Shown here: positions 1 to 64,000 of the stretch, in pieces
How positions within the stretch are numbered: position 1 is the first letter of the stretch
Layout of the letters: each line of letters begins with the position of its first letter
Source: Gammaproteobacteria bacterium
GTDB taxonomy: Bacteria; Pseudomonadota; Gammaproteobacteria; Poriferisulfidales; Poriferisulfidaceae
Direction: 5' to 3'
Assembly: GCA_028819565.1 (NCBI GenBank)
Contig: JAPPLD010000006.1
Location: 9,299-73,298, forward strand
DNA length: 64,000 nucleotides
Made by a program: the position numbers and the translations under genes
The notes under the pieces: generated by a model
Seen by the model: only the letters and a program-made list of their open reading frames with translations
Database searches by the model: none
What the model was told of the DNA's origin: nothing

Positions 1-61
1 TCCGGTTGTCCCACTTTCAGCATTAATTTAAGAGGTCAATGTCAATGAGCCATCGGCTAAA

Positions 62-1231
62 TCATTCATCCCCACCAGTTTCCTCCGTCTCGAATCTGGG
101 AAGTGGTTTGGGTAAATAGATAGTGTGCTTCCGAACTCCGATTTCATGCTCGATCAAGAGATCTACGAGTTTTTCTCCATCAATGAGTGTGATTGATTGA
201 GCGCGGCTATCGAGAGCGGCTTCCTTCGTTTTATTAGAGAATTTCGAAGTTGTAATGAGGGTCCCCCTAATAGCGCCGAAGCGGTAAAGCGAACCGCGAA
301 GGGCGTCGAGATCCTTGGGTGGAGTGGTCCTGCCATGTCTCTTGACTTGGATAACCTCTTTCACTGATGTAATGCCGACCTCAATGTTCGCGGTCACATC
401 GACACCGCCATCTCCTGAGCTTGCCGTTACTTCTGCATTTTCATAACCCATCTTGTCTATAAGGAATTTCACTAAATATTCAAACTGCCGGGGGTCCATG
501 CTGCGCAAGCGCTCCAGAAGGTCTTCCCGGGTCTTGTTCTTCTGAGGTTTCAACCATTCATGGAATTCCGACGTTAGACCGTTACCGGCATCTTTAAACT
601 TTCTGAGATACGTGGAACCTTCGCTGGTCAGCGAATATCTCACACCATCACGTTCTATCAAACCCCGCTCAAGGAGATTATTGATTCGTGACCGGAGACA
701 GGTCATGAAAGTGGCGGGACTGCGGAAATTGGAATTAAGTTCGAGATGGTGGCCCCAATCTTCACGAATCTCACTAACGCGTGTTGGCTCATTATTTTCA
801 ACTAAGGAAAGAAGAGCGACGAGCCCTTCTCGTTCATCAAGGCATTGCTCAGTTTGACCGGCGTCATGATTAACGAATTCTTGACCTTCCTTGGTGGGTT
901 GAAGTTTGCCACCAGATGCTTCACTGAGAAGGCTGTACTTTTGAATCAAGCCCCAGTGGCCATAGGTATACCGTGGGTTGACAGTTTTACCGCTCTGTTC
1001 CCAGATGAGTGCAGCGAGTTTGCGGTTCTTGCCTCCAAGTCGTTCAGCGATCCATTCGTCAGGATTGGTCCAGTCAACGATGTCTTGAGGCGTTCCTGTT
1101 AGATTCCAGATAGATTGATTCAATCCAGTGAGTTGTTTTCGAGACCACCCATTCCAGATTCGGAGAAGGTGGCGAACTTCGCCATATGGGGGAAAATGAG
1201 GGACACTTATGCGCGATTCATCTTGGTCCAT
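62..1231 (-). CDS. Mrr-like (type IV-like) restriction endonuclease; C-terminal Mrr_cat-type nuclease domain with ~250-aa N-terminal region
   Basis: 389-aa ORF. The C-terminal ~120 aa (…FEYLVKFLIDKMGYENAEVTASSGDGGVDVTANIEV…VKR…GAIRGTLITTS…) fits the Mrr restriction-endonuclease catalytic-domain pattern as I recall it. Lower GC than the surrounding housekeeping DNA. Confidence 0.55.
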   Translation of the reverse strand: MDQDESRISVPHFPPYGEVRHLLRIWNGWSRKQLTGLNQSIWNLTGTPQDIVDWTNPDEWIAERLGGKNRKLAALIWEQSGKTVNPRYTYGHWGLIQKYSLLSEASGGKLQPTKEGQEFVNHDAGQTEQCLDEREGLVALLSLVENNEPTRVSEIREDWGHHLELNSNFRSPATFMTCLRSRINNLLERGLIERDGVRYSLTSEGSTYLRKFKDAGNGLTSEFHEWLKPQKNKTREDLLERLRSMDPRQFEYLVKFLIDKMGYENAEVTASSGDGGVDVTANIEVGITSVKEVIQVKRHGRTTPPKDLDALRGSLYRFGAIRGTLITTSKFSNKTKEAALDSRAQSITLIDGEKLVDLLIEHEIGVRKHTIYLPKPLPRFETEETGGDE

Positions 1232-1364
1232 GGTCAGTCTTTGGAAGAGTTAGTCAACACAAGCCGCAGGGAGTATACCTGACTAGAAGACCTTGACGGG
1301 TTAATCCGTACCAGTTCGGAGACCGGGAGCCACATGCTGCTGTCCGTGCTATGGCCAGCATACA

Positions 1365-2588
1365 ATGGCAGGGCAGAACTCCAATGGTCTTTTCCGCACC
1401 TCCAACCGTTTCAAACCCATCTCCCATACAGACGTCTTGCCGGAACTCTCCCCTATGCCACTCCCTGAAATCGACAAGACCATAGACCACCTCATCCGGT
1501 GGTCCGAGCAGGACGACTGGGCAGAATATCAATCCGACATTCTCGCCGACCACTTCGACCCGGTCTCGGAGATGTTCGATCTTTACGATCATGAGATTAT
1601 CGATCTCATTGGTGTCGCTTCCGCACCGTTGTACGCTTTCATCATGGAGGATTTCTTCGCCACCCGGTTCGGCGACCAGGGCGAGAGGAATGTCATCGAC
1701 AGCTATCTTAAGCGGCACGGCTGGCGCGAGGATGTCCAGGGCAAACGCTACTTGGAGGCGCTCAAGGATTCCACGGCCATGCTCTACGAGATCTGCGACC
1801 TCGATCCGGGGCGCACGATTGTGATTCGCGACCTGATGCTGGGCGGCGATCCGGTCACCGTGGCGGATTCGGGCCTCCTGGATTCCGTGGAGCGTGGGGA
1901 TTGCTTTGCCGGGCGTCTTTTGGAAGTCAACGGGGAGCCGTGCCTGACCACAGGACTTCTTTACTACCCGCGCGAGGCGGCGCAGGCAGCCTGTGCGGCC
2001 CTCGACGCGACGGCCGGCCGGTTCGTGGAGTACTTCCGCGAGAAAGCAAGAAGGCATGTCGAGGAGGAGGAAGCCCCTGACGATGCCGCCCTGCGGCGGG
2101 TTTTCTTTTTGGGTCGGGCGACTAGCCAGACCCTGACGGAATTCTGGATGGCCACAGTCCTGAACCAGGTCTTGGCGGGCACGCCGTCACCTCGGAGTGC
2201 CGACGGCGAGAGGATACGATTTTCCGATGTCAGCTTCCCGGTTCGGGCGGATGAAGCGGAGGTTGCCGCCATTCTCGACAAAACCGACGTGTTCGAAAGG
2301 GATGCGGATGATGAACCATCTTGGACGTGGCTGGATTCGGGCCCACCGAAGGCGCAAACATTGGAAAACCATGAGGCAGATCCGAATTTGGAATCGGTGT
2401 TTTCGTTCCATGAGTCAGCCCTCGGGATCGTCAACCTTGAGCCTGACGCGCTCGTTCTGAGCGTCAACTCCAAGGAGCGCGCGAAGCGGGGCCGGGATCT
2501 CCTGGTGTCGTGCTTGGGCAAGCGGGTGGGGAGGCCCCGGATCACGCACCGGGATCCGAACCGGGCGCTCAAGGAGTACTGGCGGTAG
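1365..2588 (+). CDS. hypothetical acidic protein (no recognised domain)
   Basis: 407-aa ORF, divergent from the Mrr-like gene; no motif recognised. Confidence 0.4.
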   Translation: MAGQNSNGLFRTSNRFKPISHTDVLPELSPMPLPEIDKTIDHLIRWSEQDDWAEYQSDILADHFDPVSEMFDLYDHEIIDLIGVASAPLYAFIMEDFFATRFGDQGERNVIDSYLKRHGWREDVQGKRYLEALKDSTAMLYEICDLDPGRTIVIRDLMLGGDPVTVADSGLLDSVERGDCFAGRLLEVNGEPCLTTGLLYYPREAAQAACAALDATAGRFVEYFREKARRHVEEEEAPDDAALRRVFFLGRATSQTLTEFWMATVLNQVLAGTPSPRSADGERIRFSDVSFPVRADEAEVAAILDKTDVFERDADDEPSWTWLDSGPPKAQTLENHEADPNLESVFSFHESALGIVNLEPDALVLSVNSKERAKRGRDLLVSCLGKRVGRPRITHRDPNRALKEYWR

Positions 2589-2790
2589 TTTTCCGAGAGC
2601 CAAGAAACGTCCGGACCGGTTGTCGGCAACCCTCGTCCTTTTCATGCGATGGATGGATGCCGGCAAATCCGGCCGAATGGATGCCCGGATGTGGGATGTC
2701 GTGCCTAGGCAGGCGGCCGCCGAAGAGGGGATGTACAGGGGACTGGCATGGTCCAAAAGCGGCAGAATTTCAACCCGCGACCGGCCATTT

Positions 2791-2827
2791 GGGAATTATG
2801 TAGCAAAATCTGCAAGCGCAGGTTTCA
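2791..2827. repeat. left terminal inverted repeat of the IS1595-family element
   Basis: 37/37 bp match to the reverse complement of 5434-5470; preceded by the 8-bp target-site duplication GGCCATTT. Confidence 0.8.
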
Positions 2828-2955
2828 GCGTTTCTTGACCAGCCGATAGCGGCGGTTCAATTCCTCGTTTGACGGCATCCGGTTCTTGTACAGGTCTGGG
2901 CGGTGCGGCTTCTTCAAAAGCACCTTGCGCACGGCCTCGGTGAAGTCGTCCAGTT

Positions 2956-4155
2956 TCATTGCGTAGCCCTCCATTCGGCCATTGTTTTGCTTCCCTTGCT
3001 TCGGTTGCACCCGGAGCAGAGCAGTTGGAGATTGTCGGCGTGATCCGTCCCTCCGCGCGAGCGCGGCAGGATATGGTCAACGTCCATGACGCGGAACGGG
3101 AAATGCGTCTCGCACCCGGCGCACACGCCCTCCTGCTCGCCATACAGCCTATGGCGGTGCGTCCGGTAGTTCGGCAGTTCGCCCATGTCCGTCCGCACGG
3201 GCGGCTTTTCCAGCGCGATTGCGCCAGCAAACAGTTTCCCCCGATCCTCGGCTATCCGTTCGTCCACGAGTTTGATGGCGAGTGGCGAAAGGTCGATGCC
3301 CGCCCACTGGCGACCTAGCCGGTCTGCTACCACCAGCGCAGTAGCGCATCCGCAGAATGGATCTAAAACAAGGTCGCCGGGGTCGGTGCTGGCCTTGACG
3401 ATCCGCTCCAGCAGGGCAAGCGGCTTTTGTGTGGGGTAGCCTAGACGCTCTTTTGACGATCCGGCAATAATCGAAATGTCCCAAACATCGCGCATCGGCA
3501 AACCTTTGGTCGGCTTGTCAATTACGATCTTTCGCGTTCGGGTTTCAGGGTCTAGTATTTGGGTCTTTCCCTTGAACCGCTTCAAATAACTCTCGCTCGG
3601 CGGCTCGTAACTCACATTGAAAGTATTGTCGCCGCCCGCATAAAACAGGATCACATCGTGCATCGTTTGGAAATTACTGCTTTTGGATGGCCAACGGCGA
3701 TACGACCAGATAACCTCGTTTCTGAATTTCCCTTTTCCAAATACAGCATCGAGCATCAGTTTCAGATAGTGGCTGGCAGTCGGGTCGCAGTGCAGGTAGA
3801 TGCTCCCCGTGTCTTTTAGAACACGCCGCATTTCCATCAGCCGAACGGCCATGAAGATCAGGTAGGACTGCATACCCTTGCCGTGCGCCTGACGCGCCGC
3901 CTCTATCACTGAATACGCTGCCGGGTTGCGGTCGGCCAGTTCGCCGTGTTCGTGGACATCGACATCGTCCAGCGTCCACGCATCTTTGAATGACGCGCCC
4001 GCCGCCTTGCTTCCTATCGGGGCTTCGTAGGTGCGGTTCGAGTTGAACGGCGGATCAAGGTAGATCAGGTCGATACATTCCGAATTGATGCCGCGCAGGA
4101 CGGGCAGGTTGTCTCCCGTCCATACGCTCTCGCTGGCGAAGTTGGCTTCACTCAA
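2956..4155 (-). CDS. N6A/N4C DNA methyltransferase (beta-class, PF01555-like) fused to a C-terminal HNH endonuclease domain
   Basis: Motif IV DPPF (LIYLDPPFNS) lies N-terminal to motif I (VLDPFCGCATALV), i.e. beta-class order. The C-terminal block CAGCETH…DHILPRSRGGTDHADNLQLLCSGCNRSKG is a classic HNH. Apparent TTG start; the start overlaps the transposase stop (TTGA). Confidence 0.75.
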   Translation of the reverse strand: MSEANFASESVWTGDNLPVLRGINSECIDLIYLDPPFNSNRTYEAPIGSKAAGASFKDAWTLDDVDVHEHGELADRNPAAYSVIEAARQAHGKGMQSYLIFMAVRLMEMRRVLKDTGSIYLHCDPTASHYLKLMLDAVFGKGKFRNEVIWSYRRWPSKSSNFQTMHDVILFYAGGDNTFNVSYEPPSESYLKRFKGKTQILDPETRTRKIVIDKPTKGLPMRDVWDISIIAGSSKERLGYPTQKPLALLERIVKASTDPGDLVLDPFCGCATALVVADRLGRQWAGIDLSPLAIKLVDERIAEDRGKLFAGAIALEKPPVRTDMGELPNYRTHRHRLYGEQEGVCAGCETHFPFRVMDVDHILPRSRGGTDHADNLQLLCSGCNRSKGSKTMAEWRATQ

Positions 4156-5075
4156 GACACCAGCGCCTTGTAGGTGAGCCGCTTGCCCCCGAAGCCCCGC
4201 ACAAGGGCTTCCATGCGGTCGATGGTGTCAACCTCGCAGTTGCCCTCGTTGAGCCGGAACGCAAACTCATTGATGTAGCGATGGCAGTGCTTCTTCGACC
4301 AGTTGTGGTACACGCCATTGAAGCCGCGTTTCAGAACCGCCCATACCGACTCGATGCCGTTCGTGTGCGCCATGCCATCGACATATTCCTTTGCCGAATG
4401 ATTGACGGTGTGATGCCGATGGGCGATGCCAGCGTAGCATCCTGCTTCGTCCGTGCAGATGGTGGAGCCGGGGCGGACATGCTCGCGTACAACCGACTGC
4501 ACGGTATCCCGGTCGGTGTTCTGAATAGGCTTGGCGACGGTTTTGCCGCCACGCTCGCGCATCCCCAGCACGGCCTGTTTGCCGACTGCGCCGCGTCCGG
4601 CTTTCAGTTTCTTGTGCGAGTGTTTATTGTCCTCTTTTCCGCCCAGATAGGCTTCGTCAATCTCCACTACGCCGAACAGTTTGCCGCCATCCTCGGCGCA
4701 AGCCTCGCGGATGCGCTGGAGCAGATACCAGGCCGTCTTCTGTTGTACGCCCAGTTCCTTTGACAGTTGCATGCTGCTGATACCCTTACGGGCCGTCAGC
4801 ATGTAGTAGAGGGTTACGACCCAGTGCCGGGTGTCGAGCTTGGACGAGTGCATGACCGTTCCGGTCTTTACGGTGAAATTCTTTCGGCAGGACTTGCACC
4901 AGTAGGTGAACGGCTTGGACTTGGGGCGGCTGATTTTCTCGGTGCCGCCGCAGTGCGAGCAGGTCGGTGTGCCGCCCCAACGAACCTGTTCCAGCCACTC
5001 TATCGCCCTCTCTTCGGTGTCGAACATCTGCATGAGTTGAACGATGCTGATTGTTTCTGCCTTACGCTTGGACAT
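4152..5075 (-). CDS. IS1595-family (ISXO2-like) DDE transposase
   Basis: 307 aa. N-terminal Zn-finger CSHCGG…CKSCRK, followed by an ISXO2-like core (QLSKELGVQQKTAWYLLQRIREA…DEAYLGGK…). Good SD (GGAG) 7 nt upstream of the ATG. Confidence 0.8.
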   Translation of the reverse strand: MSKRKAETISIVQLMQMFDTEERAIEWLEQVRWGGTPTCSHCGGTEKISRPKSKPFTYWCKSCRKNFTVKTGTVMHSSKLDTRHWVVTLYYMLTARKGISSMQLSKELGVQQKTAWYLLQRIREACAEDGGKLFGVVEIDEAYLGGKEDNKHSHKKLKAGRGAVGKQAVLGMRERGGKTVAKPIQNTDRDTVQSVVREHVRPGSTICTDEAGCYAGIAHRHHTVNHSAKEYVDGMAHTNGIESVWAVLKRGFNGVYHNWSKKHCHRYINEFAFRLNEGNCEVDTIDRMEALVRGFGGKRLTYKALVS

Positions 5076-5099
5076 GTCTTATCTCCGGTTGTGCAGATT

Positions 5100-5128
5100 A
5101 TTATATACCATATAATTACAGGTGTCAA
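5100..5128 (-). promoter_or_regulatory. consensus sigma70 promoter for the transposase (TTGACA-17-TATAAT on minus strand)
   Basis: Reverse complement of 5123-5128 = TTGACA; 17-nt spacer; reverse complement of 5100-5105 = TATAAT. Lies ~25 nt upstream of the tnp ATG at 5075. Overlaps a weaker divergent plus-strand promoter-like site (TTGTGC 5089-5094 / TATAAT 5111-5116). Confidence 0.5.
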
Positions 5129-5142
5129 GCACAATTCTCACT

Positions 5143-5436
5143 ATGAGATTCATCACCCGGATCATGGCCAAAATGACGACACAACAGCGGCTCGACTGTT
5201 TGCTAAAGCACTTCAATAAACTCGCCGAAAATCAGGGCGACATGATGCAGTTGGACGGTGAAGACATCACCTTGCTAATGGACAAATGCGGCTTTGTCAG
5301 CAGGAGCGAAATCGCGTTCTACTTGGATTCACTCGCCACCCTCGGACTAATGCGAAGCAGTTGTTCCGCCGACCACACCTTGCTTGCCGCGTCGATCACA
5401 ATTGAAGGATATTGCCGATTAGACGAGATTCAGTGA
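5143..5436 (+). CDS. small hypothetical ORF inside the IS element, divergent from tnp
   Basis: ORF 5122(GTG)/5143(ATG)-5436. No SD; no recognisable domain. Its stop lies inside the right IR. May be non-coding. Confidence 0.2.
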   Translation: MRFITRIMAKMTTQQRLDCLLKHFNKLAENQGDMMQLDGEDITLLMDKCGFVSRSEIAFYLDSLATLGLMRSSCSADHTLLAASITIEGYCRLDEIQ

Positions 5437-5470
5437 AACCTGCGCTTGCAGATTTTGCTACATAATTCCC
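5434..5470. repeat. right terminal inverted repeat of the IS1595-family element
   Basis: Reverse complement of 2791-2827; followed by the target-site duplication GGCCATTT (5471-5478). Confidence 0.8.
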
Positions 5471-5601
5471 GGCCATTTCACGTGAAGGCCGTCCATGCTA
5501 AACTCCCATCAACGCCATCCCCCCCGAAAACGGAATTGAGGAGGGACTCCGAACCACCTTTAGGGTTGGAATAAATAAGGCTGACCGACCTGGAACACAT
5601 C

Positions 5602-5844
5602 ATGATAATGGACAACATTCAGTTGATCATCCTGATCGTGACGATCCTCGGCAGCGTGTTCGCGCATGGCAGGATTATTCTGGGCCGCATGTCGGCTCTG
5701 GAAGATCGTGTGTCCGCCGTAGAAAGCCGCCTGTCGGCCGTGGAAAGTCGCCTTTCACATATGGAAGGATTGTTCGAAGGATTCCGTGCTGCCGGAATCT
5801 TGTCGCCTTCTCAGCCCGATAAAAATCAGACACAAGCTGCTTAG
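5602..5844 (+). CDS. small membrane-anchored coiled-coil protein (hypothetical)
   Basis: 80 aa. N-terminal hydrophobic helix, then tandem RVSAVESRLSAVESRLS heptad-like repeats. Confidence 0.35.
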   Translation: MIMDNIQLIILIVTILGSVFAHGRIILGRMSALEDRVSAVESRLSAVESRLSHMEGLFEGFRAAGILSPSQPDKNQTQAA

Positions 5845-6039
5845 GCAGATTGTTTCGGGAGCACTGGGGGACGGTCAATCGCCGCCTCTCGGTGCATCGG
5901 CGCATCGGGCGTTAAGAGATTTCCAGATATCGGGCTATTCGGCTTTCCACAGGCGCACCGTCGGGGAAATCGCCGAAATCCCCGTATGCTAAAGTAATTG
6001 CATCACTTTTTGGCGGGGTTTAACCACGGAATCACCCAC

Positions 6040-7845
6040 ATGAGGAAATTCTGGAAAAAAACCGCCAAAAAAATCCCGAGATACTTAAAAACCCGGTTCC
6101 TGCCATTCCTCGAATGGTTGCCGGAACTACGTTCATCTTCCGTCATGAAGGCGGACCTCATCGCCGGTACCACCGTCGCCCTGGTGATCGTCCCGCAATC
6201 AATGGCTTATGCCCAGTTGGCAGGCTTGCCGACTTATTACGGCCTGTATGCCTCGTTCTTACCGGTAATCGTTTCGGCCGTGTTCGGGTCGTCCCGCCAG
6301 TTGGCGACCGGTCCGGTCGCCGTTATCTCGCTGCTGACCGCATCGGCCCTGGAGCCGATCGCATCATCGGGATCGGAAGGCTATATCGCCTACGCAATTA
6401 TGCTGGCCTTGATGGTTGGCGTGTTCCAGATTGCTCTGGGGCTTCTACGCCTAGGGGTACTGGTCGATTTCCTGTCGCATCCGGTGGTCTTGGGTTTCAC
6501 CAATGCCGCGGCTCTGATTATCGCCACGTCCCAGTTAGGCAAGTTGCTGGGGGTGGTTGCCGAGAAAAGCGAACACCACTACGAGACGGTCTGGAACATC
6601 CTTGTTGCAGCATCCGAGTTCACGCACTGGCCGACCGTGGCTATGAGCGTTGTGGCCATTGGTCTAATGTATTTTCTGCCAAGGTTCTGGCAAAAAATCC
6701 CTGCCATCTTGGTCGCGGCAGTCCTGACCACGGTGGCGTCCTGGGCCATGGATTTCAAAGAGAACTTTGGCGGAGCCATTGTTGGAGCAATTCCAGAGGG
6801 CCTTCCAAGTTTTGTTCTGCCCACCGTCGATTTTAGTTACCTGCTGGACTTGGCGGGGGTCGCGATCGCCATCTCGCTGATCGGCTTTATGGAAGCCTTT
6901 TCCGTGGCCAAGTCCATGTCGATGAGAAAGACGCGCCAACATCTGGATGCGAACCAGGAGTTGCTGGGTCAGGGCCTCGGCAATCTGGCAGCCAGCATGT
7001 TTCAGGGCTATGCGGTTTCCGGTTCGTTTTCCCGTTCTGCGGTGAACTTGAGCGCCGGGGCGGTCACCGGTTTTTCCTCTGTCGTGACCGGCCTGCTCGT
7101 CGCCGCGACCCTGCTGTTCTTGACCCCGATCCTGTACCACATGCCGCAGGCCATGCTGGCATCGGTCATCATCATCGCCGTAGCGGGCCTGATCCGGGTC
7201 AAGCCGATCATTGATGCCTGGAAAGTCCAGAAACACGATGCAGTCGTGGCGGTCATCACATTCGTATTGACGCTGGCGTTCGCGCCGCACCTGGAAAACG
7301 GTATCATCATCGGAGTGCTTTTGGCGCTCGGACTGTTCGTCTACCGCATCATGCGACCGAACATCAGCCTGATTTCGCGTGACAGCATGGGCAAGTTTGC
7401 TGATGCCCGGCGGCGGATTCTTGAGACTTGCTGTAGCATCTCAATGCTGCGCTTTGACGGACCACTGTTCTTCGCCAACACGGGTTATTTCAGCGATCAG
7501 GTCCTGCGGGCCGCTGCTTCGACTGAGGGCTTGCGCTACATCATCGTGGACGCGAGCAGCATCACAGAGATCGACTCGACCGGGGAGCATATGCTGCACA
7601 GCCTTGCGCGAGAACTGGTGGATTCCGAGATCACTTTCATCGTGACCCGTGCTAAGCCGGAGATCATGGAGATTTTTGAGCGCACAGGGTTCGCCAGTCC
7701 GGAGTGGAGTGAGTATTTCACGGCAACCCGGGAAGAGGCAATGGATTATGCGATGAAGCAGATGAAGATCTGCGGAGACAAGCCTTGTGGCTGTACGCGG
7801 GACAAGTGCCCGATGATGGCCAAGCCCAAACCCGGGACGATATAA
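6040..7845 (+). CDS. SulP-family sulfate/anion permease with C-terminal STAS domain
   Basis: Multi-TM protein with the SulP N-terminal signature (…DLIAGTTVALVIVPQSMAYAQLAGLP…) and a C-terminal STAS-like domain. The ATG at 6040 is preferred over the TTG at 5998. Cys-rich tail CGDKPCGCTRDKCP. Confidence 0.85.
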   Translation: MRKFWKKTAKKIPRYLKTRFLPFLEWLPELRSSSVMKADLIAGTTVALVIVPQSMAYAQLAGLPTYYGLYASFLPVIVSAVFGSSRQLATGPVAVISLLTASALEPIASSGSEGYIAYAIMLALMVGVFQIALGLLRLGVLVDFLSHPVVLGFTNAAALIIATSQLGKLLGVVAEKSEHHYETVWNILVAASEFTHWPTVAMSVVAIGLMYFLPRFWQKIPAILVAAVLTTVASWAMDFKENFGGAIVGAIPEGLPSFVLPTVDFSYLLDLAGVAIAISLIGFMEAFSVAKSMSMRKTRQHLDANQELLGQGLGNLAASMFQGYAVSGSFSRSAVNLSAGAVTGFSSVVTGLLVAATLLFLTPILYHMPQAMLASVIIIAVAGLIRVKPIIDAWKVQKHDAVVAVITFVLTLAFAPHLENGIIIGVLLALGLFVYRIMRPNISLISRDSMGKFADARRRILETCCSISMLRFDGPLFFANTGYFSDQVLRAAASTEGLRYIIVDASSITEIDSTGEHMLHSLARELVDSEITFIVTRAKPEIMEIFERTGFASPEWSEYFTATREEAMDYAMKQMKICGDKPCGCTRDKCPMMAKPKPGTI

Positions 7846-7973
7846 CTGCTGGAATCGTGGCCCGCAGCCCATTTTTAGGCATTCATTCGGACAGTTCGGG
7901 GAAGGGCGCGGTGTATAATGGCTGCCAGACGAGCGACTCTTCGCGCATATCTTTCTGGGATTTCATAAACGTC

Positions 7974-8297
7974 ATGCACGGACGCGGATTTCTTCTTGCG
8001 GCTTCTCTCGTATTGGGATTAACTCCTGCTCTCGTAGCTGCTGACGAAGCGGCGATCGAACGCGGACGCACTTTGGCAGGGACCTGCCTCGGATGCCACG
8101 GCGTCCCCAGTTACACCAATGTCTACCCGACCTTCCACGTGCCGAAACTAGGTGGTCAGCATGCGGAGTACATCGTGGCAGCCCTGAAAACTTATAAATC
8201 CGGTGAGCGCAAGCATCCGACCATGCGAGCGCATTCGGTCAGGCTTTCGGGAGAACAGATCCGAGACATCGCGACCTATTTCTCTTCCCTCAAATGA
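7974..8297 (+). CDS. monoheme cytochrome c (class I, c4/c553-like)
   Basis: Signal peptide, then the heme-binding motif CLGCHG. Start taken at an internal ATG after the SulP stop. Confidence 0.7.
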   Translation: MHGRGFLLAASLVLGLTPALVAADEAAIERGRTLAGTCLGCHGVPSYTNVYPTFHVPKLGGQHAEYIVAALKTYKSGERKHPTMRAHSVRLSGEQIRDIATYFSSLK

Positions 8298-8653
8298 ACC
8301 GTCCATTCCGTTCTTTCCTGGTTTCAGTTGCGGTCGCGCTGAGTGTCGGGCTTTCAGGCCCCGTGCTGGCGGGCGATCCGGTGGCAGGCAAGGAGAAGTC
8401 TGTGACCTGCCAAGCCTGTCATGGTCCGGATGGCAACAGCCCGATCCCGACGTTCCCGATCATTGCCGGACAGCATAAGGATTATCTGTTGCACAGCATG
8501 CTGAGCTACAAGACCGGCGAGCGCACCAATCCGATCATGGTTGCCATCGTGCAACCGCTGTCGGAAGAGGATATTGAAGATCTGGCCGCGTATTACGCGT
8601 CTCAGGAAGGCTTGTACCAGATTGACGCGGGCCTGGGCTCCGGTACTCCCTGA
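8294..8653 (+). CDS. monoheme cytochrome c (class I)
   Basis: Signal peptide, then CQACHG heme-binding motif. ATGA overlap with the upstream cytochrome gene. Confidence 0.7.
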   Translation: MNRPFRSFLVSVAVALSVGLSGPVLAGDPVAGKEKSVTCQACHGPDGNSPIPTFPIIAGQHKDYLLHSMLSYKTGERTNPIMVAIVQPLSEEDIEDLAAYYASQEGLYQIDAGLGSGTP

Positions 8654-8654
8654 A

Positions 8655-8894
8655 TCAACCGGTCTTCTCGCTTTCTTCCGGCGTCAACGGTCGGATCGTC
8701 AAGGCATGCAGTGATCCGTCCGCGATCTGTTCCCGGACGGTGGCATAGACCAATTGGTGGCGTTTGACGGACATCAGGCCCTCGAACGCATTACTGACCA
8801 CCGTCGCCTCAAACTTCCCCTCACTACCGCTCACGGCCACTTCGGCATCGGGCATGCCGGCCTGGATCAGATTTTCGACTTGCTGTGAGTCCAC
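8655..8894 (-). CDS. BolA/IbaG-family protein
   Basis: 79 aa with a BolA-like fold signature (…AEVAVSGSEGKFEATVVSNAFEGLMSVKRHQLVYATV…). Confidence 0.7.
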   Translation of the reverse strand: MDSQQVENLIQAGMPDAEVAVSGSEGKFEATVVSNAFEGLMSVKRHQLVYATVREQIADGSLHALTIRPLTPEESEKTG

Positions 8895-9079
8895 TGAGTC
8901 TCCCTAAAGAAAGTGCACCTGTATTTCCTATGATACAGGCCATTCCTGACAGATCGTAGAAATCACGATCCCGATCGGGACGCGCTTGAGGAGTAAAGGG
9001 GGTTAAAATGTCAATATGCCTATGGCCTGCCTGCCGTTGGCAGGGTAAGCCCTATCCCGGAAGTTACCGCGCTAGAACG

Positions 9080-9385
9080 ATGAATCCTGAAATTTCGATC
9101 CCCAAGGAAAACATTGCCCGCTTCTGCCAAAGTCACGGGATTAGGCGGCTCTCTGTCTTTGGCTCGGCATTGCGGGATGATTTTGGCCCGGATAGCGACA
9201 TTGACATGCTGGTTGAATTTGAACCGGATCACATTCCCGGGCTTCTCGGGATCGCAGGCATGGAACTGGAATTATCGGATTTGTTGGGAGGCCGGAAGGT
9301 AGATCTGCGGACTCCCGCAGACCTAAGCCGATATTTTCGCCAAGAAGTCATGGAAATGGCGGAAGTCCAGTATGCTCAAGAATGA
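9080..9385 (+). CDS. nucleotidyltransferase (MNT-type antitoxin-like, HepT/MNT family)
   Basis: [28 protein letters not shown] is the minimal nucleotidyltransferase motif (GS…D.D). Confidence 0.75.
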
Positions 9386-9419
9386 CGAAGTGCCATTTCA
9401 AATTATCATGCATATTTGA
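9372..9419 (+). pseudogene. remnant of a HepT-like (DUF86) toxin gene, truncated after 15 codons
   Basis: An ATG overlaps the 3' end of the nucleotidyltransferase gene by 14 nt, the typical MNT-HepT arrangement. The [18 protein letters not shown] stops after 15 aa and is followed by AT-rich non-coding DNA. Confidence 0.3.
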
Positions 9420-9682
9420 AATACCGAGTTAAATTTGGAGACATACAATAATCCGCAAGGTATTGCGGCGAAGGTGTCCAGCCATGCGGAGTACGAGAAC
9501 CGAAAGCCGACCGAAGAGGAACGGCATGAACGATGGCAACTGGAAAAGAGGAGACCACACTGAAAAAAGTATTTTTCTTCCTTCTATATACAGTCGGATC
9601 AATCATCCTTTTAGTAATTCTTCTAGCAATGATTTCACCATTTTTGCGGTGATTTGCGGATTATTGTGTTTTCCCTGATGCA

Positions 9683-10039
9683 TTAAATCCGCATGTCCAA
9701 AGTAATCTCGGAATACAGCGCACGAGGGGCGATTTTGCCTTTCTGGCCTTTTTCCAGTTGGACGAGGCCGTATTGCTCTAGGGTATGGAGTGTTCTTGAG
9801 AGGTTTGACTTGGCGCGTCCCGAAATTTCGGCCAATTCGGCCAGTGATTCCGGTTCCTTTTCCGCGATTGTCTTCAAGAGCATTCGATTCCGATCAGACA
9901 AAACTTTAGCGAAACTTTCGAGAGACAGGAACCATACCTTTGGTTCCCCTCGCTTTGGCTTGTATTCACCGTTAGCAATAGCAAGGCTGCGAGCCTTCAT
10001 TTCTGCGTAACTGGCAATGCCTACTTTTAGAGTCTTCAT
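9683..10039 (-). CDS. HTH DNA-binding protein, putative antitoxin (TumA / HVO_A0114-like, from memory)
   Basis: 118 aa with a winged-HTH-like segment (…LAELAEISGRAKSNLSRTLHTLEQYGLV…). 4-bp overlap with the upstream ORF, operon-like. Confidence 0.5.
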   Translation of the reverse strand: MKTLKVGIASYAEMKARSLAIANGEYKPKRGEPKVWFLSLESFAKVLSDRNRMLLKTIAEKEPESLAELAEISGRAKSNLSRTLHTLEQYGLVQLEKGQKGKIAPRALYSEITLDMRI

Positions 10040-10410
10040 GATTTTGTCCTCCGCTCTCTGAGCACCGCATCGACTTCAGTCCAAAAATCTGCTAGCAATG
10101 TAGCAGCATCTTGGTATTGATAAGGCCGGATTGTACGATGCCGATGCTTATGATCGTACGTTTTTTGCCGCCGGCCGCTCGGTCCAGATATAGAACGGAC
10201 AGGATGGGCATTATCAAAGCCGACAAGTCGCTCGCCTTTAGCCCCATGCAATGTAAGGGAGTAATCGATCCCATGTGGTCTGTCCTGGGTTGGCGGCACA
10301 CGCCTCACGCGAAATTTCACCCAATGCTGGCCTTCTCGGTCAACCACGAAAGTCTCTCCGTCCAAATCCAACAGCGTATCTAGGCTCGAATCGCGTGGCG
10401 ATTGTGTCAT
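10036..10410 (-). CDS. putative toxin partner (TumE-like, from memory) of the downstream HTH protein
   Basis: 124-aa ORF translationally coupled (ATGA-type 4-bp overlap) to the HTH gene. The family assignment rests on recollection only. Confidence 0.4.
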   Translation of the reverse strand: MTQSPRDSSLDTLLDLDGETFVVDREGQHWVKFRVRRVPPTQDRPHGIDYSLTLHGAKGERLVGFDNAHPVRSISGPSGRRQKTYDHKHRHRTIRPYQYQDAATLLADFWTEVDAVLRERRTKS

Positions 10411-10418
10411 TGAAATAG

Positions 10419-10437
10419 GTTATCACACAATGATAAC
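10419..10437. promoter_or_regulatory. perfect palindrome GTTATCA-cacaa-TGATAAC immediately upstream of the TA-like operon start (candidate operator)
   Basis: 7-bp perfect inverted repeat with a 5-bp spacer, 9 nt upstream of the ATG at 10410. Confidence 0.35.
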
Positions 10438-10575
10438 AATTTTGGGAATTGCTGGAGGAAAGGAAAATCGACCGTGTTCCGGATTCTGCCATAGGAGACA
10501 GGCGAGGCGACTTCGCGAGAGCGTTGAACATGTAAATTTAACATGCGACTTTATATTATCGTGTATATTTAAAGT

Positions 10576-11754
10576 ATGTATGGAAGAAGCCTGGTTTTGC
10601 CGCCACCCGGGGAAGAAAACTTTTTCCTGTGGGGACCTCGTCAGACGGGCAAGAGCACGCTCCTGAAGCAGTGCTATCCGAAAAGCCGTTGGCTTGATTT
10701 GCTGAAGGCAGACGAATTCAAGCGCTATGCCGACAAACCAGAGTCTTTGCGCTTGGAGATGGAGAAAGAAGGATTGCCGGAAAAGGGGAGCCAGATCGTC
10801 ATTGACGAGATACAGAAAGTCCCGGCACTGCTCGACGAGGTGCACTGGATGATCGAAAACTACGGGCTACGTTTCGCTTTGTGCGGGTCGAGTGCACGCA
10901 AGGTGAGGCGTGGTGCTGCCAACTTGCTGGGTGGACGGGCGATCCGATACGAGTTGTTCGGCTTGACGGCGAATGAGTTGGGAACCGAATTCGATTTGTC
11001 CCGGATGCTTAATCATGGCTATCTACCACAGATGTACGAGACAGATCAACCGGCGAGGTTGCTGGAGGCATACGTTGCCGACTATCTCAAAGAGGAAATT
11101 TTGGCAGAAGGCTTGGTTCGGCACTTCCCCGATTTTTCAGGTTTCTTGGACGCAGCGGCACTGTGCGACGGGGAGGTCATCAATTTCTCCAACATCGCAA
11201 GCGATTGCGCCGTATCGGTTCCCACCGCGAAAGCCTATTTCGGCATTTTGGAGGACACGCTGCTCGGTCGTTGGTTGCCAGCCTATCGCAAACGGCAGAA
11301 ACGGCGAGTAATCCATGCACCGAAATTCTATTTCTCCGATGTGGGCATCGTGAACCGATTAGCGCACAGGGGAGACATACTTCCAGGCTCCGATGTTTAC
11401 GGGAAGGCGTTCGAGAACTGGGTCTTCCATGAACTTTCTTCCTTTTGTGCCTACTGGGAACTGTATGAAGAATTGTCCTATTGGAGACTTTCGGGTGGGA
11501 CTGAGGTAGATTTCGTTCTGGGAGACATGCGGCTCGCAATTGAAGCAAAAGCCAGCACCCGGATCACACCAAAACACCTTCGAGGGCTGCGTAGTTTGGT
11601 TAAAGACAACCCTTCATCCTGTCGTCGTGTCGTCGTGTGCCTTGAACCGCGGGCATGGCGTACGGACGATGGCATCGACATTTTGCCGGCAACAACCTTC
11701 ATCGATCACCTTTGGGGTGGTGATCTTGTAGCTAGTCCAGTTATGGGCAATTAG
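10576..11754 (+). CDS. AAA+ ATPase, DUF4143/COG1373-type ATP-binding protein
   Basis: Walker A GPRQTGKSTLL near the N-terminus. Length and layout are typical of the AAA+ ATPase/DUF4143 family. Confidence 0.7.
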   Translation: MYGRSLVLPPPGEENFFLWGPRQTGKSTLLKQCYPKSRWLDLLKADEFKRYADKPESLRLEMEKEGLPEKGSQIVIDEIQKVPALLDEVHWMIENYGLRFALCGSSARKVRRGAANLLGGRAIRYELFGLTANELGTEFDLSRMLNHGYLPQMYETDQPARLLEAYVADYLKEEILAEGLVRHFPDFSGFLDAAALCDGEVINFSNIASDCAVSVPTAKAYFGILEDTLLGRWLPAYRKRQKRRVIHAPKFYFSDVGIVNRLAHRGDILPGSDVYGKAFENWVFHELSSFCAYWELYEELSYWRLSGGTEVDFVLGDMRLAIEAKASTRITPKHLRGLRSLVKDNPSSCRRVVVCLEPRAWRTDDGIDILPATTFIDHLWGGDLVASPVMGN

Positions 11755-11764
11755 ACTAATTCTC

Positions 11765-12784
11765 ATGCTAGAAAACGTTAGGGTTCGACTTAGGGGCTGG
11801 ATTGCGGTCACGCCTGGCTGGTTTTGGGCCGCAGTAGTCTTATTTGTACTGATAGCAGTTTTTATACCTCCACTAATCTGTTGGCATTGGCCCGCCACTA
11901 ATGGGTTCGAATCGTGTAGCTCAACGATTCGCAATTTTGGTCTTGTATCCGCAGCAGTTATTGCTTTACCGCTGGCTATATGGCGCAGTTGGGTTGCTGA
12001 GCGACAAGCCGGCACAGCAGAACACGGACTGCTGAATGAACGCTATCAAAAGGGTGCTGATATGCTTGGTAGCAAAGTTCTTTCCGTTCGACTCGGAGGC
12101 ATTTATGCTCTGGAGAGATTAGCCGCTGAGCACCCAAAGATTTATCATATCCAAATTATGCAGCTTTTCTGCGCGTTCGTGCGCGATCAGGCTGCTGCAA
12201 AACAGCGACTCGATTTTGATGCTGTCATGCGGGCCATTAGCGCTCGTAGTTATGAGCAAAGGGACATAGAGAAAGAAAAAGACTATCAGCTAAATTTGAA
12301 TGGGGCAGATTTTCGTGGATTGGATCTCTACAATTTGGATTTGTCGGGGATATCGTTTACGCAAGCAGATTTTTCAGATGCTTTTCTCGTTAATACAGAT
12401 TTTTCTAATTCCACATTTTTTAACGCGAAACTATCAGGAGCAAGACTATCAAGCGCAGACTTATCTGGTGCCAGTTTCTTGGATGCGGATCTATCACAGA
12501 TCAAGGATTCAAATGCAGCCAATTTCTCAAGCGCGAGTTTATCTAATGCAAATCTAACTCAGGCATGTTTGTATGGCGCAAATTTCGAGAATACAGATTT
12601 GACAGGGGCAAACCTTACTAGCGCTATCTTTCACAAGGACGGCATCCTTGCAAAGGGCCTGACGCAGCGGCAAATTGCCTTTGCGCAAGCAAATCCAGAA
12701 GGCTCTCTTCCGATTATTGATGGGCTAATAGATACTGAAACTGGAGAAATGATTCTTTGGTCCAAAAGACCGACAGTTGTCTAG
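11765..12784 (+). CDS. membrane-anchored pentapeptide-repeat protein
   Basis: N-terminal TM helix, then >25 tandem pentapeptide repeats (…ADFRGLDLYNLDLSGISFTQADFSDAFLVNTDFSNSTFFNAKLSGARLSSADLSGASF…). GC drops over the repeat region. Confidence 0.75.
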   Translation: MLENVRVRLRGWIAVTPGWFWAAVVLFVLIAVFIPPLICWHWPATNGFESCSSTIRNFGLVSAAVIALPLAIWRSWVAERQAGTAEHGLLNERYQKGADMLGSKVLSVRLGGIYALERLAAEHPKIYHIQIMQLFCAFVRDQAAAKQRLDFDAVMRAISARSYEQRDIEKEKDYQLNLNGADFRGLDLYNLDLSGISFTQADFSDAFLVNTDFSNSTFFNAKLSGARLSSADLSGASFLDADLSQIKDSNAANFSSASLSNANLTQACLYGANFENTDLTGANLTSAIFHKDGILAKGLTQRQIAFAQANPEGSLPIIDGLIDTETGEMILWSKRPTVV

Positions 12785-12868
12785 TCGAGAATTGGCTATG
12801 AGCCGGACCTTCATACGCTAAAATGCCCGCACCAGAATCAAGGAATTCACGTAAAGAACAGATTCACC

Positions 12869-13621
12869 ATGATTTTCAGGCAACTCTTCGAACCGGAATC
12901 GTTCACCTACACCTATCTGCTCGGCTGCCCGCAGACCGGAGAGACTGTGCTCATCGACCCGGTGGTGGAGACGGCGAACCGCGACCTTGAAGTTCTGCAC
13001 GAGATGGGTCTGAAACTCACCTATACCCTGGAGACACACGTTCACGCCGATCACGTAAGTGGAGCGTTCAAGCTCAAGGCGATCACCGATTGCAAGATTG
13101 CAGGTGCCGCGATGGACGACTTGGCATGCAGGGATATCGGCGTTCGCGAGGGTGAGGCGTTCCGCGTCGGAACTCTGGAGATTCATCCGCTGTTCACGCC
13201 GGGGCATACCGACACCCATCATGCTTTCCTGTTCCACTCCCCGAGCGGTGACTGGCTGTTCACCGGCGATGCGCTGTTGATCGACGCCTGCGGGCGGACC
13301 GACTTCCAGATGGGAGATGCCAGCATGCTGTACCACTCGATCCACGACAAGTTCTTCTCTCGCCCGAACGACACCCTGGTCTATCCGGCGCACGACTACG
13401 AGGGGCGTTTCGTGTCCACTATCGGCCAGGAGAAAGCCCGCAACCCGCGCCTCAAGGACAACCGCAGCGAAGAGGATTTCGTGAAGTTGATGGGCGAACT
13501 GGACCTGCCGTACCCGAAGAAGCTCGATTTCTCGGTTCCGGCCAACGAGCTGTGCGGGCGTTGTCCCGATACCCTGCCGCCGGGGGTTCAGGCTATGTGC
13601 AACCTGCACGACCAGGGTTAA
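12869..13621 (+). CDS. MBL-fold persulfide dioxygenase (ETHE1-like sulfur dioxygenase)
   Basis: The N-terminus FRQLFEPESFTYTYLLG closely resembles the ETHE1 N-terminus. HVHADH metal-binding motif; MBL-fold length. Confidence 0.65.
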   Translation: MIFRQLFEPESFTYTYLLGCPQTGETVLIDPVVETANRDLEVLHEMGLKLTYTLETHVHADHVSGAFKLKAITDCKIAGAAMDDLACRDIGVREGEAFRVGTLEIHPLFTPGHTDTHHAFLFHSPSGDWLFTGDALLIDACGRTDFQMGDASMLYHSIHDKFFSRPNDTLVYPAHDYEGRFVSTIGQEKARNPRLKDNRSEEDFVKLMGELDLPYPKKLDFSVPANELCGRCPDTLPPGVQAMCNLHDQG

Positions 13622-13628
13622 GCCCGGC

Positions 13629-14099
13629 CTACCAACGGAATTTATTCCAGAGTTGAGGGTTGGCCCAGAAGCGGCTGTTTAGCCAATTCGGCGTTTTCTT
13701 GTAGGTCTTCAGGCTGAAGTGGTTCAGCCCCCAGATCTGCCCATTGATATCGAAAACCTCTAGGCAGCGCAATCCCAGTGCACCCATCCGTTTAGTCTGT
13801 TCCATGGTATCGCCGGGATGCAGGACGTACAGTTCCAGGGACAGGAAATCGCGCAGATGGGCAATGACCGCATCCAACTGGCTCTCTTCTACCCACGGGG
13901 TCAGGATCAGTCCACAGGTGCGGCGTGATTCCGGGCGCGGTGCCGCCAAGGCCTCGACGCTCGACAGTGTCGTGGCGACCCATTCCGGCACGGGGGAGGG
14001 CGGCCGGTCTGCGATCAGCAGGATGTCCTGATCCGGTAGGGTTTTCCGGATCTTTTCCAGGAGGGTATCCGAAGTGGCTGCTTCCGATTCAGAGAGCAT
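13629..14099 (-). CDS. hypothetical protein
   Basis: 156-aa ORF overlapping the rnd start by 11 nt. Trp-rich C-terminus; no motif recognised. Confidence 0.35.
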   Translation of the reverse strand: MLSESEAATSDTLLEKIRKTLPDQDILLIADRPPSPVPEWVATTLSSVEALAAPRPESRRTCGLILTPWVEESQLDAVIAHLRDFLSLELYVLHPGDTMEQTKRMGALGLRCLEVFDINGQIWGLNHFSLKTYKKTPNWLNSRFWANPQLWNKFRW

Positions 14100-15201
14100 C
14101 GAGGGCTTGGGTCAAGGCCGGGCCGACTATTTTGCCGCGCCAGCCTTGAAGCAGGATCGGATCCGGGTTCTGCCGCACGAGATCCTCCAGCATGGCACGG
14201 GGTGCGAGCAGTTCCGGCGAGACTTCGATTTCCTCGGCAACTTTGCGGGCAACACCGGCCAGAATCCGTATTTTCCTGCGCATTTCCATGCGCTCGTTCC
14301 GGTCCATGAGCTTCCGCTGGATGGGAGGGCAGCGATGGGCTTCTTGAAGCGTCTTCCATAGCCTTTCATGTAGCTTCCAGGAGACCCTGCCGGACACAAT
14401 CTGTTCGAAGTCGCCCCGATCCTCGGGCATCGCGCAGGCGAGAGCCACTAGGATCTCGTCCGAGGCGACCCGGCCCCGAGCCTGGTCTTGGCGCCGGGCG
14501 ACCAGTTCGCGCCAACGCGCCAGCCCCTGCAGCACGTGCAACCGGTCGTTGGGGATCTCGCTGTTGGGGATTTTGACCCGTTTCCACATATGGTTTGAGT
14601 TGGGGACCAGGACGGAAGGAGCCAGGTTTCGTTCCAGTTCTTCCCGGAGCCAGGCCGTTCGTCCCTTGGCTTCCAGATCTTCCGACAGTTGTTGGTAGAT
14701 GGGACCGAGGTACACGACGTCGCGCAGAGCGTACTGGAGCTGGGCCGGCTTGAGCGGTCGGCGGTCCCACCAACTGCGCACCTGAGATTTATCCAGCGCG
14801 ATTCCCAGCGTTTCTTCCACCATGGCAGCATAACTGACTTGGAAGTCGCGCCCGAGCAAGGCCCAGGCAATCTGGGTGTCGAACAGGTTTTCAGGAATCA
14901 GGTCGAAATCGTGGTACATGATCTCGACATCTTGAAGACAGGCGTGCAGGACGCTGATTCTGCCGGGTTTGCGCAACAACTCGATGAAGCCGGACAGGTC
15001 GAGTCCGGCCTGTGCGTCGATCAGGGCATGCTGAGTGCCGTCCGAAACCTGCATCAAGCAGAGTTTCGGGTAGTAGGTATTGATGCGTAGGAACTCCGTG
15101 TCCAGCGCAAGCCACGGCGCTTCCTTGATGGAATCAAGGAATTTCAACAGGGTGTCCTGCCGGGCGACCCATGTCCAACTCGGTATGAGCATCCTCCCCA
15201 T
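14089..15201 (-). CDS. rnd: ribonuclease D
   Basis: DEDDy 3'-5' exonuclease motif LALDTEFLRINTYYPKLCLMQVS, plus a C-terminal HRDC-like region. Confidence 0.85.
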   Translation of the reverse strand: MGRMLIPSWTWVARQDTLLKFLDSIKEAPWLALDTEFLRINTYYPKLCLMQVSDGTQHALIDAQAGLDLSGFIELLRKPGRISVLHACLQDVEIMYHDFDLIPENLFDTQIAWALLGRDFQVSYAAMVEETLGIALDKSQVRSWWDRRPLKPAQLQYALRDVVYLGPIYQQLSEDLEAKGRTAWLREELERNLAPSVLVPNSNHMWKRVKIPNSEIPNDRLHVLQGLARWRELVARRQDQARGRVASDEILVALACAMPEDRGDFEQIVSGRVSWKLHERLWKTLQEAHRCPPIQRKLMDRNERMEMRRKIRILAGVARKVAEEIEVSPELLAPRAMLEDLVRQNPDPILLQGWRGKIVGPALTQALDAL

Positions 15202-15254
15202 GGGGGGAACAGTATAATGCGCCCAACTGCGAAATTCTTCCCGATCCTAAAAAA

Positions 15255-15554
15255 ATGCCTATTTTTCAGGCTTTTCTACTGTTTTTTCTGCTCGTCGGTG
15301 TGAGCATTCCGGAACAGGTGCAAGCGCAGGATCCGGCCGAAAATGACCCAATTCAAGCGACACCGAGCAATGTACCGGCATCAGCTGGAGAGGAGATTTC
15401 ACCTGAGCCGTCTATTCCGCCGGAAGAAGAGTCCCTTGCGCCTCCCTCCGACCCCTTGAGTCTGTACTCTCCAGACATCCTGGTCGACATGCCGTATATC
15501 TACCCCTTGTTGCGGATGCGCTTGACCCCGGAAATGAGGCAGGAGGCACCATGA
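15255..15554 (+). CDS. secreted Pro/Glu-rich hypothetical protein
   Basis: Signal peptide MPIFQAFLLFFLLVGVS…AQA, followed by a low-complexity P/E/S-rich region. Confidence 0.3.
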   Translation: MPIFQAFLLFFLLVGVSIPEQVQAQDPAENDPIQATPSNVPASAGEEISPEPSIPPEEESLAPPSDPLSLYSPDILVDMPYIYPLLRMRLTPEMRQEAP

Positions 15555-16147
15555 AGTTCCGCTGGAACTCCCGCCTCGCCAGCCATCTGGCTGTCGTCAT
15601 TATCGTGATTACGCTGCTGCTGCTCGGATGGCGGATGAGCCCGAATGTCACCTGGTTCCCGGACCTGGAGACGGAGCCCTTGTTTGAGCCCGAGGAGTTG
15701 CCCTCGCTTCGGGATGTGATCGACCAGCCGGAAGAAGAAAGCGGAGTAAAACCCGTACCGTCCGCTCCCCAAGAGGAAGAACCGGATGTTCCGTCCGAAC
15801 CTGTGCAGGCAGCGGAGGCGGAGGCTCCACAGCCGGAAGCGACTCCAACACCGCCCCAACCTCAACTCCGCGATCTGGAAGCGGAAAGGCTCTACGAATC
15901 GTGGAGCCGGGCCCGGCAGTTACTGCGACAGCGGGATTTGGCAGGTGCCGAACAGGCCTACTTAGAGTTGACGAACCGCTGGCCGAAGCACCCGGATCTG
16001 GTTGGCGAACTTGGCAACGTCTATGTACTGCTGGGAGAGAAAAATTCGGCTCGGACCGCGTTCCGGCGATCTCAAAAACTACTGGAGCCAATGGGTCCGT
16101 CGCTGCAACTGGAAGCGGTGACGAGCTGGCTGGAGCGACACCGGTAA
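15551..16147 (+). CDS. membrane-anchored acidic/Pro-rich protein with TPR-like C-terminus (hypothetical)
   Basis: ATGA overlap with the previous ORF. TM helix, low-complexity PEEEEP region, and a C-terminal helical TPR-like segment. Confidence 0.35.
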   Translation: MKFRWNSRLASHLAVVIIVITLLLLGWRMSPNVTWFPDLETEPLFEPEELPSLRDVIDQPEEESGVKPVPSAPQEEEPDVPSEPVQAAEAEAPQPEATPTPPQPQLRDLEAERLYESWSRARQLLRQRDLAGAEQAYLELTNRWPKHPDLVGELGNVYVLLGEKNSARTAFRRSQKLLEPMGPSLQLEAVTSWLERHR

Positions 16148-16172
16148 CGGGAGGATTTCTCTGATCCCGATC

Positions 16173-16658
16173 TTAGGGTAGCCCGGGTTCTCCCGCCGGA
16201 ATCTTCTTCATCAGAAAGTACAAGATCGGCCAGACCACCATGCTGGTCGGTAGGCTGGCCCAGAAAATCAGGCCGGGGTCGACGTTAGACAGAAAGATCG
16301 AGAGCAGGTGAAGGTAACCCAGGTGCAGCGCCAGCAGCAGGCCGACCGGGAGGCTGGTTTCCAGGGAGCCGGAGAATTGCAGTGTCCGGTAGAACCGGGC
16401 GCATAGATACACGATGATGGAATAACTGACGATGTGAATGCCGATCCAGTTGCCGGCGATGAGGTCGCTGGCCAGGCCCGCCACCCAGGCCATTCCAAAA
16501 CCGGCTTTCCCGGTCTGGGTGATGACCCAGAAGATCATTACCATTGCGATCCAGTGCGGCTGCCATGGCGCGAGTCCTTCCGGCAGTGGCCAGGCTGATA
16601 GGGCGGTCGCCGCGATCAGGCTCAGGGCCTGGTAGAACCGCCATTGTTCAATCCGCAT
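16173..16658 (-). CDS. mreD: rod shape-determining protein MreD
   Basis: 161-aa polytopic membrane protein immediately downstream of mreC in the mreBCD operon. Confidence 0.8.
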   Translation of the reverse strand: MRIEQWRFYQALSLIAATALSAWPLPEGLAPWQPHWIAMVMIFWVITQTGKAGFGMAWVAGLASDLIAGNWIGIHIVSYSIIVYLCARFYRTLQFSGSLETSLPVGLLLALHLGYLHLLSIFLSNVDPGLIFWASLPTSMVVWPILYFLMKKIPAGEPGLP

Positions 16659-17466
16659 CGGCGACTTCCTCGGGGGTCTCCCGGTTCCAGACCAGCAGGA
16701 CTTCCCGGTTCCGGTGCAGTTGCGCCCCGGCCTGGACGTCCGCCTCCAGGAAATCTCGACCGGGCTGGGTAATGATTTGCGTGACTTTTCCGACCAGGTG
16801 TTGCTCGGGGTAGGTTTCGTCGAGGCCCGAGGTCAGCAGGATGTCGCCAGACTTGAGGTCGTTGTGGCGTGGGACGAACTTGAGAGTCAGTCCCTGTCCG
16901 TTTCCGTGCGCCAGGTAGCGGTCGTTGGTCCGCGCGTTGCGCACCATCAGGGCGTGGCTGACGTCGGTAACCAGCAGGACGGTGGACTGGAACAGGCTGG
17001 TGTTCGAGATCTGGCCGACGACGCCGCGCTCGTCCAATACCGGTTGGCCAACGTAGGTGCCGTTCCGGGTGCCGCGATTGATGGTGATGGTCTGGCGGAA
17101 TGCGTTCGTGTTGCTCTTCGTGACGACCGCAACCAGTGCCTGTTTCGAATGCCCTTGGATGTCCAGTCGCGCGAGGGTTCGCAGACGGCGGTTTTCGTCT
17201 TCCAGTGCCTCGAGAGTCCGCGACGAGAAGACGTTCTCCAGCAATTGCTGACGGAGCTTCCGATTCTCTTCGGCCAGTGCTTCGATGCCCTGGTAGTGGG
17301 TATAGACCGAATCAATGAGCTGCTGGGGCAGGCTCGCGACAACCATGATCGGATGGATGACTAGGTCGAGCAGGGGGGCGGCGCGGTCGACCACCGCATA
17401 GCGGTAATCGACGCTAATCAATGCGATTGCCAGGATCAGGCTGCCGGTCAGTTTACGCCAATGCAT
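16648..17466 (-). CDS. mreC: rod shape-determining protein MreC
   Basis: N-terminal TM, coiled coil, and a beta-rich C-terminal domain; position between mreB and mreD. Confidence 0.85.
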   Translation of the reverse strand: MHWRKLTGSLILAIALISVDYRYAVVDRAAPLLDLVIHPIMVVASLPQQLIDSVYTHYQGIEALAEENRKLRQQLLENVFSSRTLEALEDENRRLRTLARLDIQGHSKQALVAVVTKSNTNAFRQTITINRGTRNGTYVGQPVLDERGVVGQISNTSLFQSTVLLVTDVSHALMVRNARTNDRYLAHGNGQGLTLKFVPRHNDLKSGDILLTSGLDETYPEQHLVGKVTQIITQPGRDFLEADVQAGAQLHRNREVLLVWNRETPEEVADAD

Positions 17467-17516
17467 CTGGGGTCTGACTCAGGAAAGGCCTAGCCGTTCC
17501 AACGGATTTCGGCCGG

Positions 17517-18584
17517 TTACCCGAAAAAGGCCTGTGAATCCTGCTGAAGTTCGATGTTTTCCTCCAAGACCTTGCCGCCGCCGCGTGCGACGCAGTACAA
17601 GGGTTCGTTGGCGATGATGACGGAAACCTTGATCTCCTGCATCAGCAATTCGTCGATGCCCCGCAGCATGGCGCCGCCGCCGGTGACGACGATGCCGCGC
17701 GCCATGATGTCCGAAGCCAGGTCTGGTGGGGTTTGCTCCAGGACCGAACGAACCTTGTTCAGAACGCCCTGCAGCGGCTCCTGCAGGGCGTCGTTGATCT
17801 CGTTGCTGTTGACGGTGATGCTGCGCGGCGTGCCGTCAGACAGGTCGCGGCCTCGCACCTCCATTTCCTCCACCGTCTGCGGGCGGTAGGCGCTGCCGAT
17901 GGTGTGCTTGATCGTCTCCGCAGTGGTTTCCCCGATCAACAGCCCGCAGTTGCGCCGCACGTATTCGATGACGCTCTGGTTGAAGTGGTCGCCGCCGGTG
18001 CGGGAGGAGTCGGCGTAGACGATGTCGTTGAGCGACAGCACTGCGACCTCCGAAGTGCCGCCGCCGATGTCCAGGATGAAGTGGCCGCAGGGCTCTTCGA
18101 TGTTCAGGCCCGCCCCCAGTGCGGCAAGCAACGGTTCCTCGTACAGGTAGACCTTGCGCGCGCCAGCCGCTTCCGCGGCGGCCCGGATCGCCCGGCGCTC
18201 CACCTGGGTAGCGCCGCAGGGCACGCAGATCAGGACTCGCGGTCCGACGGAAAACAGCCGCCGCTGGCTCGCCTTCCGAATGAAGTATTGCAACATCTTC
18301 TCGGCAGTCGCAAAGTCGGCGACCACGCCGTCGCGCAAAGGGCGCACCACCTCGATGTTGGCAGGCGTCCGGCCGATCATGCGCTTGGCCTCAATGCCGA
18401 CGGCCTCGACCTGCGGTTTGTTCAAGTCCGAATACTTACGGATAGCCACTACCGAAGGCTCATCCAGGACGATTCCTTCTCCGGGCACGTAGACGAGGGT
18501 ATTGGCGGTACCCAGGTCGATGGACATATCGTCGCTGAAAAGACGTCGGAACATGGAAAACTTCCAGAAAATTGAATGCGACAA
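17517..18584 (-). CDS. mreB: rod shape-determining protein MreB (actin homologue)
   Basis: …[12 protein letters not shown]…[12 protein letters not shown]…[18 protein letters not shown]…, a canonical MreB sequence. Confidence 0.95.
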
Positions 18585-18663
18585 TTTAGCATAGATATAG
18601 GCTTGGCGGCTATACTAGACTGTTAATCTCAGCTTCTTTCGACCCCAAGACCCCGCTTCGTTC

Positions 18664-18957
18664 ATGGATCTGACCGCCGAGACTGTCCGGGGGATCGCAA
18701 AACTCGCCCGACTCCGCCCGAATCCCGATGAAGAACAGCGCCTGATCCAGGATCTGGGCGCGATTCTCGAGTTTTTCGCCCAACTCAGCGAAGCGGAAGT
18801 CGACGGCATCGAGCCAATGGCGCATCCGCTCGAGGTCGATCAGCGCATGCGCGAGGACGAGGTGACCGAACCCGACCGTCGGGAAGACTACCAGGAGATC
18901 GCCCCGGATGCACGCGAAGGCCTGTACCGGGTCCCGGCCGTGCTGGATTCCGACTGA
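18664..18957 (+). CDS. gatC: Asp-tRNA(Asn)/Glu-tRNA(Gln) amidotransferase subunit C
   Basis: 97 aa; start [17 protein letters not shown]…; immediately upstream of gatA. Confidence 0.85.
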
Positions 18958-20411
18958 TGCACGAGCGAACCCTGCTGGAACAGGCGCAAGCGCTGCAGGA
19001 CGGGGAGGTGTCCAGCGTCGAGCTGACGCAGTTCTATCTCAATCGCATCCAGGCGCACGACGAGTCGCTCAATAGCTTCGTCACCGTGACGGGGGCACAG
19101 GCCTTGGCGCAGGCCGAGGCGGCGGATCGCGCCCGGTCTGCCGGTGAAGCCGGCCCGCTGACTGGCGTGCCGCTGGCGCACAAGGATATCTTCTGCACGC
19201 GCGGTGTACGCACCACCTGCGGGTCCCGGATGCTGGACAACTTCGTCTCGCCGTACGACGCCACGGTCGTGGAACGGCTGCAGGCGGCTGGCATGGTGAT
19301 GCTCGGCAAGACGAACATGGACGAGTTCGCGATGGGTTCCTCCAACGAAAACAGTTGCTATGGCCCGGTCCGCAATCCCTGGGATCCGGAACGGGTCCCG
19401 GGCGGCTCCAGCGGTGGTTCTGCTGCTGCCGTGGCGGCTCGCCTTGCTCCGGCGGCCACCGCGACCGACACCGGCGGGTCCATCCGGCAGCCAGCTACGT
19501 TTTGCGGTGTGACCGGCCTGAAGCCGACCTACGGCCGGGTCTCTCGGTTTGGCATGGTGGCCTATGCCTCCAGTTTGGACCAGGGTGGAATGCTCGGCGT
19601 GAGCGCCGAAGACTGCGCGGCTCTGCTCGGCACGATGGCGGGGTTTGACTCCCGCGATTCGACCAGTGTGGATCATCCCGTGCCGGACTACCAAAAAGAA
19701 CTGAAGCAGCCGGTTGACGGCCTGCGTCTGGGACTACCTAAAGAGTTTTTCGATGATCGGCTGGATGCGCGGATCCGGGCGTCCGTGGAAGAAGCGGTTG
19801 CGGCCTGGGAGGGGCAGGGTGCGCAACTGGTCGAGATCTCATTGCCGAATCTCCCGCTCGCGACGCCGGCCTACTATGTGATTGCCTCAGCCGAATGTTC
19901 ATCCAATCTGGCCCGCTACGATGGGGTGCGCTATGGGCACCGGTGCGCAGACCCGGAAGATCTGGAGGATCTGTTCTGCCGCTCGCGTGAGGAGGGTTTC
20001 GGGGCGGAAGTGCGGCGCCGGATCATGATCGGAACGTATGCCCTGTCTGCCGGTTATCGCGAGGCGTACTACGACCGGGCACGGCGAGTGCGGCAATTGA
20101 TCCGGCGGGATTTCCAGCAAGCGTTCGAAAAGGTCGATGCGATCGCTGCCCCGGTCTCTCCAGTGTTGCCGTTCCGGCTCGGCGAAAAGACGCAGGATCC
20201 GGTGGCGATGTACTTGATCGACTGCTATACCATCCCGGTCAACTTGGCTGGCTTGCCGGGCCTGTCACTGCCGGCGCGGCCAGTGGATGGGCTGCCGACC
20301 GGCGTGCAACTAATCGGGAATTATTTTGACGAAGCGCGGCTGCTCGGACTCGGTGCTGCTTGGCAACGGGAGACGGATTGGCACCGGCAGGTGCCGCCGG
20401 GGTTCGCATGA
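18957..20411 (+). CDS. gatA: Glu-tRNA(Gln) amidotransferase subunit A
   Basis: Amidase signature [12 protein letters not shown], …[22 protein letters not shown]. Confidence 0.95.
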
Positions 20412-21847
20412 GTGAGTGGGAGACCGTGATCGGGCTGGAGATTCATACCCAGCTCTCGACCCGAAGCAAATTGTTCTCCGCTGCCTCGACGCAGTATGGG
20501 GCGGAACCGAACCGCCAAGCCTGCGGCATCGATTTGGCTCTGCCGGGCGTATTGCCGGTGGTCAATTGCGAAGCCATCCGCATGGCGGTCATGTTCGGGC
20601 TTGCGGTCGGCGCGAAGATCCGCACGCCCTGTGTGTTCGCGCGCAAGAATTATTTCTACCCGGACCTCCCCCGTGGCTACCAGATCAGCCAGTACGAACT
20701 GCCGATCGTCGAGGGTGGCACGGTCGAGATCGAACTGCAGGACGGCAGCCATCGGCAAATCGAACTGACCCGGGCGCATCTGGAGGAGGATGCTGGCAAG
20801 TTGCTGCACGAGGGCTACGCCGGCGAAAGCGCGGTAGACCTCAACCGCGCCGGTGTGCCGCTGATGGAAATCGTCTCGGAGCCGCAGATGCGAAGCCCCG
20901 AGGAAGCTTCCGCCTACATGCGGACTTTGCACGGCATCGTCACCTTCTTGGGGATCTGTGACGGCAATATGGAGCAAGGCTCGTTCCGCTGCGACGCGAA
21001 CATCTCCATGCGGCAGAAGGGCGAAAAAGAGTTGGGCGTAAAGGTCGAACTAAAAAACATCAACTCGTTCCGCTTCGTGGAGCGTGCCCTGCGCTATGAA
21101 CAACAGCGCCAGGTCGATGCGCTGGAGTCCGGCAAACCGATCATCCAGGAAACCCGACAGTACGATCCGGGAACCGACCGTACCCGCCCGATGCGAGTCA
21201 AGGAATATGCAGACGATTACCGGTATTTTCCGGATCCTGATCTGCTGCCGGTGGTTGTCGATGAATCCATTCAGGCGGAACTGGCCGAATCGCTTCCGGA
21301 ACTACCGCAGGCGCGCAAGACCCGGCTGATCGATCAGCACGCGCTGTCCGCCGACCTGGCCACCGTGCTGGTGCAGAGCCGGCAGTGGGCCGATTATTTC
21401 GAGGCGACCGTTGAAGCGGGTGCCAGTGCCTCCACTGCGGCGCGCTGGATCACCGGCGAGGTGTTCGCCCGGATGCACAAGGAGTCGACCGAGTTGGCCG
21501 AGCCGCCGGTATCGGCGGATTCGCTGGCGCAATTGCTGAAGTGCATCGACTCCGGTGTCGTGTCCAACAGTGCGGCGAAGGAAGTGCTGGCCGCGATGTG
21601 GAAAGGTGAAGGCGAGGCCGAGGAGATCATCGAGGTGCGGGGTCTCCGTCAGGTCGGTGCGGGAGCTGATCTGGACCAATGGGTCGATCAGGCCATCGAG
21701 GCACACCCGGACGAAGTGGAACAGTACCGCGGCGGCAAGGACCGCCTGCTCGGGTTCTTCGTCGGGCAAGTGATGAAGGCGTCAGGCGGGAAGGCAGACC
21801 CGAAGCAGGTCAGCGAACAACTGCGCACAAAACTTCAGTCCGATTGA
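20408..21847 (+). CDS. gatB: Asp-tRNA(Asn)/Glu-tRNA(Gln) amidotransferase subunit B
   Basis: Starts [16 protein letters not shown] (ATGA overlap with the gatA stop). The ORF-track start at 20360 is an upstream extension. Confidence 0.95.
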
Positions 21848-21871
21848 GGTTGGGAATACAGGAGGGAGTCG

Positions 21872-22645
21872 ATGAAAACCACCTTTTCACTGATATTGCT
21901 GCTGGCTTGTGGTTCGGCCACAGCCGAAATCGTCGAGGAAACGGTCGATTTCGAGTACAACGGCGCCCCGCACAAGGGATATCTCTACTACGACGACAGT
22001 CACTCGGACAAGCGCCCCGGCATTCTGGTGGTGCATGAATGGTGGGGATTGAACGCCTACGCACGCGAACGTGCGAAGCAGATGGCCGCCGACGGCTATG
22101 TGGCTTTCGCTATGGACATGTATGGCGCGGGCATGGTGACCGAACATCCCAAACAGGCCGGCGAATGGATGACGCAGGTCACCAGCAATGTCGCGGACTG
22201 GCAGAAGCGTGCGCAGTTGGGGGTCGAGTTACTGCGCAGCCACGAAATGACGGATGGTGACAACATCGCCGCGATCGGCTACTGCTTCGGCGGAGCGACC
22301 GTCATGCAACTCGCTTACAGCGGTGCGGACGTCAAGGGCGTGGTCAGCCTGCACGGCTCGCTGCCGCCGGCCTCCGCCGAACAGACGAAAGCGATTCAGG
22401 CGGCAATACTAGTCGAACACGGCAACGACGACCCATTCGTTCCGGAGGAAAGAGTCCGCGAGTTTCGCGCAGCACTGGATGCGGCGGGAATCGAATATAC
22501 CTTTAGTGGCTACGACGGCGTGCGCCATGGCTTCACCAACCCAGACGTCGCCAAGTACGGCACCGAGGCCCTGAAATACGACGCTCACGCCGACCGGCAG
22601 TCGACCGAGAACATGCGGGCGTTCTTCGAGAAGATCTTCCAGTAG
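21872..22645 (+). CDS. dienelactone hydrolase family protein (secreted)
   Basis: Signal peptide; …PGILVVHEWWGLN… and the alpha/beta-hydrolase nucleophile region are typical of the DLH family. Confidence 0.7.
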   Translation: MKTTFSLILLLACGSATAEIVEETVDFEYNGAPHKGYLYYDDSHSDKRPGILVVHEWWGLNAYARERAKQMAADGYVAFAMDMYGAGMVTEHPKQAGEWMTQVTSNVADWQKRAQLGVELLRSHEMTDGDNIAAIGYCFGGATVMQLAYSGADVKGVVSLHGSLPPASAEQTKAIQAAILVEHGNDDPFVPEERVREFRAALDAAGIEYTFSGYDGVRHGFTNPDVAKYGTEALKYDAHADRQSTENMRAFFEKIFQ

Positions 22646-22655
22646 GTTGCCCTGC

Positions 22656-23252
22656 TTAGACGGTGCCCTGTTGACCTTGCACGCGGGCGGCCCTGAGGAC
22701 CGGTGCAAGATCCTTCTTCCGGAGGAGGTCGAGGGGACGCTTGCCGTGGGATGCGTCGTTTTCGCTTAGGAAAAAGATGAAGCGCGTCCATGGGTCTTCA
22801 TTGGCCAGCAACTCAAGTACTTCGGGCATGCCTGCAAGTGGCTCGGACCCGTCGAATTGCCAGTATGGATACAGGTATCCACGCGGCCCTTCAACGGCAA
22901 GCAATTTGTTTGCGGACCGGCGTTGCCCGACGGATTGGCGGCTGACGCCAAGGAGCTTGGCAACGGACGAGGGAGACAAGACCCCGCCGTCACTTTCCAG
23001 CAGTTCGCGCCGTGCGAGTGCGCCGCGGAGGCGCACCTTGAGTTCCGGGGAATCTGCTATCGGGGCGAGGGCAAGCATGTTCAGGATCGTCCAAAAATCA
23101 TTGCTCGCAGACAAAGCTTGAGTCTGCTCCTGTCGCGAAAGGGAGCGGAAAGCGACCAGGAAATACCGCTGAATCCGATTCATCAATGCCGCTTCGGCAG
23201 GATTGCGCGGGGAGCTTGGTTCAGACAGGTTCTGATTGGTGCTCTTTTTCAT
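22656..23252 (-). CDS. Xre-like HTH + DUF2384 (antitoxin Xre/MbcA/ParS-type toxin-binding domain) protein, orphan
   Basis: HTH segment SVAKLLGVSRQSVGQRRSANKLLAVE. The C-terminal …DPWTRFIFFLSENDASHGKRPLDLLRKKDLAPVLRAARV resembles the DUF2384 signature. Start set at ATG 23252 (MKKSTNQNL…). No RES toxin gene adjacent. Confidence 0.5.
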   Translation of the reverse strand: MKKSTNQNLSEPSSPRNPAEAALMNRIQRYFLVAFRSLSRQEQTQALSASNDFWTILNMLALAPIADSPELKVRLRGALARRELLESDGGVLSPSSVAKLLGVSRQSVGQRRSANKLLAVEGPRGYLYPYWQFDGSEPLAGMPEVLELLANEDPWTRFIFFLSENDASHGKRPLDLLRKKDLAPVLRAARVQGQQGTV

Positions 23253-23263
23253 ATGCAGTGCTC

Positions 23264-23291
23264 TTGACAGGAGCAATCTTTACGATACATT
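23264..23291 (+). promoter_or_regulatory. sigma70-like promoter (TTGACA-16-TACATT) upstream of the 23391 membrane-protein gene
   Basis: Perfect -35 TTGACA at 23264-23269, 16-nt spacer, -10 TACATT at 23286-23291. Confidence 0.3.
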
Positions 23292-23390
23292 ATATGAAAG
23301 ATTCGTAAAGATCGTAAACCTACTCTTGCTGCCAACCAAAAGCCGCATCACGTGAAATTGGATTATGGAATTTTCTCAGAATAGGACGAA

Positions 23391-23987
23391 GTGATGTGGC
23401 AACCCTATGACGGCCTCATAGGCGCATTTATGTTTTTGCTGCCAGGCCTTGTGGCAGCAAGCATCTTTCAGGCGCTTATATCAAACCGAAAGCCAACTGC
23501 ATTCGACCTGATCGTTCGGGCTTTCATTTTCACCATGGCCGTAGGGTTTGTAGTGGAATCGGCAGTTTGGATTGCCAACGTTGCGGAGTGGGGCATTTCA
23601 GTGGAGGGCTCGATTTTTGTTCCAGCGATTGTCGCCGTCCTGCTCGGACTAGGATTTGCATACGTATGGAATAACGATCTCTTGCATAAGCTGCTTCGGC
23701 GGCTGAAGATGACAAGGCAGAGTTCCTACCAATCTGCACAATATTCAGCTTTTGCATTCCATCAAAACTGTTACGTCGTATTGCATTTGAAACGGGGACG
23801 TCGCTTATACGGCTGGCCCCAGGAATGGCCCAGCCGGCCGGATGATCAGCATTTCTTGATAGAAGAGTGCGAATGGCTCGCTGGCAAGGAGCGACATCCC
23901 ATCGAGGGGGTCTCTCACATCTTGATTCCTGCGCCGGAAGTGGAAATGATAGAATTTCTACCAAGAATTCCAAGTGCGGGCAAATGA
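23391..23987 (+). CDS. hypothetical membrane protein (3 predicted TM helices + soluble domain)
   Basis: 198-aa ORF with a hydrophobic N-terminal third; low-GC locus. Confidence 0.4.
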   Translation: MMWQPYDGLIGAFMFLLPGLVAASIFQALISNRKPTAFDLIVRAFIFTMAVGFVVESAVWIANVAEWGISVEGSIFVPAIVAVLLGLGFAYVWNNDLLHKLLRRLKMTRQSSYQSAQYSAFAFHQNCYVVLHLKRGRRLYGWPQEWPSRPDDQHFLIEECEWLAGKERHPIEGVSHILIPAPEVEMIEFLPRIPSAGK

Positions 23988-24118
23988 TGACAACTCAGCA
24001 AAATATGCCTCCTAAATCCGGCAAAACTCTGCCGGTACAAGACGGCGTCTCGCCTAAACAGGAAGGTTTTATGAAGCCCCCGCCCCCGCCTCCGCCTCCG
24101 CCGCCTGAAAAGAAGTAG
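23984..24118 (+). CDS. small ORF ending in a 10-proline run (MMTTQQ…KPPPPPPPPPPEKK); may be non-coding
   Basis: 44 codons. The ATG overlaps the stop of the upstream gene (ATGATGA). The (CCG/CCT)n tract at ~24075-24107 encodes the poly-Pro. Confidence 0.2.
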   Translation: MMTTQQNMPPKSGKTLPVQDGVSPKQEGFMKPPPPPPPPPPEKK

Positions 24119-24270
24119 CGGTGCTGGCTAAAGAAAAAGTTTTTCGCCAGTCGTGTAGAGGAAGAAGGCAAGGCGCATTGCCTAGACCCAAGCCTGTCGC
24201 CAAATCAATTTTCCTGCCGCCTCCATGGGCAAAAGCGGAAACAAATCTAGCAGCCTATCCCGTCTCAAAA

Positions 24271-25134
24271 TTACCTGCCGAGCCTATGATGCTGGAGTGA
24301 CGCCAGGCAGACTCTCGGCAAGCCAGCCAGGTCAAGCAGCGTCTTTGCCCGCCCCCAGCCCGCCCGCCGAACAATCTTCCGGCACACATCACCCTGGTTT
24401 GCCCCATGTTCCAGCAATAGCCGGGTGCGCCGGTGCGCATGGCGGCGCGCTTGCGCGGCCAGAACCCGGATTGTTTGGGTTCCCCGAGCCGGGGTGACCA
24501 GCGCAGAGCGGGGCTCTTGGCAGACTCCGGGAGATTGCAGGTGCGAATCGTGCAGGGCCACGTAGGGCGGGTTTCCCAGAATCAGGTCGAAAGTTCCCTC
24601 GGGCCAGGGATGACGCCAGTCGGCCCGCACAAATCGGACATTCTTCAAGCGCAGCCGCAGGGCATTGCTCTGAGCCAGCTTGACCGCAGCACGCGAATGA
24701 TCCAAGGCCAGTATTTGGCAGTCAGGCCGAGCGCGGGCGATGGCCAGGGCGAGCACGCCGCTGCCGGTGCCCCATTCGAGAACGCGCGCCCGGTGCGGAA
24801 GCCCGTGCAGAGCCTGTTCCACGAGCAGTTCGGTTTCTGGGCGGGGTGCCAGAACCTGAGAGGTGAGCCGGACCGAAAAGTCCAGGAATTCACACTCGCC
24901 GCAAAGATGGGCAACCGAATGGCCATCCTGTCGGCGACAAATCAAGGATTCGCCCCGCGCCTGCTCGGCTGGCGTCAGCGGCCATTCCGGATGCGTGAGA
25001 AGCCAACTGCGGGAGCGGTGCAGGGCATGGCTCCACAGCCATTCGGCATCGACCGCCGGGCTGTCACTGCAGGAAGCCAGTTGGGTACGGGATTCGAGCA
25101 GCGCTTGGCGGAGGGTGAGCGGCTCAGCCGCCAC
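24271..25134 (-). CDS. prmC: release factor glutamine N5-methyltransferase PrmC/HemK
   Basis: NPPY catalytic motif (LILGNPPYV) and an AdoMet-binding region; follows prfA with an 11-nt overlap. Confidence 0.9.
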
Positions 25135-26212
25135 CGTCCTGATCGGCCAGTTGCATGGCCTGGTGTTCTTGCCGCAAGGGGTTGATGACCGGATTGAGAT
25201 CGCCTTCGAGCATCTCGTGCAGGGAATGCAGGGTCAGCCCGATTCGGTGGTCGGTGACGCGACTCTGCGGGAAGTTGTAGGTTCGGATCCGTTCGGAACG
25301 GTCGCCACTGCCGATCAAGTCGCGGCGGAGGCTGGCTTCTTCCTCGGCGCGCCGCTGGCGCTCCCGATCCAGCAGTCGTGCCCTCAACAGGGACATGGCC
25401 TGCTCCCGGTTGCGGTGTTGCGAGCGTTCATCCTGGCATTCGATCACGAGTCCGGTGGGCAGGTGCGTGATGCGCACGGCGGAGTCGGTCTTGTTCAGGT
25501 GCTGGCCCCCGGCGCCGGAAGCGCGGAACCGGTCGACACGCAGGTCTTCCGGGGGCAGTTCGATCTCGCCGATATCTTCGGTTTCCGGGAAGACTGCGAC
25601 GGTGGCCGCCGAAGTATGGATCCGGCCTTGTGATTCCGTCTGCGGGACGCGTTGCACCCGGTGCACGCCGGACTCGAACTTGAGGCGGGCGTAGGCGTCT
25701 CGCCCGCGCACGCGCGCCACCACTTCGCGGAATCCACCTTGCTCGCCCTCGTTGTGGTTGAGCGATTCGATCTGCCAGCCGTTCTGCTCGGCATAACGGC
25801 TGTACATCCGGAACAGGTCACCGGCGAACAGGGCAGCTTCGTGGCCGCCGGTACCGGCTCGGATCTCCAGGAACGCGTTGCACTGGTCGTGCGGGTCGAC
25901 CGGGACCAGCAGTTCCTCGATTTCTTTCTCGATTTCACCCATCCGTTGCTGCAGGCGTACGCGTTCCTCATCGGCCAGGGCACGCAGCGCGGCATCAGGT
26001 TCGTCCTTCAGTTCGGAGATCGATTCCAGTTCCTGCTGGCAGGCTTGATGGTCCTGGTATCGGTCCACCAGCGGTGCCAGTCTTGCGAATTCACTGGACA
26101 GGTCGCGGTGGCGCGTCCGGTCGGATAGCACCTCGGGGTCCGCAAGTTGTTCTTGAATCCAGGCATGGCGTTCGACCGAGCGGTCAAGCCGGGCCTGAAG
26201 CGACTCCCTCAT
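25124..26212 (-). CDS. prfA: peptide chain release factor 1
   Basis: …[31 protein letters not shown]… and a GGQ motif region. Start set at MRESLQARL (26212), which overlaps the hemA stop (ATGA). The ORF-track start at 26344 is an extension. Confidence 0.9.
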
Positions 26213-27474
26213 GAGTCCGAGGAACGGGTCTTGAGCAGGGTGCGTGCCGCGTCGAGCAGGGAGTGGTCGTTGTCCTGGCCCGCCTCGTTCAGGGCTTGGG
26301 TTGGGTGGTGCGTCAGGCGGTTGCACAGCGTGTGGGCGAGCCACTCCAGCGTCTCGTCAGTGCCGCGGCCGCGCTTCAGCCGCTGTTGCGCCTGCTCCAG
26401 TGTCTCGTCCCGCAACTGCTGAGCCTGGTCGCGGTAGTCCCGAATCAGGGCGAACGCGGATTCGCCTTGTGCGCGTCGCGCGAACTCTTCAACTTGCTGG
26501 TCGATGATTGCGCTGGCTTCCCGGCGGGCGTTCTCTCGGGATTGCAGGTTTTTCTCGATGACTTGGCGTAAATCCTCTTGGGTGTACAGGTAGACGTCGG
26601 GAAGGCTCGCGATCTGCGGTTCGATGTCGCGCGGCACCGCCAGGTCCACCATGTAAATCGGCCGGTGTTTGCGCCGCCGGACGGCGTCTTCGACCATTCC
26701 CTTGCCGAGAACCGGCACCGGGCTCGCCGTACTGCTGATGACGATGTCTGCGTCCTCCATAGCGTGGTTGATGTGGGACATCGGGATGGCGTGCGCCAGC
26801 AGTTCCCGGGCCAATTTCTGGGCACGGTCCAGGCTACGGTTGGCGATGGTCAGGTGGCCGATCCCGGCATCGTTCAGGTAGCGCGCCACCAGTCGCGCGG
26901 CCTCGCCGGCTCCAATCACCAGTGCCCGGCGTTCCTGTAACTGGTCAAAAAACTGCTTGGTGAGCGAGACGGCAACGTGGGCGATGGAGACTGGATTCCG
27001 GCTGATTTCGGTCAACGTGCGGACTTTCTTCGCCGCCGCGAAGGTGTGCTGGATCAGGTGATGCAGTTCTCCGCCCAGCGCGCCAGCCTGCTCCGCATCG
27101 CGTGAGGCCTGCTTGAATTGACCGAGAATCTCCGGTTCGCCGGGCACCATGGAGTCCAGCCCACTGGCGACTTCGATGGCGTGGCGCACCGCATCGTCGG
27201 CCGTGTACCAGTACAGCGCATCCTGCAGGGCCGTTGGGTCCACCTGGTGCCAGTGGCAGAGCCAGTCCCGGGCCTGTGCGAGATCCTCTGCGGTGTCGTG
27301 GCTGAGATACAGTTCGGTGCGGTTGCAGGTGGACAGGATGACCGCTGCGCTGATGTTCGGCAACGACACCAATTCCTTGAGGGCGGCATTCAGCGCATCC
27401 GGAGTGAACGCGATTTTCTCGCGCAGGTCCAGACTGGCGGTTCGATGATTGATGCCAAGGGTGGCCAATGCCAT
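26209..27474 (-). CDS. hemA: glutamyl-tRNA reductase
   Basis: [20 protein letters not shown]…; GAGE NAD(P)-binding site; classic hemA-prfA-prmC operon order. Confidence 0.95.
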
Positions 27475-27563
27475 AATGATACGGTTTCCCGAGCCCGATT
27501 GCTGCGACGGCTGTCTTGTTCATTTTACGCCAAAAATCCCTTTTCATAAGGCTACTTGCGAGC

Positions 27564-29336
27564 ATGAACCGGAACCATTCCAAGGTTGCGGGGCTGATTT
27601 TGCTGTTCGGGTTGGCATCAGGCTGCCAAACTCTGCCTGAGCCGACCGTAACGTCTGGGACGCCCGGAACGATCGAAAAGGCTGAAACAGCCGAAACTCC
27701 GGTCGCAGACTTGATGTACGAGTTGCTGCAGGGCGAGATGAGCGGGTTCCGCGGAGACCTGCCGGCGGCATTCGAGCATTATTACCAGGCATCCCTGCTG
27801 ACGGACGATCCCCAGGTTGCCTCGCGGGCGACCGAGATTGCCCTGTGGATGCAGGATCCGGACCGCGTGCTGAAAGCTGCCTTGCGCTGGCGGGAGTTGG
27901 TGCCGGAAAACCCACATCCCTTGCGTGTGCTGGGCTCCCTCCATGCGGCCCGCGGGGAAATTCCAGCTGCACTTGAAGCATACGAGGAGTCTATCGAAGT
28001 GTCGCCGCTCAGCCTGGAGCTGGACCTCCTTGCGGCCTCAAACTCCCTCTCGACGCCAGAGGCGCAGTCGGCCCGGCTCGAAGTCCTTCGGGGGCTCACG
28101 AAAATCTATCCGAAAAGTGCACACGCACACCTCCATGTGGCTGGCATTGCGCGCGTAGAAGAGAAGATGGACGAGGCCTTGGCGGCAGTGCGCCGAGCCT
28201 CTGAACTCCTCCCGCAGTGGCCGGAGGCGATCACTCTGCAGGCCGACATCCTGCGCTCAATGGAGCGCACCGAAGAGGCGGTTGAGCTGCTGCGGGAAGC
28301 GTTGGCGGAACCGATTCAGAACGCGCAGCGCCTGCGCCAGATGATGGCGGACTTGCTCAACAGCCTGGGACGACAGGACGAGGCGCGGAAACAATTCGAG
28401 AAGTTGCTCGAATCCGACCCGGGCAACCCGCACTGGCAGATGACTCTCGGTTCCTTGGCGCTTTTGGCGGGCGACTGGAAGGAGTCCGAGACGCACTTCC
28501 TCGCACTCGCCTCCAACCCCCGGCCACTGGTATCCGGTCAGCCGCAGGCGCTGAACCGTTCGGTCAGCGCTTACTTTCTCGGGCTCGTTACCGAAGAGAC
28601 CGGAGAGGAGAAGAAGGCCATGGACTACTACTACCAGGTCGAGGAGCGGGACTATTTTGGAGTCGACGAGTATTACCAGAAGGCGCGAGTGCGGATTGCC
28701 CACCTGCTCTTGAACGCGGGAACTCTCGAACAGGCACGCATGCACCTGAAGGTGTCGCGCGGACGCAGCCAGCGCGAGGAAAGCGTGGTGCAACTGTACG
28801 TTGCGGAAGGAGACCTGCTGTACGGGCTGAAGCAGTATGACGCTGGGTTTGCCTTGTTGAACAAGGCCTTGGAGGAATATCCGGGGCAGGCGTCGTTGCT
28901 GTACAGTCGCGCCTTGCTGGCAGAACGGATGGGTCGGATCGATTGGCTGGAGCGGGATCTCCAGGCGGTGCTTGCGGAAGATCCGGACAACCCCCAGGCG
29001 CTCAATGCGCTCGGCTACACTTGGGCGGATCACAACCTCAACCTTGAACTGGCGCTGGAATATATCGAGCGGGCGCACGCGCAGCTTCCGGACGATGCGG
29101 CAGTCACCGATAGCCTGGGCTGGGTCCATTACCGGCTCGGCAATCTCGAGAAGGCGGAAGCGTTGCTGCGGCGAGCATTCTCGCTGTTGACCGAAGGAGA
29201 AATTGCGGCGCACTTGGTCGAGGTGCTCTGGGTGCGGGGGCAGCACGAGGAAGCGCGCAGGATTTATCGCGAAGCCATCGACCAGCTTCCGGATGACGAA
29301 TTTTTGGCTCAGGTCGCCCAGCGTTTCTCCTTATGA
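27564..29336 (+). CDS. TPR-repeat lipoprotein
   Basis: Lipobox LASGC after the signal peptide, then multiple TPR repeats. Same position as the TPR gene upstream of lolB-ipk-prs in Pseudomonas. Confidence 0.8.
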   Translation: MNRNHSKVAGLILLFGLASGCQTLPEPTVTSGTPGTIEKAETAETPVADLMYELLQGEMSGFRGDLPAAFEHYYQASLLTDDPQVASRATEIALWMQDPDRVLKAALRWRELVPENPHPLRVLGSLHAARGEIPAALEAYEESIEVSPLSLELDLLAASNSLSTPEAQSARLEVLRGLTKIYPKSAHAHLHVAGIARVEEKMDEALAAVRRASELLPQWPEAITLQADILRSMERTEEAVELLREALAEPIQNAQRLRQMMADLLNSLGRQDEARKQFEKLLESDPGNPHWQMTLGSLALLAGDWKESETHFLALASNPRPLVSGQPQALNRSVSAYFLGLVTEETGEEKKAMDYYYQVEERDYFGVDEYYQKARVRIAHLLLNAGTLEQARMHLKVSRGRSQREESVVQLYVAEGDLLYGLKQYDAGFALLNKALEEYPGQASLLYSRALLAERMGRIDWLERDLQAVLAEDPDNPQALNALGYTWADHNLNLELALEYIERAHAQLPDDAAVTDSLGWVHYRLGNLEKAEALLRRAFSLLTEGEIAAHLVEVLWVRGQHEEARRIYREAIDQLPDDEFLAQVAQRFSL

Positions 29337-29929
29337 GGAAAGCAGGACTCGGCCTGTTGGCGGCGCTTCTGCTGACGGGATGCCCACTGTTCGAAATGCC
29401 GGGAGAGGCCGGACTGGGAGAGATCCGGCTCTGGGAAGAGCACCGCCAGAGCGTGGCGGACCTCCAGGATTGGGGGTTGCAAGGCCGCTTCGGTCTGCAA
29501 TGGAGCGACGGCCAGGTTCAGGGTCGTCTGCAGTGGCGCCAGGCGGGCGCGGACTTTGAACTGCAGTTGAGCGGGCCGTTCGGGCTGAATCCGGTACACG
29601 TGACCGGCAACCTGCAGACGGGTCAGGCGACCTTGGACGATGGGGAAGAGACGCTTCAGGGAGAATTCGGAACGATCATGCAGGAGCGTCTGGGTTTTGC
29701 ACTGCCGCTGGCGGAACTGGTGAATCTCGTGCGCGGCATTCCGATCTCCGACGCGAGCGAGGTGGTGCTCGACGGGAAAGCCCGGGCCCTGCGCATCCTT
29801 CAGGAGGGATGGGAAATCAACTACCGCGACTATAGCTGCTGCGAGGAACCGACCTTGCCGGGCAGGGTACGCTTTGCCCAGGAGGCGATGCGAGGCGTGC
29901 TGGTTGTTCGCGAATGGAGCCGGAACTAA
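29333..29929 (+). CDS. lolB: outer-membrane lipoprotein LolB
   Basis: Lipobox LLTGC; ~200 aa; position upstream of ispE. Confidence 0.8.
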   Translation: MRKAGLGLLAALLLTGCPLFEMPGEAGLGEIRLWEEHRQSVADLQDWGLQGRFGLQWSDGQVQGRLQWRQAGADFELQLSGPFGLNPVHVTGNLQTGQATLDDGEETLQGEFGTIMQERLGFALPLAELVNLVRGIPISDASEVVLDGKARALRILQEGWEINYRDYSCCEEPTLPGRVRFAQEAMRGVLVVREWSRN

Positions 29930-29932
29930 TCG

Positions 29933-30763
29933 ATGCGCCTGTACGCCCCGGCAAAGATCAACCTGTTCCTGCACGTGACCGGCCGTCGCGAGGACGGCTA
30001 TCACGAATTGCAGACCCTGTTCCAGTTAATTGATTACACGGATTGCCTGACGATCGAGCCGCGCGAGGACGACCGCTTCGAATATGCGGACGATGCGGAC
30101 GGGGCTTTCGCGGAAACCAACCTGTGCCTGCAGGCCGCCGAGTTGGCGCACTCGCGACATCCCGAAGGGTGTGGTGCCACTATATTCCTCAACAAGCGGA
30201 TCGCGGTCGGCGCGGGCCTGGGCGGTGGCAGTTCCGATGCGGCTGCCGTGCTGCATGGACTCAATCGCCTGTGGGGACAACCATGGGAAACGGAGGAACT
30301 GGCCGGGATGGGGCTGGAGCTGGGGGCGGACGTGCCGCTGTTCGTATATGGGCGCACCGCCTGGGCGGAAGGCGTGGGGGAGAGGCTCACGCCGGTGGAC
30401 CGTTCGGGGGGATTTGCGCTGGTATTGCCGACCCCGTCGGAGGTCAGCACGGCCGAGGCGTACCGGTCCCTGCAATTGACACAATGGAGTAGCCCCATCA
30501 AAATGGGCGAGGTAGACGCGTATTGGGGGAGCAACGTGTTCGAGGAATTGCTCCGGTCGCGGCTGCCGGAGGTGGGGACACGCTTGGACTGGTTGCGCCG
30601 CTATGCGCCGGCAGCAATGACAGGTTCAGGCGGCTCGGTCTTCGCGTGGTTCGACGATCGCGGCGATGCCGAGTCCGTGCTGGCGCTTTGTCCGCCGGAG
30701 TGGAACGGACGGATTGCCGCGGGTCTCGCGCGCTCGCCCTTGCTGGCGCAGGAGGGGGCGTGA
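29933..30763 (+). CDS. ispE: 4-diphosphocytidyl-2-C-methyl-D-erythritol kinase
   Basis: GHMP kinase motifs (…PAKINLFLHVTGRREDGYHEL…, GLGGGSSDAAA). Confidence 0.9.
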   Translation: MRLYAPAKINLFLHVTGRREDGYHELQTLFQLIDYTDCLTIEPREDDRFEYADDADGAFAETNLCLQAAELAHSRHPEGCGATIFLNKRIAVGAGLGGGSSDAAAVLHGLNRLWGQPWETEELAGMGLELGADVPLFVYGRTAWAEGVGERLTPVDRSGGFALVLPTPSEVSTAEAYRSLQLTQWSSPIKMGEVDAYWGSNVFEELLRSRLPEVGTRLDWLRRYAPAAMTGSGGSVFAWFDDRGDAESVLALCPPEWNGRIAAGLARSPLLAQEGA

Positions 30764-30770
30764 AGGGTGT

Positions 30771-30845
30771 TGGGCCGTCGCCAAGTCAGGTTAAGGCACG
30801 GGGTTTTGATCCCCGCATTCGCAGGTTCGAATCCTGCCGGCCCAG
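30771..30845 (+). tRNA. tRNA-Gln (anticodon TTG)
   Basis: Cloverleaf folded by eye. Acceptor stem UGGGCCG/CGGCCCA, anticodon loop UUUUGAU, TΨC arm GGTTCGAATCC, CCA encoded at 30846-30848. Close to E. coli tRNA-Gln. Confidence 0.85.
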
Positions 30846-30875
30846 CCATTTTCAGAATCATGAACGGATGCCAGG

Positions 30876-31832
30876 ATGAGTGACTACGACGATTTGGTGG
30901 TGTTCAGCGGGAACGCGAATCCGGCGCTTGCGCAGAAGATCGCCCAGCACCTCAGCATTCCGCTGGGCAAGGCGGACATTGGCCGCTTCAGCGACGACGA
31001 GGTGCGCGTGGAGATCAATGAAAACGTCCGCGGCAAGGACGTGTTCGTCGTGCAGCCGACCTGCCGGCCGACCAACGAAAACCTGATGGAACTAGTGATT
31101 ATGGTGGATGCGTTACGCCGTTCTTCGGCTGAGCGAATCACCACGGTGGTGTCGTATTTCGGCTATTCGCGCCAAGACCGCCGGGCACGCTCTGGGCGCG
31201 TGCCGATTTCAGCCAAATTGGCGGCGAACATCATCACCGCGGCTGGGGTCGACCGGCTGCTGACCATCGATTTGCACGCCGACCAGGAACAGGGATTCTT
31301 CGATATTCCGGTTGACAATATCTACGCCTCTCCGATCCTGATCAAGGATATCTGGCACCGGGACGGAGGCGACAAACTGGTGACGGTGTCGCCGGACATC
31401 GGCGGGGTGGTGCGCGCCCGCGCGTTCGCCAAGCAACTCGGCAGTGAACTCGCGATCATTGATAAGCGGCGCCCGAACCCCAATGAATCGGAAGTCATGA
31501 ACATCATCGGCGAGGTTGACGGCATGTCCTGCGTGATGGTCGACGACATGGTGGACACCGCAGGAACGCTGTGCCATGCAGCCACGGCCCTGAAAGAGCA
31601 TGGGGCCACTCGGGTGGTCGCCTACGTCACGCACCCGGTGCTGTCGGGACGAGCCATCGAGAACCTGTCGAACTCGACACTAGACGAGTTGGTCGTCACG
31701 GACACCATCCCGTTGAGCGAGGAAGCCATGGAATGCGACCGCATCCGCGTGCTCAGCGTGTCCGAATTGCTGGCGGAGTCCATTTCCCGCATTCACCGGA
31801 ACGAGTCGATCAGCACGCTGTTCATCGAATAA
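30876..31832 (+). CDS. prs: ribose-phosphate pyrophosphokinase
   Basis: …[17 protein letters not shown]…, the canonical PRPP synthetase sequence. Confidence 0.95.
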
Positions 31833-32154
31833 GTCGAGCAGATGAATGAAAGAGGGTTTCGACCTTGCTCAAGTTGTTTTGCACAGGCTGGGTAAGGAAG
31901 CGACACGATGTGGGACCACAATTTCTTCCCTTGTTGATATGGGGCTGAGGCACGTTCTTGCTGAATTACCTTCTTCTAGGAGTGAACTGAAGACTACTCG
32001 GCAATTACCGACGTGGGATAGTGGTGAATTCCGGGCAATGTTGCCAACCGTAATGATCTCTACCGGATATTGGGCGAATAGGTCGAGGACGACACGCCGT
32101 CGAAATGAATAAAGATAATTTAAAATCGTGCATAAGCGCTAAAATACTTTTCGT

Positions 32155-32181
32155 AAGGGATTTATATACTTGACTACACGA
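32155..32181. repeat. 27-bp perfect inverted repeat, left copy (AAGGGATTTATATACTTGACTACACGA)
   Basis: Exact reverse complement of 33004-33030; ends 15 nt before the ATG of the 32197 ORF. Confidence 0.75.
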
Positions 32182-32196
32182 TAGAGGGGGACACCA

Positions 32197-32952
32197 ATGA
32201 AATTCCTTACCGCAATTTTTATCCTGATTGTTTCTGCACCAGCCCATGCGGTGGTTGATTGGGCTGATGTGGTTGATAAATACAAGTTCGCCTGTGCGGG
32301 AATGCGCGGAAATTGCCTTTCCTTGACATCGCCGGGCACTATCGGGAAATTTAATAAAATCCCGTATCCAGTCAGACTAGCCAATCTCGAAAAAGAGTAC
32401 TTGTTGGACAAGGATTGGAGCCATATCAAACCCTATAGTAAGGGCGGATCAAGTGCGGCATCCAACGGATACTGGGAGCAGGCAGGAAGCAACCGCGCTC
32501 GTGGTAATTCCTCTGCCTCTTTATGGGCAAGGGCAAGGGCAGCTCTCCATGACGCTAAATGGTCGGCCAGAGGATTGTGGAATGTAGTGAAAGGTGCAGG
32601 CCCGGTAATCGGTGCATCTTCTGTCGTGCTGGCGGCAACTCCGGGAGCTATCCATTTCATTAACAAGTCCTATGGGCAATACAGAACAGGAATGACGATA
32701 ACTTGGACCGAGAATGCGGACGAAACTGCGCCGTACATCATTACCGGACTTTCTGCGGCAGCTACTGGTATTGCAACAGCTGCGGCAATTACGACCGTAA
32801 CTGCTCCGGTTACAGGAATGACCTCTGCCGTCGTTATCGCGTCAATTACCGGGGCTCTGTCCGCCATATATGCCTATCAATGGACAGAGGAAAAATCCGC
32901 CGGCCTCAGGTGGTCAGACATTTTTTGGAGGAGACTACTATGCTTCATATGA
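32197..32952 (+). CDS. secreted hypothetical protein with HNH/His-Me-finger-like motif and Ala/Thr-rich hydrophobic C-terminus
   Basis: Signal peptide MKFLTAIFILIVSAPAHA. The motif DWSHIKPYSKGGSSAASNG…NRARGN recalls the H-H-x-x-P-x-S-x-GG…N core of colicin-type HNH DNases (an HNN-like variant). AT-rich gene flanked by 27-bp inverted repeats. Confidence 0.4.
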   Translation: MKFLTAIFILIVSAPAHAVVDWADVVDKYKFACAGMRGNCLSLTSPGTIGKFNKIPYPVRLANLEKEYLLDKDWSHIKPYSKGGSSAASNGYWEQAGSNRARGNSSASLWARARAALHDAKWSARGLWNVVKGAGPVIGASSVVLAATPGAIHFINKSYGQYRTGMTITWTENADETAPYIITGLSAAATGIATAAAITTVTAPVTGMTSAVVIASITGALSAIYAYQWTEEKSAGLRWSDIFWRRLLCFI

Positions 32953-33003
32953 CAATGCTGTATGTACTCAAGGGGGTCGGTTTTGTTTTCATGGATTTGG
33001 CCG

Positions 33004-33030
33004 TCGTGTAGTCAAGTATATAAATCCCTT
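33004..33030. repeat. 27-bp perfect inverted repeat, right copy
   Basis: Reverse complement of 32155-32181; lies 52 nt after the stop of the 32197-32952 ORF. Confidence 0.75.
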
Positions 33031-33207
33031 TCGTAACTCCAGTTAGTCCCAAAATCAACCCATTAGGTTGAGACCCGAGGCAGACCGTAGCCAAGCATAG
33101 GAACAGATCGAAGGGGTGGTAGTATTAGCTACAGAATGGGTGGCCGAGATAGAGTGGCAACCTATTTGAAGATTTCATGAATTCGAGTCATTTCAAGAGG
33201 GTCGGGC

Positions 33208-35409
33208 ATGGAGGTGTCTTCGCGGATGCGAAGTGGATCTAGGCAACTTGACCTGCTCGGCGGCAGATCGACAGATGTCCTTGTCTCCTCGGCTGATGGC
33301 TCTCGGGCCATCGAGGAAGAAAATTTTCCATTTGAGGAGTTGAGTCGAGTCGCCGAAGCGGAGAGTTGGCGTAAGGAAATCAACCGCCCTATCTACCATA
33401 TCCACAAATGGTGGGCGCACCGGCTGGGCTCCGTGTTCCGAGCCATTGCGATTGCCGCATTTGCGCCGGCGGGGTCGGACATCTTGGATCTTTTCTACCG
33501 ACGTGCGCGAATTCCGGAGCAGGTTGTCTTCGACCCTTTCATGGGAAGTGGGACGACTGTCGGTGAGGTCGCCAAACTGGGGGGTCGGGCGATCGGACGG
33601 GATATCAACCCCGTTTCCCATTTCCTGGTACAGAATGCATTGGCGTCCCATGACCGGCGAGCCATTCTGGCTGTGTTTCGGGCGATCGACAGAGATGTTG
33701 GGGATCAGATTCGGCAACATTACAAAGTCACCCTCCCCGATGGTACTTTGGCGGATGCCCTGTGTTTTTTCTGGGTCAAGGTGCTGAATTGTCCGCAGTG
33801 CTCCGGCGATGTTGATTTATTCTCTTCGTACGTCTTCGCGCGGCATGCCTATCCGAGCCGATATCCGACGGCTAGGGTGGTCTGTCCGCAGTGCAATGCC
33901 ATCAATAAGACGCGATACGATTCCGAAGACGAGAAATGTGGAACTTGTGGTGAATCCTTCAACCCCCAAGCCGGTCCAGCCCAAGGACAGAATGCCCAAT
34001 GTCCGTCCTGCCGGCATACATTCTCAATCGTGCGACGGGTTCGGGAGAGCGAGAAACCTCCTCGCCACCGGCTATACGCGAAACTAGTCTTGATGCCGGA
34101 CGGGTCCAAGCAGTATCTGCCTGCGACCGAAGAAGACCAGGCACGGTATCAGGCTGCGGAGGTGGAACTGAACAGTCGGGAGAACCCGTTTCCTGTCGTC
34201 GAAATCAAGGCAGGCTACAACACCAACCAGGCTCTTGGCTACAACTATCGGCATTGGCACAACATGTTCAATGCCCGTCAACTCCTGTGCCTGTCGATCC
34301 TTGCAGACCGGATCCGGGCTATCGAAGACCCCGACTTGAAGAACCTCTTCACCTGTCTGTTCTCGGGGGCACTGGAATTCAACAACCAATTCGCCTCATA
34401 CAAGGGAGAAGGAACGGGTGCGGTCCGGCACATGTTCGCGCATCACATCCTGAAACCCGAACGGACTCCGTTGGAGGCCAACTTGTGGGGCACGCCCAAG
34501 AGTTCGGGGTCATTCTCCACGATGTTCCGAGGCCGGATTCGGCGTGCTCTGGACTATGCCGAGGATCCATTCGAAATTAGCCCGTCGGAAGCCGGCAGGA
34601 AGCCGGTCAAGGTATTTGGGCTGTCGAATCGCCTAGGTTTTGATCTCGCCGAGGACTACCGAGATTTCGAAAACGGGAAAGCGGTGTATCTGTCCTGCGG
34701 GGACTCAAGCCATACGGACTTGCCTGATCAGTCTGTCGACGCGGTCATCACGGACCCACCGTTCTTCGATAATGTCCATTACTCGCAATTGGCAGATTTC
34801 TTCCATGTCTGGCAACGGTACATTTTGGGTGCAGCCGGCCCACGGGAGAGTGAGACGACCCGCGCTAACAGCGAAGTTCAGAATGGCGATGCAGCCACAT
34901 TCACATCACGACTGGAAAGCGTCTGGCGGGAGACTTGCCGTGTTCTGAAAGATGACGGTCTCTTGGTTTTCACCTACCACCATTCCCGGCCCGATGGCTG
35001 GTTGGCGGTTTTTGAATCTCTCATGGGTGCTGGTTTCGTTATCACGGCGGCCCATCCCGTCAAGGCGGAGATGTCGGTCGCCATGCCCAAGCATCAGGCG
35101 AAAGAGCCAATTGACCTCGACGTCATAATCGTGTGCCGCAAACGTTCCGCTTTGAGTCAGTTTGGCCAGGTCGAAGATTGGCTGAAGACGGCCGAGTGCC
35201 AGATCGATCGACTAAGGACATCGGGAAGAAGGCTCAGCCGTAATGATGTGCGCGTTATCCTGATGGCTCAATTCCTGAAACACCTTTCCTGCAAGGACTC
35301 GGCAAAAGAATCTTTGCAACTTCTTGACGGCAGCGAGGATGAGATTGATCGGCAGATTGAGCGCCTGCATGGAGCAGGGACATTGGAAGTCAGAGGAAAG
35401 GCGGCGTAA
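33208..35409 (+). CDS. DUF1156/COG1743-type adenine-specific DNA methyltransferase with Zn-ribbon (gamma-class N6A MTase)
   Basis: N-terminal DUF1156 signature (…RPIYHIHKWWAHRLGSVFRAI…). Motif I FDPFMGSGTT precedes motif IV VITDPPFF. A four-Cys-pair Zn-ribbon insertion (CPQCSG…CPQCNA…CGTCGE…CPSCRH) is present. SD AAGAGGG before the ATG. Confidence 0.7.
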   Translation: MEVSSRMRSGSRQLDLLGGRSTDVLVSSADGSRAIEEENFPFEELSRVAEAESWRKEINRPIYHIHKWWAHRLGSVFRAIAIAAFAPAGSDILDLFYRRARIPEQVVFDPFMGSGTTVGEVAKLGGRAIGRDINPVSHFLVQNALASHDRRAILAVFRAIDRDVGDQIRQHYKVTLPDGTLADALCFFWVKVLNCPQCSGDVDLFSSYVFARHAYPSRYPTARVVCPQCNAINKTRYDSEDEKCGTCGESFNPQAGPAQGQNAQCPSCRHTFSIVRRVRESEKPPRHRLYAKLVLMPDGSKQYLPATEEDQARYQAAEVELNSRENPFPVVEIKAGYNTNQALGYNYRHWHNMFNARQLLCLSILADRIRAIEDPDLKNLFTCLFSGALEFNNQFASYKGEGTGAVRHMFAHHILKPERTPLEANLWGTPKSSGSFSTMFRGRIRRALDYAEDPFEISPSEAGRKPVKVFGLSNRLGFDLAEDYRDFENGKAVYLSCGDSSHTDLPDQSVDAVITDPPFFDNVHYSQLADFFHVWQRYILGAAGPRESETTRANSEVQNGDAATFTSRLESVWRETCRVLKDDGLLVFTYHHSRPDGWLAVFESLMGAGFVITAAHPVKAEMSVAMPKHQAKEPIDLDVIIVCRKRSALSQFGQVEDWLKTAECQIDRLRTSGRRLSRNDVRVILMAQFLKHLSCKDSAKESLQLLDGSEDEIDRQIERLHGAGTLEVRGKAA

Positions 35410-35411
35410 CT

Positions 35412-36161
35412 GTGTCAAAGGCCCCAGTCATCTTCGAAGCCTGTGTTCAAGCGATCCGGGACGGCGCGCTGATCGAGCGAGAAGGGCAGAAGGACAAGGA
35501 ATTCCATTTCCAGAACTGGTTCGCGCGGCGTTTGGACGCGCTTGGGCTCCACTACGATTCACTGGGCAGAAACACATACCCGGACTTTTGCCTAGTCAAC
35601 TCGGCCGAGGGTTTCGAGCTGAAAGGGTTGGCCTATCCGGGCCGATCAGCCAACTACGACTGCAATAGCCAGATTCCCCGCGGCGAACACAATGGACGTC
35701 AGATCTTCTATGTATTTGGACGCTATCCGAAAGAGCCGGACGGCGACCGCTATCCGGTGCTCGACTTCGTCATGTGTCATGGGGAATTTTTGAATGCCGA
35801 CAATACCTATGTGCACAAGAACGAAAGTTTCAAAGGCTTCGGGAGCTACGGTGACATTCTGGTGCGAGACCGGAAAATGTACGTGGCTCCGACACCATTT
35901 GCCTTGGTGGAGGGTACGGTTCACCAACGGACCCTGATCGTTCCTGCCGGCCATGCCATTGGCGACCCGTTTGTTTGCGTCGGAGAATTGGTGAGGAAAG
36001 AGGCAGATCAAATCGTGGTGGCTTACCAATTTGACTTGCGCAGCAACGAAATCTCCACAGCTACAGTTCCCAATCCCAATGCGGGCAAGAAACATGCTTT
36101 TTCTGTTTATCGCTTGCAGGATGATCCGACTGAGCCCGTCTCAATACAGACAGCGAAATAA
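35412..36161 (+). CDS. putative PD-(D/E)xK restriction endonuclease partner of the upstream MTase
   Basis: 249 aa starting 2 nt after the MTase stop. Residues E(…EFHFQNW)…YPDF…EGFELKG fit the E…PD…(D/E)xK spacing. Confidence 0.5.
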   Translation: MSKAPVIFEACVQAIRDGALIEREGQKDKEFHFQNWFARRLDALGLHYDSLGRNTYPDFCLVNSAEGFELKGLAYPGRSANYDCNSQIPRGEHNGRQIFYVFGRYPKEPDGDRYPVLDFVMCHGEFLNADNTYVHKNESFKGFGSYGDILVRDRKMYVAPTPFALVEGTVHQRTLIVPAGHAIGDPFVCVGELVRKEADQIVVAYQFDLRSNEISTATVPNPNAGKKHAFSVYRLQDDPTEPVSIQTAK

Positions 36162-36234
36162 TTGATTTAAATTTGGAGCAACTTGCAATTCAGAGTGAAA
36201 TCAGGGGCGGATAGCAGCTGTAGGCGGATGATTT

Positions 36235-36265
36235 TTGAAGTCGGTATTGCAAAGTTTTGTATAAT
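36235..36265 (+). promoter_or_regulatory. candidate sigma70 promoter for the apr gene cluster (TTGAAG-19-TATAAT)
   Basis: Perfect -10 TATAAT at 36260-36265; -35-like TTGAAG at 36235-36240 (19-nt spacer, long); 45 nt upstream of the 36311 ATG. Confidence 0.3.
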
Positions 36266-36310
36266 GCCCAGCCCGACACATAACCAAGAATAACCTAGGA
36301 TTCAGAAAAT

Positions 36311-37090
36311 ATGTTAACCAGCAATCCTTTTGCTGAGCTTTCGGCGTACATCGATGTTGCAGTGATGCAGGCTTTCGTTATCGTCATGTTTGCTCTGGTC
36401 GTGGCAGGTACGTTGTTTGACGTCATACATAAGAAAAGCGCCAAGTATTTCTTTGAAGATTGGAAGAGATCCAAGACTAAAGGAACCAATCAAGTCGGTG
36501 GCGGACAAGTCATGTCCATGGCGGTCCAGACCCTGGCCAGCGAGGTCTTGACCTCATCGGAATTCTGCTCCACTCAGAGACGAATCGCCCATCTGCTGAC
36601 GATGTACGGCTTCGTCGGATATGTCGCCGCAACTGTCATCATGGTCTTTGGATGTCCAGCCTTTTTGATTCCAACATCTGAGGCTTGGCCGGTGCTGTGG
36701 CACATCGGGGCGTTGATGGTTTGTGTCGGCGGCTATTGGTTCTGGTTCTTCATCCGGGCTGATGTTGCAGCCGAGGGCAATTCGCCATTCAATCTTTCGC
36801 AAGCCGACCTGTTCATCCTTTCACTGCTCGCGAGCTCGACGCTGGCTCTGGTGTGGTCGTGGTTGGGGATGTCGACAATCGGATGGCTGGCTTTCGGGCT
36901 GTACGTGCTTTCGACTGCAGTACTATTCGGATCCATACCTTGGTCCAAGTTCGCGCACATGTTTTTCAAGCCCTCTGCCGCCTTGCAGAAAAGGGTGGCG
37001 GAAGCAGCCGGATCGAGAAGCAATTTGCCGGCACCGGCTGACAAGCCTGAAACCTTTGGCTCGGCGCGCGGGGCGCCGACGAATTATTAA
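36311..37090 (+). CDS. polytopic membrane protein, possible APS-reductase membrane anchor (AprM-like)
   Basis: 259 aa, ~6 TM helices with conserved His/Cys, immediately upstream of aprBA. The function is inferred from position only. Confidence 0.4.
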   Translation: MLTSNPFAELSAYIDVAVMQAFVIVMFALVVAGTLFDVIHKKSAKYFFEDWKRSKTKGTNQVGGGQVMSMAVQTLASEVLTSSEFCSTQRRIAHLLTMYGFVGYVAATVIMVFGCPAFLIPTSEAWPVLWHIGALMVCVGGYWFWFFIRADVAAEGNSPFNLSQADLFILSLLASSTLALVWSWLGMSTIGWLAFGLYVLSTAVLFGSIPWSKFAHMFFKPSAALQKRVAEAAGSRSNLPAPADKPETFGSARGAPTNY

Positions 37091-37172
37091 CTCGTCTGGT
37101 CTGTTTTTGATTAGGCCATGACCCTCAAGAAAGAACAATTGTTCATCCAACGATAGGAGAGGACGGAACAGC

Positions 37173-37619
37173 ATGCCTACTTTCGTTTATATGACGCGCT
37201 GTGATGGTTGCGGTCACTGCGTCGACATCTGTCCCTCGGACATCATGCACATCGATAAGACTTATCGGCGTGCTTACAACATTGAGCCCAACATGTGCTG
37301 GGAGTGCTACTCCTGCGTGAAGGCGTGTCCGCAAAATGCGATCGATGCGCGCGGCTATGCCGACTTCGCGCCGCTCGGCCACAGCGTTCGAGCGCTTCGC
37401 GAAGAAGAAAAGGGCACGATTTCCTGGAAGATTCTGTTCCAAGATGGCCGGGAAAAGAATTTCGAATCGCCCATTCGGACCACCGAATGGGGCACCATTC
37501 CGTCACCGGCTGAGCTGGACGCACCCAGTGCGGACGCATTCCAGTCTCAAGAACTCGCTCACGAACCGGATGCACTCAACATCGACGGCGGGCTACCGAC
37601 ATTGAAGTCGGCGACATAA
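37173..37619 (+). CDS. aprB: adenylylsulfate (APS) reductase beta subunit
   Basis: MPTFVYMTRCDGCGHCVDICPSD…CWECYSCVKACPQNAI, two [4Fe-4S] ferredoxin motifs plus the AprB tail. Confidence 0.85.
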   Translation: MPTFVYMTRCDGCGHCVDICPSDIMHIDKTYRRAYNIEPNMCWECYSCVKACPQNAIDARGYADFAPLGHSVRALREEEKGTISWKILFQDGREKNFESPIRTTEWGTIPSPAELDAPSADAFQSQELAHEPDALNIDGGLPTLKSAT

Positions 37620-37634
37620 GCAAGGAGCAAACTA

Positions 37635-39479
37635 ATGGGATTGTTTAATCGAAGAAAAACGGTCGTCGTTGATTCCGACGTCCTCGTCGTCGGCGGCGGG
37701 ATGGCCGGTTGCGGCGCCACGTACGAATCCAGGTACTGGGGACGCGACCTGAAAGTGGTCTGCGTCGAGAAGGCCAATATCGAACGAAGCGGTGCGGTCG
37801 CACAGGGCCTTTACGCGATCAACTGCTACATGGGGATGCAATGGGGTGAGAATCAGCCGGAGGATCACGTCCGCTACGCGCGCAATGACCTCATGGGACT
37901 GGTGCGAGAGGATCTGGGCTACGACATTGCCCGGCACGTCGACGCTACCGTGCACAAGTTCGAAGAATGGGGCCTTCCCATCATGCGGGACCCGGAAACG
38001 GGGCGCTACCAGCGCGAAGGCAAATGGCAGATCATGATTCATGGCGAAAGCTACAAGCCGATTGTCGCTGAAGCCGCCCGCAAGGCTGCCAACGAAGTCT
38101 ATAACCGGATCATGGTGACTCACCTGCTGATGGACGAGTCGAAACCGAACCGGGTGGCCGGTGCTGTCGGCTTCAATGTCCGGACCGGAGATTTCTATGT
38201 GTTCCGCGCCAAGGCCGTGATTGTTTGTGCCGGCGGTGCTTCGCACATATACAAGCCGCGTTCTGTGGGAGAGGGCATGGGACGCACTTGGTATGCGCCG
38301 TGGAGTAGTGCCTCGGCCTATGCACTGCCGATTCTGGCTGGCGCCAAGATGACACAAATGGAGAATCGGATCGTCCTGGCTCGATTCAAGGACGGATACG
38401 GCCCGGTCGGCGCCTACTTCCTGCATCTCAAGACCTATACCCAGAACGGATATGGTGAAGAGTACGAGTCCAAATGGTATGACCATACGAAGGAGATGGT
38501 CGGAGATTACATCGATCACCATCCGACCCCGACCTGTCTGCGTAACCACGCTTTTCTCGAAGAAGTGAAGGCAGGCAGAGGCCCCATTCGCATGGTGACC
38601 AAGGAGGCCTTCCAGGATCCGCACAAGGAAACCGTGGGCTGGGAGAACTTCCTCGGCATGACCATCGGTCAGGCGGTTGTTTGGGCGGCTCAAAACATTG
38701 ACCCCAAATACATCAACCCGGAACTGACGACTTCCGAGCCTTATGTCATGGGATCTCATGCCACCTGTTCGGGAGCCTGGGCCAGCGGCCCCGAGGATGT
38801 TGCACCTTCTGATTATCAGTGGGGCTACAACCGGATGATGACCGTTGAAGGGCTGTTTGGTGCCGGCGACACGATCGGCGGCAGTGCGCACAAGTTCTCA
38901 TCGGGTTCCTACACGGAAGGCCGAATCGCAGCCAAGGCAGCGGTTAACTACATCAACGACCTGAAAAACGAAAAACTTCAAGTCAGCGAAAAACAGTGCC
39001 AGAACCTGAAAGAGACGATTTACAAGCCTCTGGAGAACTACGAGGTTGGTCGCAACGAGATCGTGGCGGGAACCGTCTCGCCGAGTTACATCCTGCCGAT
39101 TCATGGTCTTCAGCGTCTTGAAAAAATCATGGACGAATATGTCGGTGGAATCAGCACGAACTATATGACGAACGAGCCCTTGCTCAACCGGGGTCTGGAA
39201 CTGCTGGACATGCTGAAGAAGGATCTCAACAATGTCGGGGCCGAAGACCTCCACCAGTTGCAAAGAACATGGGAGCTTCATCACCGGTTCCTGGCTTCGC
39301 AGTCAGTCGCGCATCACACGCTGTTCCGCAAGGAGACGCGTTGGCCCGGCTACTACTACCGGGGCGACTTCCCGAAACTCGACGACCAGGATTGGCATTG
39401 CCTCACCCTGTCCCGCTATGATCAGGAATCCGATGAGTGGGAGATGGAGAAGGCGCCCGTTCACCACATCATCGACTAA
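37635..39479 (+). CDS. aprA: adenylylsulfate (APS) reductase alpha subunit (FAD flavoprotein)
   Basis: N-terminal FAD fold DVLVVGGGMAGCGA; ~610 aa fumarate-reductase-family flavoprotein adjacent to aprB. Confidence 0.85.
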   Translation: MGLFNRRKTVVVDSDVLVVGGGMAGCGATYESRYWGRDLKVVCVEKANIERSGAVAQGLYAINCYMGMQWGENQPEDHVRYARNDLMGLVREDLGYDIARHVDATVHKFEEWGLPIMRDPETGRYQREGKWQIMIHGESYKPIVAEAARKAANEVYNRIMVTHLLMDESKPNRVAGAVGFNVRTGDFYVFRAKAVIVCAGGASHIYKPRSVGEGMGRTWYAPWSSASAYALPILAGAKMTQMENRIVLARFKDGYGPVGAYFLHLKTYTQNGYGEEYESKWYDHTKEMVGDYIDHHPTPTCLRNHAFLEEVKAGRGPIRMVTKEAFQDPHKETVGWENFLGMTIGQAVVWAAQNIDPKYINPELTTSEPYVMGSHATCSGAWASGPEDVAPSDYQWGYNRMMTVEGLFGAGDTIGGSAHKFSSGSYTEGRIAAKAAVNYINDLKNEKLQVSEKQCQNLKETIYKPLENYEVGRNEIVAGTVSPSYILPIHGLQRLEKIMDEYVGGISTNYMTNEPLLNRGLELLDMLKKDLNNVGAEDLHQLQRTWELHHRFLASQSVAHHTLFRKETRWPGYYYRGDFPKLDDQDWHCLTLSRYDQESDEWEMEKAPVHHIID

Positions 39480-39491
39480 ACGTACGGCTCA

Positions 39492-39521
39492 AGCCCGACA
39501 GGGTATACCCCTGCTCGGGCT
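39492..39521 (+). other. stable stem-loop immediately downstream of aprA (no U-tract)
   Basis: AGCCCGACAGGG-TATA-CCCCTGCTCGGGCT: a 12-bp stem with one bulge, 13 nt after the aprA stop. Confidence 0.3.
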
Positions 39522-39673
39522 ACGGCCGACTAGGCCAAAACTTCCATTTCTGTCAATACAAGGGGAGCCGCGGAAGCGGCTGTTTTTGACCCTGTCTGAT
39601 GACAGGAATGTGAACCCTCTAAAACAAAGTTTTTAGTTTCCCCATGTGCTATAATTCGCCGCCAGTTTTGGCG

Positions 39674-39710
39674 GGCCAGCATCCGACCACGGACGCTGGC
39701 CTGTTTTTAT
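39674..39710 (+). terminator. intrinsic-terminator-like hairpin + U-tract 30 nt upstream of rpsL
   Basis: GGCCAGC-(14-nt loop with internal CCG/CGG pairs)-GCTGGCC followed by TGTTTTTAT. A consensus TATAAT (39650-39655) lies just upstream. Confidence 0.45.
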
Positions 39711-39738
39711 AAATGAACGCCAATTCATTGATGACACG

Positions 39739-40119
39739 ATGGCAACAATTAACCAGTTGGTGCGCAAGCCGCGCAAACGCCCCACGAGCAAAAGCAACGT
39801 GCCGGCGCTCGCCCGTTGCCCGCAACGACGCGGGGTATGTACTCGTGTCTATACCACGACTCCAAAGAAGCCCAATTCCGCACTTCGCAAGGTCGCCCGC
39901 GTCCGTCTGACCAACGGCTTTGAGGTCACCAGTTACATCGGTGGCGAAGGGCACAATCTCCAAGAACACTCAGTCGTATTGATTCGCGGCGGTCGCGTCA
40001 AGGACCTGCCGGGCGTGCGTTACCACACGGTGCGCGGCAGCCTCGACACCCAAGGGGTGACGGATCGCCGACAAGGTCGTTCCAAGTACGGAACCAAGCG
40101 ACCCAAAGTCGGCGGCTAA
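39739..40119 (+). CDS. rpsL: 30S ribosomal protein S12
   Basis: [13 protein letters not shown]…; canonical. Confidence 0.97.
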
Positions 40120-40614
<495 letters not shown>

Positions 40615-40618
40615 GACC

Positions 40619-42715
40619 ATGGCTCGCAAAACTCCTCTGCAGCGTTATCGGAATATCGGCATCATGGCGCACATCGATGCCGGCAAAACCACGACGACCG
40701 AACGCATCCTGTTCTACACCGGCATCTCGCACAAGATCGGTGAGGTGCATGACGGTGCGGCAGTGATGGACTGGATGGAGCAGGAACAGGAGCGGGGCAT
40801 CACCATCACGTCGGCCGCAACCACCTGCTTCTGGAGCGGCATGGCTGGCGACATGGACATGCACCGCGTCAACATCATCGACACACCCGGCCACGTCGAC
40901 TTCACGATCGAGGTCGAACGCTCACTGCGGGTGCTGGACGGGACCTGCGCGGTGTTCTGCGCGGTCGGCGGCGTCGAGCCGCAGTCCGAGACGGTCTGGC
41001 GGCAAGCCAACCGTTACGGCGTGCCGCGCTTGGCGTTCGTCAACAAGATGGATCGAGCCGGTGCCGATTTTGGGCGCGTCGTGGACCAGATTCGAGACCG
41101 CCTGCGTGCGGTTCCGGTTCCGATACAGCTGCCGATCGGGGCTTCGGAAGATTTCGTCGGGGTGGTCGATCTGATTGATCAGAAGGCGATTTACTGGAAC
41201 GAGAACGACATGGGTGCAACCTTCGAACTGAAGGATATCCCGGAGGACATGACTGCGGCATGCCACGAGACACGCGAGCACATGATAGAGGCCGCTGCCG
41301 AAGGCGACGACGAATTAATGGAGAAATACTTGGATGCGGGCGAACTGTCCCCGGAAGACATCCGCAAGGGACTGAGATTACGCACGCTGCGCAACGAGAT
41401 CGTGCCGGTGCTGTGCGGTTCCGCTTTCAAGAACAAAGGCGTGCAGGCGATGCTGGACGCGGTGGTGCACTACCTGCCATCGCCGCTGGAAGTCCCCCCC
41501 ATCAAAGGACACTTGGATGACGGCGAGGAGGCTGTGCGCGAATCGGACGACGAGGCACCGTTCTCGGCGTTGGCCTTTAAGGTTGCCACGGATCCGTTCG
41601 TCGGCACGTTGACGTTCTTCCGCGTATATTCCGGCATCCTGAATTCTGGAGATTCCCTGTTCAACCCGCGCAAGCATGACAAGGAGCGCATCGGGCGCAT
41701 CCTGCAGATGCACTCCAACCACCGCGAAGAAATCAAGGAAGTGTGTGCTGGAGACATCGCGGCAGCGGTCGGCCTCAAGAACGTGGTGACCGGCGACACG
41801 CTGTGCGCGTTGAATTCCCCGATCACGCTGGAGCGCATGGAGTTTCCGGAGCCGGTAATCTCCGTGGCGGTGGAACCCAAGACCAAGGTCGACCAGGAAA
41901 AGATGGGCGTGGCGCTGCAGAAGCTGGCGCAGGAAGACCCGTCGTTCCGAGTGTCGACGGACGAGGAATCCGGGCAAACCATCATCTCGGGAATGGGCGA
42001 GTTGCACCTTGAGATCATCGTCGACCGGATGCGCCGGGAATTCAGCGTCGAGGCCAATGTGGGCGCCCCGCAGGTCAACTACCGCGAGACCATCCGCAGG
42101 CCGATCGAACAGGAGGGCCGGTTCGTCCGCCAGACTGGCGGCCGTGGGCAGTACGGCCATGTCTGGCTGAAGATCGAGCCGCAGGAGCCGGGCAAAGGCT
42201 ACGTCTTCGAGAGCAAGATCGTTGGCGGCGTCGTACCCAAGGAATACATCCCGGCGGTGGGCAAGGGTGTCCAGGAACAGATGCAGAACGGCGTCATCGC
42301 CGGCTACCCGGTGGTGGACGTCCGGGTGACCCTGTACGACGGTTCCTACCATGAAGTGGACTCCTCCGAGACCGCATTCAAGGTGGCGGGCTCGATGGCC
42401 TTCCGCGAAGGTGCCCAGAACGCCGATCCGGTACTGCTGGAACCGATGATGAAGGTGGAAGTGGTGACGCCGGAAGATTACATGGGCGATGTGGTTGGAG
42501 ACCTCAACCGTCGCCGCGGCATTGTCGGCGGCATGGAGGATTCGCCGAGTGGCAAGGTGATTCGTGCCGAAGTGCCGCTCAAGGAAATGTTCGGTTATGC
42601 GACCGATTTACGTGGTGCGACCCAGGGTCGGGCCACCTACACCATGGAATTTGCGAAATATGCGGAAGTCCCCGGCAATCTCGCCGAGGACGTGATTTCG
42701 CGCAGCCAAACCTAA
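40619..42715 (+). CDS. fusA: elongation factor G
   Basis: [21 protein letters not shown]…; 698 aa. Confidence 0.97.
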
Positions 42716-42730
42716 ACCAGGAGAGAGACG

Positions 42731-43921
<1,191 letters not shown>

Positions 43922-43960
43922 CACTGACACATTTCGAATAACCGCAGACTGAATCGAACC

Positions 43961-44353
43961 ATGGCCGCACCGAAGAAGAAAGCCAGCCAACCGAAAACGG
44001 AAACTGCGGTCTCCGAGGCGGTTTCGGCTGCACCGAAGAAAGGGAAGGGCCGCTACAGCAGCTTGCGGCTGCGGCTGAAAGCGTTTGACCACCGGCTGGT
44101 GGATCAGTCGGCAAAAGAAATTGTCGAGACGGCGCGGCGCACCGGAGCTCAGGTGCACGGGCCGATCCCGTTGCCGACCCGGATGGAGCGATTTACCGTG
44201 CTGATTTCTCCGCACGTCGACAAGGATGCGCGCGACCAGTACGAAATCCGCACCCACAAACGCATGATCGACATCATCAACCCCTCCGAGAAGACGGTGG
44301 ATGCGTTGATGAAGCTGGATCTGCCTGCCGGCATCAATGTCCAGCTCAAATAA
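43961..44353 (+). CDS. rpsJ: 30S ribosomal protein S10 with ~30-aa Lys/Ala/Pro-rich N-terminal extension (start uncertain)
   Basis: The conserved S10 core begins at …[29 protein letters not shown]… There is no ATG/GTG and no good SD near the canonical start. The in-frame ATG at 43961 adds [30 protein letters not shown]. Confidence 0.85.
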
Positions 44354-44365
44354 GAGGACGGAATC

Positions 44366-44995
44366 ATGAGCCTCGGCATCATTGGAACCAAAATCGGCAT
44401 GACGCGGCTGTTTCGCGACAGCGGCGAGTCCGTGCCGGTGACGCTGGTTTCGGTGGACGCCAACCGGGTGGTGCGCGTGAAGACCGGGGAATCAGACGGC
44501 TATGCAGCCGTGCAGATGAGCTACGGCACTCGCCCGGTGAAACGGATGCGCCGTCCGCTGGTTGGCGAGATTAAGCAGATTGGGTTGGAGACCGCCCGCG
44601 GCCTGAAAGAATTCAGGGTCGAGGCGGACGAGGAACTTCCGGAAGTCGGCGCCGAAGTGGGCGCGGACCTGTTCGAAGTCGGCCAGAAGGTCAACGTCAG
44701 CGGCACCACGATCGGCAAGGGTTTCGCCGGCACGATCAAGCGGCACAACTTCCGCGGCCAGGATCGTTCGCATGGCAATTCGTTGTCGCACCGGGTGATG
44801 GGTGCGACTGGACAGTGCCAGTTCCCGGGGCGCGTGTTCAAGGGCAAGAAGATGCCCGGGCGCATGGGCGGCAAGCAGGTCACCCAGCGCAACCTGGAAG
44901 TAGTTCAGGTCAACAGCGAAGAGCAACTGCTCTGGATCCGCGGTGCGGTTCCGGGCACCACCGGCGGACGGGTGATTGTCCGTCCGGCGCGGTGA
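44366..44995 (+). CDS. rplC: 50S ribosomal protein L3
   Basis: [16 protein letters not shown]…; canonical. Confidence 0.95.
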
Positions 44996-45005
44996 GGGAA
45001 TGGAC

Positions 45006-45623
45006 ATGGAACTGAAGACTCGTGATACCCAGGCTGCCGTGACCGTCGCAGACGAGTGCTTTGACGTGGCATTTCACGAGGCGCTGGTCCACCAAGCAGT
45101 GGTGACCTACGCGCAGCGGGGTCGCCAGGGAACATCCGCACAGAAGAATCGTGCCGCGGTCCGTGGCGGCGGCGCCAAACCTTGGCGCCAGAAAGGCACC
45201 GGGCGAGCCCGGGCCGGAAGCATCCGCTCGCCGATCTGGCGCGGCGGAGGTGTGACACACCCGGCGACCAATCGCACGTACAACGCCAAGCTGAACAAGA
45301 AAATGTACCGCCACGCGATGCGTTCGATCTTCTCCGAACTGCTGCGCCAGGAGCGTCTGCACGTCGTGGAATCGTTCGATCTGCCGGAGCCGAAGACCCG
45401 GCTTGCGCGAGAGAAACTTGAAGAACTCGGCCTGACCAGCGTCCTGATTCTGGTCGAGCGCATGGAGCCAAACGTATTTCTGGCCGTACGCAACCTGCCG
45501 AATTACGATGCCTGCGAGGTGAACGCAGTGGATCCGGTATCGCTGCTGCGATATGAACATGTACTGGTGACCCGGTCGGCGCTGAGCCTTCTGGAGCAAC
45601 GTCTGGGGGGTGCGGCGTCATGA
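45006..45623 (+). CDS. rplD: 50S ribosomal protein L4
   Basis: Start MELKTRD… with SD GAGGGA 7 nt upstream. The ORF-track start at 44976 is an extension overlapping rplC. Confidence 0.93.
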   Translation: MELKTRDTQAAVTVADECFDVAFHEALVHQAVVTYAQRGRQGTSAQKNRAAVRGGGAKPWRQKGTGRARAGSIRSPIWRGGGVTHPATNRTYNAKLNKKMYRHAMRSIFSELLRQERLHVVESFDLPEPKTRLAREKLEELGLTSVLILVERMEPNVFLAVRNLPNYDACEVNAVDPVSLLRYEHVLVTRSALSLLEQRLGGAAS

Positions 45624-46084
45624 GCATGTTCGGAAAGATCAAGGGCCTCTTCAAGGGCAAGCCGAAGGAGGTGCCCGCCGAGGAAGTCAAGAAGGTCGAG
45701 AAGCCGGAGGCTGAGGACAAGCCAGTTGCGGCGAAGAAAGTCGCGGCCGCTCCGGCGAAGCCGGCCAAGCCGAAACCTGCCCCGGTTGTCGCCAAGAAGC
45801 CTAGCGAAGAACGCCTGAGCCGGGTGATTCTGGGCGCTCGGATGTCCGAGAAATCAGTGCGTCTGGCAGAAAACGAGCAGCATGTCTTTGAGGTGCTGAA
45901 GGATGCAACCCGCGATGAAGTCAAGCATGCAGTCGAGACGATGTTCGACGTAAAGGTTGACGGAGTGCGGATGGCCAGCGTTCGCGGCAAGGTCAAGCGC
46001 CAGGGCCGCCGCAGTGACTGGAGCAAGGCCTATGTGCGGCTTGCGCCCGGGCAGACCATCGAAGGCGCGGAGATTGGGGCATGA
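45620..46084 (+). CDS. rplW: 50S ribosomal protein L23 with ~55-aa Lys/Ala/Pro-rich N-terminal extension
   Basis: The ATG overlaps the rplD stop (ATGA). The L23 core (…[17 protein letters not shown]…[18 protein letters not shown]…) is preceded by [61 protein letters not shown]. No alternative start codon sits near the canonical L23 N-terminus. Confidence 0.9.
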
Positions 46085-46914
46085 CCGTCATCAAGGCTCG
46101 CCCGACTTCCCCCGGCCGCCGGTTCCGCGCCAGCGTCCGCACGCCGGATTTGCATCGCGGCAAGCCGCATCGGGCACTGGTTTCAGGCCAGTCGAAGACG
46201 GGGGGGCGCAATAATCAGGGGCGCATCACTACCCGCCACATCGGCGGTGGCCACAAGCAGCTCTACCGGACGATTGATTTTCGCCGCAACAAGGACGATA
46301 TCCCGGCCCGGGTGGAGCGGATCGAATACGACCCGAACCGCAGTTCGCACATTGCCCTGCTGCTGTATGCAGACGGGGAACGGCGGTACATCATTGCTGC
46401 CGAGGGCCTGAAGGCGGGGATGGAAGTGATGTCCGGCGACAAGGCGCCGATCTCCCCGGGCAATTGCCTGCCCTTGCGGAACATGCCGGTCGGCATCATG
46501 GTGCATTGCGTGGAGCTACGCCCCGGTGGCGGCGCCCGTCTGGCGCGCAGCGCAGGCACGTACGTTCAGTTGCTGGCCCGTGAAGGTGCTTACGCCACGC
46601 TGCGGCTGCGTTCCGGTGAGATGCGCAAGGTGCTGAGCGAGTGCCGCGCGGCAGTCGGCGAAGTGGGCAATGCGGAACATTCTCTGGCCAAGCTCGGCAA
46701 GGCCGGCGCGAAGCGCTGGCGCGGGGTGCGCCCGACGGTGCGCGGCGTGGCCATGAACCCGGTCGATCACCCGCACGGCGGCGGCGAAGGCAAGACCTCC
46801 GGCGGCCGTCATCCGGTCACCCCTTGGGGCGTGCCGACCAAAGGACACAAGACCCGGCACAACAAGCGGACCAATTACCTGATTGTCCGCCGCCGACACA
46901 AGAAACAACGGTGA
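46081..46914 (+). CDS. rplB: 50S ribosomal protein L2
   Basis: …[13 protein letters not shown]…; 277 aa. Confidence 0.97.
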
Positions 46915-46918
46915 TGCC

Positions 46919-47194
46919 ATGCCACGTTCACTGAAGAAAGGCCCGTTCATCGACCATCACCTGATGGCCAAGGTGCGCGAGGCCGTCGAAAACAACGACC
47001 GCCGCCAGATCAAGACCTGGTCGCGACGTTCCATGATCGTGCCGGAGATGGTCGGGCTGACGCTGGCCGTCCACGACGGCCGCCGGCATGTCCCGGTGCT
47101 GGTCAACGAGAACATGGTGGGACACAAGCTCGGCGAATTCGCGCTGACGCGCACATTCCGACAACATGCGGGCGACCGCAAGGCAAAGGCCTGA
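46919..47194 (+). CDS. rpsS: 30S ribosomal protein S19
   Basis: [15 protein letters not shown]…; the ORF-track start at 46883 is an extension. Confidence 0.95.
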
Positions 47195-47532
47195 TGGAAA
47201 CGCGTTGCGTCTCTCGCTACCAGCGCATCAGCCCGCGCAAATGCCGGCTGGTGGCCAACCAGGTGCGCAGCCTGCCGGTCGGGGAAGCCTTGGAAATCCT
47301 GCGCTTCTCGCCGCACAAGGCAGCGCAGTTGATGCGCAAGACCATGGAGTCGGCGTTGGCCAACGCGGAGCACAATCACGGTGCGGACATCGACCTGCTG
47401 CGGGTGAGCCGCGTGACGGTCGACGAAGGGCCGGTGTTCAAGCGCTTCCGCCCGCGTGCCCGGGGCCGGGTCGGAAAGATCCTGAAGCGCACCAGCCACA
47501 TCACGGTCGTGCTGAGCGACGCGGAGGAGTAA
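47194..47532 (+). CDS. rplV: 50S ribosomal protein L22
   Basis: [25 protein letters not shown]…. Confidence 0.95.
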
Positions 47533-47534
47533 GC

Positions 47535-48194
47535 ATGGGACAGAAAGTCAATCCGATCGGATTCCGCCTCGGCATCATGACCGACTGGAACTCGAACTGG
47601 TACGCAGAGGGCACCGAATACCGCGACCAGCTCAACAACGACCTCATGGTTCGCGATTTCCTGCGCCACAAGTTGGCACAGGCTTCGGTCAGCCGTATCC
47701 GGATCGAGCGGCGCAACGACACGGCCGAGATCACCATCCATACGGCCCGTCCCGGAATCGTGATCGGCAAGAAGGGCAACGATATTGAGATCCTGCGCCG
47801 CGAAGTTGCGCAGATGATGGGTCTGGCTCTCGGCACGGTCAAGATCAACATCGATGAGATTCACAACCCGGAAGTGGATGCCCACCTGGTGGCCGAGAGT
47901 GTCGCCCAGCAGTTGGAAGGGCGCATCATGTACCGGCGCGCCATGAAGCGGGCCGTGCAGAACGCCATGCGGCTTGGTGTCCAGGGAATCAAGCTGAACG
48001 TGGCCGGGCGTCTCAATGGCGCCGAGATCGCGCGCAGCGAATGGTGCCGCGAAGGCCGGGTTCCGCTGCATACCCTGCGCGCGGACATTGATTACGGATT
48101 CGCCGAGGCGCGGACCACCTACGGCATTATCGGTGTCAAGGCCTGGATCTTCAACGGCGAGATTGGCGGGCCGGATGGGCCAATCGGCAAGTAA
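47535..48194 (+). CDS. rpsC: 30S ribosomal protein S3
   Basis: [14 protein letters not shown]… starting 3 nt after the rplV stop. The long ORF-track entry 47166-48194 is an artefactual extension. Confidence 0.95.
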
Positions 48195-48208
48195 CGGAGA
48201 CCGCCGCC

Positions 48209-48622
48209 ATGATGCAACCCAAGCGCACCCGCTACCGCAAGCAGCAGAAAGGCCGCAACCGGGGCCTGTCGCAGCGTGGGAGCAAGGTCAGCTTCGGTGA
48301 GTACGGCCTGAAGGCGACCACTGGAGGGCGCCTGACTGCTCGCCAGATCGAGGCGGCTCGGCGGGCCATGACCCGTCACATCCGGCGCGGGGGCAAGATC
48401 TGGATCCGGGTGTTCCCGGATGTTCCGGTGACCAAGAAGCCGCTGGAGTCGCGTCAGGGCAAGGGCAAGGGCAACGTCGAGTACTGGGTCGCCAAGATCC
48501 AGCCGGGTCGCATGCTTTATGAAATCGAAGGCGTCCAGGAAGACCTGGCGCGCGAGGCATTTCGCCGCGCTGCCGCCAAGCTTCCGGTTCAGACCACCTT
48601 CGCGCACCGGACGCTGGCCTGA
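48209..48622 (+). CDS. rplP: 50S ribosomal protein L16
   Basis: [19 protein letters not shown]…. Confidence 0.95.
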
Positions 48623-48822
48623 TGGATATGCAGGCCCTGCGCGCGAAAGATGACGCGGAACTGCGTGCCGAACTGTTGCGCCTTCGGCGCAGTGAGTTCG
48701 AGATGCGGATGCAAGTGCGCATTGGGCAGTTGGCGCGCAACCACTCCTTCCAGGAGGCACGTCGCGACATCGCCCGGATCAAGACATTGATGACGGAACG
48801 TCGTCAGGGAGAAAAGGAATGA
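48622..48822 (+). CDS. rpmC: 50S ribosomal protein L29
   Basis: 66 aa; …LRAKDDAELRAELLRLRRSEFEMRMQ…. Confidence 0.9.
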   Translation: MDMQALRAKDDAELRAELLRLRRSEFEMRMQVRIGQLARNHSFQEARRDIARIKTLMTERRQGEKE

Positions 48823-49082
48823 GCGAGAAGATCCGCTCCGTGATTGGCCAGGTGATCAGCGACCGCATGGATAAAACCGCGTCGGTCGAGGTGGTGCGTC
48901 AGCTCCGCCATCCCCTGTACGGCAAGTACATTCGCCGGTCGACCAAAATCCTGGTGCACGACGAGGAGAACCAGGCTCGCATCGGCGACCGCGTGCGGAT
49001 TCGCGAATGTCGCCCGCACTCCAAGCACAAGGCCTGGGAACTGGTCGAGGTCCTTGAGGCGGCGACGGAGGGGCAATCGTGA
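48819..49082 (+). CDS. rpsQ: 30S ribosomal protein S17
   Basis: …[34 protein letters not shown]…. Confidence 0.95.
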
Positions 49083-49447
49083 TCCAGGTCGAGACCATGC
49101 TGGATGCGGCCGACAACAGCGGCGCGCGCAAGGTGCAGTGCATCAAGGTGCTGGGCGGATCCCGTCGGCGCTATGCGCGGATTGGCGACGTAATCAAGGT
49201 CAGCGTCAAGGATGCAATCCCGCGCGGCAAGGTGCGCAAGGGTGAAGTGCTGAACGCGGTGGTGGTGCGCACGGCGCACGGCGTCCGGCGCGGTGACGGT
49301 TCGTTGATTCGCTTCGATCGCAACGCTGCCGTACTGCTGAACAACCAGATGCAGCCGATCGGTACGCGCGTGTTCGGCCCGGTCACCCGGGAATTGCGTT
49401 CGGAGAGATTCATGAAGATCATTTCACTGGCACCGGAGGTGCTGTGA
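49079..49447 (+). CDS. rplN: 50S ribosomal protein L14
   Basis: [27 protein letters not shown]…. Confidence 0.97.
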
Positions 49448-49453
49448 GGAATC

Positions 49454-49771
49454 ATGAACAGGATCCGCAAAGGCGATACGGTCGTAGTCATGGTCGGCAA
49501 GGATCGAGGCCGGCAGGGTACGGTCCTGCGCATGCTGTCGGGCAACCGGGTGGTAGTAGAAGGCCTGAATCTGGTGAAGCGGCACACCAAGCCGAATCCG
49601 CAGGCTGGCCTGCAGGGCGGCATTGTCGAGCGCGAAGCGCCGCTGGATCTTTCCAACGTGCAGATCTACAACCCGACCACCCAGCGTCCGGACCGGGTCG
49701 GTTTCCGCAGCCTGGAAGACGGGCGCAAGGTTCGCTTCTTCAAGTCCAACGACGAAGTCATCGACATCTGA
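49454..49771 (+). CDS. rplX: 50S ribosomal protein L24
   Basis: [24 protein letters not shown]…. Confidence 0.95.
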
Positions 49772-49778
49772 GGTTGCC

Positions 49779-50318
49779 ATGGCCCGTCTGAAGCAGCAAT
49801 ACCTGGAAGAGATTCGCCCCCAGTTGCAGGAGGAGCTCGGGGTGAACAGCCCGATGGCCGTTCCCCGGATCGAGAAGATCACCCTGAACATGGGATTGGG
49901 CGCGAGTGCGCGCGACAAGAAGATCATCCAAAACGCGTTGGACGACCTGAAGCGCATCACCAGCCAGACGCCGGTGGTGACCCGGGCGCGCAAGTCGGTG
50001 GCCGGATTCTCCATCCGAGACGGTTGGCCGGTCGGTTGCCGGGTGACGCTGCGCCGAACCCTGATGTACGAGTTCCTGGATCGGTTGATCAACATCGTGA
50101 TCCCCCGGATGCGCGATTTTCGCGGATTGTCGGTGCGTTCCTTCGATGGGCGCGGCAATTACAGCATGGGCATCCCCGAGCAGATCGTCTTTCCCGAGAT
50201 CGACTACGACACGATCGACCAGATGCGGGGACTGGACGTGACCATTACCACCAATGCGCGCGATGACGCCCAAGCCGAGGCACTGATGCGCGCGTTCAAA
50301 TTTCCCCTGCGGAGTTGA
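49779..50318 (+). CDS. rplE: 50S ribosomal protein L5
   Basis: [19 protein letters not shown]…; the ORF-track start at 49623 is an extension. Confidence 0.95.
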
Positions 50319-50321
50319 AGC

Positions 50322-50627
50322 ATGGCCAAAGTCAGCATGATTCAGAGAGACCGCCGGCGCCAGCGCTTGGTGCGCAGTTATGCCAAGCGTCGCGTTGCCG
50401 CGCGTGCCACTATCAAGGACCCGAACAGCACGCTGGAGCAGCGTCTGGCCGCCCAGGAGACGCTGCAGAAGATGCCGCGGGACTCCTCGCCGATCCGCTT
50501 GCGCAACCGGTGCAGCATTACCGGTCGGCCACGGGGCTATTACCGCCGCTTCGGCCTGGGACGCAACAAGCTCCGCGAGGCCGCCATGCGCGGCGACATC
50601 CCGGGCCTGACCAAGGCCAGCTGGTGA
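50322..50627 (+). CDS. rpsN: 30S ribosomal protein S14
   Basis: [17 protein letters not shown]…; 101 aa. Confidence 0.95.
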
Positions 50628-50637
50628 GGACAAGGCC

Positions 50638-51033
50638 ATGAGCATGCAAGATCCGATCGCCGATATGCTGACCCGCATCCGCAATGCCCAACAGGCTCGG
50701 CATGAGACGGTGGAAATGGAATATTCGAAGCACCGCGAGTCGATCGTTCGGGTGCTGCGCGACGAGGGCTACCTCACCGGTTACGAGGTCGAGGAGGGCC
50801 AGCCGTGCAATATCCTTCGGGTCACCTTGAAGTACCACGAAGAAAAACCGGTGATCGACCGTTTGCGCCGAGTCAGCCGCCCTGGCTTGAGAGTCTATCG
50901 CGGCGCACGCGATTTGCCGTGGATCCGGGGAGGTCTGGGCATTGCGGTGGTGTCGACTTCGCACGGCGTCATGTCCGACCATGAGGCTCGAAAGGGTGGA
51001 CATGGCGGCGAGATCCTCTGCACCGTGGAGTAA
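50638..51033 (+). CDS. rpsH: 30S ribosomal protein S8
   Basis: MSMQDPIADMLTRIRNAQQA…. Confidence 0.95.
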   Translation: MSMQDPIADMLTRIRNAQQARHETVEMEYSKHRESIVRVLRDEGYLTGYEVEEGQPCNILRVTLKYHEEKPVIDRLRRVSRPGLRVYRGARDLPWIRGGLGIAVVSTSHGVMSDHEARKGGHGGEILCTVE

Positions 51034-51036
51034 ACG

Positions 51037-51561
51037 ATGTCGCGTATTGCCAGCCGCCCCATTCCACTGCCGGACAAGGTCGAATTCACCTTGGCCGACC
51101 GGCAGGTGACGGTCAAGGGGCCGAAGGGCGAGCTTTCGCTGCAGTTGGCGGATTCGGTCAGCGTGCGCGAAGAGGACCGCGTGGTGTACTTCGATGCGCC
51201 TCCGGAAGCGTCCGCGTTGGCGGGGACGATGAATTCCCTGCTGACGAACAACATCAAGGGCGTCCAGGAAGGCTACTCGAAGAAGCTGGAGTTGGTCGGC
51301 GTCGGCTATCGGGCGCAGATGCGGGGACAGGCGTTGAACCTGAACCTCGGCTTTTCGCACCCGATCAACTACAACGCGCCCGAGGGCGTGACCCTGCAGA
51401 CCCCCAGTCAGACCGAAGTGGTGGTGTCCGGGATCGACAAACAGAAGGTCGGCCAAGTGGCGGCGGAAATTCGTGCCTACCGGCCGCCGGAACCGTACAA
51501 GGGCAAGGGCGTGCGCTACAGCGACGAGCGGGTGCTGCGAAAGGAGGCGAAGAAGAAATGA
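51037..51561 (+). CDS. rplF: 50S ribosomal protein L6
   Basis: MSRIASRPIPLPDKVEFTLADRQVTVKGPKGEL…. Confidence 0.95.
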   Translation: MSRIASRPIPLPDKVEFTLADRQVTVKGPKGELSLQLADSVSVREEDRVVYFDAPPEASALAGTMNSLLTNNIKGVQEGYSKKLELVGVGYRAQMRGQALNLNLGFSHPINYNAPEGVTLQTPSQTEVVVSGIDKQKVGQVAAEIRAYRPPEPYKGKGVRYSDERVLRKEAKKK

Positions 51562-51914
51562 GCCGTCTCGACCAAGTTCGCGGCCGGCGGATGCGCCGGG
51601 TTCGCACCCGGCTGGAGGATTCCAGCCGGTACCGGATGACCGTGCATCGCACCGAGCGGCACGTGTATGCCCAGGTGCTCAGCCCGGACGGCGCCCAGGT
51701 GATTGCCCAGGCATCGACCCTGAGCCCGGAGTTGCGCAAAAAGCTCAAAGCCACCGGCAATTGCGAAGCAGCTGGGCAGGTCGGGCGCATGGTGGCGGAA
51801 CGGGCACTAAAAGCGAAGGTGGAAGAGGTCTGGTTCGACCGCGGACGATTCCGCTATCACGGCCGCGTGCGCGCGCTGGCGGAAGCCGCGCGGGAAGCGG
51901 GGCTCAAGTTCTGA
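51558..51914 (+). CDS. rplR: 50S ribosomal protein L18
   Basis: …[29 protein letters not shown]…. Confidence 0.93.
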
Positions 51915-51924
51915 GGAGATAAGA

Positions 51925-52455
51925 ATGGCGACGAATCTTGAAGTTCTGCAAGGCAGCGAAGAGCTGGTCGAGAAAATGGTCGCGGTCAACCGCGTGGCCA
52001 AGGTCGTCAAGGGCGGCCGGCAGTTCGGCTTCACCGCGCTGACCGTGGTCGGCGACCGCAACGGCCGCGTCGGAGTCGGTTACGGCAAGGCGCGTGAAGT
52101 GCCGCTGGCCATCCAGAAGAGCATGGAGAAAGCGCGGCGGTCTATGATCACAGTGCCGCTTCGCGATGGCACTCTGTACTATCCGGTCACCGGCACGCAC
52201 GGCGCGGCGCGAGTCTACATGCAGCCCGCCTCCGAGGGTACCGGAATTATCGCCGGTGGACCCATGCGCGCCGTCTTCGAAGTGCTTGGCGTGCACAACG
52301 TGCTGGCCAAGTGCATTGGCTCGCGCAACCCGATCAACACCGTCTACGCCACCCTCAAGGGGTTGCAGTCCATCCAGTCGCCGGAACAAGTGGCCGAGAA
52401 ACTCGGCAAGTCGACGACCGAAATAAAGGAACGCATGCAATGGCAAAAAGCCTGA
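51925..52455 (+). CDS. rpsE: 30S ribosomal protein S5
   Basis: …[42 protein letters not shown]…. Confidence 0.97.
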
Positions 52456-52622
52456 AGGTCACTCTGGTGAAGAGCCTGATTGGCCGCTTGCCGGATCACC
52501 GGGCCTGCGTGCGCGGCCTGGGCCTGCGTCGCCTGCACCAGACCGTCGAAGTGCAGGATACGCCGCAGAACCGCGGCATGGTACGCAAGGTCAACTACCT
52601 GCTTGAAGTGGAGGAGAACTGA
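52440..52622 (+). CDS. rpmD: 50S ribosomal protein L30
   Basis: [22 protein letters not shown]…; the start overlaps the rpsE 3' end. Confidence 0.9.
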
Positions 52623-53053
52623 TGCGCCTCAACACCCTGACGTCGCCGTCCGGCAGTCGCCGCCCGCGCAAGCGCGTGGGGCGCGGCATCGGCAGCGGGA
52701 CTGGCAAGACTGCGGGACGAGGCCACAAGGGCCAGAAGTCGCGCTCCGGAGGCTATCACAAGACCGGCTTCGAGGGCGGACAGATGCCCTTGCAGCGCCG
52801 TTTGCCCAAATCCGGCTTTCGCTCGCACCGACCGCTATGCGCCGAAGTGGGTACCGGCCGCTTGGAGAGCCTGGACGAGCCGACCGTGACGCTGGACTCC
52901 CTGCGCAGTGCCGGGTTGGTGCCGGGCCATGCGGTGCGCGCGAAGATCATGCTGCGCGGTGATTTGCCCCGGGCGTACGCCGTACAGGGAGTTGCGGTGA
53001 CCCGCGGTGCGCGTGCGGCCATCGAAGCTGCTGGCGGAGAGATCCAGGAGTAA
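52622..53053 (+). CDS. rplO: 50S ribosomal protein L15
   Basis: [26 protein letters not shown]…. Confidence 0.95.
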   Translation: MRLNTLTSPSGSRRPRKRVGRGIGSGTGKTAGRGHKGQKSRSGGYHKTGFEGGQMPLQRRLPKSGFRSHRPLCAEVGTGRLESLDEPTVTLDSLRSAGLVPGHAVRAKIMLRGDLPRAYAVQGVAVTRGARAAIEAAGGEIQE

Positions 53054-53056
53054 ACC

Positions 53057-54367
53057 GTGGCGCCTCCCAAAGCCTCGCCGTTCGCTGAGTTGCGCCAACG
53101 CCTCCTGTTCGTGGTGGGCGCGCTGATCGTCTATCGCATCGGGACCTACATTCCGGTGCCGGGCGTGGACCCCAGTGCACTGGCTCGCTTCTTCGAACAG
53201 CAAAGCGGCACCATCATCGACTTGTTCAACATGTTCTCGGGTGGTGCGCTGGAGCGCCTCAGCATCTTGGCGCTGGGCATCATGCCGTATATCTCGTCCG
53301 CGATCATCATGCAGTTGATGACCGCCGTGATCCCGAGCCTCAAGGAACTGCGCAAGGAAGGAGAGCAGGGGCGGCGGCAGATCACCCAGTACACGCGTTA
53401 TGGCACCCTGGCCTTGGCCACGTTCCAGGCTGGCGGTGTGTCGGTGGCGTTGCAAAGCCAGGGCATCGCGCTTTACACCGGCTACGGCTTCGCGATCACC
53501 GCGATCATTACCCTGGTGACCGGGACCATGTTCTTGATGTGGCTTGGCGAGCAGATTACGGAGCGCGGCATCGGAAACGGAATCTCGCTGATCATCTTCA
53601 CCAGTATCGTCGCCGGTCTGCCGACCGCAGTCGGTGGCACTCTGGAACTGGCCAGCACCGGCGAACTGTCGGCTGCGCTGGTGGTGCTCCTGTTTGCGCT
53701 GGTTCTGGCCATCACCGCATTCGTCGTATTCATCGAACGTGGGCAGCGCCGCATCACGGTCAACTACGCCCGGCAGCAGCAGGGCCGGCATGTCGCCATG
53801 CAGTCGACGCACTTGCCGTTCAAGCTCAATATGGCCGGCGTCATCCCGCCGATTTTCGCCTCCAGCATCATCCTGTTCCCGGCCACGTTCGGGCAATGGG
53901 CCGGCACGGCCGAAGGCATGGGCTGGTTACGCGACCTGTCGGCCACCTTGGGGCCGGGGCAGCCGCTGTACGTGCTGTTCTACGCGGTCGCCATCGCGTT
54001 CTTCTGTTTCTTCTATACCGCGCTGGTGTACGATTCCAAGGACACCGCGGACAACCTGAAGCGCTCCGGCGCATTCATCCCGGGCATCCGCCCGGGTGCG
54101 CAGACAGCCCGCTACATCGACACCGTGATGACCCGCCTGACTGCAGTCGGCGCGATGTACATCGTGTTCGTGTGTTTGCTGCCCGAGTTCCTGATTCTGG
54201 GTCTGAGCGTTCCGTTCTATTTCGGCGGAACTTCGCTGCTGATCATCGTGGTGGTGGTGATGGATTTCATCGCCCAGCTGCAGACGCACCTGATGTCGCA
54301 TCAGTACGAAGGGCTGCTGAAGAAAGCCGAGGCGCGGGGCATGCGCTCCCGCAGCCTCCTGCGATAA
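53057..54367 (+). CDS. secY: preprotein translocase subunit SecY
   Basis: 436 aa, 10 TM. …[19 protein letters not shown]…; position between rplO and rpmJ. Confidence 0.97.
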
Positions 54368-54379
54368 GAGGAGGATCCC

Positions 54380-54493
54380 ATGAAAGTTCAGGCTTCCGTC
54401 AAACGAATCTGTCGTCACTGCAAGATCGTGCGCCGCAACGGCGTGGTGCGCGTGATTTGCAGGATTCCCCGCCACAAGCAACGGCAGGGTTGA
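54380..54493 (+). CDS. rpmJ: 50S ribosomal protein L36
   Basis: Not in the ORF track (37 aa). [37 protein letters not shown]; strong SD AAGAGGAGGA 6 nt upstream; Zn-ribbon CxxC…C…H. Confidence 0.9.
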
Positions 54494-54531
54494 TGCAGTA
54501 AAATACAACCCTTTTACGCGCACGAAAAACC

Positions 54532-54888
54532 ATGGCACGAATTGCAGGCGTCAACCTCCCCGATCACAAGCATACGGTGATCGCGTTGCAGTCCATTTTT
54601 GGCATCGGACGCAGCCGGGCGGTGGCGATTTGCGCCAGCTGCTCGGTGAATCCGGCGGAGAAGTTGGGCGGCCTCAGCGAGGCGGAGCTCGGCGCGCTGC
54701 GCGAAGCGGTGGGGAAGTACACCATCGAGGGCGATCTGCGCCGCGAGACCGCCATGAGCATCAAGCGCCTGATGGACCTCGGCTGCTACCGGGGGGTGCG
54801 CCATCGGCGCAGCCTGCCGCTGCGCGGCCAACGAACCCGAACCAACGCACGTACCCGAAAAGGGCCGCGTCGCCCCATCCGCAAGTAA
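54532..54888 (+). CDS. rpsM: 30S ribosomal protein S13
   Basis: [26 protein letters not shown]…. Confidence 0.97.
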
Positions 54889-54891
54889 TCC

Positions 54892-55293
54892 ATGGCTGCT
54901 CCTAAATCCAAGACCTCTACCCGGGCGCGCAAGAAAGTTCGCCGGACGTTGACCGACGGGATCGCGCACATCCGCGCCTCGTTCAACAACACGATCGTGA
55001 CCATCACTGATCTGCAGGGCAATACCCTGTGCTGGGCGACCTCCGGGGGGTCCGGCTTCAAGGGTTCCCGCAAGAGTACTCCGTTTGCTGCCCAGGTCGC
55101 AGCTTCGCGAGTCGGTAAAGAAGCCCTGGAATTTGGGATCCGTAACCTGGAAGTCCGGGTACGCGGACCGGGACCGGGCCGCGAGTCGGCCATGCGGGCA
55201 TTGAACGCAAGCGGCTTTCGGATCACCAACATCCGGGATATCACCCCGGTTCCACACAACGGCTGCCGCCCGCCGAAGCGGCGTCGCGTCTGA
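54892..55293 (+). CDS. rpsK: 30S ribosomal protein S11
   Basis: …[22 protein letters not shown]…. Confidence 0.97.
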
Positions 55294-55303
55294 GGGTAGA
55301 GCC

Positions 55304-55933
55304 ATGGCACGATATCTCGGACCCCGATGCAAACTCATGCGGCGCGAGGGCACCAACCTGGAGCTCAAGTCTCCGGTGCGTGAACTGGACAAGAAATGCA
55401 AGCTCGACGTGCCGCCGGGCAGCAAGGGTGGACGCGGAGGTCGGCGCGGACGGATTTCCGACTACGGCCTGCAGTTGCGCGAGAAACAGAAACTGCGCCG
55501 CCTGTACGGCGTGCTCGAGCGGCAGTTCCGCAACTACTACAAGAAAGCCTCGCAGGCCAAGGGCTCGACTGGAGACAACCTGATGCGCTTGCTGGAGTGC
55601 CGGCTGGACAACGTGGTGTACCGGATGGGGTTTGGCACGACCCGGGCGGAATGCCGCCAGATCGTTTCGCACAAGGGCATTGAGGTGAACGGCAAGGTGG
55701 TCAACATTCCGTCGTATTCGGTTGAGGCCGGTGACGTGGTCGCCGTGCGCGAGAAGATGCGAGAGCAGGTGCGGATCAGGGACGCGATTGGCATTGCCAA
55801 GCAGCAGGGCCTGCCGGACTGGGTGGATGTCGATTTCGACAAGTTCGAAGGGACCTTCAAGCAACCTCCGGCGCGTGACGAGATATACAGGGAAATCAAC
55901 GAATCTCTAGTCGTTGAGTTCTATTCGAAATAA
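55304..55933 (+). CDS. rpsD: 30S ribosomal protein S4
   Basis: [19 protein letters not shown]…. Confidence 0.97.
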
Positions 55934-55953
55934 TCCTGAAGAGGACTGGAAGA

Positions 55954-56949
55954 ATGCTGAGCAGCGAACTGATGGTGCCCCGCGTGGTAGAAGCCAAGTA
56001 CACGGCTGGCCGCGAGGCACGGGTGGTGTTGGAGCCGATGGAGCGGGGGTTCGGGCACACGCTCGGGAACGCGCTGCGCCGGGTCTTGTTGTCGTCCATC
56101 CCGGGCTCGGCTATCACCGAGGTCGAGATCGAGGGCGTGAAGCACGAATACGACACGCTCGATGGAGTGCAGGAGGATGTGGTCGACATCCTGCTCAACC
56201 TCAAGGGCATCGCCATTCGCATGCATGAACGGGTCAAGGCCGAACTGCACTTGCAGAAGAGCGGCCCGGGGGTCGTGTGTGCGGGCGACATCGAGATCGG
56301 CCATGACATTGAGATTGCAAACCCGGATCACGTGATTGCGCACTTGACCGAGGCCGGCTCGCTGGACATGCGGTTGAAGATCGAACGGGGTCGCGGATAC
56401 GTCCCGGTTCCGGCACGCCGGCGCGACGACCAGGAACATTCCATCGGCACCCTGTTGCTGGATGCGAGTTTCAGCCCGATCCGACGGGTGGCCTACCATG
56501 TGGAGAACACCCGCGTAGAGCAGCGCACCGATCTGGACAAGCTGGTGCTGAATTTGGAGACGAATGGCACCGTTGAGCCGGAGGAGATCATTCGCATGGC
56601 TGCGGTGATCCTGAGTGAGCAGTTGTCGGTGCTGGTTGGCCTCGAAGGCGAGGTGATGCGCCCGGTTCCGGCCCACACCACCGAAGTCGATCCGGTCTTC
56701 AAACTGCCGATCGACGAGCTGGAACTGGGAGTTCGCTCGATCAACAGCCTCAAGCAGGAGAACATCTTCTTCGTGGGCGACTTGGTACAGAAGGGCGAGG
56801 ACGAACTGATGAAGCAGACGCCGAACATCGGGGTGAAGACCGTCGCGGAAATCAAGCAGGCTCTGGCGGCACGCGAGCTAACACTGGCCATGAAGATCGA
56901 GAATTGGCCCCCCGCCGACTTGGTGCGCGGACGCACACCACTGTTCTGA
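55954..56949 (+). CDS. rpoA: DNA-directed RNA polymerase alpha subunit
   Basis: 331 aa; …[23 protein letters not shown]…; position in the alpha operon. Confidence 0.97.
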
Positions 56950-56959
56950 GGAACTCGCC

Positions 56960-57388
56960 ATGCGCCACCGGAAGGCCGGCCGCCGCCTGAACCGAACCTC
57001 GGCACACCGTCGAGCCATGTTTCGCAACATGGCGGTGTCGCTGCTGCAGCACGAGGGGATCCACACCACCTTGCCGAAAGCCAAGGAACTGCGCCGGGTT
57101 GTCGAGCCACTGATTACGTTGGCTGGTGAAGATACGTTGGCCCGTCGTCGTCGTGCGTTCGATAAGTTGCGCGACCGACCGACCGTCGGTAAATTGTTCA
57201 CTGAATTGGGTCCGAAATACAAGGATCGCCCTGGAGGCTACCTCCGGGTTCTCAAGAATGGCTACCGTCCCGGGGACAATGCCCCGATGGCGTACGTCGA
57301 ACTGGTCGACCGGGAAATCCATTCTGACGCAGAGAAGGAATCATCTACTCCCGAGACTGTTGAAGAAGTTGCGGAAGCAGCGGAATAA
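56960..57388 (+). CDS. rplQ: 50S ribosomal protein L17
   Basis: [24 protein letters not shown]…; acidic C-terminal tail ~15 aa longer than E. coli L17. Confidence 0.95.
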
Positions 57389-57488
57389 TCAGAATCTACT
57401 TTCTTTTTGCACGAAGCCAGACTCTGGCCTTCCCGAGATTTGATTGCCGTCGAAGCCCACATCGAAGGGGATGTGGTTGCGTTTATGC

Positions 57489-57522
57489 TTGACAGCAGTG
57501 GGTGAGAGGCTATACTTCTCAC
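57489..57522 (+). promoter_or_regulatory. consensus sigma70 promoter for higBA (TTGACA-16-TATACT) with palindrome GTGAGA…TCTCAC spanning the -10; transcript appears leaderless
   Basis: -35 at 57489-57494, -10 at 57511-57516. The inverted repeat 57502-57507 / 57517-57522 brackets the -10. The higB ATG at 57523 lies 7 nt after the -10 with no SD. Confidence 0.5.
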
Positions 57523-57801
57523 ATGATCAAGAATTTCCGTCACAAAGGTCTGAAACTGCTCTACGAAAAAGGTGACCGACGGAAAATTCGAGCGGATCAT
57601 GCAGAGAAGATCAGGAGTATTCTCTTCATGCTGGAGCAAATGGAAAGCATGGATGATTTGGCATACCCGGGATTGCGCTTGCATCCTTTGAAAGGTGATC
57701 TGGCGAGTTTTTGGTCCGTCACAGTTTCAGCAAACTGGCGCATCATCTTCCGTTTTGACGGCGAGGATGCAAGTGAAATCGACTTGATTGACTACCACTA
57801 G
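57523..57801 (+). CDS. higB: HigB-type (RelE/ParE superfamily) toxin
   Basis: MIKNFRHKGLKLLYEKG…LHPLKGDLASFWSVTVSANWRIIFRFDGEDASEIDLIDYH closely parallels E. coli-type HigB (MIKSFKHKGL…KLHPLKGDR…WSI…NWRI…Y.DYH). The ORF-track start at 57502 is inside the promoter. Confidence 0.85.
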   Translation: MIKNFRHKGLKLLYEKGDRRKIRADHAEKIRSILFMLEQMESMDDLAYPGLRLHPLKGDLASFWSVTVSANWRIIFRFDGEDASEIDLIDYH

Positions 57802-57831
57802 ATCTTACTGCGTGTAAATGGAGAATTTGAT

Positions 57832-58125
57832 ATGGCGATGAAGGACCCTCCACATCCGGGATCGGTATTCCGGCAGGTGTGCATTGATCCCATAGGCTTG
57901 ACTGTCACTGAAGCAGCGACGTGTCTGGGAGTTAGCCGCAGACAGCTTTCAGATGTAGTGAATGGTCGTTCGGGCATCTCTCCGGAAATGGCCGTCCGTA
58001 TTAGCAAGGTTTTTGGCGGTAATGCGCAAATCTGGTGCCGCATGCAGGCGGCTTATGACCTTGCCCGTACATTGGAGCGCGCTGGCACCATTAAAGTTGG
58101 CCGTTTGCGTCCTGTGGCGACGTAA
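57832..58125 (+). CDS. higA: HigA-type antitoxin (Xre-family HTH)
   Basis: …GLTVTEAATCLGVSRRQLSDVVNGRSGISPEMAVRISKVFGG…, the HigA HTH signature, directly downstream of higB. Confidence 0.85.
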   Translation: MAMKDPPHPGSVFRQVCIDPIGLTVTEAATCLGVSRRQLSDVVNGRSGISPEMAVRISKVFGGNAQIWCRMQAAYDLARTLERAGTIKVGRLRPVAT

Positions 58126-58188
58126 GCGGCTGCCCATTCGATTCTCAGGGCTTATTCGGACTTCTTAAGGTTTAGAGTCTTTCGGGCG

Positions 58189-58350
58189 TCAAATCGTTGC
58201 GTCGATGTAGTCGCGTAGCACCGATTTACCTATTTCCGCATCATTGGAAATCAGGCACAATACTGCCTCTTCGAGAAGGGCTTCGCGAAAGTCGGGGTCG
58301 CGCTCAACGCGAGCGAGGATCGTTTCTTTGAAGTTCCGTGTCAAAGCCAT
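58189..58350 (-). pseudogene. 53-codon ORF resembling the N-terminal half of an antidote/HTH-type antitoxin; likely truncated remnant
   Basis: MALTRNFKETILARVERDPDFREALLEEAVLCLISNDAEIGKSVLRDYIDATI*, hand-translated from the minus strand. It stops before any HTH; no partner gene; convergent with higBA. Confidence 0.2.
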
Positions 58351-58400
58351 GTGTTGGTCTCTCTGATGGAGGTGTCTAATCTACAGCCAGCAGGCCGCAT

Positions 58401-61214
58401 TCAAGTCGCTTTCAATGCTGGCGCCAAGAATTGCCCAGTATAAGACCTCTTGTTACGTGCCACTTTTTCTGGCGTGCCTTCGGTGACGATCCGTCCGCCT
58501 GCCTGACCGCCTTCCGGGCCGAGATCGATGATCCAGTCGGCAGTCTTGATGACGTCTAGATTGTGTTCGATCACGATCACAGTGTTGCCGCGGTCGCGCA
58601 ATTGGTGCAAGACTTGCAGCAGGAGCTTGATGTCGTGGAAATGCAGTCCGGTGGTCGGCTCGTCCAGGATGTAGAGAGTCTGCCCGGTCCCACGCTTGGA
58701 CAATTCGCGTGACAACTTGATGCGTTGGGCTTCTCCTCCCGACAGGGTGGTGGCACTCTGCCCGAGGTGCAAATAGGATAAACCGACTTGCGCCAAGGTA
58801 TCAAGTTTGCGACGTACTACGGGGATGTTTTCGAAGAATTCGCGGGCTGTCTCGACCGTCATGTCGAGAACCTCTGCAATGTTCTTGTGCTTGTAGCGGA
58901 TGTCCAGCGTCTCCCGGTTGTACCGCAATCCCTCGCAAACATCGCAGGGCACGTAGATGTCGGGCAGGAAGTGCATCTCGACCTTGATGACGCCGTCGCC
59001 CTGACAGGCTTCGCAGCGGCCGCCCCGGACATTGAAACTGAACCGGCCTGGCCGGTATCCCCGGGAACGGGCTTCCTGGGTGCCTGCGAACAATTCCCTC
59101 ACCGGGCCGAACAGGCCGGTGTAGGTGGCCGGGTTCGAACGGGGAGTGCGCCCGATCGGGCTCTGATCAATGCGAATGACCTTGTCGATCTGGTCCAGAC
59201 CTTCCAGCTTTTCGCAAGGGCCGGGAATCCAGTCTTTCGGCTGGATCATCTGCCCGTACAAGGTATCGTTCACGAGTGTCGACTTCCCGGACCCAGATAC
59301 GCCGGTGACGCAGGTGAGCAGGCCGACCGGGATCGATACATCCAGGTCACACAGGTTGTTGCCAGAGGCCTTGTGGACAATCAGTTGCCGGTCTTTCTGC
59401 GCGCGTACCCGTTGCGTGGGGATTTCGATCTTCTGCTGCCCTGAAAGGTATTGGGCAGTCAAGGAGTCCTTCACTCGGGAGACCTCTTCCGCCGAGCCTT
59501 GGGCGACGATACGGCCGCCATGGATTCCTGCGCCGGGGCCTAAGTCGACCAGATGGTCGGCACTGCGCATGGCGCTTTCGTCATGCTCCACGACGATGAC
59601 GGTGTTCCCAAGATCACGCAGGTGGGCGAGCGTCCTCAGGAGCCGGGCGTTGTCCCGCTGGTGCAGGCCGATGGACGGCTCATCCAGGATGTAGGTCACA
59701 CCGACCAGCCCGGCACCGATCTGGCTGGCCAGGCGGATGCGCTGCGCTTCGCCGCCGGACAGGGTTTCGGCGCGGCGCTCCAGGCTCAGGTATTCCAAGC
59801 CGACATCGATCAAAAACCGAAGCCGCTGGCCAATTTCAGCAATGATCTTTGCTGCAATTTGCGCCCGGTATCCGGAAAGATCCAACTTTTCAAAGAATCC
59901 AAAGACATCGGCAATGGGCCAGCGTAGCAATTGGGGCAGGGGGGTGCCGTCTATGAAGACGTTTCGGGCAGCTTCGCACAGGCGTTCGCCCTCACAGGCC
60001 GGGCAGGCACGCTGACTGCGGTAGCGGGAGAGTTCGTCGCGCACGGCCGGGGACTCCGTGTCGCGGTAGCGGCGCTCCATGTTCGGGAGCACCCCCTCGA
60101 ACGGGTGCCGGGAACGCATCCGGCGACCATGGGTGTCGGTGTATTCAAACGTGATGGATTCGCCGTTGGAGCCGTACAGGATGACGTCGCGCGCACGGCG
60201 CGGCAGGCGTTCGAATGTGGTGTCTACAGAGAACTTGTAGTGCCGCGCCAGGGTTTTGATCATCCGAAAATAGGCGACATTCCGCGAATCCCATCCGCGG
60301 ATCGCGCCGTGGCGTAGGGAGCGATCGGAATGGATCACCTTGGCTTCGTCGAAGAACGTCTGCACGCCAAGGCCATCACATTCGTCGCAGGCGCCGATCG
60401 GGCTGTTGAAGGAGAACAACCGGGGTTCCAGTTCGTTGAGGCTGTAGCCGCATTCCGGGCAGGCGTACTGGCTGGAGAAGGTTTCGTCGATGGATTCACC
60501 GTCCATGTTGACCACGCGCGCCACTCCTTGCCCGAGCCTTAGCGCGGTTTCGAAGGATTCGGCTATGCGGGTACGGATTCCGTCGCGAACCTTGAGGCGG
60601 TCGACGATGACCTCAATCGTGTGTTTGCGGCGGAGATCCAATTGGATCGGTTCGTCGAGTTCACGGGCTTCGCCATCAATGCGCGCACGCAGGAAACCTT
60701 GCGCTTGCAGTCCCTGCAAGAGTTCCTGGTGCTCTCCTTTGCGGTCGCGTACGATGGGCGCGAGAATCATGACACGCCGGCCTTCCGGCAGGGCTTGCAC
60801 GTGATCCGTCATCTCGGTGATGGTCTGGGCCTGCAGGTCGTGGCCGTGGCGCGGGCATCTGGGGATGCCGACCCGGGCGTACATCAGGCGCAGGTAATCG
60901 TGAATCTCAGTGATCGTGCCGACGGTGGAACGGGGATTATGCGAGGCGCTCTTCTGTTCGATCGAAATAGCCGGGGACAGCCCTTCGATGCTGTCTACAT
61001 CGGGCTTCTCCATGCGCGCGAGGAACTGGCGGGCATACGCCGACAGGGATTCGACGTAACGGCGCTGCCCCTCGGCGAAGATAGTGTCGAAAGCGAGCGA
61101 GGATTTGCCGGATCCGGACAGGCCGGTGACCACGGTCAACTGGTCGCGCGGGATGTCCAAGTCGATGTTGTCGAGATTGTGCGTCCGTGCTCCGCGGATC
61201 CGGATTTGTTCCAT
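58401..61214 (-). CDS. uvrA: excinuclease ABC subunit A
   Basis: 937 aa; two ABC ATPase modules ([14 protein letters not shown]…, [14 protein letters not shown]…) and Zn-finger cysteines. Confidence 0.97.
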
Positions 61215-61343
61215 GTTGGGCTTCCGTGTAGTTAGCCTTCTACTATACGACAGAACCGGACTTGCCCGCTACCTGACCGGTGGGCACTGCCAAGTACTCG
61301 AAAAATGAGGCTCACGTTGCAATTGATAAAATAGCAATGGCCC

Positions 61344-62582
61344 ATGCATTTGCCGCATCAGGCCTGCATGCCACGAAAACCAATGGGCCAAAACACCTCC
61401 CCGACTGATTCTTCTCTAACCTCTCTGGAATACAGAGCGGTGGGAACCCTTGGGGGTGTATATGCCCTGCGCATGCTGGGCCTGTTCATCATCCTCCCGG
61501 TCTTTGCCATTTACGCAGAGACCTTGCAAAACTCGACTCCAATGCTCGCGGGCATTGCGGTGGGAATTTACGGATTGACGCAGGCGGCGCTTCAGGTGCC
61601 GATGGGTTGGCTGTCGGACCGTTTTGGCCGCCGTGCCGTCGTACTGTTGGGGTTGACGATATTCATGGTGGGAAGCTTGGTGGCGGCAGATGCCACCAGC
61701 ATTGAACAGATGATCATTGGACGCGCGTTGCAGGGGGCGGGCGCGATCTCCGCGGCCTTGACCGCGTGGGTGGCCGACCTGAGCCGGGAACAGGTCCGGG
61801 CTCGGATGATGGGAATGATCGGGATGCTGATCGGGTCGACTTTCATTATTTCCCTGATTGCTGGGCCTCTACTGGCCGGAAAGATCGGGGTGGACGGCAT
61901 ATTCGCATTGGTAGCGGGTCTGGCCGTACTAGCCATGGTTATGGTGCTGGTGCTGATTCCGGCAGGGCGGGTCGCATCCCAACGGGCCGCAGGCTCGTGG
62001 AGCGCTATGAGAGAGATCTTGCGGGATTCTAGGCTGTTGCGCCTGAGTTTAGGCGCGTCCATCATTCATATGCTGCTGACCGCGAATTTCATGTCGCTGC
62101 CGCTCGCAATGCGGGACCTCGCCGGCCTCCCGGTCGAGCAGCACAGCATGTTTTATCTGGTCGTTCTGGCCGGATCGGCACTGTTCCTCTTTCCAATTCT
62201 CCGTCTGGCGCAGCCCCGTGTCGCGGGATGGATGCGGACTTTCGCGTTGATATTGGTTGTTTCTGAAGTGGGGTTGATCTTCGTGCGCCATGAAGCGATG
62301 TTGCTGGGCGGCGTATTGCTGGTGTTTTTCATTGTCTTCAACTTTTTGGAGGCTCAGTTGCCGGCTCAGGTTTCTCGCCTGTGTCCGGTAGACCTCAAAG
62401 GCATGGCGCTGGGAGTTTTTTCCACGGCTCAGTTCATGGGGGCTTTTCTGGGCGGGCTTCTGGCAGGATTGTTTCTGGAGGGGCAGAATGCGGAAGCCTT
62501 GTACCTGACCTTGGCTGGTATTGCCGTGTTTTGGGCTCTGTTGCTGAATGGGCTAGAATTGTCGGAGGAACGGCGCATATAA
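61344..62582 (+). CDS. MFS-family transporter (start uncertain: 61344 or 61383)
   Basis: 12-TM profile; MFS motif LSDRFGRRAVVL after TM2. Confidence 0.8.
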   Translation: MHLPHQACMPRKPMGQNTSPTDSSLTSLEYRAVGTLGGVYALRMLGLFIILPVFAIYAETLQNSTPMLAGIAVGIYGLTQAALQVPMGWLSDRFGRRAVVLLGLTIFMVGSLVAADATSIEQMIIGRALQGAGAISAALTAWVADLSREQVRARMMGMIGMLIGSTFIISLIAGPLLAGKIGVDGIFALVAGLAVLAMVMVLVLIPAGRVASQRAAGSWSAMREILRDSRLLRLSLGASIIHMLLTANFMSLPLAMRDLAGLPVEQHSMFYLVVLAGSALFLFPILRLAQPRVAGWMRTFALILVVSEVGLIFVRHEAMLLGGVLLVFFIVFNFLEAQLPAQVSRLCPVDLKGMALGVFSTAQFMGAFLGGLLAGLFLEGQNAEALYLTLAGIAVFWALLLNGLELSEERRI

Positions 62583-62699
62583 GGCAACCGCAAGGTTATA
62601 ATTTTTCTAGTAATTAGCGGTAGTGCGTTGAATAATAATAAAAATATGCTTAAGTATTATCGCACGGAAGCGAAAGCATGAAAGTCCGGAGGATGAACG

Positions 62700-63176
62700 A
62701 TGTCGAGAGGAGTCAATAAAGTGATTCTGGTGGGAACCTTGGGGGCTGATCCCGAACTTCGCCAGACCAACAGTGGATCCAGTGTTTGCAACATGCGAAT
62801 CGCTACCAACGACTGGCGGCGGGATAGTGCAACGAATGAACGGGTGGAAACGACCGAATGGCACAACATCGTGCTGTTCAAGCGCTTGGCCGAAGTAGCG
62901 GAACGCTACCTTAAAAAAGGCTCTCAGGTGTATATTGAGGGCAAGTTGCGAACCCGGAAATGGCAGGATCGGGATGGGAATAACCGCTACAGCACGGAAG
63001 TGATTGCCAACGATATGCAATTGTTGGGCGCGCGCAGTGGCAGTGGCGGCTATGCATCGGAAAGCCAGGGGAACTATATGTCGGAAAACTCGAGGCCGAG
63101 CAGCGGCAATGGTCCAGGTTCGGGAGGGGCTCCGGCGGGGGATGATGCCGACTTTGATGACGACATTCCGTTTTAG
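62700..63176 (+). CDS. ssb: single-stranded DNA-binding protein
   Basis: [23 protein letters not shown]…; Gly-rich linker; acidic tail DDDIPF. Confidence 0.95.
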
Positions 63177-63218
63177 ATACCCGCGCGGGCATTCCATGCC
63201 GCGGCGGCGGAAGGAGTG

Positions 63219-64000
63219 ATGGCGGGTAAGGTCTACATCGAGACCCACGGGTGTCAGATGAATGAGTACGATTCCGCAAGAATGCGGGACGTGCTTCAGG
63301 GTCGACTGGGTATGACCCCGACTTCAGATGAAGCCGAGGCGGATTTGTTTCTTTTAAATACCTGCTCGGTACGCGAGAAGGCCCAGGAGAAAGTGTTCAG
63401 CCGCTTGGGTCGGCTTGCCCGCTACAAGGAATCCAGGCCCGATGTGCTGATTGGCGTCGGCGGTTGCGTGGCCAGTCAGGAGGGGGAGGCCCTGCGTCAG
63501 CGCGCGCCGCAGGTCGACCTTGTGTTCGGACCGCAGACCCTGCATCGCTTGCCGGACTTGATCATGCGGGCACGCCAGAACGGGAATGCGGTGGACGTCA
63601 GTTTCCCGGAAATCGAGAAGTTCGACTGCCTACCCGAACCTTCGGTACAGGGCGCGTCGGCATTCGTGTCGATTATGGAAGGGTGCAGCAAGTACTGTTC
63701 ATTCTGCGTGGTCCCATACACCCGCGGGGAAGAAGTCAGTCGACCCTTCGACAGCATCATCCAGGAAGTGGTGAGCTTGGTTGAACGTGGCGTTCGAGAG
63801 GTGACGTTGCTCGGACAGAACGTTAACGCCTGGAGGGACAGTTTGCACGATGGGCAGCCTGCCGACTTTGCGCTCCTCCTGCGTTATGTTTCCGCGATTG
63901 ACGGCATCGAACGGGTTCGATATACCACGTCTCACCCACGGGAATTTACTGATTCGTTGATCCAGGCGCATGCGGAAGTCGAGGAACTGGCGGCGCATGT
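63219..64000 (+). CDS. miaB: tRNA-i6A37 methylthiotransferase MiaB, 5' portion (runs off window end)
   Basis: SD AAGGAG 3 nt before the [22 protein letters not shown]…[19 protein letters not shown] (radical-SAM CxxxCxxC). Not in the ORF track because it is truncated by the window edge. Confidence 0.9.

Follow-up and report, generated by a model that had tools for sequence, protein, structure and literature searches.

An IS1595-family transporter insertion sequence with a methyltransferase-HNH cargo gene in a gammaproteobacterial genome

The 64,000-nucleotide stretch of gammaproteobacterial DNA analyzed here (the window) carries at positions 2791-5470 an element that is almost certainly an IS1595-family transporter insertion sequence (IS), intact and autonomous. 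Four genes lie within its 2,680 bp: a divergent reading frame (orf90), the transposase, a fusion of a DNA methyltransferase (MTase) to an HNH nuclease (MTase-HNH), and the small orf44. The best overall explanation is an autonomous transporter IS with a regulated operon and a cargo of the restriction-modification (R-M) type, to which we assign a probability of about 0.75. While an insertion sequence is usually pictured as a transposase gene and nothing more, this one is autonomous and mobilizes a whole nuclease-methylase gene as well. Its relatives are spread over many phyla in genomes apparently derived from marine sponges, a habitat enriched in transposases and R-M genes (PMC7848895, PMC4453008).

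Boundaries, empty site, and related elements

The two terminal inverted repeats (IRs) are complementary at 37 of 37 positions. A search of the 64-kb window allowing up to three mismatches returned just these two matches, and none were expected from shuffled sequences. The octamer GGCCATTT directly abuts both IRs. On its own this octamer is not rare (three occurrences in the window, 2.8 expected), so what gives the repeat weight is where it lies, together with the empty site. This site was found in a closely related strain (L084; ENA ERZ25069580, a 1.85-Mb contig) with the same flanking genes as in the window. The site reads ...CGACCGGCCATTTCACGTGAAGGCC..., with a single uninterrupted GGCCATTT octamer, and all 2,680 bp are missing from it. 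When the element and one repeat were removed from the window, the remainder aligned with L084 without gaps over 6,709 bp at 97.6% identity. An earlier sequence-only reading had described the perfect IRs and the flanking target duplication and had predicted an empty site in a related strain; all three were borne out. The insertion is recent and entered an intergenic hairpin-like site, duplicating 8 bp. No second copy of the element was present in the window, and sequence records place the exact transposase and MTase-HNH proteins at this one site only.

Table 1. Coordinates of the element, its genes, and its putative control sites in the window
Feature	Coordinates	Strand	Basis
Left target-site duplication, GGCCATTT	2783..2790		one copy at the L084 empty site
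Terminal inverted repeat, cargo-side end, GGGAATTATGTAGCAAAATCTGCAAGCGCAGGTTTCA	2791..2827		37/37 complementary to 5434-5470; 0 by chance
orf44, 44-aa basic ORF	2825..2959	-	called as a gene in L001
MTase-HNH, beta-class N6A/N4C methyltransferase + HNH nuclease, 399 aa	2956..4155	-	PF01555 + PF01844/PF14279
HNH nuclease domain, aa 345-394, CxxC...DH...N...CxxCN	2974..3123	-	profile match
Methyltransferase domain, aa 28-295	3271..4074	-	beta-class motif order; profile and conservation
IS1595-family transposase, 307 aa, N-terminal zinc ribbon + DDE domain	4152..5075	-	PF12760, PF12762, NF033547
Palindrome ATTATAT-ACC-ATATAAT, candidate operator	5100..5116		seen in the sequence; operator role inferred
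Consensus sigma-70-type promoter TTGACA-17-TATAAT	5100..5128	-	12/12; 25-53 bp upstream of the transposase ATG
orf90, ~90 aa, divergent from the transposase	5164-5436	+	homologues; predicted winged-helix DNA-binding fold
Terminal inverted repeat, transposase-side end	5434..5470		37/37 match to the other IR
Right target-site duplication, GGCCATTT	5471..5478		one copy at the L084 empty site

The same GGGRATTAT... termini, each pair with its own 8-bp duplication, were found elsewhere in 12 or more genomes from several phyla; by their record names, these are apparently marine-sponge symbionts. The IR tip GGGAATTAT is common to the IRs of related elements. Transposase and MTase-HNH are enclosed by GGGRATTAT IRs with independent 8-bp duplications in L002, L012, L016, L054, and L061, and further elements of this composition with independent duplications are L073, L081, L171, and L176; such recurrence in other copies had been named as a test in the sequence-only reading, and it came out in favor of that reading. 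An 8-bp duplication is likewise present in L040, where the IR is a different one (CGTAATTATCCCC...). Duplications of 8 bp were recorded for 13 further related elements. In sister elements L169 and L170, IRs of the GGGRATTAT type with clean 8-bp duplications enclose other cargo and no HNH gene, and L014 is a transposase-less form of 1,539 bp in which IS1595-type IRs and the 8-bp duplication TTCATTTT enclose MTase-HNH alone. One MTase-HNH protein (P0008) occurs in identical copies at two sites of one assembly.

Transposase and cargo similarities showed barely any correlation, a discordance indicating that cargo has been swapped between IS backbones. The backbone itself consists of the transposase and the ~90-aa protein, with cargo that differs between elements and has been exchanged among backbones. 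Tight operon linkage with overlapping stop and start codons is found in several elements; in others, transposase and MTase-HNH are convergent, divergent, or 200-400 bp apart, and translational coupling of the two genes is not universal. No paper on IS1595 elements in sponge symbionts was found in the open literature searched.

Transposase, promoter, and accessory reading frames

The assignment of the transposase to the IS1595 family, already made from the sequence, was confirmed by matches to PF12762 (1.3e-46) and NF033547 (2.7e-59), both above curated cut-offs, together with PF12760 (6e-10). Residues D140, D209, E242, and K249 are conserved among 19 related transposases, and the zinc-ribbon cysteines C39, C42, C60, and C63 show little or no variation in the same set; this zinc-ribbon/DDE transposase retains all catalytic residues. 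Within the family, the N-terminal zinc ribbon is missing in the IS1016 group alone (PMC8101967). The best annotated plasmid relatives are named just 'IS1595 family transposase', with identities of at most 45%, and a PADLOC scan of the transposase gave no match.

The strong transposase promoter described in the sequence-only reading was recovered with all 12 consensus positions, and its -35 block, TTGTGCTTGACA, is conserved upstream of the L170 transposase. The arms of the adjacent palindrome coincide with the -10 hexamers of this minus-strand promoter and of a weaker plus-strand promoter. The earlier proposal of a divergent promoter-like site held in part: a perfect plus-strand TATAAT is present at 5111-5116, but its -35 is TTGTGC and falls below the scan threshold.

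The same reading had found the transposase and the MTase-HNH fusion but overlooked two further conserved reading frames. The orf90 frame (87 aa from an alternative ATG at 5173) and the orf44 frame both end in a TGA formed by the inner 3 nt of an IR. Thirteen orf90 homologues of about 90 aa were 56-82% identical, and all four of the homologue contexts examined adjoin IS1595 transposases. Three contexts (L169, L170, and L171) lie inside elements bounded by IRs and target-site duplications, with differing cargo; no IR pair was found around the L167 homologue. The AlphaFold2 model of Orf90 (pLDDT 81) shows a helix-helix-helix-beta-hairpin layout, and Foldseek returned weak matches (E >= 0.01) to the winged helices of MarR, PadR, and CodY. 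The ATG of orf44 overlaps the MTase-HNH stop codon (ATGA), and small homologous ORFs occupy the matching position in L081 (E 2.7e-6) and L012. Scans of orf90 and orf44 against Pfam, NCBIfam, and PADLOC gave no matches.

The MTase-HNH cargo and its possible function

Profile searches placed a methyltransferase domain (PF01555, 1e-45) and an HNH domain (PF14279/PF01844, about 1e-11) in one polypeptide, in agreement with the fusion read from the sequence; the TTGA in which the stop codon of the transposase was read as overlapping the TTG start codon of the MTase was confirmed as well. TTG is the sole start that retains the family-invariant residues N5, W12, G14, and D15. Motif IV (DPPF, aa 34-37) precedes motif I (DPFCGCAT, aa 265-272), and the target-recognition region, at about aa 150-235, is variable. 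Across 36 homologues, the catalytic motifs do not vary in either domain; C345, C348, D360, H361, N375, C380, C383, and N384 of the HNH domain, which is of the Cas9/IscB/group II intron type, are all invariant. Conservation was 0.85-1.0 in the catalytic parts of the methyltransferase, 0.40-0.65 in the variable region, and 0.83-0.94 in the HNH region, equal to the methyltransferase core. On this conservation pattern, purifying selection acts on both domains, and the region between them is variable.

The nearest solved structures are the beta-class N6-adenine methyltransferases M.BceJIV, MboIIA, RsrI, and CcrM. The AlphaFold2 model of the fusion, built from a 36-sequence alignment, had a mean pLDDT of 64, with values below 50 in the linker and parts of the HNH domain, which is too poor for judging whether the HNH domain reaches DNA bound by the methyltransferase; Foldseek searches with it matched beta-class methyltransferases exclusively. 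The PADLOC matches (MTase_II/III and orphan-MTase models) cover the methyltransferase part alone, and no PADLOC-DB defense system was matched beyond a generic methyltransferase. The element contains no separate restriction endonuclease gene. MTase-HNH fusions were not described in the open literature searched, to which the passenger-gene list of Siguier 2009 did not belong.

More than 8,000 homologues of MTase-HNH were found. Among the 80 nearest genomic homologues, about a quarter adjoin an IS1595-type transposase, and about 58 are solitary, without a transposase or recognizable IRs; the cargo is therefore not dependent on the IS. Apart from the IS1595 transposase, no recurrent partner gene (a separate nuclease, ATPase, etc.) was found around these 80 homologues, and the motif GGGRWTTAY, sought as a remnant of decayed ISs, was not generally present at the borders of solitary genes. 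Paralogues form tandem arrays in L055, L064, and L043. Almost no full-length fusions were found among 72,556 plasmids, and few in IMG/VR, where they made up 3 of the 80 best matches; in viral contigs and plasmids, the nearest relatives of the MTase domain are HNH-less orphan methyltransferases with 37-53% identity. The identity of 60-83% across phyla, including one archaeal metagenome-assembled genome (MAG), indicates frequent horizontal transfer.

We propose that the strong promoter would drive one compact operon of transposase, MTase-HNH, and orf44, linked by overlapping stop and start codons. Orf90, with its predicted winged helix, might bind the palindrome across both -10 boxes and throttle the expression of transposase and cargo; this binding is conjecture. 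The cargo would be active as a beta-class methyltransferase (adenine or N4-cytosine), with its sequence specificity determined by the variable middle region, and the tethered HNH domain would nick or cut DNA near unmethylated copies of the MTase site. MTase-HNH could then act as a single-polypeptide R-M module, defending the host against phage and foreign DNA and stabilizing the IS through post-segregational killing. This mechanism of the cargo, an active methyltransferase with a tethered HNH acting as an R-M or addiction module, is offered tentatively, at somewhat less than even odds. More speculative still, and rather doubtful as a whole, is the wider idea that MTase-HNH represents a minimal new class of single-polypeptide R-M enzyme, which transporter ISs of the IS1595 family (and IS1-like ones) would carry from one bacterial phylum to another, and also to archaea, within sponge holobionts, where it would serve as a portable phage defense and an IS-stabilizing addiction module with Orf90 as a controller-like expression timer.

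Other readings of the cargo were weighed against the R-M module. It could be a selfish homing-type gene whose methyltransferase protects the resident genome, or just binds DNA, while cleavage of naive alleles or of other DNA by the HNH domain promotes the spread of the gene by recombination, with the IS as one vehicle of several. The position of most family members as solitary genes among housekeeping genes without IRs, the horizontal transfer implied across phyla and into an archaeon, the movement of the gene between backbones seen in the cargo/transposase discordance, and the HNH subtype known from group II intron, IscB, and Cas9 proteins all agree with such a gene. Among solitary copies, however, neither a shared insertion site nor homologous flanks were seen, the tandem arrays and the variable specificity region are more reminiscent of diversifying defense genes, and a full conserved methyltransferase is not normally fused to homing endonucleases; we consider this reading unlikely. 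It is also improbable that the cargo is essentially an orphan methyltransferase providing anti-restriction or epigenetic protection to mobile DNA and host, with an HNH domain that is accessory (e.g. a repair or replication nickase) or decaying. The HNH-less viral and plasmid relatives and the restriction of PADLOC recognition to the methyltransferase part favor this view, but the invariance of the catalytic and zinc-binding HNH residues and a conservation equal to that of the methyltransferase core argue that the nuclease is maintained by selection.

A role of the HNH domain in transposition, as a second-strand cutter at the IS ends like TnsA in Tn7, is suggested by the tight operon linkage to the transposase, with overlapping stop and start codons, in several elements. 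It was rejected because the HNH-less sister elements L169 and L170 have clean duplications; moreover, one transposase gene is all that ordinary IS1595 members encode (PMC8101967), the majority of MTase-HNH genes are not close to a transposase, and gene order and orientation relative to the transposase vary, which leaves this role very improbable. Finally, the possibility that the IR pair and direct repeat are coincidental host repeats around ordinary chromosomal genes has nothing in its favor except that the 8-mer alone is not rare. It is refuted by the exact empty site in L084, besides the expectation of no chance match to the 37-mer and the recurrence of the IR type elsewhere with different duplications, and its probability is practically nil.

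Should the fusion prove to be a self-contained R-M enzyme, its architecture would be the smallest of this type; it would also provide a direct mechanism for the spread of defense specificities through a host-associated community, and, because its recognition region is highly variable, could be a source of new sequence-specific methylase and nuclease reagents. The pair of carrier and empty-site strains makes methylation specificity testable from existing long-read data.

Comparison with known systems

Transporter ISs (tIS) are ISs with passenger genes, a concept that originated in the IS1595 family according to PMC3129680 and PMC7986276, citing Siguier, Gagnevin & Chandler 2009, a work also cited for tIS in PMC2853133. 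Since passenger-gene IS1595 elements were already described, the architecture is less unusual than the sequence-only reading implied; the element type is known, and the MTase-HNH cargo is uncharacterized. The four ORFs depart from the classical single-ORF definition of an IS and are the trait defining the transporter-IS subclass (PMC3129680). With tIS of the IS1595 family, the window element shares the zinc-ribbon and DDE_Tnp_IS1595 transposase, terminal IRs, the 8-bp duplication, and extra non-transposition genes between the IRs (here MTase-HNH and orf44). It differs from them in having the fusion as cargo, in its conserved ~90-aa accessory gene of predicted winged-helix fold and its small terminal ORF, and in a lineage that, by record names, is apparently concentrated in sponge-associated MAGs of many phyla. 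A candidate ISfinder subgroup for the element is ISNwi1+; the ISNwi1 subgroup has the IR tip consensus ggnnatTAT and a DDEK-type signature, and the '+' denotes passenger genes. The IRs of the window element start with GGGAATTAT, its third catalytic residue is E242, and K249 lies at +7; the tip would fit the consensus, and the 2.7 kb would fall inside the ISNwi1+ size range.

As a protein, MTase-HNH resembles the Type IIG/IIC enzymes (MmeI, Eco57I, BcgI-like) in combining nuclease and methyltransferase in one chain with a variable recognition region, and both do without a separate partner gene. In canonical Type IIG enzymes, the chain of about 900-1,100 aa comprises an N-terminal PD-(D/E)XK nuclease, a gamma-class methyltransferase, and a recognition domain, whereas MTase-HNH has 399 aa, a beta-class arrangement with DPPF on the N-terminal side and motif I on the C-terminal side, and an HNH domain at the C-terminal end. 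In a 2025 review of R-M biology, HNH is mentioned for modification-dependent enzymes only (PMC12707154). M.BceJIV, M.MboIIA, M.RsrI, and CcrM share the motif order IV...I, the DPPF motif, and the fold, but lack an HNH domain and are about 22-24% identical to the cargo over the aligned structures. Classical two-gene Type II R-M systems differ as well, as no recurrent neighboring endonuclease gene was found at the 80 homologous loci, nor any such gene in the element.

R-M genes and solitary M genes in IS contexts have been documented, and the X. oryzae Type II R-M genes and the N. gonorrhoeae Type IIG + S genes form transposon-like, IR-bounded units that have direct repeats of 8 bp as well as empty sites (Furuta, Abe & Kobayashi 2010, PMC2853133). 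In these units, as in the window element, IRs enclose R-M-type genes, 8 bp of the target are duplicated, and a sister genome has the empty site. The units are non-autonomous, lacking a transposase of their own, and carry conventional R and M genes, whereas the window element is autonomous and carries one fused gene; their direct counterpart is L014. Mobile insertion cassettes consist of passenger genes between IRs and have no transposase (De Palmenaer et al. 2004, cited in PMC3129680). L014, with IRs and a duplication around MTase-HNH alone, is like these cassettes, and the window element differs from them in being autonomous.

Ends of the element and its insertion site

The element is bounded by a perfect pair of 37-bp terminal inverted repeats (IRs), as the sequence-only reading had claimed; these were the only two matches in the 64-kb window with up to 3 mismatches tolerated, and 0 arose in 100 shuffles. 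The proposed 8-bp direct repeat, GGCCATTT, directly abuts both IRs. This octamer occurs 3 times in the window against 2.8 expected and is not significant alone, so the weight rests on its position and on strain comparison. An exact-sequence look-up of the flanking 407-aa DUF7986 protein retrieved L084 (ERZ25069580 ctg105638), a 1.85-Mb contig of a related strain from another sample, in which the same neighbour genes are present and the element is absent. Between those neighbours, L084 reads ...CGACCGGCCATTTCACGTGAAGGCC..., with a single GGCCATTT. After one repeat copy had been cut out together with the 2,680-bp element, the window and L084 aligned without gaps across 6,709 bp (97.6% identity). 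Because the predicted empty site exists, with one octamer and ungapped colinearity, the insertion is real and recent, and 8 bp were duplicated.

The flanks diverge unequally from L084: the left (window 1-2790) has 6 mismatches in 2,790 bp (99.8% identity) and the right (window 5479-9397) has 156 in 3,929 (96.0%), an asymmetry suggestive of a recombination boundary at the point of insertion or close to it. The element entered an imperfect hairpin, GGCC(AT)TTCAC/GTGAAGGCC, in the intergenic stretch that separates the DUF7986 gene from an 80-aa ORF, and no gene was broken. The duplications of 14 elements are 72% A+T, compared with 56-59% G+C measured for the window. The neighbourhood (gene calls L001/L085) is rich in defence and toxin-antitoxin genes, including an Mrr_cat + NA-iREase1 protein, DUF7986, a nucleotidyltransferase (with a HepT partner in L084), TumE with an HTH protein, and AAA_14/DUF4143.

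Genes, promoters and backbone

Features of the element and of related loci (L numbers) fetched from other genomes
Feature	Source	Coordinates	Strand	Remarks
IRs	window	2791-2827, 5434-5470		37 bp, perfect
Duplication	window	2783-2790, 5471-5478		GGCCATTT
Target hairpin	window	2775-2790, 5471-5495		
Target hairpin, empty site	L084	7409-7440		
Defence-rich neighbourhood	window	about 130-2600, 5600-12000		
Transposase	window	5075..4152	-	307 aa; PF12760 zinc ribbon + PF12762 DDE_Tnp_IS1595; NCBIfam IS1595 transposase 2.7e-59
MTase-HNH fusion	window	4155..2956	-	399 aa; PF01555 1e-45 + PF01844/PF14279
orf44	window	2959..2825	-	44-aa basic ORF; stop 2825-2827
orf90	window	5164-5436	+	divergent from transposase; stop 5434-5436
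Palindrome	window	5100-5116		ATTATAT-ACC-ATATAAT
Transposase + MTase-HNH	L002			duplication CAAATGAA
Transposase + MTase-HNH	L012			duplication AAATCTTT
Transposase + MTase-HNH	L016			duplication ATTGCTTA
Transposase + MTase-HNH	L054			duplication TCTGTTTT
Transposase + MTase-HNH	L061			duplication ATATAAAG
Transposase + MTase-HNH	L073			duplication TATCGTTG
Transposase + MTase-HNH	L081			duplication TTTCTGAT
Transposase + MTase-HNH	L176			duplication TTGAAGAT
Transposase-less cassette	L014	5869-7407		1,539 bp; duplication TTCATTTT
IS1-like transposase beside MTase-HNH	L039	3419-8208		4,790 bp; IRs begin GGTAGTG...; 7-bp flanking repeat
IS1-like transposase beside MTase-HNH	L022	5288-6004		IS1-like ORF abuts MTase start
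P0008 copy	L173	4444-6421		transposase split in two ORFs; left part differs from L174
P0008 copy	L174	4444-6422		IRs present, no clear 8-bp duplication
orf90 context	L171			transposase, orf91, MTase-HNH, 61-aa ORF, in that order; duplication CAAAGAAG
orf90 context	L170	2412-5338		cargo another putative methyltransferase (235 aa, DPPH motif); duplication AAACCGAG
orf90 context	L169	1845-5348		cargo several ORFs of unknown kind; duplication TTCACAAA
orf90 context	L167	5001-7129		orf90 + IS1595 transposase adjoin KilA-N/BstA_C gene
Small basic IR-proximal ORF	L005	7221-7379		
Small basic IR-proximal ORF	L170	2446-2622		
Small basic IR-proximal ORF	L073	7276-7452		
Small basic IR-proximal ORF	L171	6467-6652		
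Small basic IR-proximal ORF	L061	5693-5917		
Small basic IR-proximal ORF	L002	7315-7530		
Archaeal MTase-HNH homologue	L071	6001-7344		full length, 43% identity
Tandem MTase-HNH array	L055	4481-10278		
Tandem MTase-HNH array	L064	6-3681		
Tandem MTase-HNH array	L043	1092-7173		

Domain searches bore out both genes named in the sequence-only reading, an IS1595-family transposase and an MTase-HNH cargo; two small ORFs, orf44 and orf90, had been overlooked. Stop and start overlap at both junctions of the minus-strand genes, as TTGA (transposase/MTase-HNH, the overlap already proposed) and ATGA (MTase-HNH/orf44), and the TTG is the sole start of the fusion that retains the family-invariant residues N5, W12, G14, and D15. 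Both orf44 and orf90 point outward, and the TGA stop codon of each makes up the 3 innermost nucleotides of an IR, so that on both sides coding sequence begins exactly where the perfect repeat ends. In related elements, the IR-proximal position of orf44 is taken by small basic ORFs of 50-75 aa that form at least two more families; one of these elements, L170, has no MTase-HNH gene.

In the 88-bp gap between the divergent genes, at 5128..5100 on the minus strand, the consensus promoter TTGACA-17-TATAAT assigned to the transposase operon matched at 12/12 positions, and its -35 block TTGTGCTTGACA is kept in L170. The divergent promoter-like site was upheld only in part, with a perfect -10 and a poor -35. 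Together, the -10 boxes of both strands make up the arms of a palindrome.

Thirteen homologues of orf90 were found (about 90 aa, 56-82% identity). In all four contexts fetched, they adjoin IS1595-family transposases with differing cargo, so the backbone of the IS includes orf90, and its cargo is variable. The AF2 model of Orf90 (pLDDT 81) has three helices and a beta-hairpin, and its top Foldseek matches were all winged helices of the MarR, PadR, or CodY type, albeit weak (E >= 0.01, TM about 0.5-0.6). From this model, we infer that Orf90 is probably a DNA-binding regulator, for which the palindrome over the promoters is the most obvious candidate target. Across 19 related transposases, conservation extends to the four cysteines of the zinc ribbon and to D140, D209, E242, and K249, and on this conservation the transposase looks functional. 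Its DDE-K signature and the IR tip would suit the ISNwi1/ISNwi1+ subgroup, a candidate placement.

Distribution and mobility of the MTase-HNH cargo

At about 19-22 of the best 80 loci, an IS1595-type transposase lies no more than 2 kb from the MTase-HNH gene. When neighbouring ORFs were clustered, it was the sole recurrent neighbour at these 80 loci (16 loci); no other was found, the rest being unrelated housekeeping genes. Other elements with their own 8-bp duplications were recovered at the eight tabulated loci, where clean GGGRATTAT... IRs and independent duplications enclose both genes. The IR of L012 shares its first 20 bases with that of the window, and 23/24 overall of the first 24, with transposases just 60% identical. 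At L040, both genes are flanked by the 8-bp duplication GAACTTTT and the IR is different (CGTAATTATCCCC...), and at L014 IS1595-type IRs (28/29) and a duplication surround the MTase-HNH gene alone; downstream of that cassette, and separate from it, is a fragment of an IS1595 transposase. IS1-like transposases beside MTase-HNH at L039 and L022 link the cargo also to the sister family IS1. The homologous protein P0008 (83% identical to the window fusion) occurs twice in a single assembly, at different sites, in a transposase-MTase-HNH-61-aa unit whose shared 2 kb are 99.85% identical.

Among 19 elements, pairwise identities of transposase and MTase-HNH were barely correlated (Pearson 0.24): they were 45% and 83%, respectively, for window versus L174, 61% and 46% for window versus L081, and 75% and 42% for L052 versus L067. 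The two genes are arranged on the same strand, convergently, or divergently. On this weak correlation and varying order, capture or exchange of the cargo between IS backbones has happened repeatedly.

More than 8,000 MTase-HNH homologues were present in a metagenome-scale protein set, the best 120 being full length and 59-83% identical. In a 36-sequence alignment, the methyltransferase motifs DPPF (34-37) and DPFxGCAT (265-272) and the entire HNH signature (C345, C348, D360, H361, N375, C380, C383, N384) were invariant; residues about 150-235, the target-recognition position in beta-class enzymes, were just 40-65% conserved. A scan of species-representative genomes confirmed at least 592 loci, of which the best 80 were nearly all MAGs named as if from marine sponges, a habitat taken from record titles and bin codes rather than metadata. 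These 80 include Poribacteria, Poriferihabitaceae, Porisulfidus, many Dehalococcoidia and Chloroflexota, Acidobacteriota, Alpha- and Gammaproteobacteria, and one Nitrosopumilus archaeon; the homologue in that MAG, titled Nitrosopumilus sp. (L071), implies transfer between domains. Next to no full-length fusions turned up among 72,556 plasmids from cultured bacteria, and they were rare in IMG/VR (3 of the best 80 matches, the remainder methyltransferase-only). Tandem arrays occur in single genomes, with 2-3 paralogues that each share 41-53% identity with the window protein.

Possible role of the cargo and relation to known systems

The sequence-only observation was borne out, and its interpretation is supported. 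The element is an IS1595-family DDE transposon whose four genes move as one unit and which makes 8-bp duplications. One strong promoter would drive a translationally coupled operon, controlled by the divergent, putative winged-helix protein Orf90. The cargo would join an active methyltransferase to a tethered, selectively maintained HNH nuclease, with no partner gene. The best fit, held tentatively at a probability of about 0.4, is a single-chain restriction-modification (RM) module that would defend the host and penalise loss of the IS; the variable recognition regions and the tandem arrays (L055, L064, L043) may fit diversifying defence specificities. Alternatively, the cargo could be a selfish gene of the homing type, or a methyltransferase of the orphan or anti-restriction kind that has an accessory nickase. 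That the HNH domain acts in transposition itself is unlikely, since sister elements without any HNH gene show clean duplications and a transposase is missing from the vicinity of most MTase-HNH genes.

In the IS1595 family, elements make 8-bp duplications and their transposases combine a zinc finger with a DDE domain (PMC8101967). It was this family that gave rise to the definition of transporter ISs (tISs), which carry passenger genes (Siguier et al. 2009, cited in PMC3129680 and PMC7986276), and RM units enclosed by IRs, with 8-bp repeats and with empty sites, have been described (PMC2853133); the architecture is thus already known in kind. The literature searched yielded no description of an MTase-HNH fusion, and nothing on either the orf90 backbone gene or the cross-phylum distribution; a 2025 RM review mentions HNH solely in modification-dependent enzymes (PMC12707154). 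The closest solved structures to the fusion are beta-class N6-adenine methyltransferases, none of them with an HNH domain. Canonical Type IIG enzymes combine an N-terminal PD-(D/E)XK nuclease with a gamma-class methyltransferase in about 1,000 aa, a design that the 399-aa fusion does not fit. The mobility part is solid yet no surprise to IS specialists; the element is a new, intact tIS with an uncharacterised cargo and a backbone bearing an extra gene.

Follow-up and report, generated by a model that had tools for sequence, protein, structure and literature searches.

The gene at positions 2956..4155 (minus strand) of the window, the whole 64,000-nucleotide stretch of DNA analyzed here, encodes a single polypeptide of 399 aa in which a predicted beta-class DNA methyltransferase (MTase) is fused to a predicted zinc-finger HNH nuclease, with domain matches far beyond chance, and this gene is a passenger of an intact transporter insertion sequence (tIS) of the IS1595 family. 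As the best reading of the fusion we propose, at about an even chance of being correct, a self-contained single-chain restriction-modification (RM) or addiction cargo, whose mode of action would resemble that of Type IIC/IIG or Type III enzymes despite a different build. Specificity for a short DNA sequence would come from the variable domain; the methylase would mark that sequence wherever it occurs in the host, and the tethered HNH domain would nick, or cut as a dimer, DNA carrying unmarked sites. To the host, the fusion would offer a portable barrier against phages and plasmids; for the IS, such cargo would favor retention of the element, either by host benefit or by post-segregational killing, and coupling (TTG start, TTGA overlap) to a weakly translated transposase would hold the dose of the fusion low.

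Architecture, conservation, and distribution of the fusion

The MTase part corresponds to Pfam N6_N4_Mtase (PF01555) over aa 28–295 (E 1e-45), with a score of 156.8 bits against a cut-off of 26.7 and coverage of profile positions 1–217 out of 221; PADLOC models match this part of the fusion alone, as MTase_II or MTase_III. Motif IV (DPPF, the catalytic loop of the methyltransferase; aa 34–37, 4045..4056, minus strand) is followed by a hypervariable segment in the position of the beta-class target-recognition domain (TRD; aa 149–226, 3478..3711, minus strand) and then by motif I (DPFCGCAT, the AdoMet-binding loop; aa 265–272, 3340..3363, minus strand), within which FCGCA occupies aa 267–271. 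This order is the beta-class circular permutation. The final Gly of the FxGxG motif is Ala across the whole fusion family. By analogy with DPPY enzymes, a motif IV of the DPPF form points to N6-adenine as the target.

A conserved basic linker of ~40 aa joins the MTase to the HNH domain (aa 345–394, 2974..3123, minus strand), which is matched by Pfam HNH_5 (E 5e-12, 45.9 bits), HNH (E 2e-11, 44.5 bits, cut-off 21.4), and HNH_4. The arrangement CxxC, DH, N, CxxC, N of the beta-beta-alpha-metal (His-Me finger) motif is complete (C345-x2-C348, D360-H361, N375, C380-x2-C383, and N384), and the region is also matched by the HNH regions of IscB and Cas9 in NCBIfam and, among PDB sequences, by Cas9, a group II intron maturase, and McrA. 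Motif order, Pfam domains, and catalytic residues all bear out the sequence-only reading of this gene as a beta-class MTase with an intact HNH motif, and where that reading had allowed for a non-nuclease Zn-ribbon at the C-terminus, the domain searches identify a nuclease-type zinc-finger HNH. The AF2 model of the fusion is of moderate quality (pLDDT 66, with the TRD poorly modeled); it places two strands and then a helix at aa 334–387, and says nothing on how the domains cooperate. No start codon other than the TTG at 4155 lies downstream of the preceding in-frame stop and ahead of the invariant N5, and homologues begin at the same position (MSE.NF...).

The architecture is no one-off: over 120 full-length relatives (59–83% identity), and 199 loci in species-representative genomes, nearly all of them sponge-symbiont MAGs of many phyla, make up a large and conserved family. 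The 120 closest relatives all share DPPF, motif I, both CxxC pairs, and the DH, N, and N of the HNH without a single substitution, so that the catalytic His and Asn of the HNH, for which substitution had been considered, are invariant. Values of dN/dS are 0.15–0.28 across all constant parts of the fusion, and ~0.22 for the HNH. The two catalytic scaffolds vary very little and evolve under purifying selection; on these alignments both predicted activities are maintained. The HNH module is represented by 793 clusters at E ≤ 1e-10, and N6_N4_Mtase is also present in 64 of 81 sampled representatives of this module that are at least 200 aa long; a search for HNH-only proteins returned mainly short C-terminal fragments of the fusion family and no alternative architectures.

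The family is large, confined almost entirely to marine sponge symbionts, and horizontally spread among their genomes. In plasmid, phage, and viral collections there is no full-length relative, and hence no cultured or REBASE-type anchor for the family: matches in INPHARED and PLSDB cover the methylase part alone (aa ~11–307, at most 47.5% identity), and IMG/VR gave no match to the fusion. A single plasmid match, on Sphingobium pMI3 (H16), looked as if it extended over the HNH, but is actually a 683-aa Type III Mod beside a helicase and no fusion. The nearest relatives that lack the fusion are Mod-like MTases encoded in helicase–MTase–nuclease operons. A literature search yielded no description of an MTase-HNH fusion or of an IS1595 element carrying one, and no characterized member of the family was found.

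The IS1595-family element and its operon

The MTase-HNH gene is enclosed by an intact IS1595-family tIS of 2,680 bp at 2791..5470; the association with an IS suggested by the sequence-only reading therefore holds, with the fusion internal to the element. The left terminal inverted repeat (37 nt, GGGAATTATGTAGCAAAATCTGCAAGCGCAGGTTTCA; 2791..2827, plus strand) is 100% complementary to the right one (37 nt; 5434..5470, minus strand), a perfect match, and the repeat occurs in two copies in the whole window, with 0 expected by chance. Directly outside the repeats, the 8-bp target-site duplication GGCCATTT can be read from the sequence in identical copies at 2783..2790 (left) and 5471..5478 (right). 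The same reading had envisaged that the N-terminus of the fusion is partly supplied by the IS end, with the TTG start borrowing IS-end sequence; this is ruled out by the coordinates, as the gene is wholly internal and lies ~1.3 kb and 130 nt from the inverted repeats. Termini of the form GGGRATTAT... also bound related elements. With its termini GGGAATTAT/GGGGATTAT, the element would agree with the end consensus ggnnatTAT of ISNwi1, and we tentatively place it in the ‘ISNwi1+’ subgroup of the IS1595 family in ISfinder.

The transposase (307 aa; 4152..5075, minus strand) is an IS1595-family DDE enzyme with an N-terminal zinc ribbon, identified by Pfam (DDE_Tnp_IS1595, 1e-46; Zn_ribbon_IS1595, 6e-10) and NCBIfam (transpos_IS1595, 200 bits). 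It retains 57 of 58 positions that are near-invariant among 28 related transposases, including D140, D209, E242, and K249, and is at most 45% identical to any transposase of the plasmid collection. The IS of the window is present as a single copy. The 24-nt flank junction with one copy of the duplication, representing the empty site, had no match in JGI metagenomes, so the support for insertion of the window copy consists of its inverted repeats and duplication. An inverted-repeat search for other copies found one locus (L093), an element with inverted repeats equal to those of the window IS in which TnpB, instead of MTase-HNH, is the only gene. A search of the IS against Rfam found no RNA family.

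A perfect sigma-70 consensus promoter (TTGACA-17 nt-TATAAT, 12 of 12 matches; 5100..5128, minus strand) lies ~25 nt upstream of the transposase ATG, and no terminator-like site was found anywhere within the element. The operon comprises the transposase, MTase-HNH, and a 44-aa ORF, in that order, with 4-nt stop/start overlaps at both joins: the TGA stop of the transposase overlaps the TTG start of MTase-HNH (TTGA), and the stop of the latter overlaps the ATG of the small ORF (ATGA). This basic ORF (2825..2959, minus strand) ends within the left inverted repeat and has no Pfam match; it is annotated as a gene in a public assembly, and a comparable small ORF occupies the equivalent place in the closest related element (L065). 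Divergent from the transposase, a gene for an 87-aa winged-helix protein (5173..5436, plus strand) ends within the right inverted repeat. Its 37 homologues (~90 aa) all lie beside IS1595 transposases, with or without MTase-HNH, and its AF2 model (pLDDT 91) has a MarR/Sso10a-like winged-helix fold; it is probably an IS-encoded regulator.

Related elements are found elsewhere. Twelve have inverted repeats and perfect 8-bp duplications, one genome holding three different duplications, and multicopy elements with different duplications occur at L018, L019, and L021, and also at L058 and L059. One element of 1,385 bp has MTase-HNH alone between IS1595-type repeats.

Recognition segments and candidate functions

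Mean pairwise identity among relatives is 0.28 in the TRD segment vs. 0.79–0.80 in the flanking parts, and in the window gene the GC content of this segment is 49.6% vs. 57–61% elsewhere. There are 28 TRD types in 119 proteins, and 42 in 78 loci. Several genomes hold fusion paralogues that differ solely in the TRD segment: nucleotide identity of 85–93% is confined to the sequences 5′ and 3′ of the TRD, and the regions flanking the genes are unlike. At the level of sequence, TRD diversity on a constant scaffold is the signature of a self/non-self specificity system. Additionally, several relatives carry homopolymer or 8-nt repeats at the 5′ end of the gene (15-fold enriched, P 5e-6), and of two copies in one genome, one is in frame with C13 and the other is put out of frame by C14. 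Predicted switching of this sort marks contingency loci and is typical of RM mod genes.

Repeats that allow phase variation, along with exchanged TRDs, are equally characteristic of Type III mod phasevarions, in which the selected function is gene regulation. We consider it unlikely that methylation alone is selected in the fusion family. By this account the methylase would serve phasevarion regulation or protection of the IS or DNA from foreign restriction, and the HNH would be auxiliary and non-restrictive, for example for DNA binding or a repair nick. The 5′ repeats and exchanged TRDs would fit it, as would the Mod-like character of the closest unfused relatives and the frequent carriage of orphan MTases by mobile elements. 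Against it, a dispensable or DNA-binding domain would be expected to lose DH, N, or N in some lineages, whereas the catalytic residues and zinc ligands of the HNH are those conserved in every one of the 120 relatives and purifying selection on the HNH is as strong as on the MTase motifs; moreover, regulatory orphan MTases usually retain one specificity.

We regard as distinctly improbable that the gene itself is a selfish, homing-type element, with the IS as one vehicle. The HNH would nick or cut alleles or genomes that are unmethylated and without the gene, repair from a copy that has the gene would spread it, and the methylase would protect carriers. In several genomes the similarity between paralogues runs from start codon to stop codon; the HNH is nearest to the nicking-type HNH of group II intron maturases, IscB, and Cas9; truncated fusion remnants are many; and the element that shares the inverted repeats of the window IS carries TnpB, another transposon-associated nuclease. 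All of these would suit homing, but no empty/filled allele pairs with a gene-sized insertion were found, a short site defined by the TRD occurs genome-wide and not at a single homing site, and the Dehalococcoidia copies are syntenic and look vertically inherited. In practice, this alternative overlaps with the addiction version of the RM reading.

A further proposal, of low probability, makes the fusion a transposition accessory, in which either the HNH cuts the non-transferred strand or donor backbone (cf. TnsA of Tn7) or the methylase times transposition through the methylation of the IS ends (cf. Dam and IS10). The IS1595 transposase is the only recurrent neighbor across 80 fusion loci, diverged forms of it adjoining ~30 of them, twelve with perfect target duplications; no partner nuclease or helicase, including Res, recurs across these loci or occurs in the window, in line with the self-contained RM reading. 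The 4-nt overlap between transposase and MTase (NTGA) is found in the window and in L002/3, L031, L060/61, and L081, and five further element types have an overlap of 1 nt or a gap of 3–10 nt, even though the transposases of coupled elements are just 41–58% identical. Such recurrent tight coupling to diverged transposases could mean a role in the transposon life cycle. Conversely, more than half of the fusion loci are without a transposase or inverted repeats, gene order and orientation are reversed in some elements, and close relatives of the window IS with the same winged-helix gene are multicopy and transpose without the fusion. MTase scaffolds are far more conserved than the transposases, and the divergence of the two correlates weakly (Spearman 0.18), which is the pattern expected of exchanged cargo. 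A methylase aimed at the IS ends is ruled out because elements with identical GGGRATTAT termini carry different TRDs. The same loci bear on the earlier expectation that expression of the fusion depends on the transposase: this stands for the window copy, with its common promoter and TTGA stop/start overlap, but is not general across the family, since a transposase is absent from over half of the related loci and the orientation is opposite in some elements.

Finally, that the fusion is a decaying or inert passenger, a pseudogene or the product of chance IS insertion beside a methylase gene, is scarcely credible: truncated family fragments are common in metagenomes, but the copy in the window retains its full length and every motif, perfect inverted repeats and a target duplication surround it, it is translationally coupled to an intact transposase, and the fusion-bearing unit is multicopy elsewhere with different target duplications.

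The single-chain RM or addiction reading can be extended, as a possible but doubtful generalization, to the view that beta-class MTase-HNH fusions are an unrecognized class of single-chain RM enzymes partnered with ISNwi1-like IS1595 elements, serving as a methylation-based device for retention or spread of the transposon and as a vehicle of RM spread across phyla in sponge microbiomes. In such a partnership, translational coupling would tie production of the nuclease and methylase to that of the transposase, and the fusion would be a counterpart, made of protein alone, to TnpB and IscB with their guide RNAs; TnpB is indeed carried by an element with the same ends.

Relation to known systems

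Type IIC/IIG enzymes (MmeI, BcgI, and the phase-variable Cj0031-type) likewise combine nuclease and methylase in one polypeptide; their nuclease is an N-terminal PD-(D/E)xK domain, their MTase is gamma-class, and their TRD is C-terminal. The fusion resembles them in its single chain and in TRD replacement on a constant scaffold, and some Type IIC/IIG members are switched by homopolymer tracts, as the repeats in fusion relatives would allow. It differs in its beta-class MTase, internal TRD, and C-terminal HNH, and its restriction activity is a prediction. Because of the beta-class MTase, the HNH, and the PADLOC match to the MTase part alone, we place the fusion outside the Type IIC/IIG families, although it may work like them. 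As far as is known, single-chain RM enzymes described to date pair a gamma-class MTase with a nuclease of the PD-(D/E)xK type, and the build described here is without proven precedent; a monomeric HNH, having one active site, would nick rather than cut. Allelic TRD diversity has been noted in Type IIG genes (PMC2853133).

The Mod subunits of Type III systems (EcoP15I Mod and Mbo45V Mod) are also beta-class, with conserved N- and C-terminal parts around a central variable TRD, and the MTase of the fusion matches them in sequence and fold. Type III systems, however, have a Res helicase-nuclease partner, in place of which the fusion has its own HNH, with no Res in the 80 loci. The best matches to aa ~10–305 of the fusion, in sequence (E 1e-18 to 1e-13) and in fold (TM to target ~0.7), are the beta-class N6-adenine MTases M.BceJIV, CcrM, M.MboIIA, and M.RsrI, which share its motif order but are without a nuclease domain, being orphan or two-gene Type II enzymes. 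In common with TnpB, which is reported to aid transposon retention, and with IscB, the fusion is a transposon-internal nuclease, and its HNH is of the IscB/Cas9 type; unlike them it has no RuvC domain and no guide RNA, and discrimination would be via methylation.

Passenger genes within the IS are known from IS1595 transporter ISs (PMC5704250). The described examples (tISCpe8 and MTnSag1) similarly have DDE_Tnp_IS1595 with a zinc ribbon, inverted repeats of ~25–40 nt, an 8-bp duplication, and internal passengers, but their cargo is antibiotic resistance (lnu genes), in contrast to the MTase-HNH, winged-helix gene, and 44-aa ORF of the window element. RM genes between terminal inverted repeats with an 8-bp duplication were described by Furuta, Abe and Kobayashi (2010; PMC2853133), and one RM unit in Neisseria includes a transposase-like gene (PMC2853133). 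Each of those units is a single occurrence, with genes of the classical Type II or IIG/S kinds; the fusion gene, by contrast, turns up repeatedly across phyla, in numerous diverged IS1595 elements that appear to be active.

If the fusion is mere methylase cargo, the finding is ordinary. If it is an active single-chain RM enzyme, it would represent a new build (beta-class methylase, internal recognition domain, and C-terminal HNH) in a class dominated by one architecture, and both the search for new enzymes and their engineering would benefit from dozens of natural TRD variants on one compact scaffold of ~400 aa. The element also raises the question of whether transposons recruit nucleases, the HNH-methylase here and TnpB in the sister element, for their own retention. 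RM genes are enriched and laterally transferred in sponge symbionts (PMC8163846), and, given an active enzyme, IS1595 elements of 1.4–3.4 kb would provide a concrete vehicle for that enrichment and transfer.

Domain architecture and relatives of the fusion

The ORF at 2956..4155 (- strand; TTG start) encodes a 399-aa protein that belongs both to PF01555 and to the HNH superfamily. The sequence-only reading had taken it for a beta-class DNA methyltransferase fused to an HNH nuclease, and this architecture is borne out by Pfam, NCBIfam, and PDB matches. In the Pfam check of the 399 aa, N6_N4_Mtase covers aa 28-295 (E 1e-45; 156.8 bits vs. a cut-off of 26.7), and HNH_5, HNH, and HNH_4 match at aa 345-394 (E 5e-12, 2e-11, and 6e-6, respectively). 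In NCBIfam, the methylase part resembles YhdJ/CcrM-type adenine methylases, and the C-terminus resembles IscB and Cas9 in their HNH regions. The best PDB sequence and fold matches of the first ~305 residues are the beta-class N6-adenine methylases M.BceJIV, CcrM, M.RsrI, and M.MboIIA, together with Type III Mod; the tail best matches Cas9, a group II intron maturase, and McrA, in each case at the HNH domain. The motifs stand in beta-class order, with DPPF at aa 34-37 ahead of DPFCGCAT at aa 265-272. Substituted HNH residues or a non-nuclease C-terminus, which the earlier reading had named as findings that would refute it, are not what is found: the two CxxC pairs, the two Asn, and the DH dyad are all present, and the tail matches nuclease HNH domains.

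The best 120 database relatives are all full-length fusions (59-83% identity), and none of the 120 differs in DPPF, motif I, or any of the eight HNH and zinc residues. Among 119 full-length relatives, mean pairwise identity is 0.79 for aa 1-148, 0.69 for aa 227-320, and 0.80 for the HNH part (aa 321-399), with rough dN/dS values of 0.15, 0.28, and 0.22 for these three constant parts. At aa 149-226, where beta-class enzymes have their target-recognition domain, mean pairwise identity is only 0.28; this segment comprises 28 unalignable types in the 119 relatives, and 42 types in 78 loci. Between same-genome paralogues, nucleotide identity of 85-93% is confined to the two ends of the gene (~450 nt at the 5' end and ~500 nt at the 3' end), and is absent from the gene middle and from the flanks. 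In the window copy, GC content is 49.6% in the variable segment vs. 57-61% outside it.

An identical protein occurs on one public scaffold (ROBB21-1_SAMN13943215), the name of which points to an origin in coral-reef demosponge metagenomes. Relatives are encoded at 199 loci (one-genome-per-species contigs), of which the best 80 are nearly all in marine sponge symbiont MAGs, including Ca. Synechococcus spongiarum, Poriferihabitaceae, Tectimicrobiota, Arenicellales, and Dehalococcoidia, as well as Vicinamibacterales, Bryobacterales, Rhodothermales, and many Alpha- and Gammaproteobacteria. The linker-plus-HNH module as sole query matched 793 representative clusters (E<=1e-10), and N6_N4_Mtase was also present in 64/81 sampled representatives of >=200 aa. 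No full-length relatives were detected in phage, plasmid, and viral collections, where the closest methylase domains lie within larger Mod-like proteins in helicase-methylase-nuclease operons. Many 50-150-aa "HNH endonuclease" proteins of sponge metagenomes (P0121-P0201 in the protein database search) are C-terminal fragments of the fusion family, a sign that its genes are often truncated or frameshifted, and because of them stand-alone HNH genes may be overcounted.

The window IS and expression of its cargo

The fusion gene is carried by a complete 2,680-bp element that matches an IS1595-family transporter IS in transposase type, inverted repeats, and 8-bp target duplication, and which is probably of the ISNwi1-like subgroup, judging by the end consensus. 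Its terminal inverted repeats (2791-2827 and 5434-5470; 37 nt, perfect) occur twice in the window and no more, and the direct repeat GGCCATTT lies immediately outside them (2783-2790 and 5471-5478). The 307-aa transposase (5075..4152, - strand; zinc ribbon and DDE domain) keeps 57/58 near-invariant positions of 28 relatives, and is preceded by a perfect TTGACA-17-TATAAT promoter (5128..5100, - strand). The TTG start of the fusion overlaps the TGA stop of the transposase (TTGA), and the fusion stop is overlapped by the ATG (ATGA) of a basic 44-aa ORF (2959..2825, - strand) that ends within the inverted repeat; a small ORF resembling the latter has the same position in the closest related element, L065 (L numbers denote related loci in other genomes, with their own coordinates). 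There are no terminator-like sites within the window IS. It had earlier been suggested that the fusion N-terminus may come in part from the IS end, which does not hold because the gene sits inside a complete IS with its own repeats; the accompanying suggestion of dependence on the transposase stands, in that expression of the window copy depends on the transposase promoter and, most likely, also on transposase translation.

Divergent from the promoter region is an 87-aa ORF (5173..5436, + strand) without a Pfam match for its family, which has 37 homologues of ~90 aa, all adjoining IS1595 transposases, in varying orientation and with the fusion present or absent. AF2 models it with high confidence (pLDDT 91) as a winged helix of MarR/Sso10a-like type, a DNA-binding fold, and the protein is therefore a plausible IS-encoded regulator.

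The IS is inserted in an intergenic spacer about 200 nt downstream of a 407-aa ORF (1365-2588, + strand) that has no match in the Pfam scan and is DUF7986 in the public gene call. At 62-1231 (- strand), 1.5 kb from the methylase-carrying IS, is a gene for a 389-aa Mrr_cat nuclease-domain protein (PADLOC candidate defence family PDC-S02, E 6e-127), a predicted Type IV-like, methylation-directed nuclease.

In several relatives, the window copy excepted, the 5' end of the fusion gene contains long simple repeats, the density of which in these 5' windows is 15-fold that elsewhere in the loci (Poisson P 5e-6). L064 has (GAAGAGCG)x7 between a coupled ATG and the conserved N-terminus (1192-1247), and L009 has an in-frame poly-C13 directly after ATGATG (5987-5999). 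The second copy in the genome of L009, L007, has an out-of-frame C14 (5986-5999). L057 (5985-5994) and L071 (5971-5983) have C10 and C13, respectively; in L073 (5953-5963) and L035 (1-128) the repeat is just upstream of the start, and in L051 (1736-1750) and L067 (2894-2902) a homopolymer or 8-nt repeat is at the 5' end of or inside the gene. Simple 5' repeats are the contingency-locus layout that mod genes of Type III systems, and certain Type IIG genes, are known to have. The C13/C14 pair in one genome suggests phase-variable expression, with the caveat that homopolymer lengths in long-read MAGs may be off by a base; the tracts themselves are real. A paralogous pair with differing recognition domains (L017 and L028, 4850-6000; OZ000552.1) has in common a duplicated upstream gene (348 aa) that contains a poly-C12 tract.

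Recurrent carriage by IS1595 elements

Homologues of the window transposase (41-58% identity) adjoin the fusion in about 30/80 loci, mostly directly upstream on the same strand, and in some cases downstream or in opposite orientation. In twelve such elements, inverted repeats of 21-38 nt (GGGRATTAT...) are combined with perfect duplications of 8 bp; one Vicinamibacterales genome has three copies with three different duplications, and one Bryobacterales genome has two copies, again with different duplications. L009 is a 1,385-bp element (32-nt IS1595-type repeats; duplication AAATTTAA) with the fusion as its sole content, and is thus a non-autonomous form. Stop/start coupling recurs although the transposases are only 41-58% identical to that of the window: TTGA in the window and L081, GTGA in L002/3 and L060/61, ATGA in L031, and 1-nt overlaps in L026 and L064. 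Methylase scaffolds are far more conserved than transposases and correlate weakly with them (Spearman 0.18), and at least 15 recognition-domain types are found on IS-borne copies, that of the window fusion being shared by IS-borne and solitary copies; IS backbones have therefore exchanged cargo. About 48/80 loci have neither transposase nor IS ends.

Target duplications of related elements (L018, L019, L021, L023 of OZ252241.1, and other loci) are A/T-rich 8-mers in GC-rich genomes, such as AAATCGAA, CTCATTTA, AAAAAAAG, and AAATTTAA. The flanks of L023 (OZ252241.1) are unequal (ATCGTGAA and AAATCGAA), and the right flank is identical to the L018 duplication, suggesting that two IS copies have recombined. 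In L065, which is 3,402 bp long and has similar inverted repeats, transposase and fusion are separated by two extra ORFs of about 130 and 141 aa (5185-5996); the cargo region of fusion-carrying ISs is modular. A 1,296-bp element at L093 (1453-2764; LXNI01000015.1) has the terminal repeats of the window IS (GGGAATTATGTAGCAAAATCTGCAAG; 93% complementary over 27 nt) together with an exact duplication of 8 bp (ATGGTTTG), and its sole ORF encodes a 416-aa TnpB (OrfB_IS605 + Cas12f1-like TNB). TnpB within IS1595-type inverted repeats and a target duplication is not in its usual IS200/605 or IS607 context.

Precedents exist for mobile RM units bounded by inverted repeats and 8-bp duplications (PMC2853133) and for IS1595 transporter ISs with other cargo (PMC5704250). 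RM genes have also been reported as enriched and laterally transferred in sponge symbionts (PMC8163846). No description of the fusion family, its recognition-domain diversity, or its recurrent IS1595 carriage was found in our search, outside which lie REBASE, ISfinder, and many subscription papers.

Predicted function

The fusion falls outside the known Type IIG/IIC families because its nuclease and methylase classes differ, and the lack of a Res subunit sets it apart from Type III systems, though it may work like either. Clustering of all flanking ORFs at 80 loci gave the transposase as the only recurrent neighbor, so that a partner nuclease, a helicase, and a second methylase are all absent. 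A constant scaffold with a swapped middle is a pattern known from specificity modules of restriction-modification systems, and is not expected of a housekeeping or regulatory orphan methylase. A function in methylation only, with the HNH as an auxiliary part, is regarded as unlikely. A homing-type selfish gene, which overlaps the addiction version of our main explanation, is somewhat less probable again. A helper of transposition is the least probable of these three, given that solitary fusion copies and sister ISs without the fusion exist, and that recognition domains differ between elements with the same ends.

The window contains an IS1595 transporter IS that carries an uncharacterised beta-class methylase-HNH fusion as cargo, probably one of restriction-modification type. 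Its anatomy, conservation, mobility, domain swapping, and coupling are shown by the data, and its function is inferred. We put at roughly even the chance that the fusion is a self-contained restriction-modification enzyme, serving both as a barrier to foreign DNA and as cargo favoring IS retention. The variable domain would select a DNA site, the host's copies of which would be marked by the methylase, and the tethered HNH would nick unmarked DNA or cut it as a dimer; a number of beta-class methylases are active as dimers. In a filter-feeding habitat rich in viruses, the host would acquire portable protection from foreign DNA, and the IS would gain a cargo that favors its own retention.
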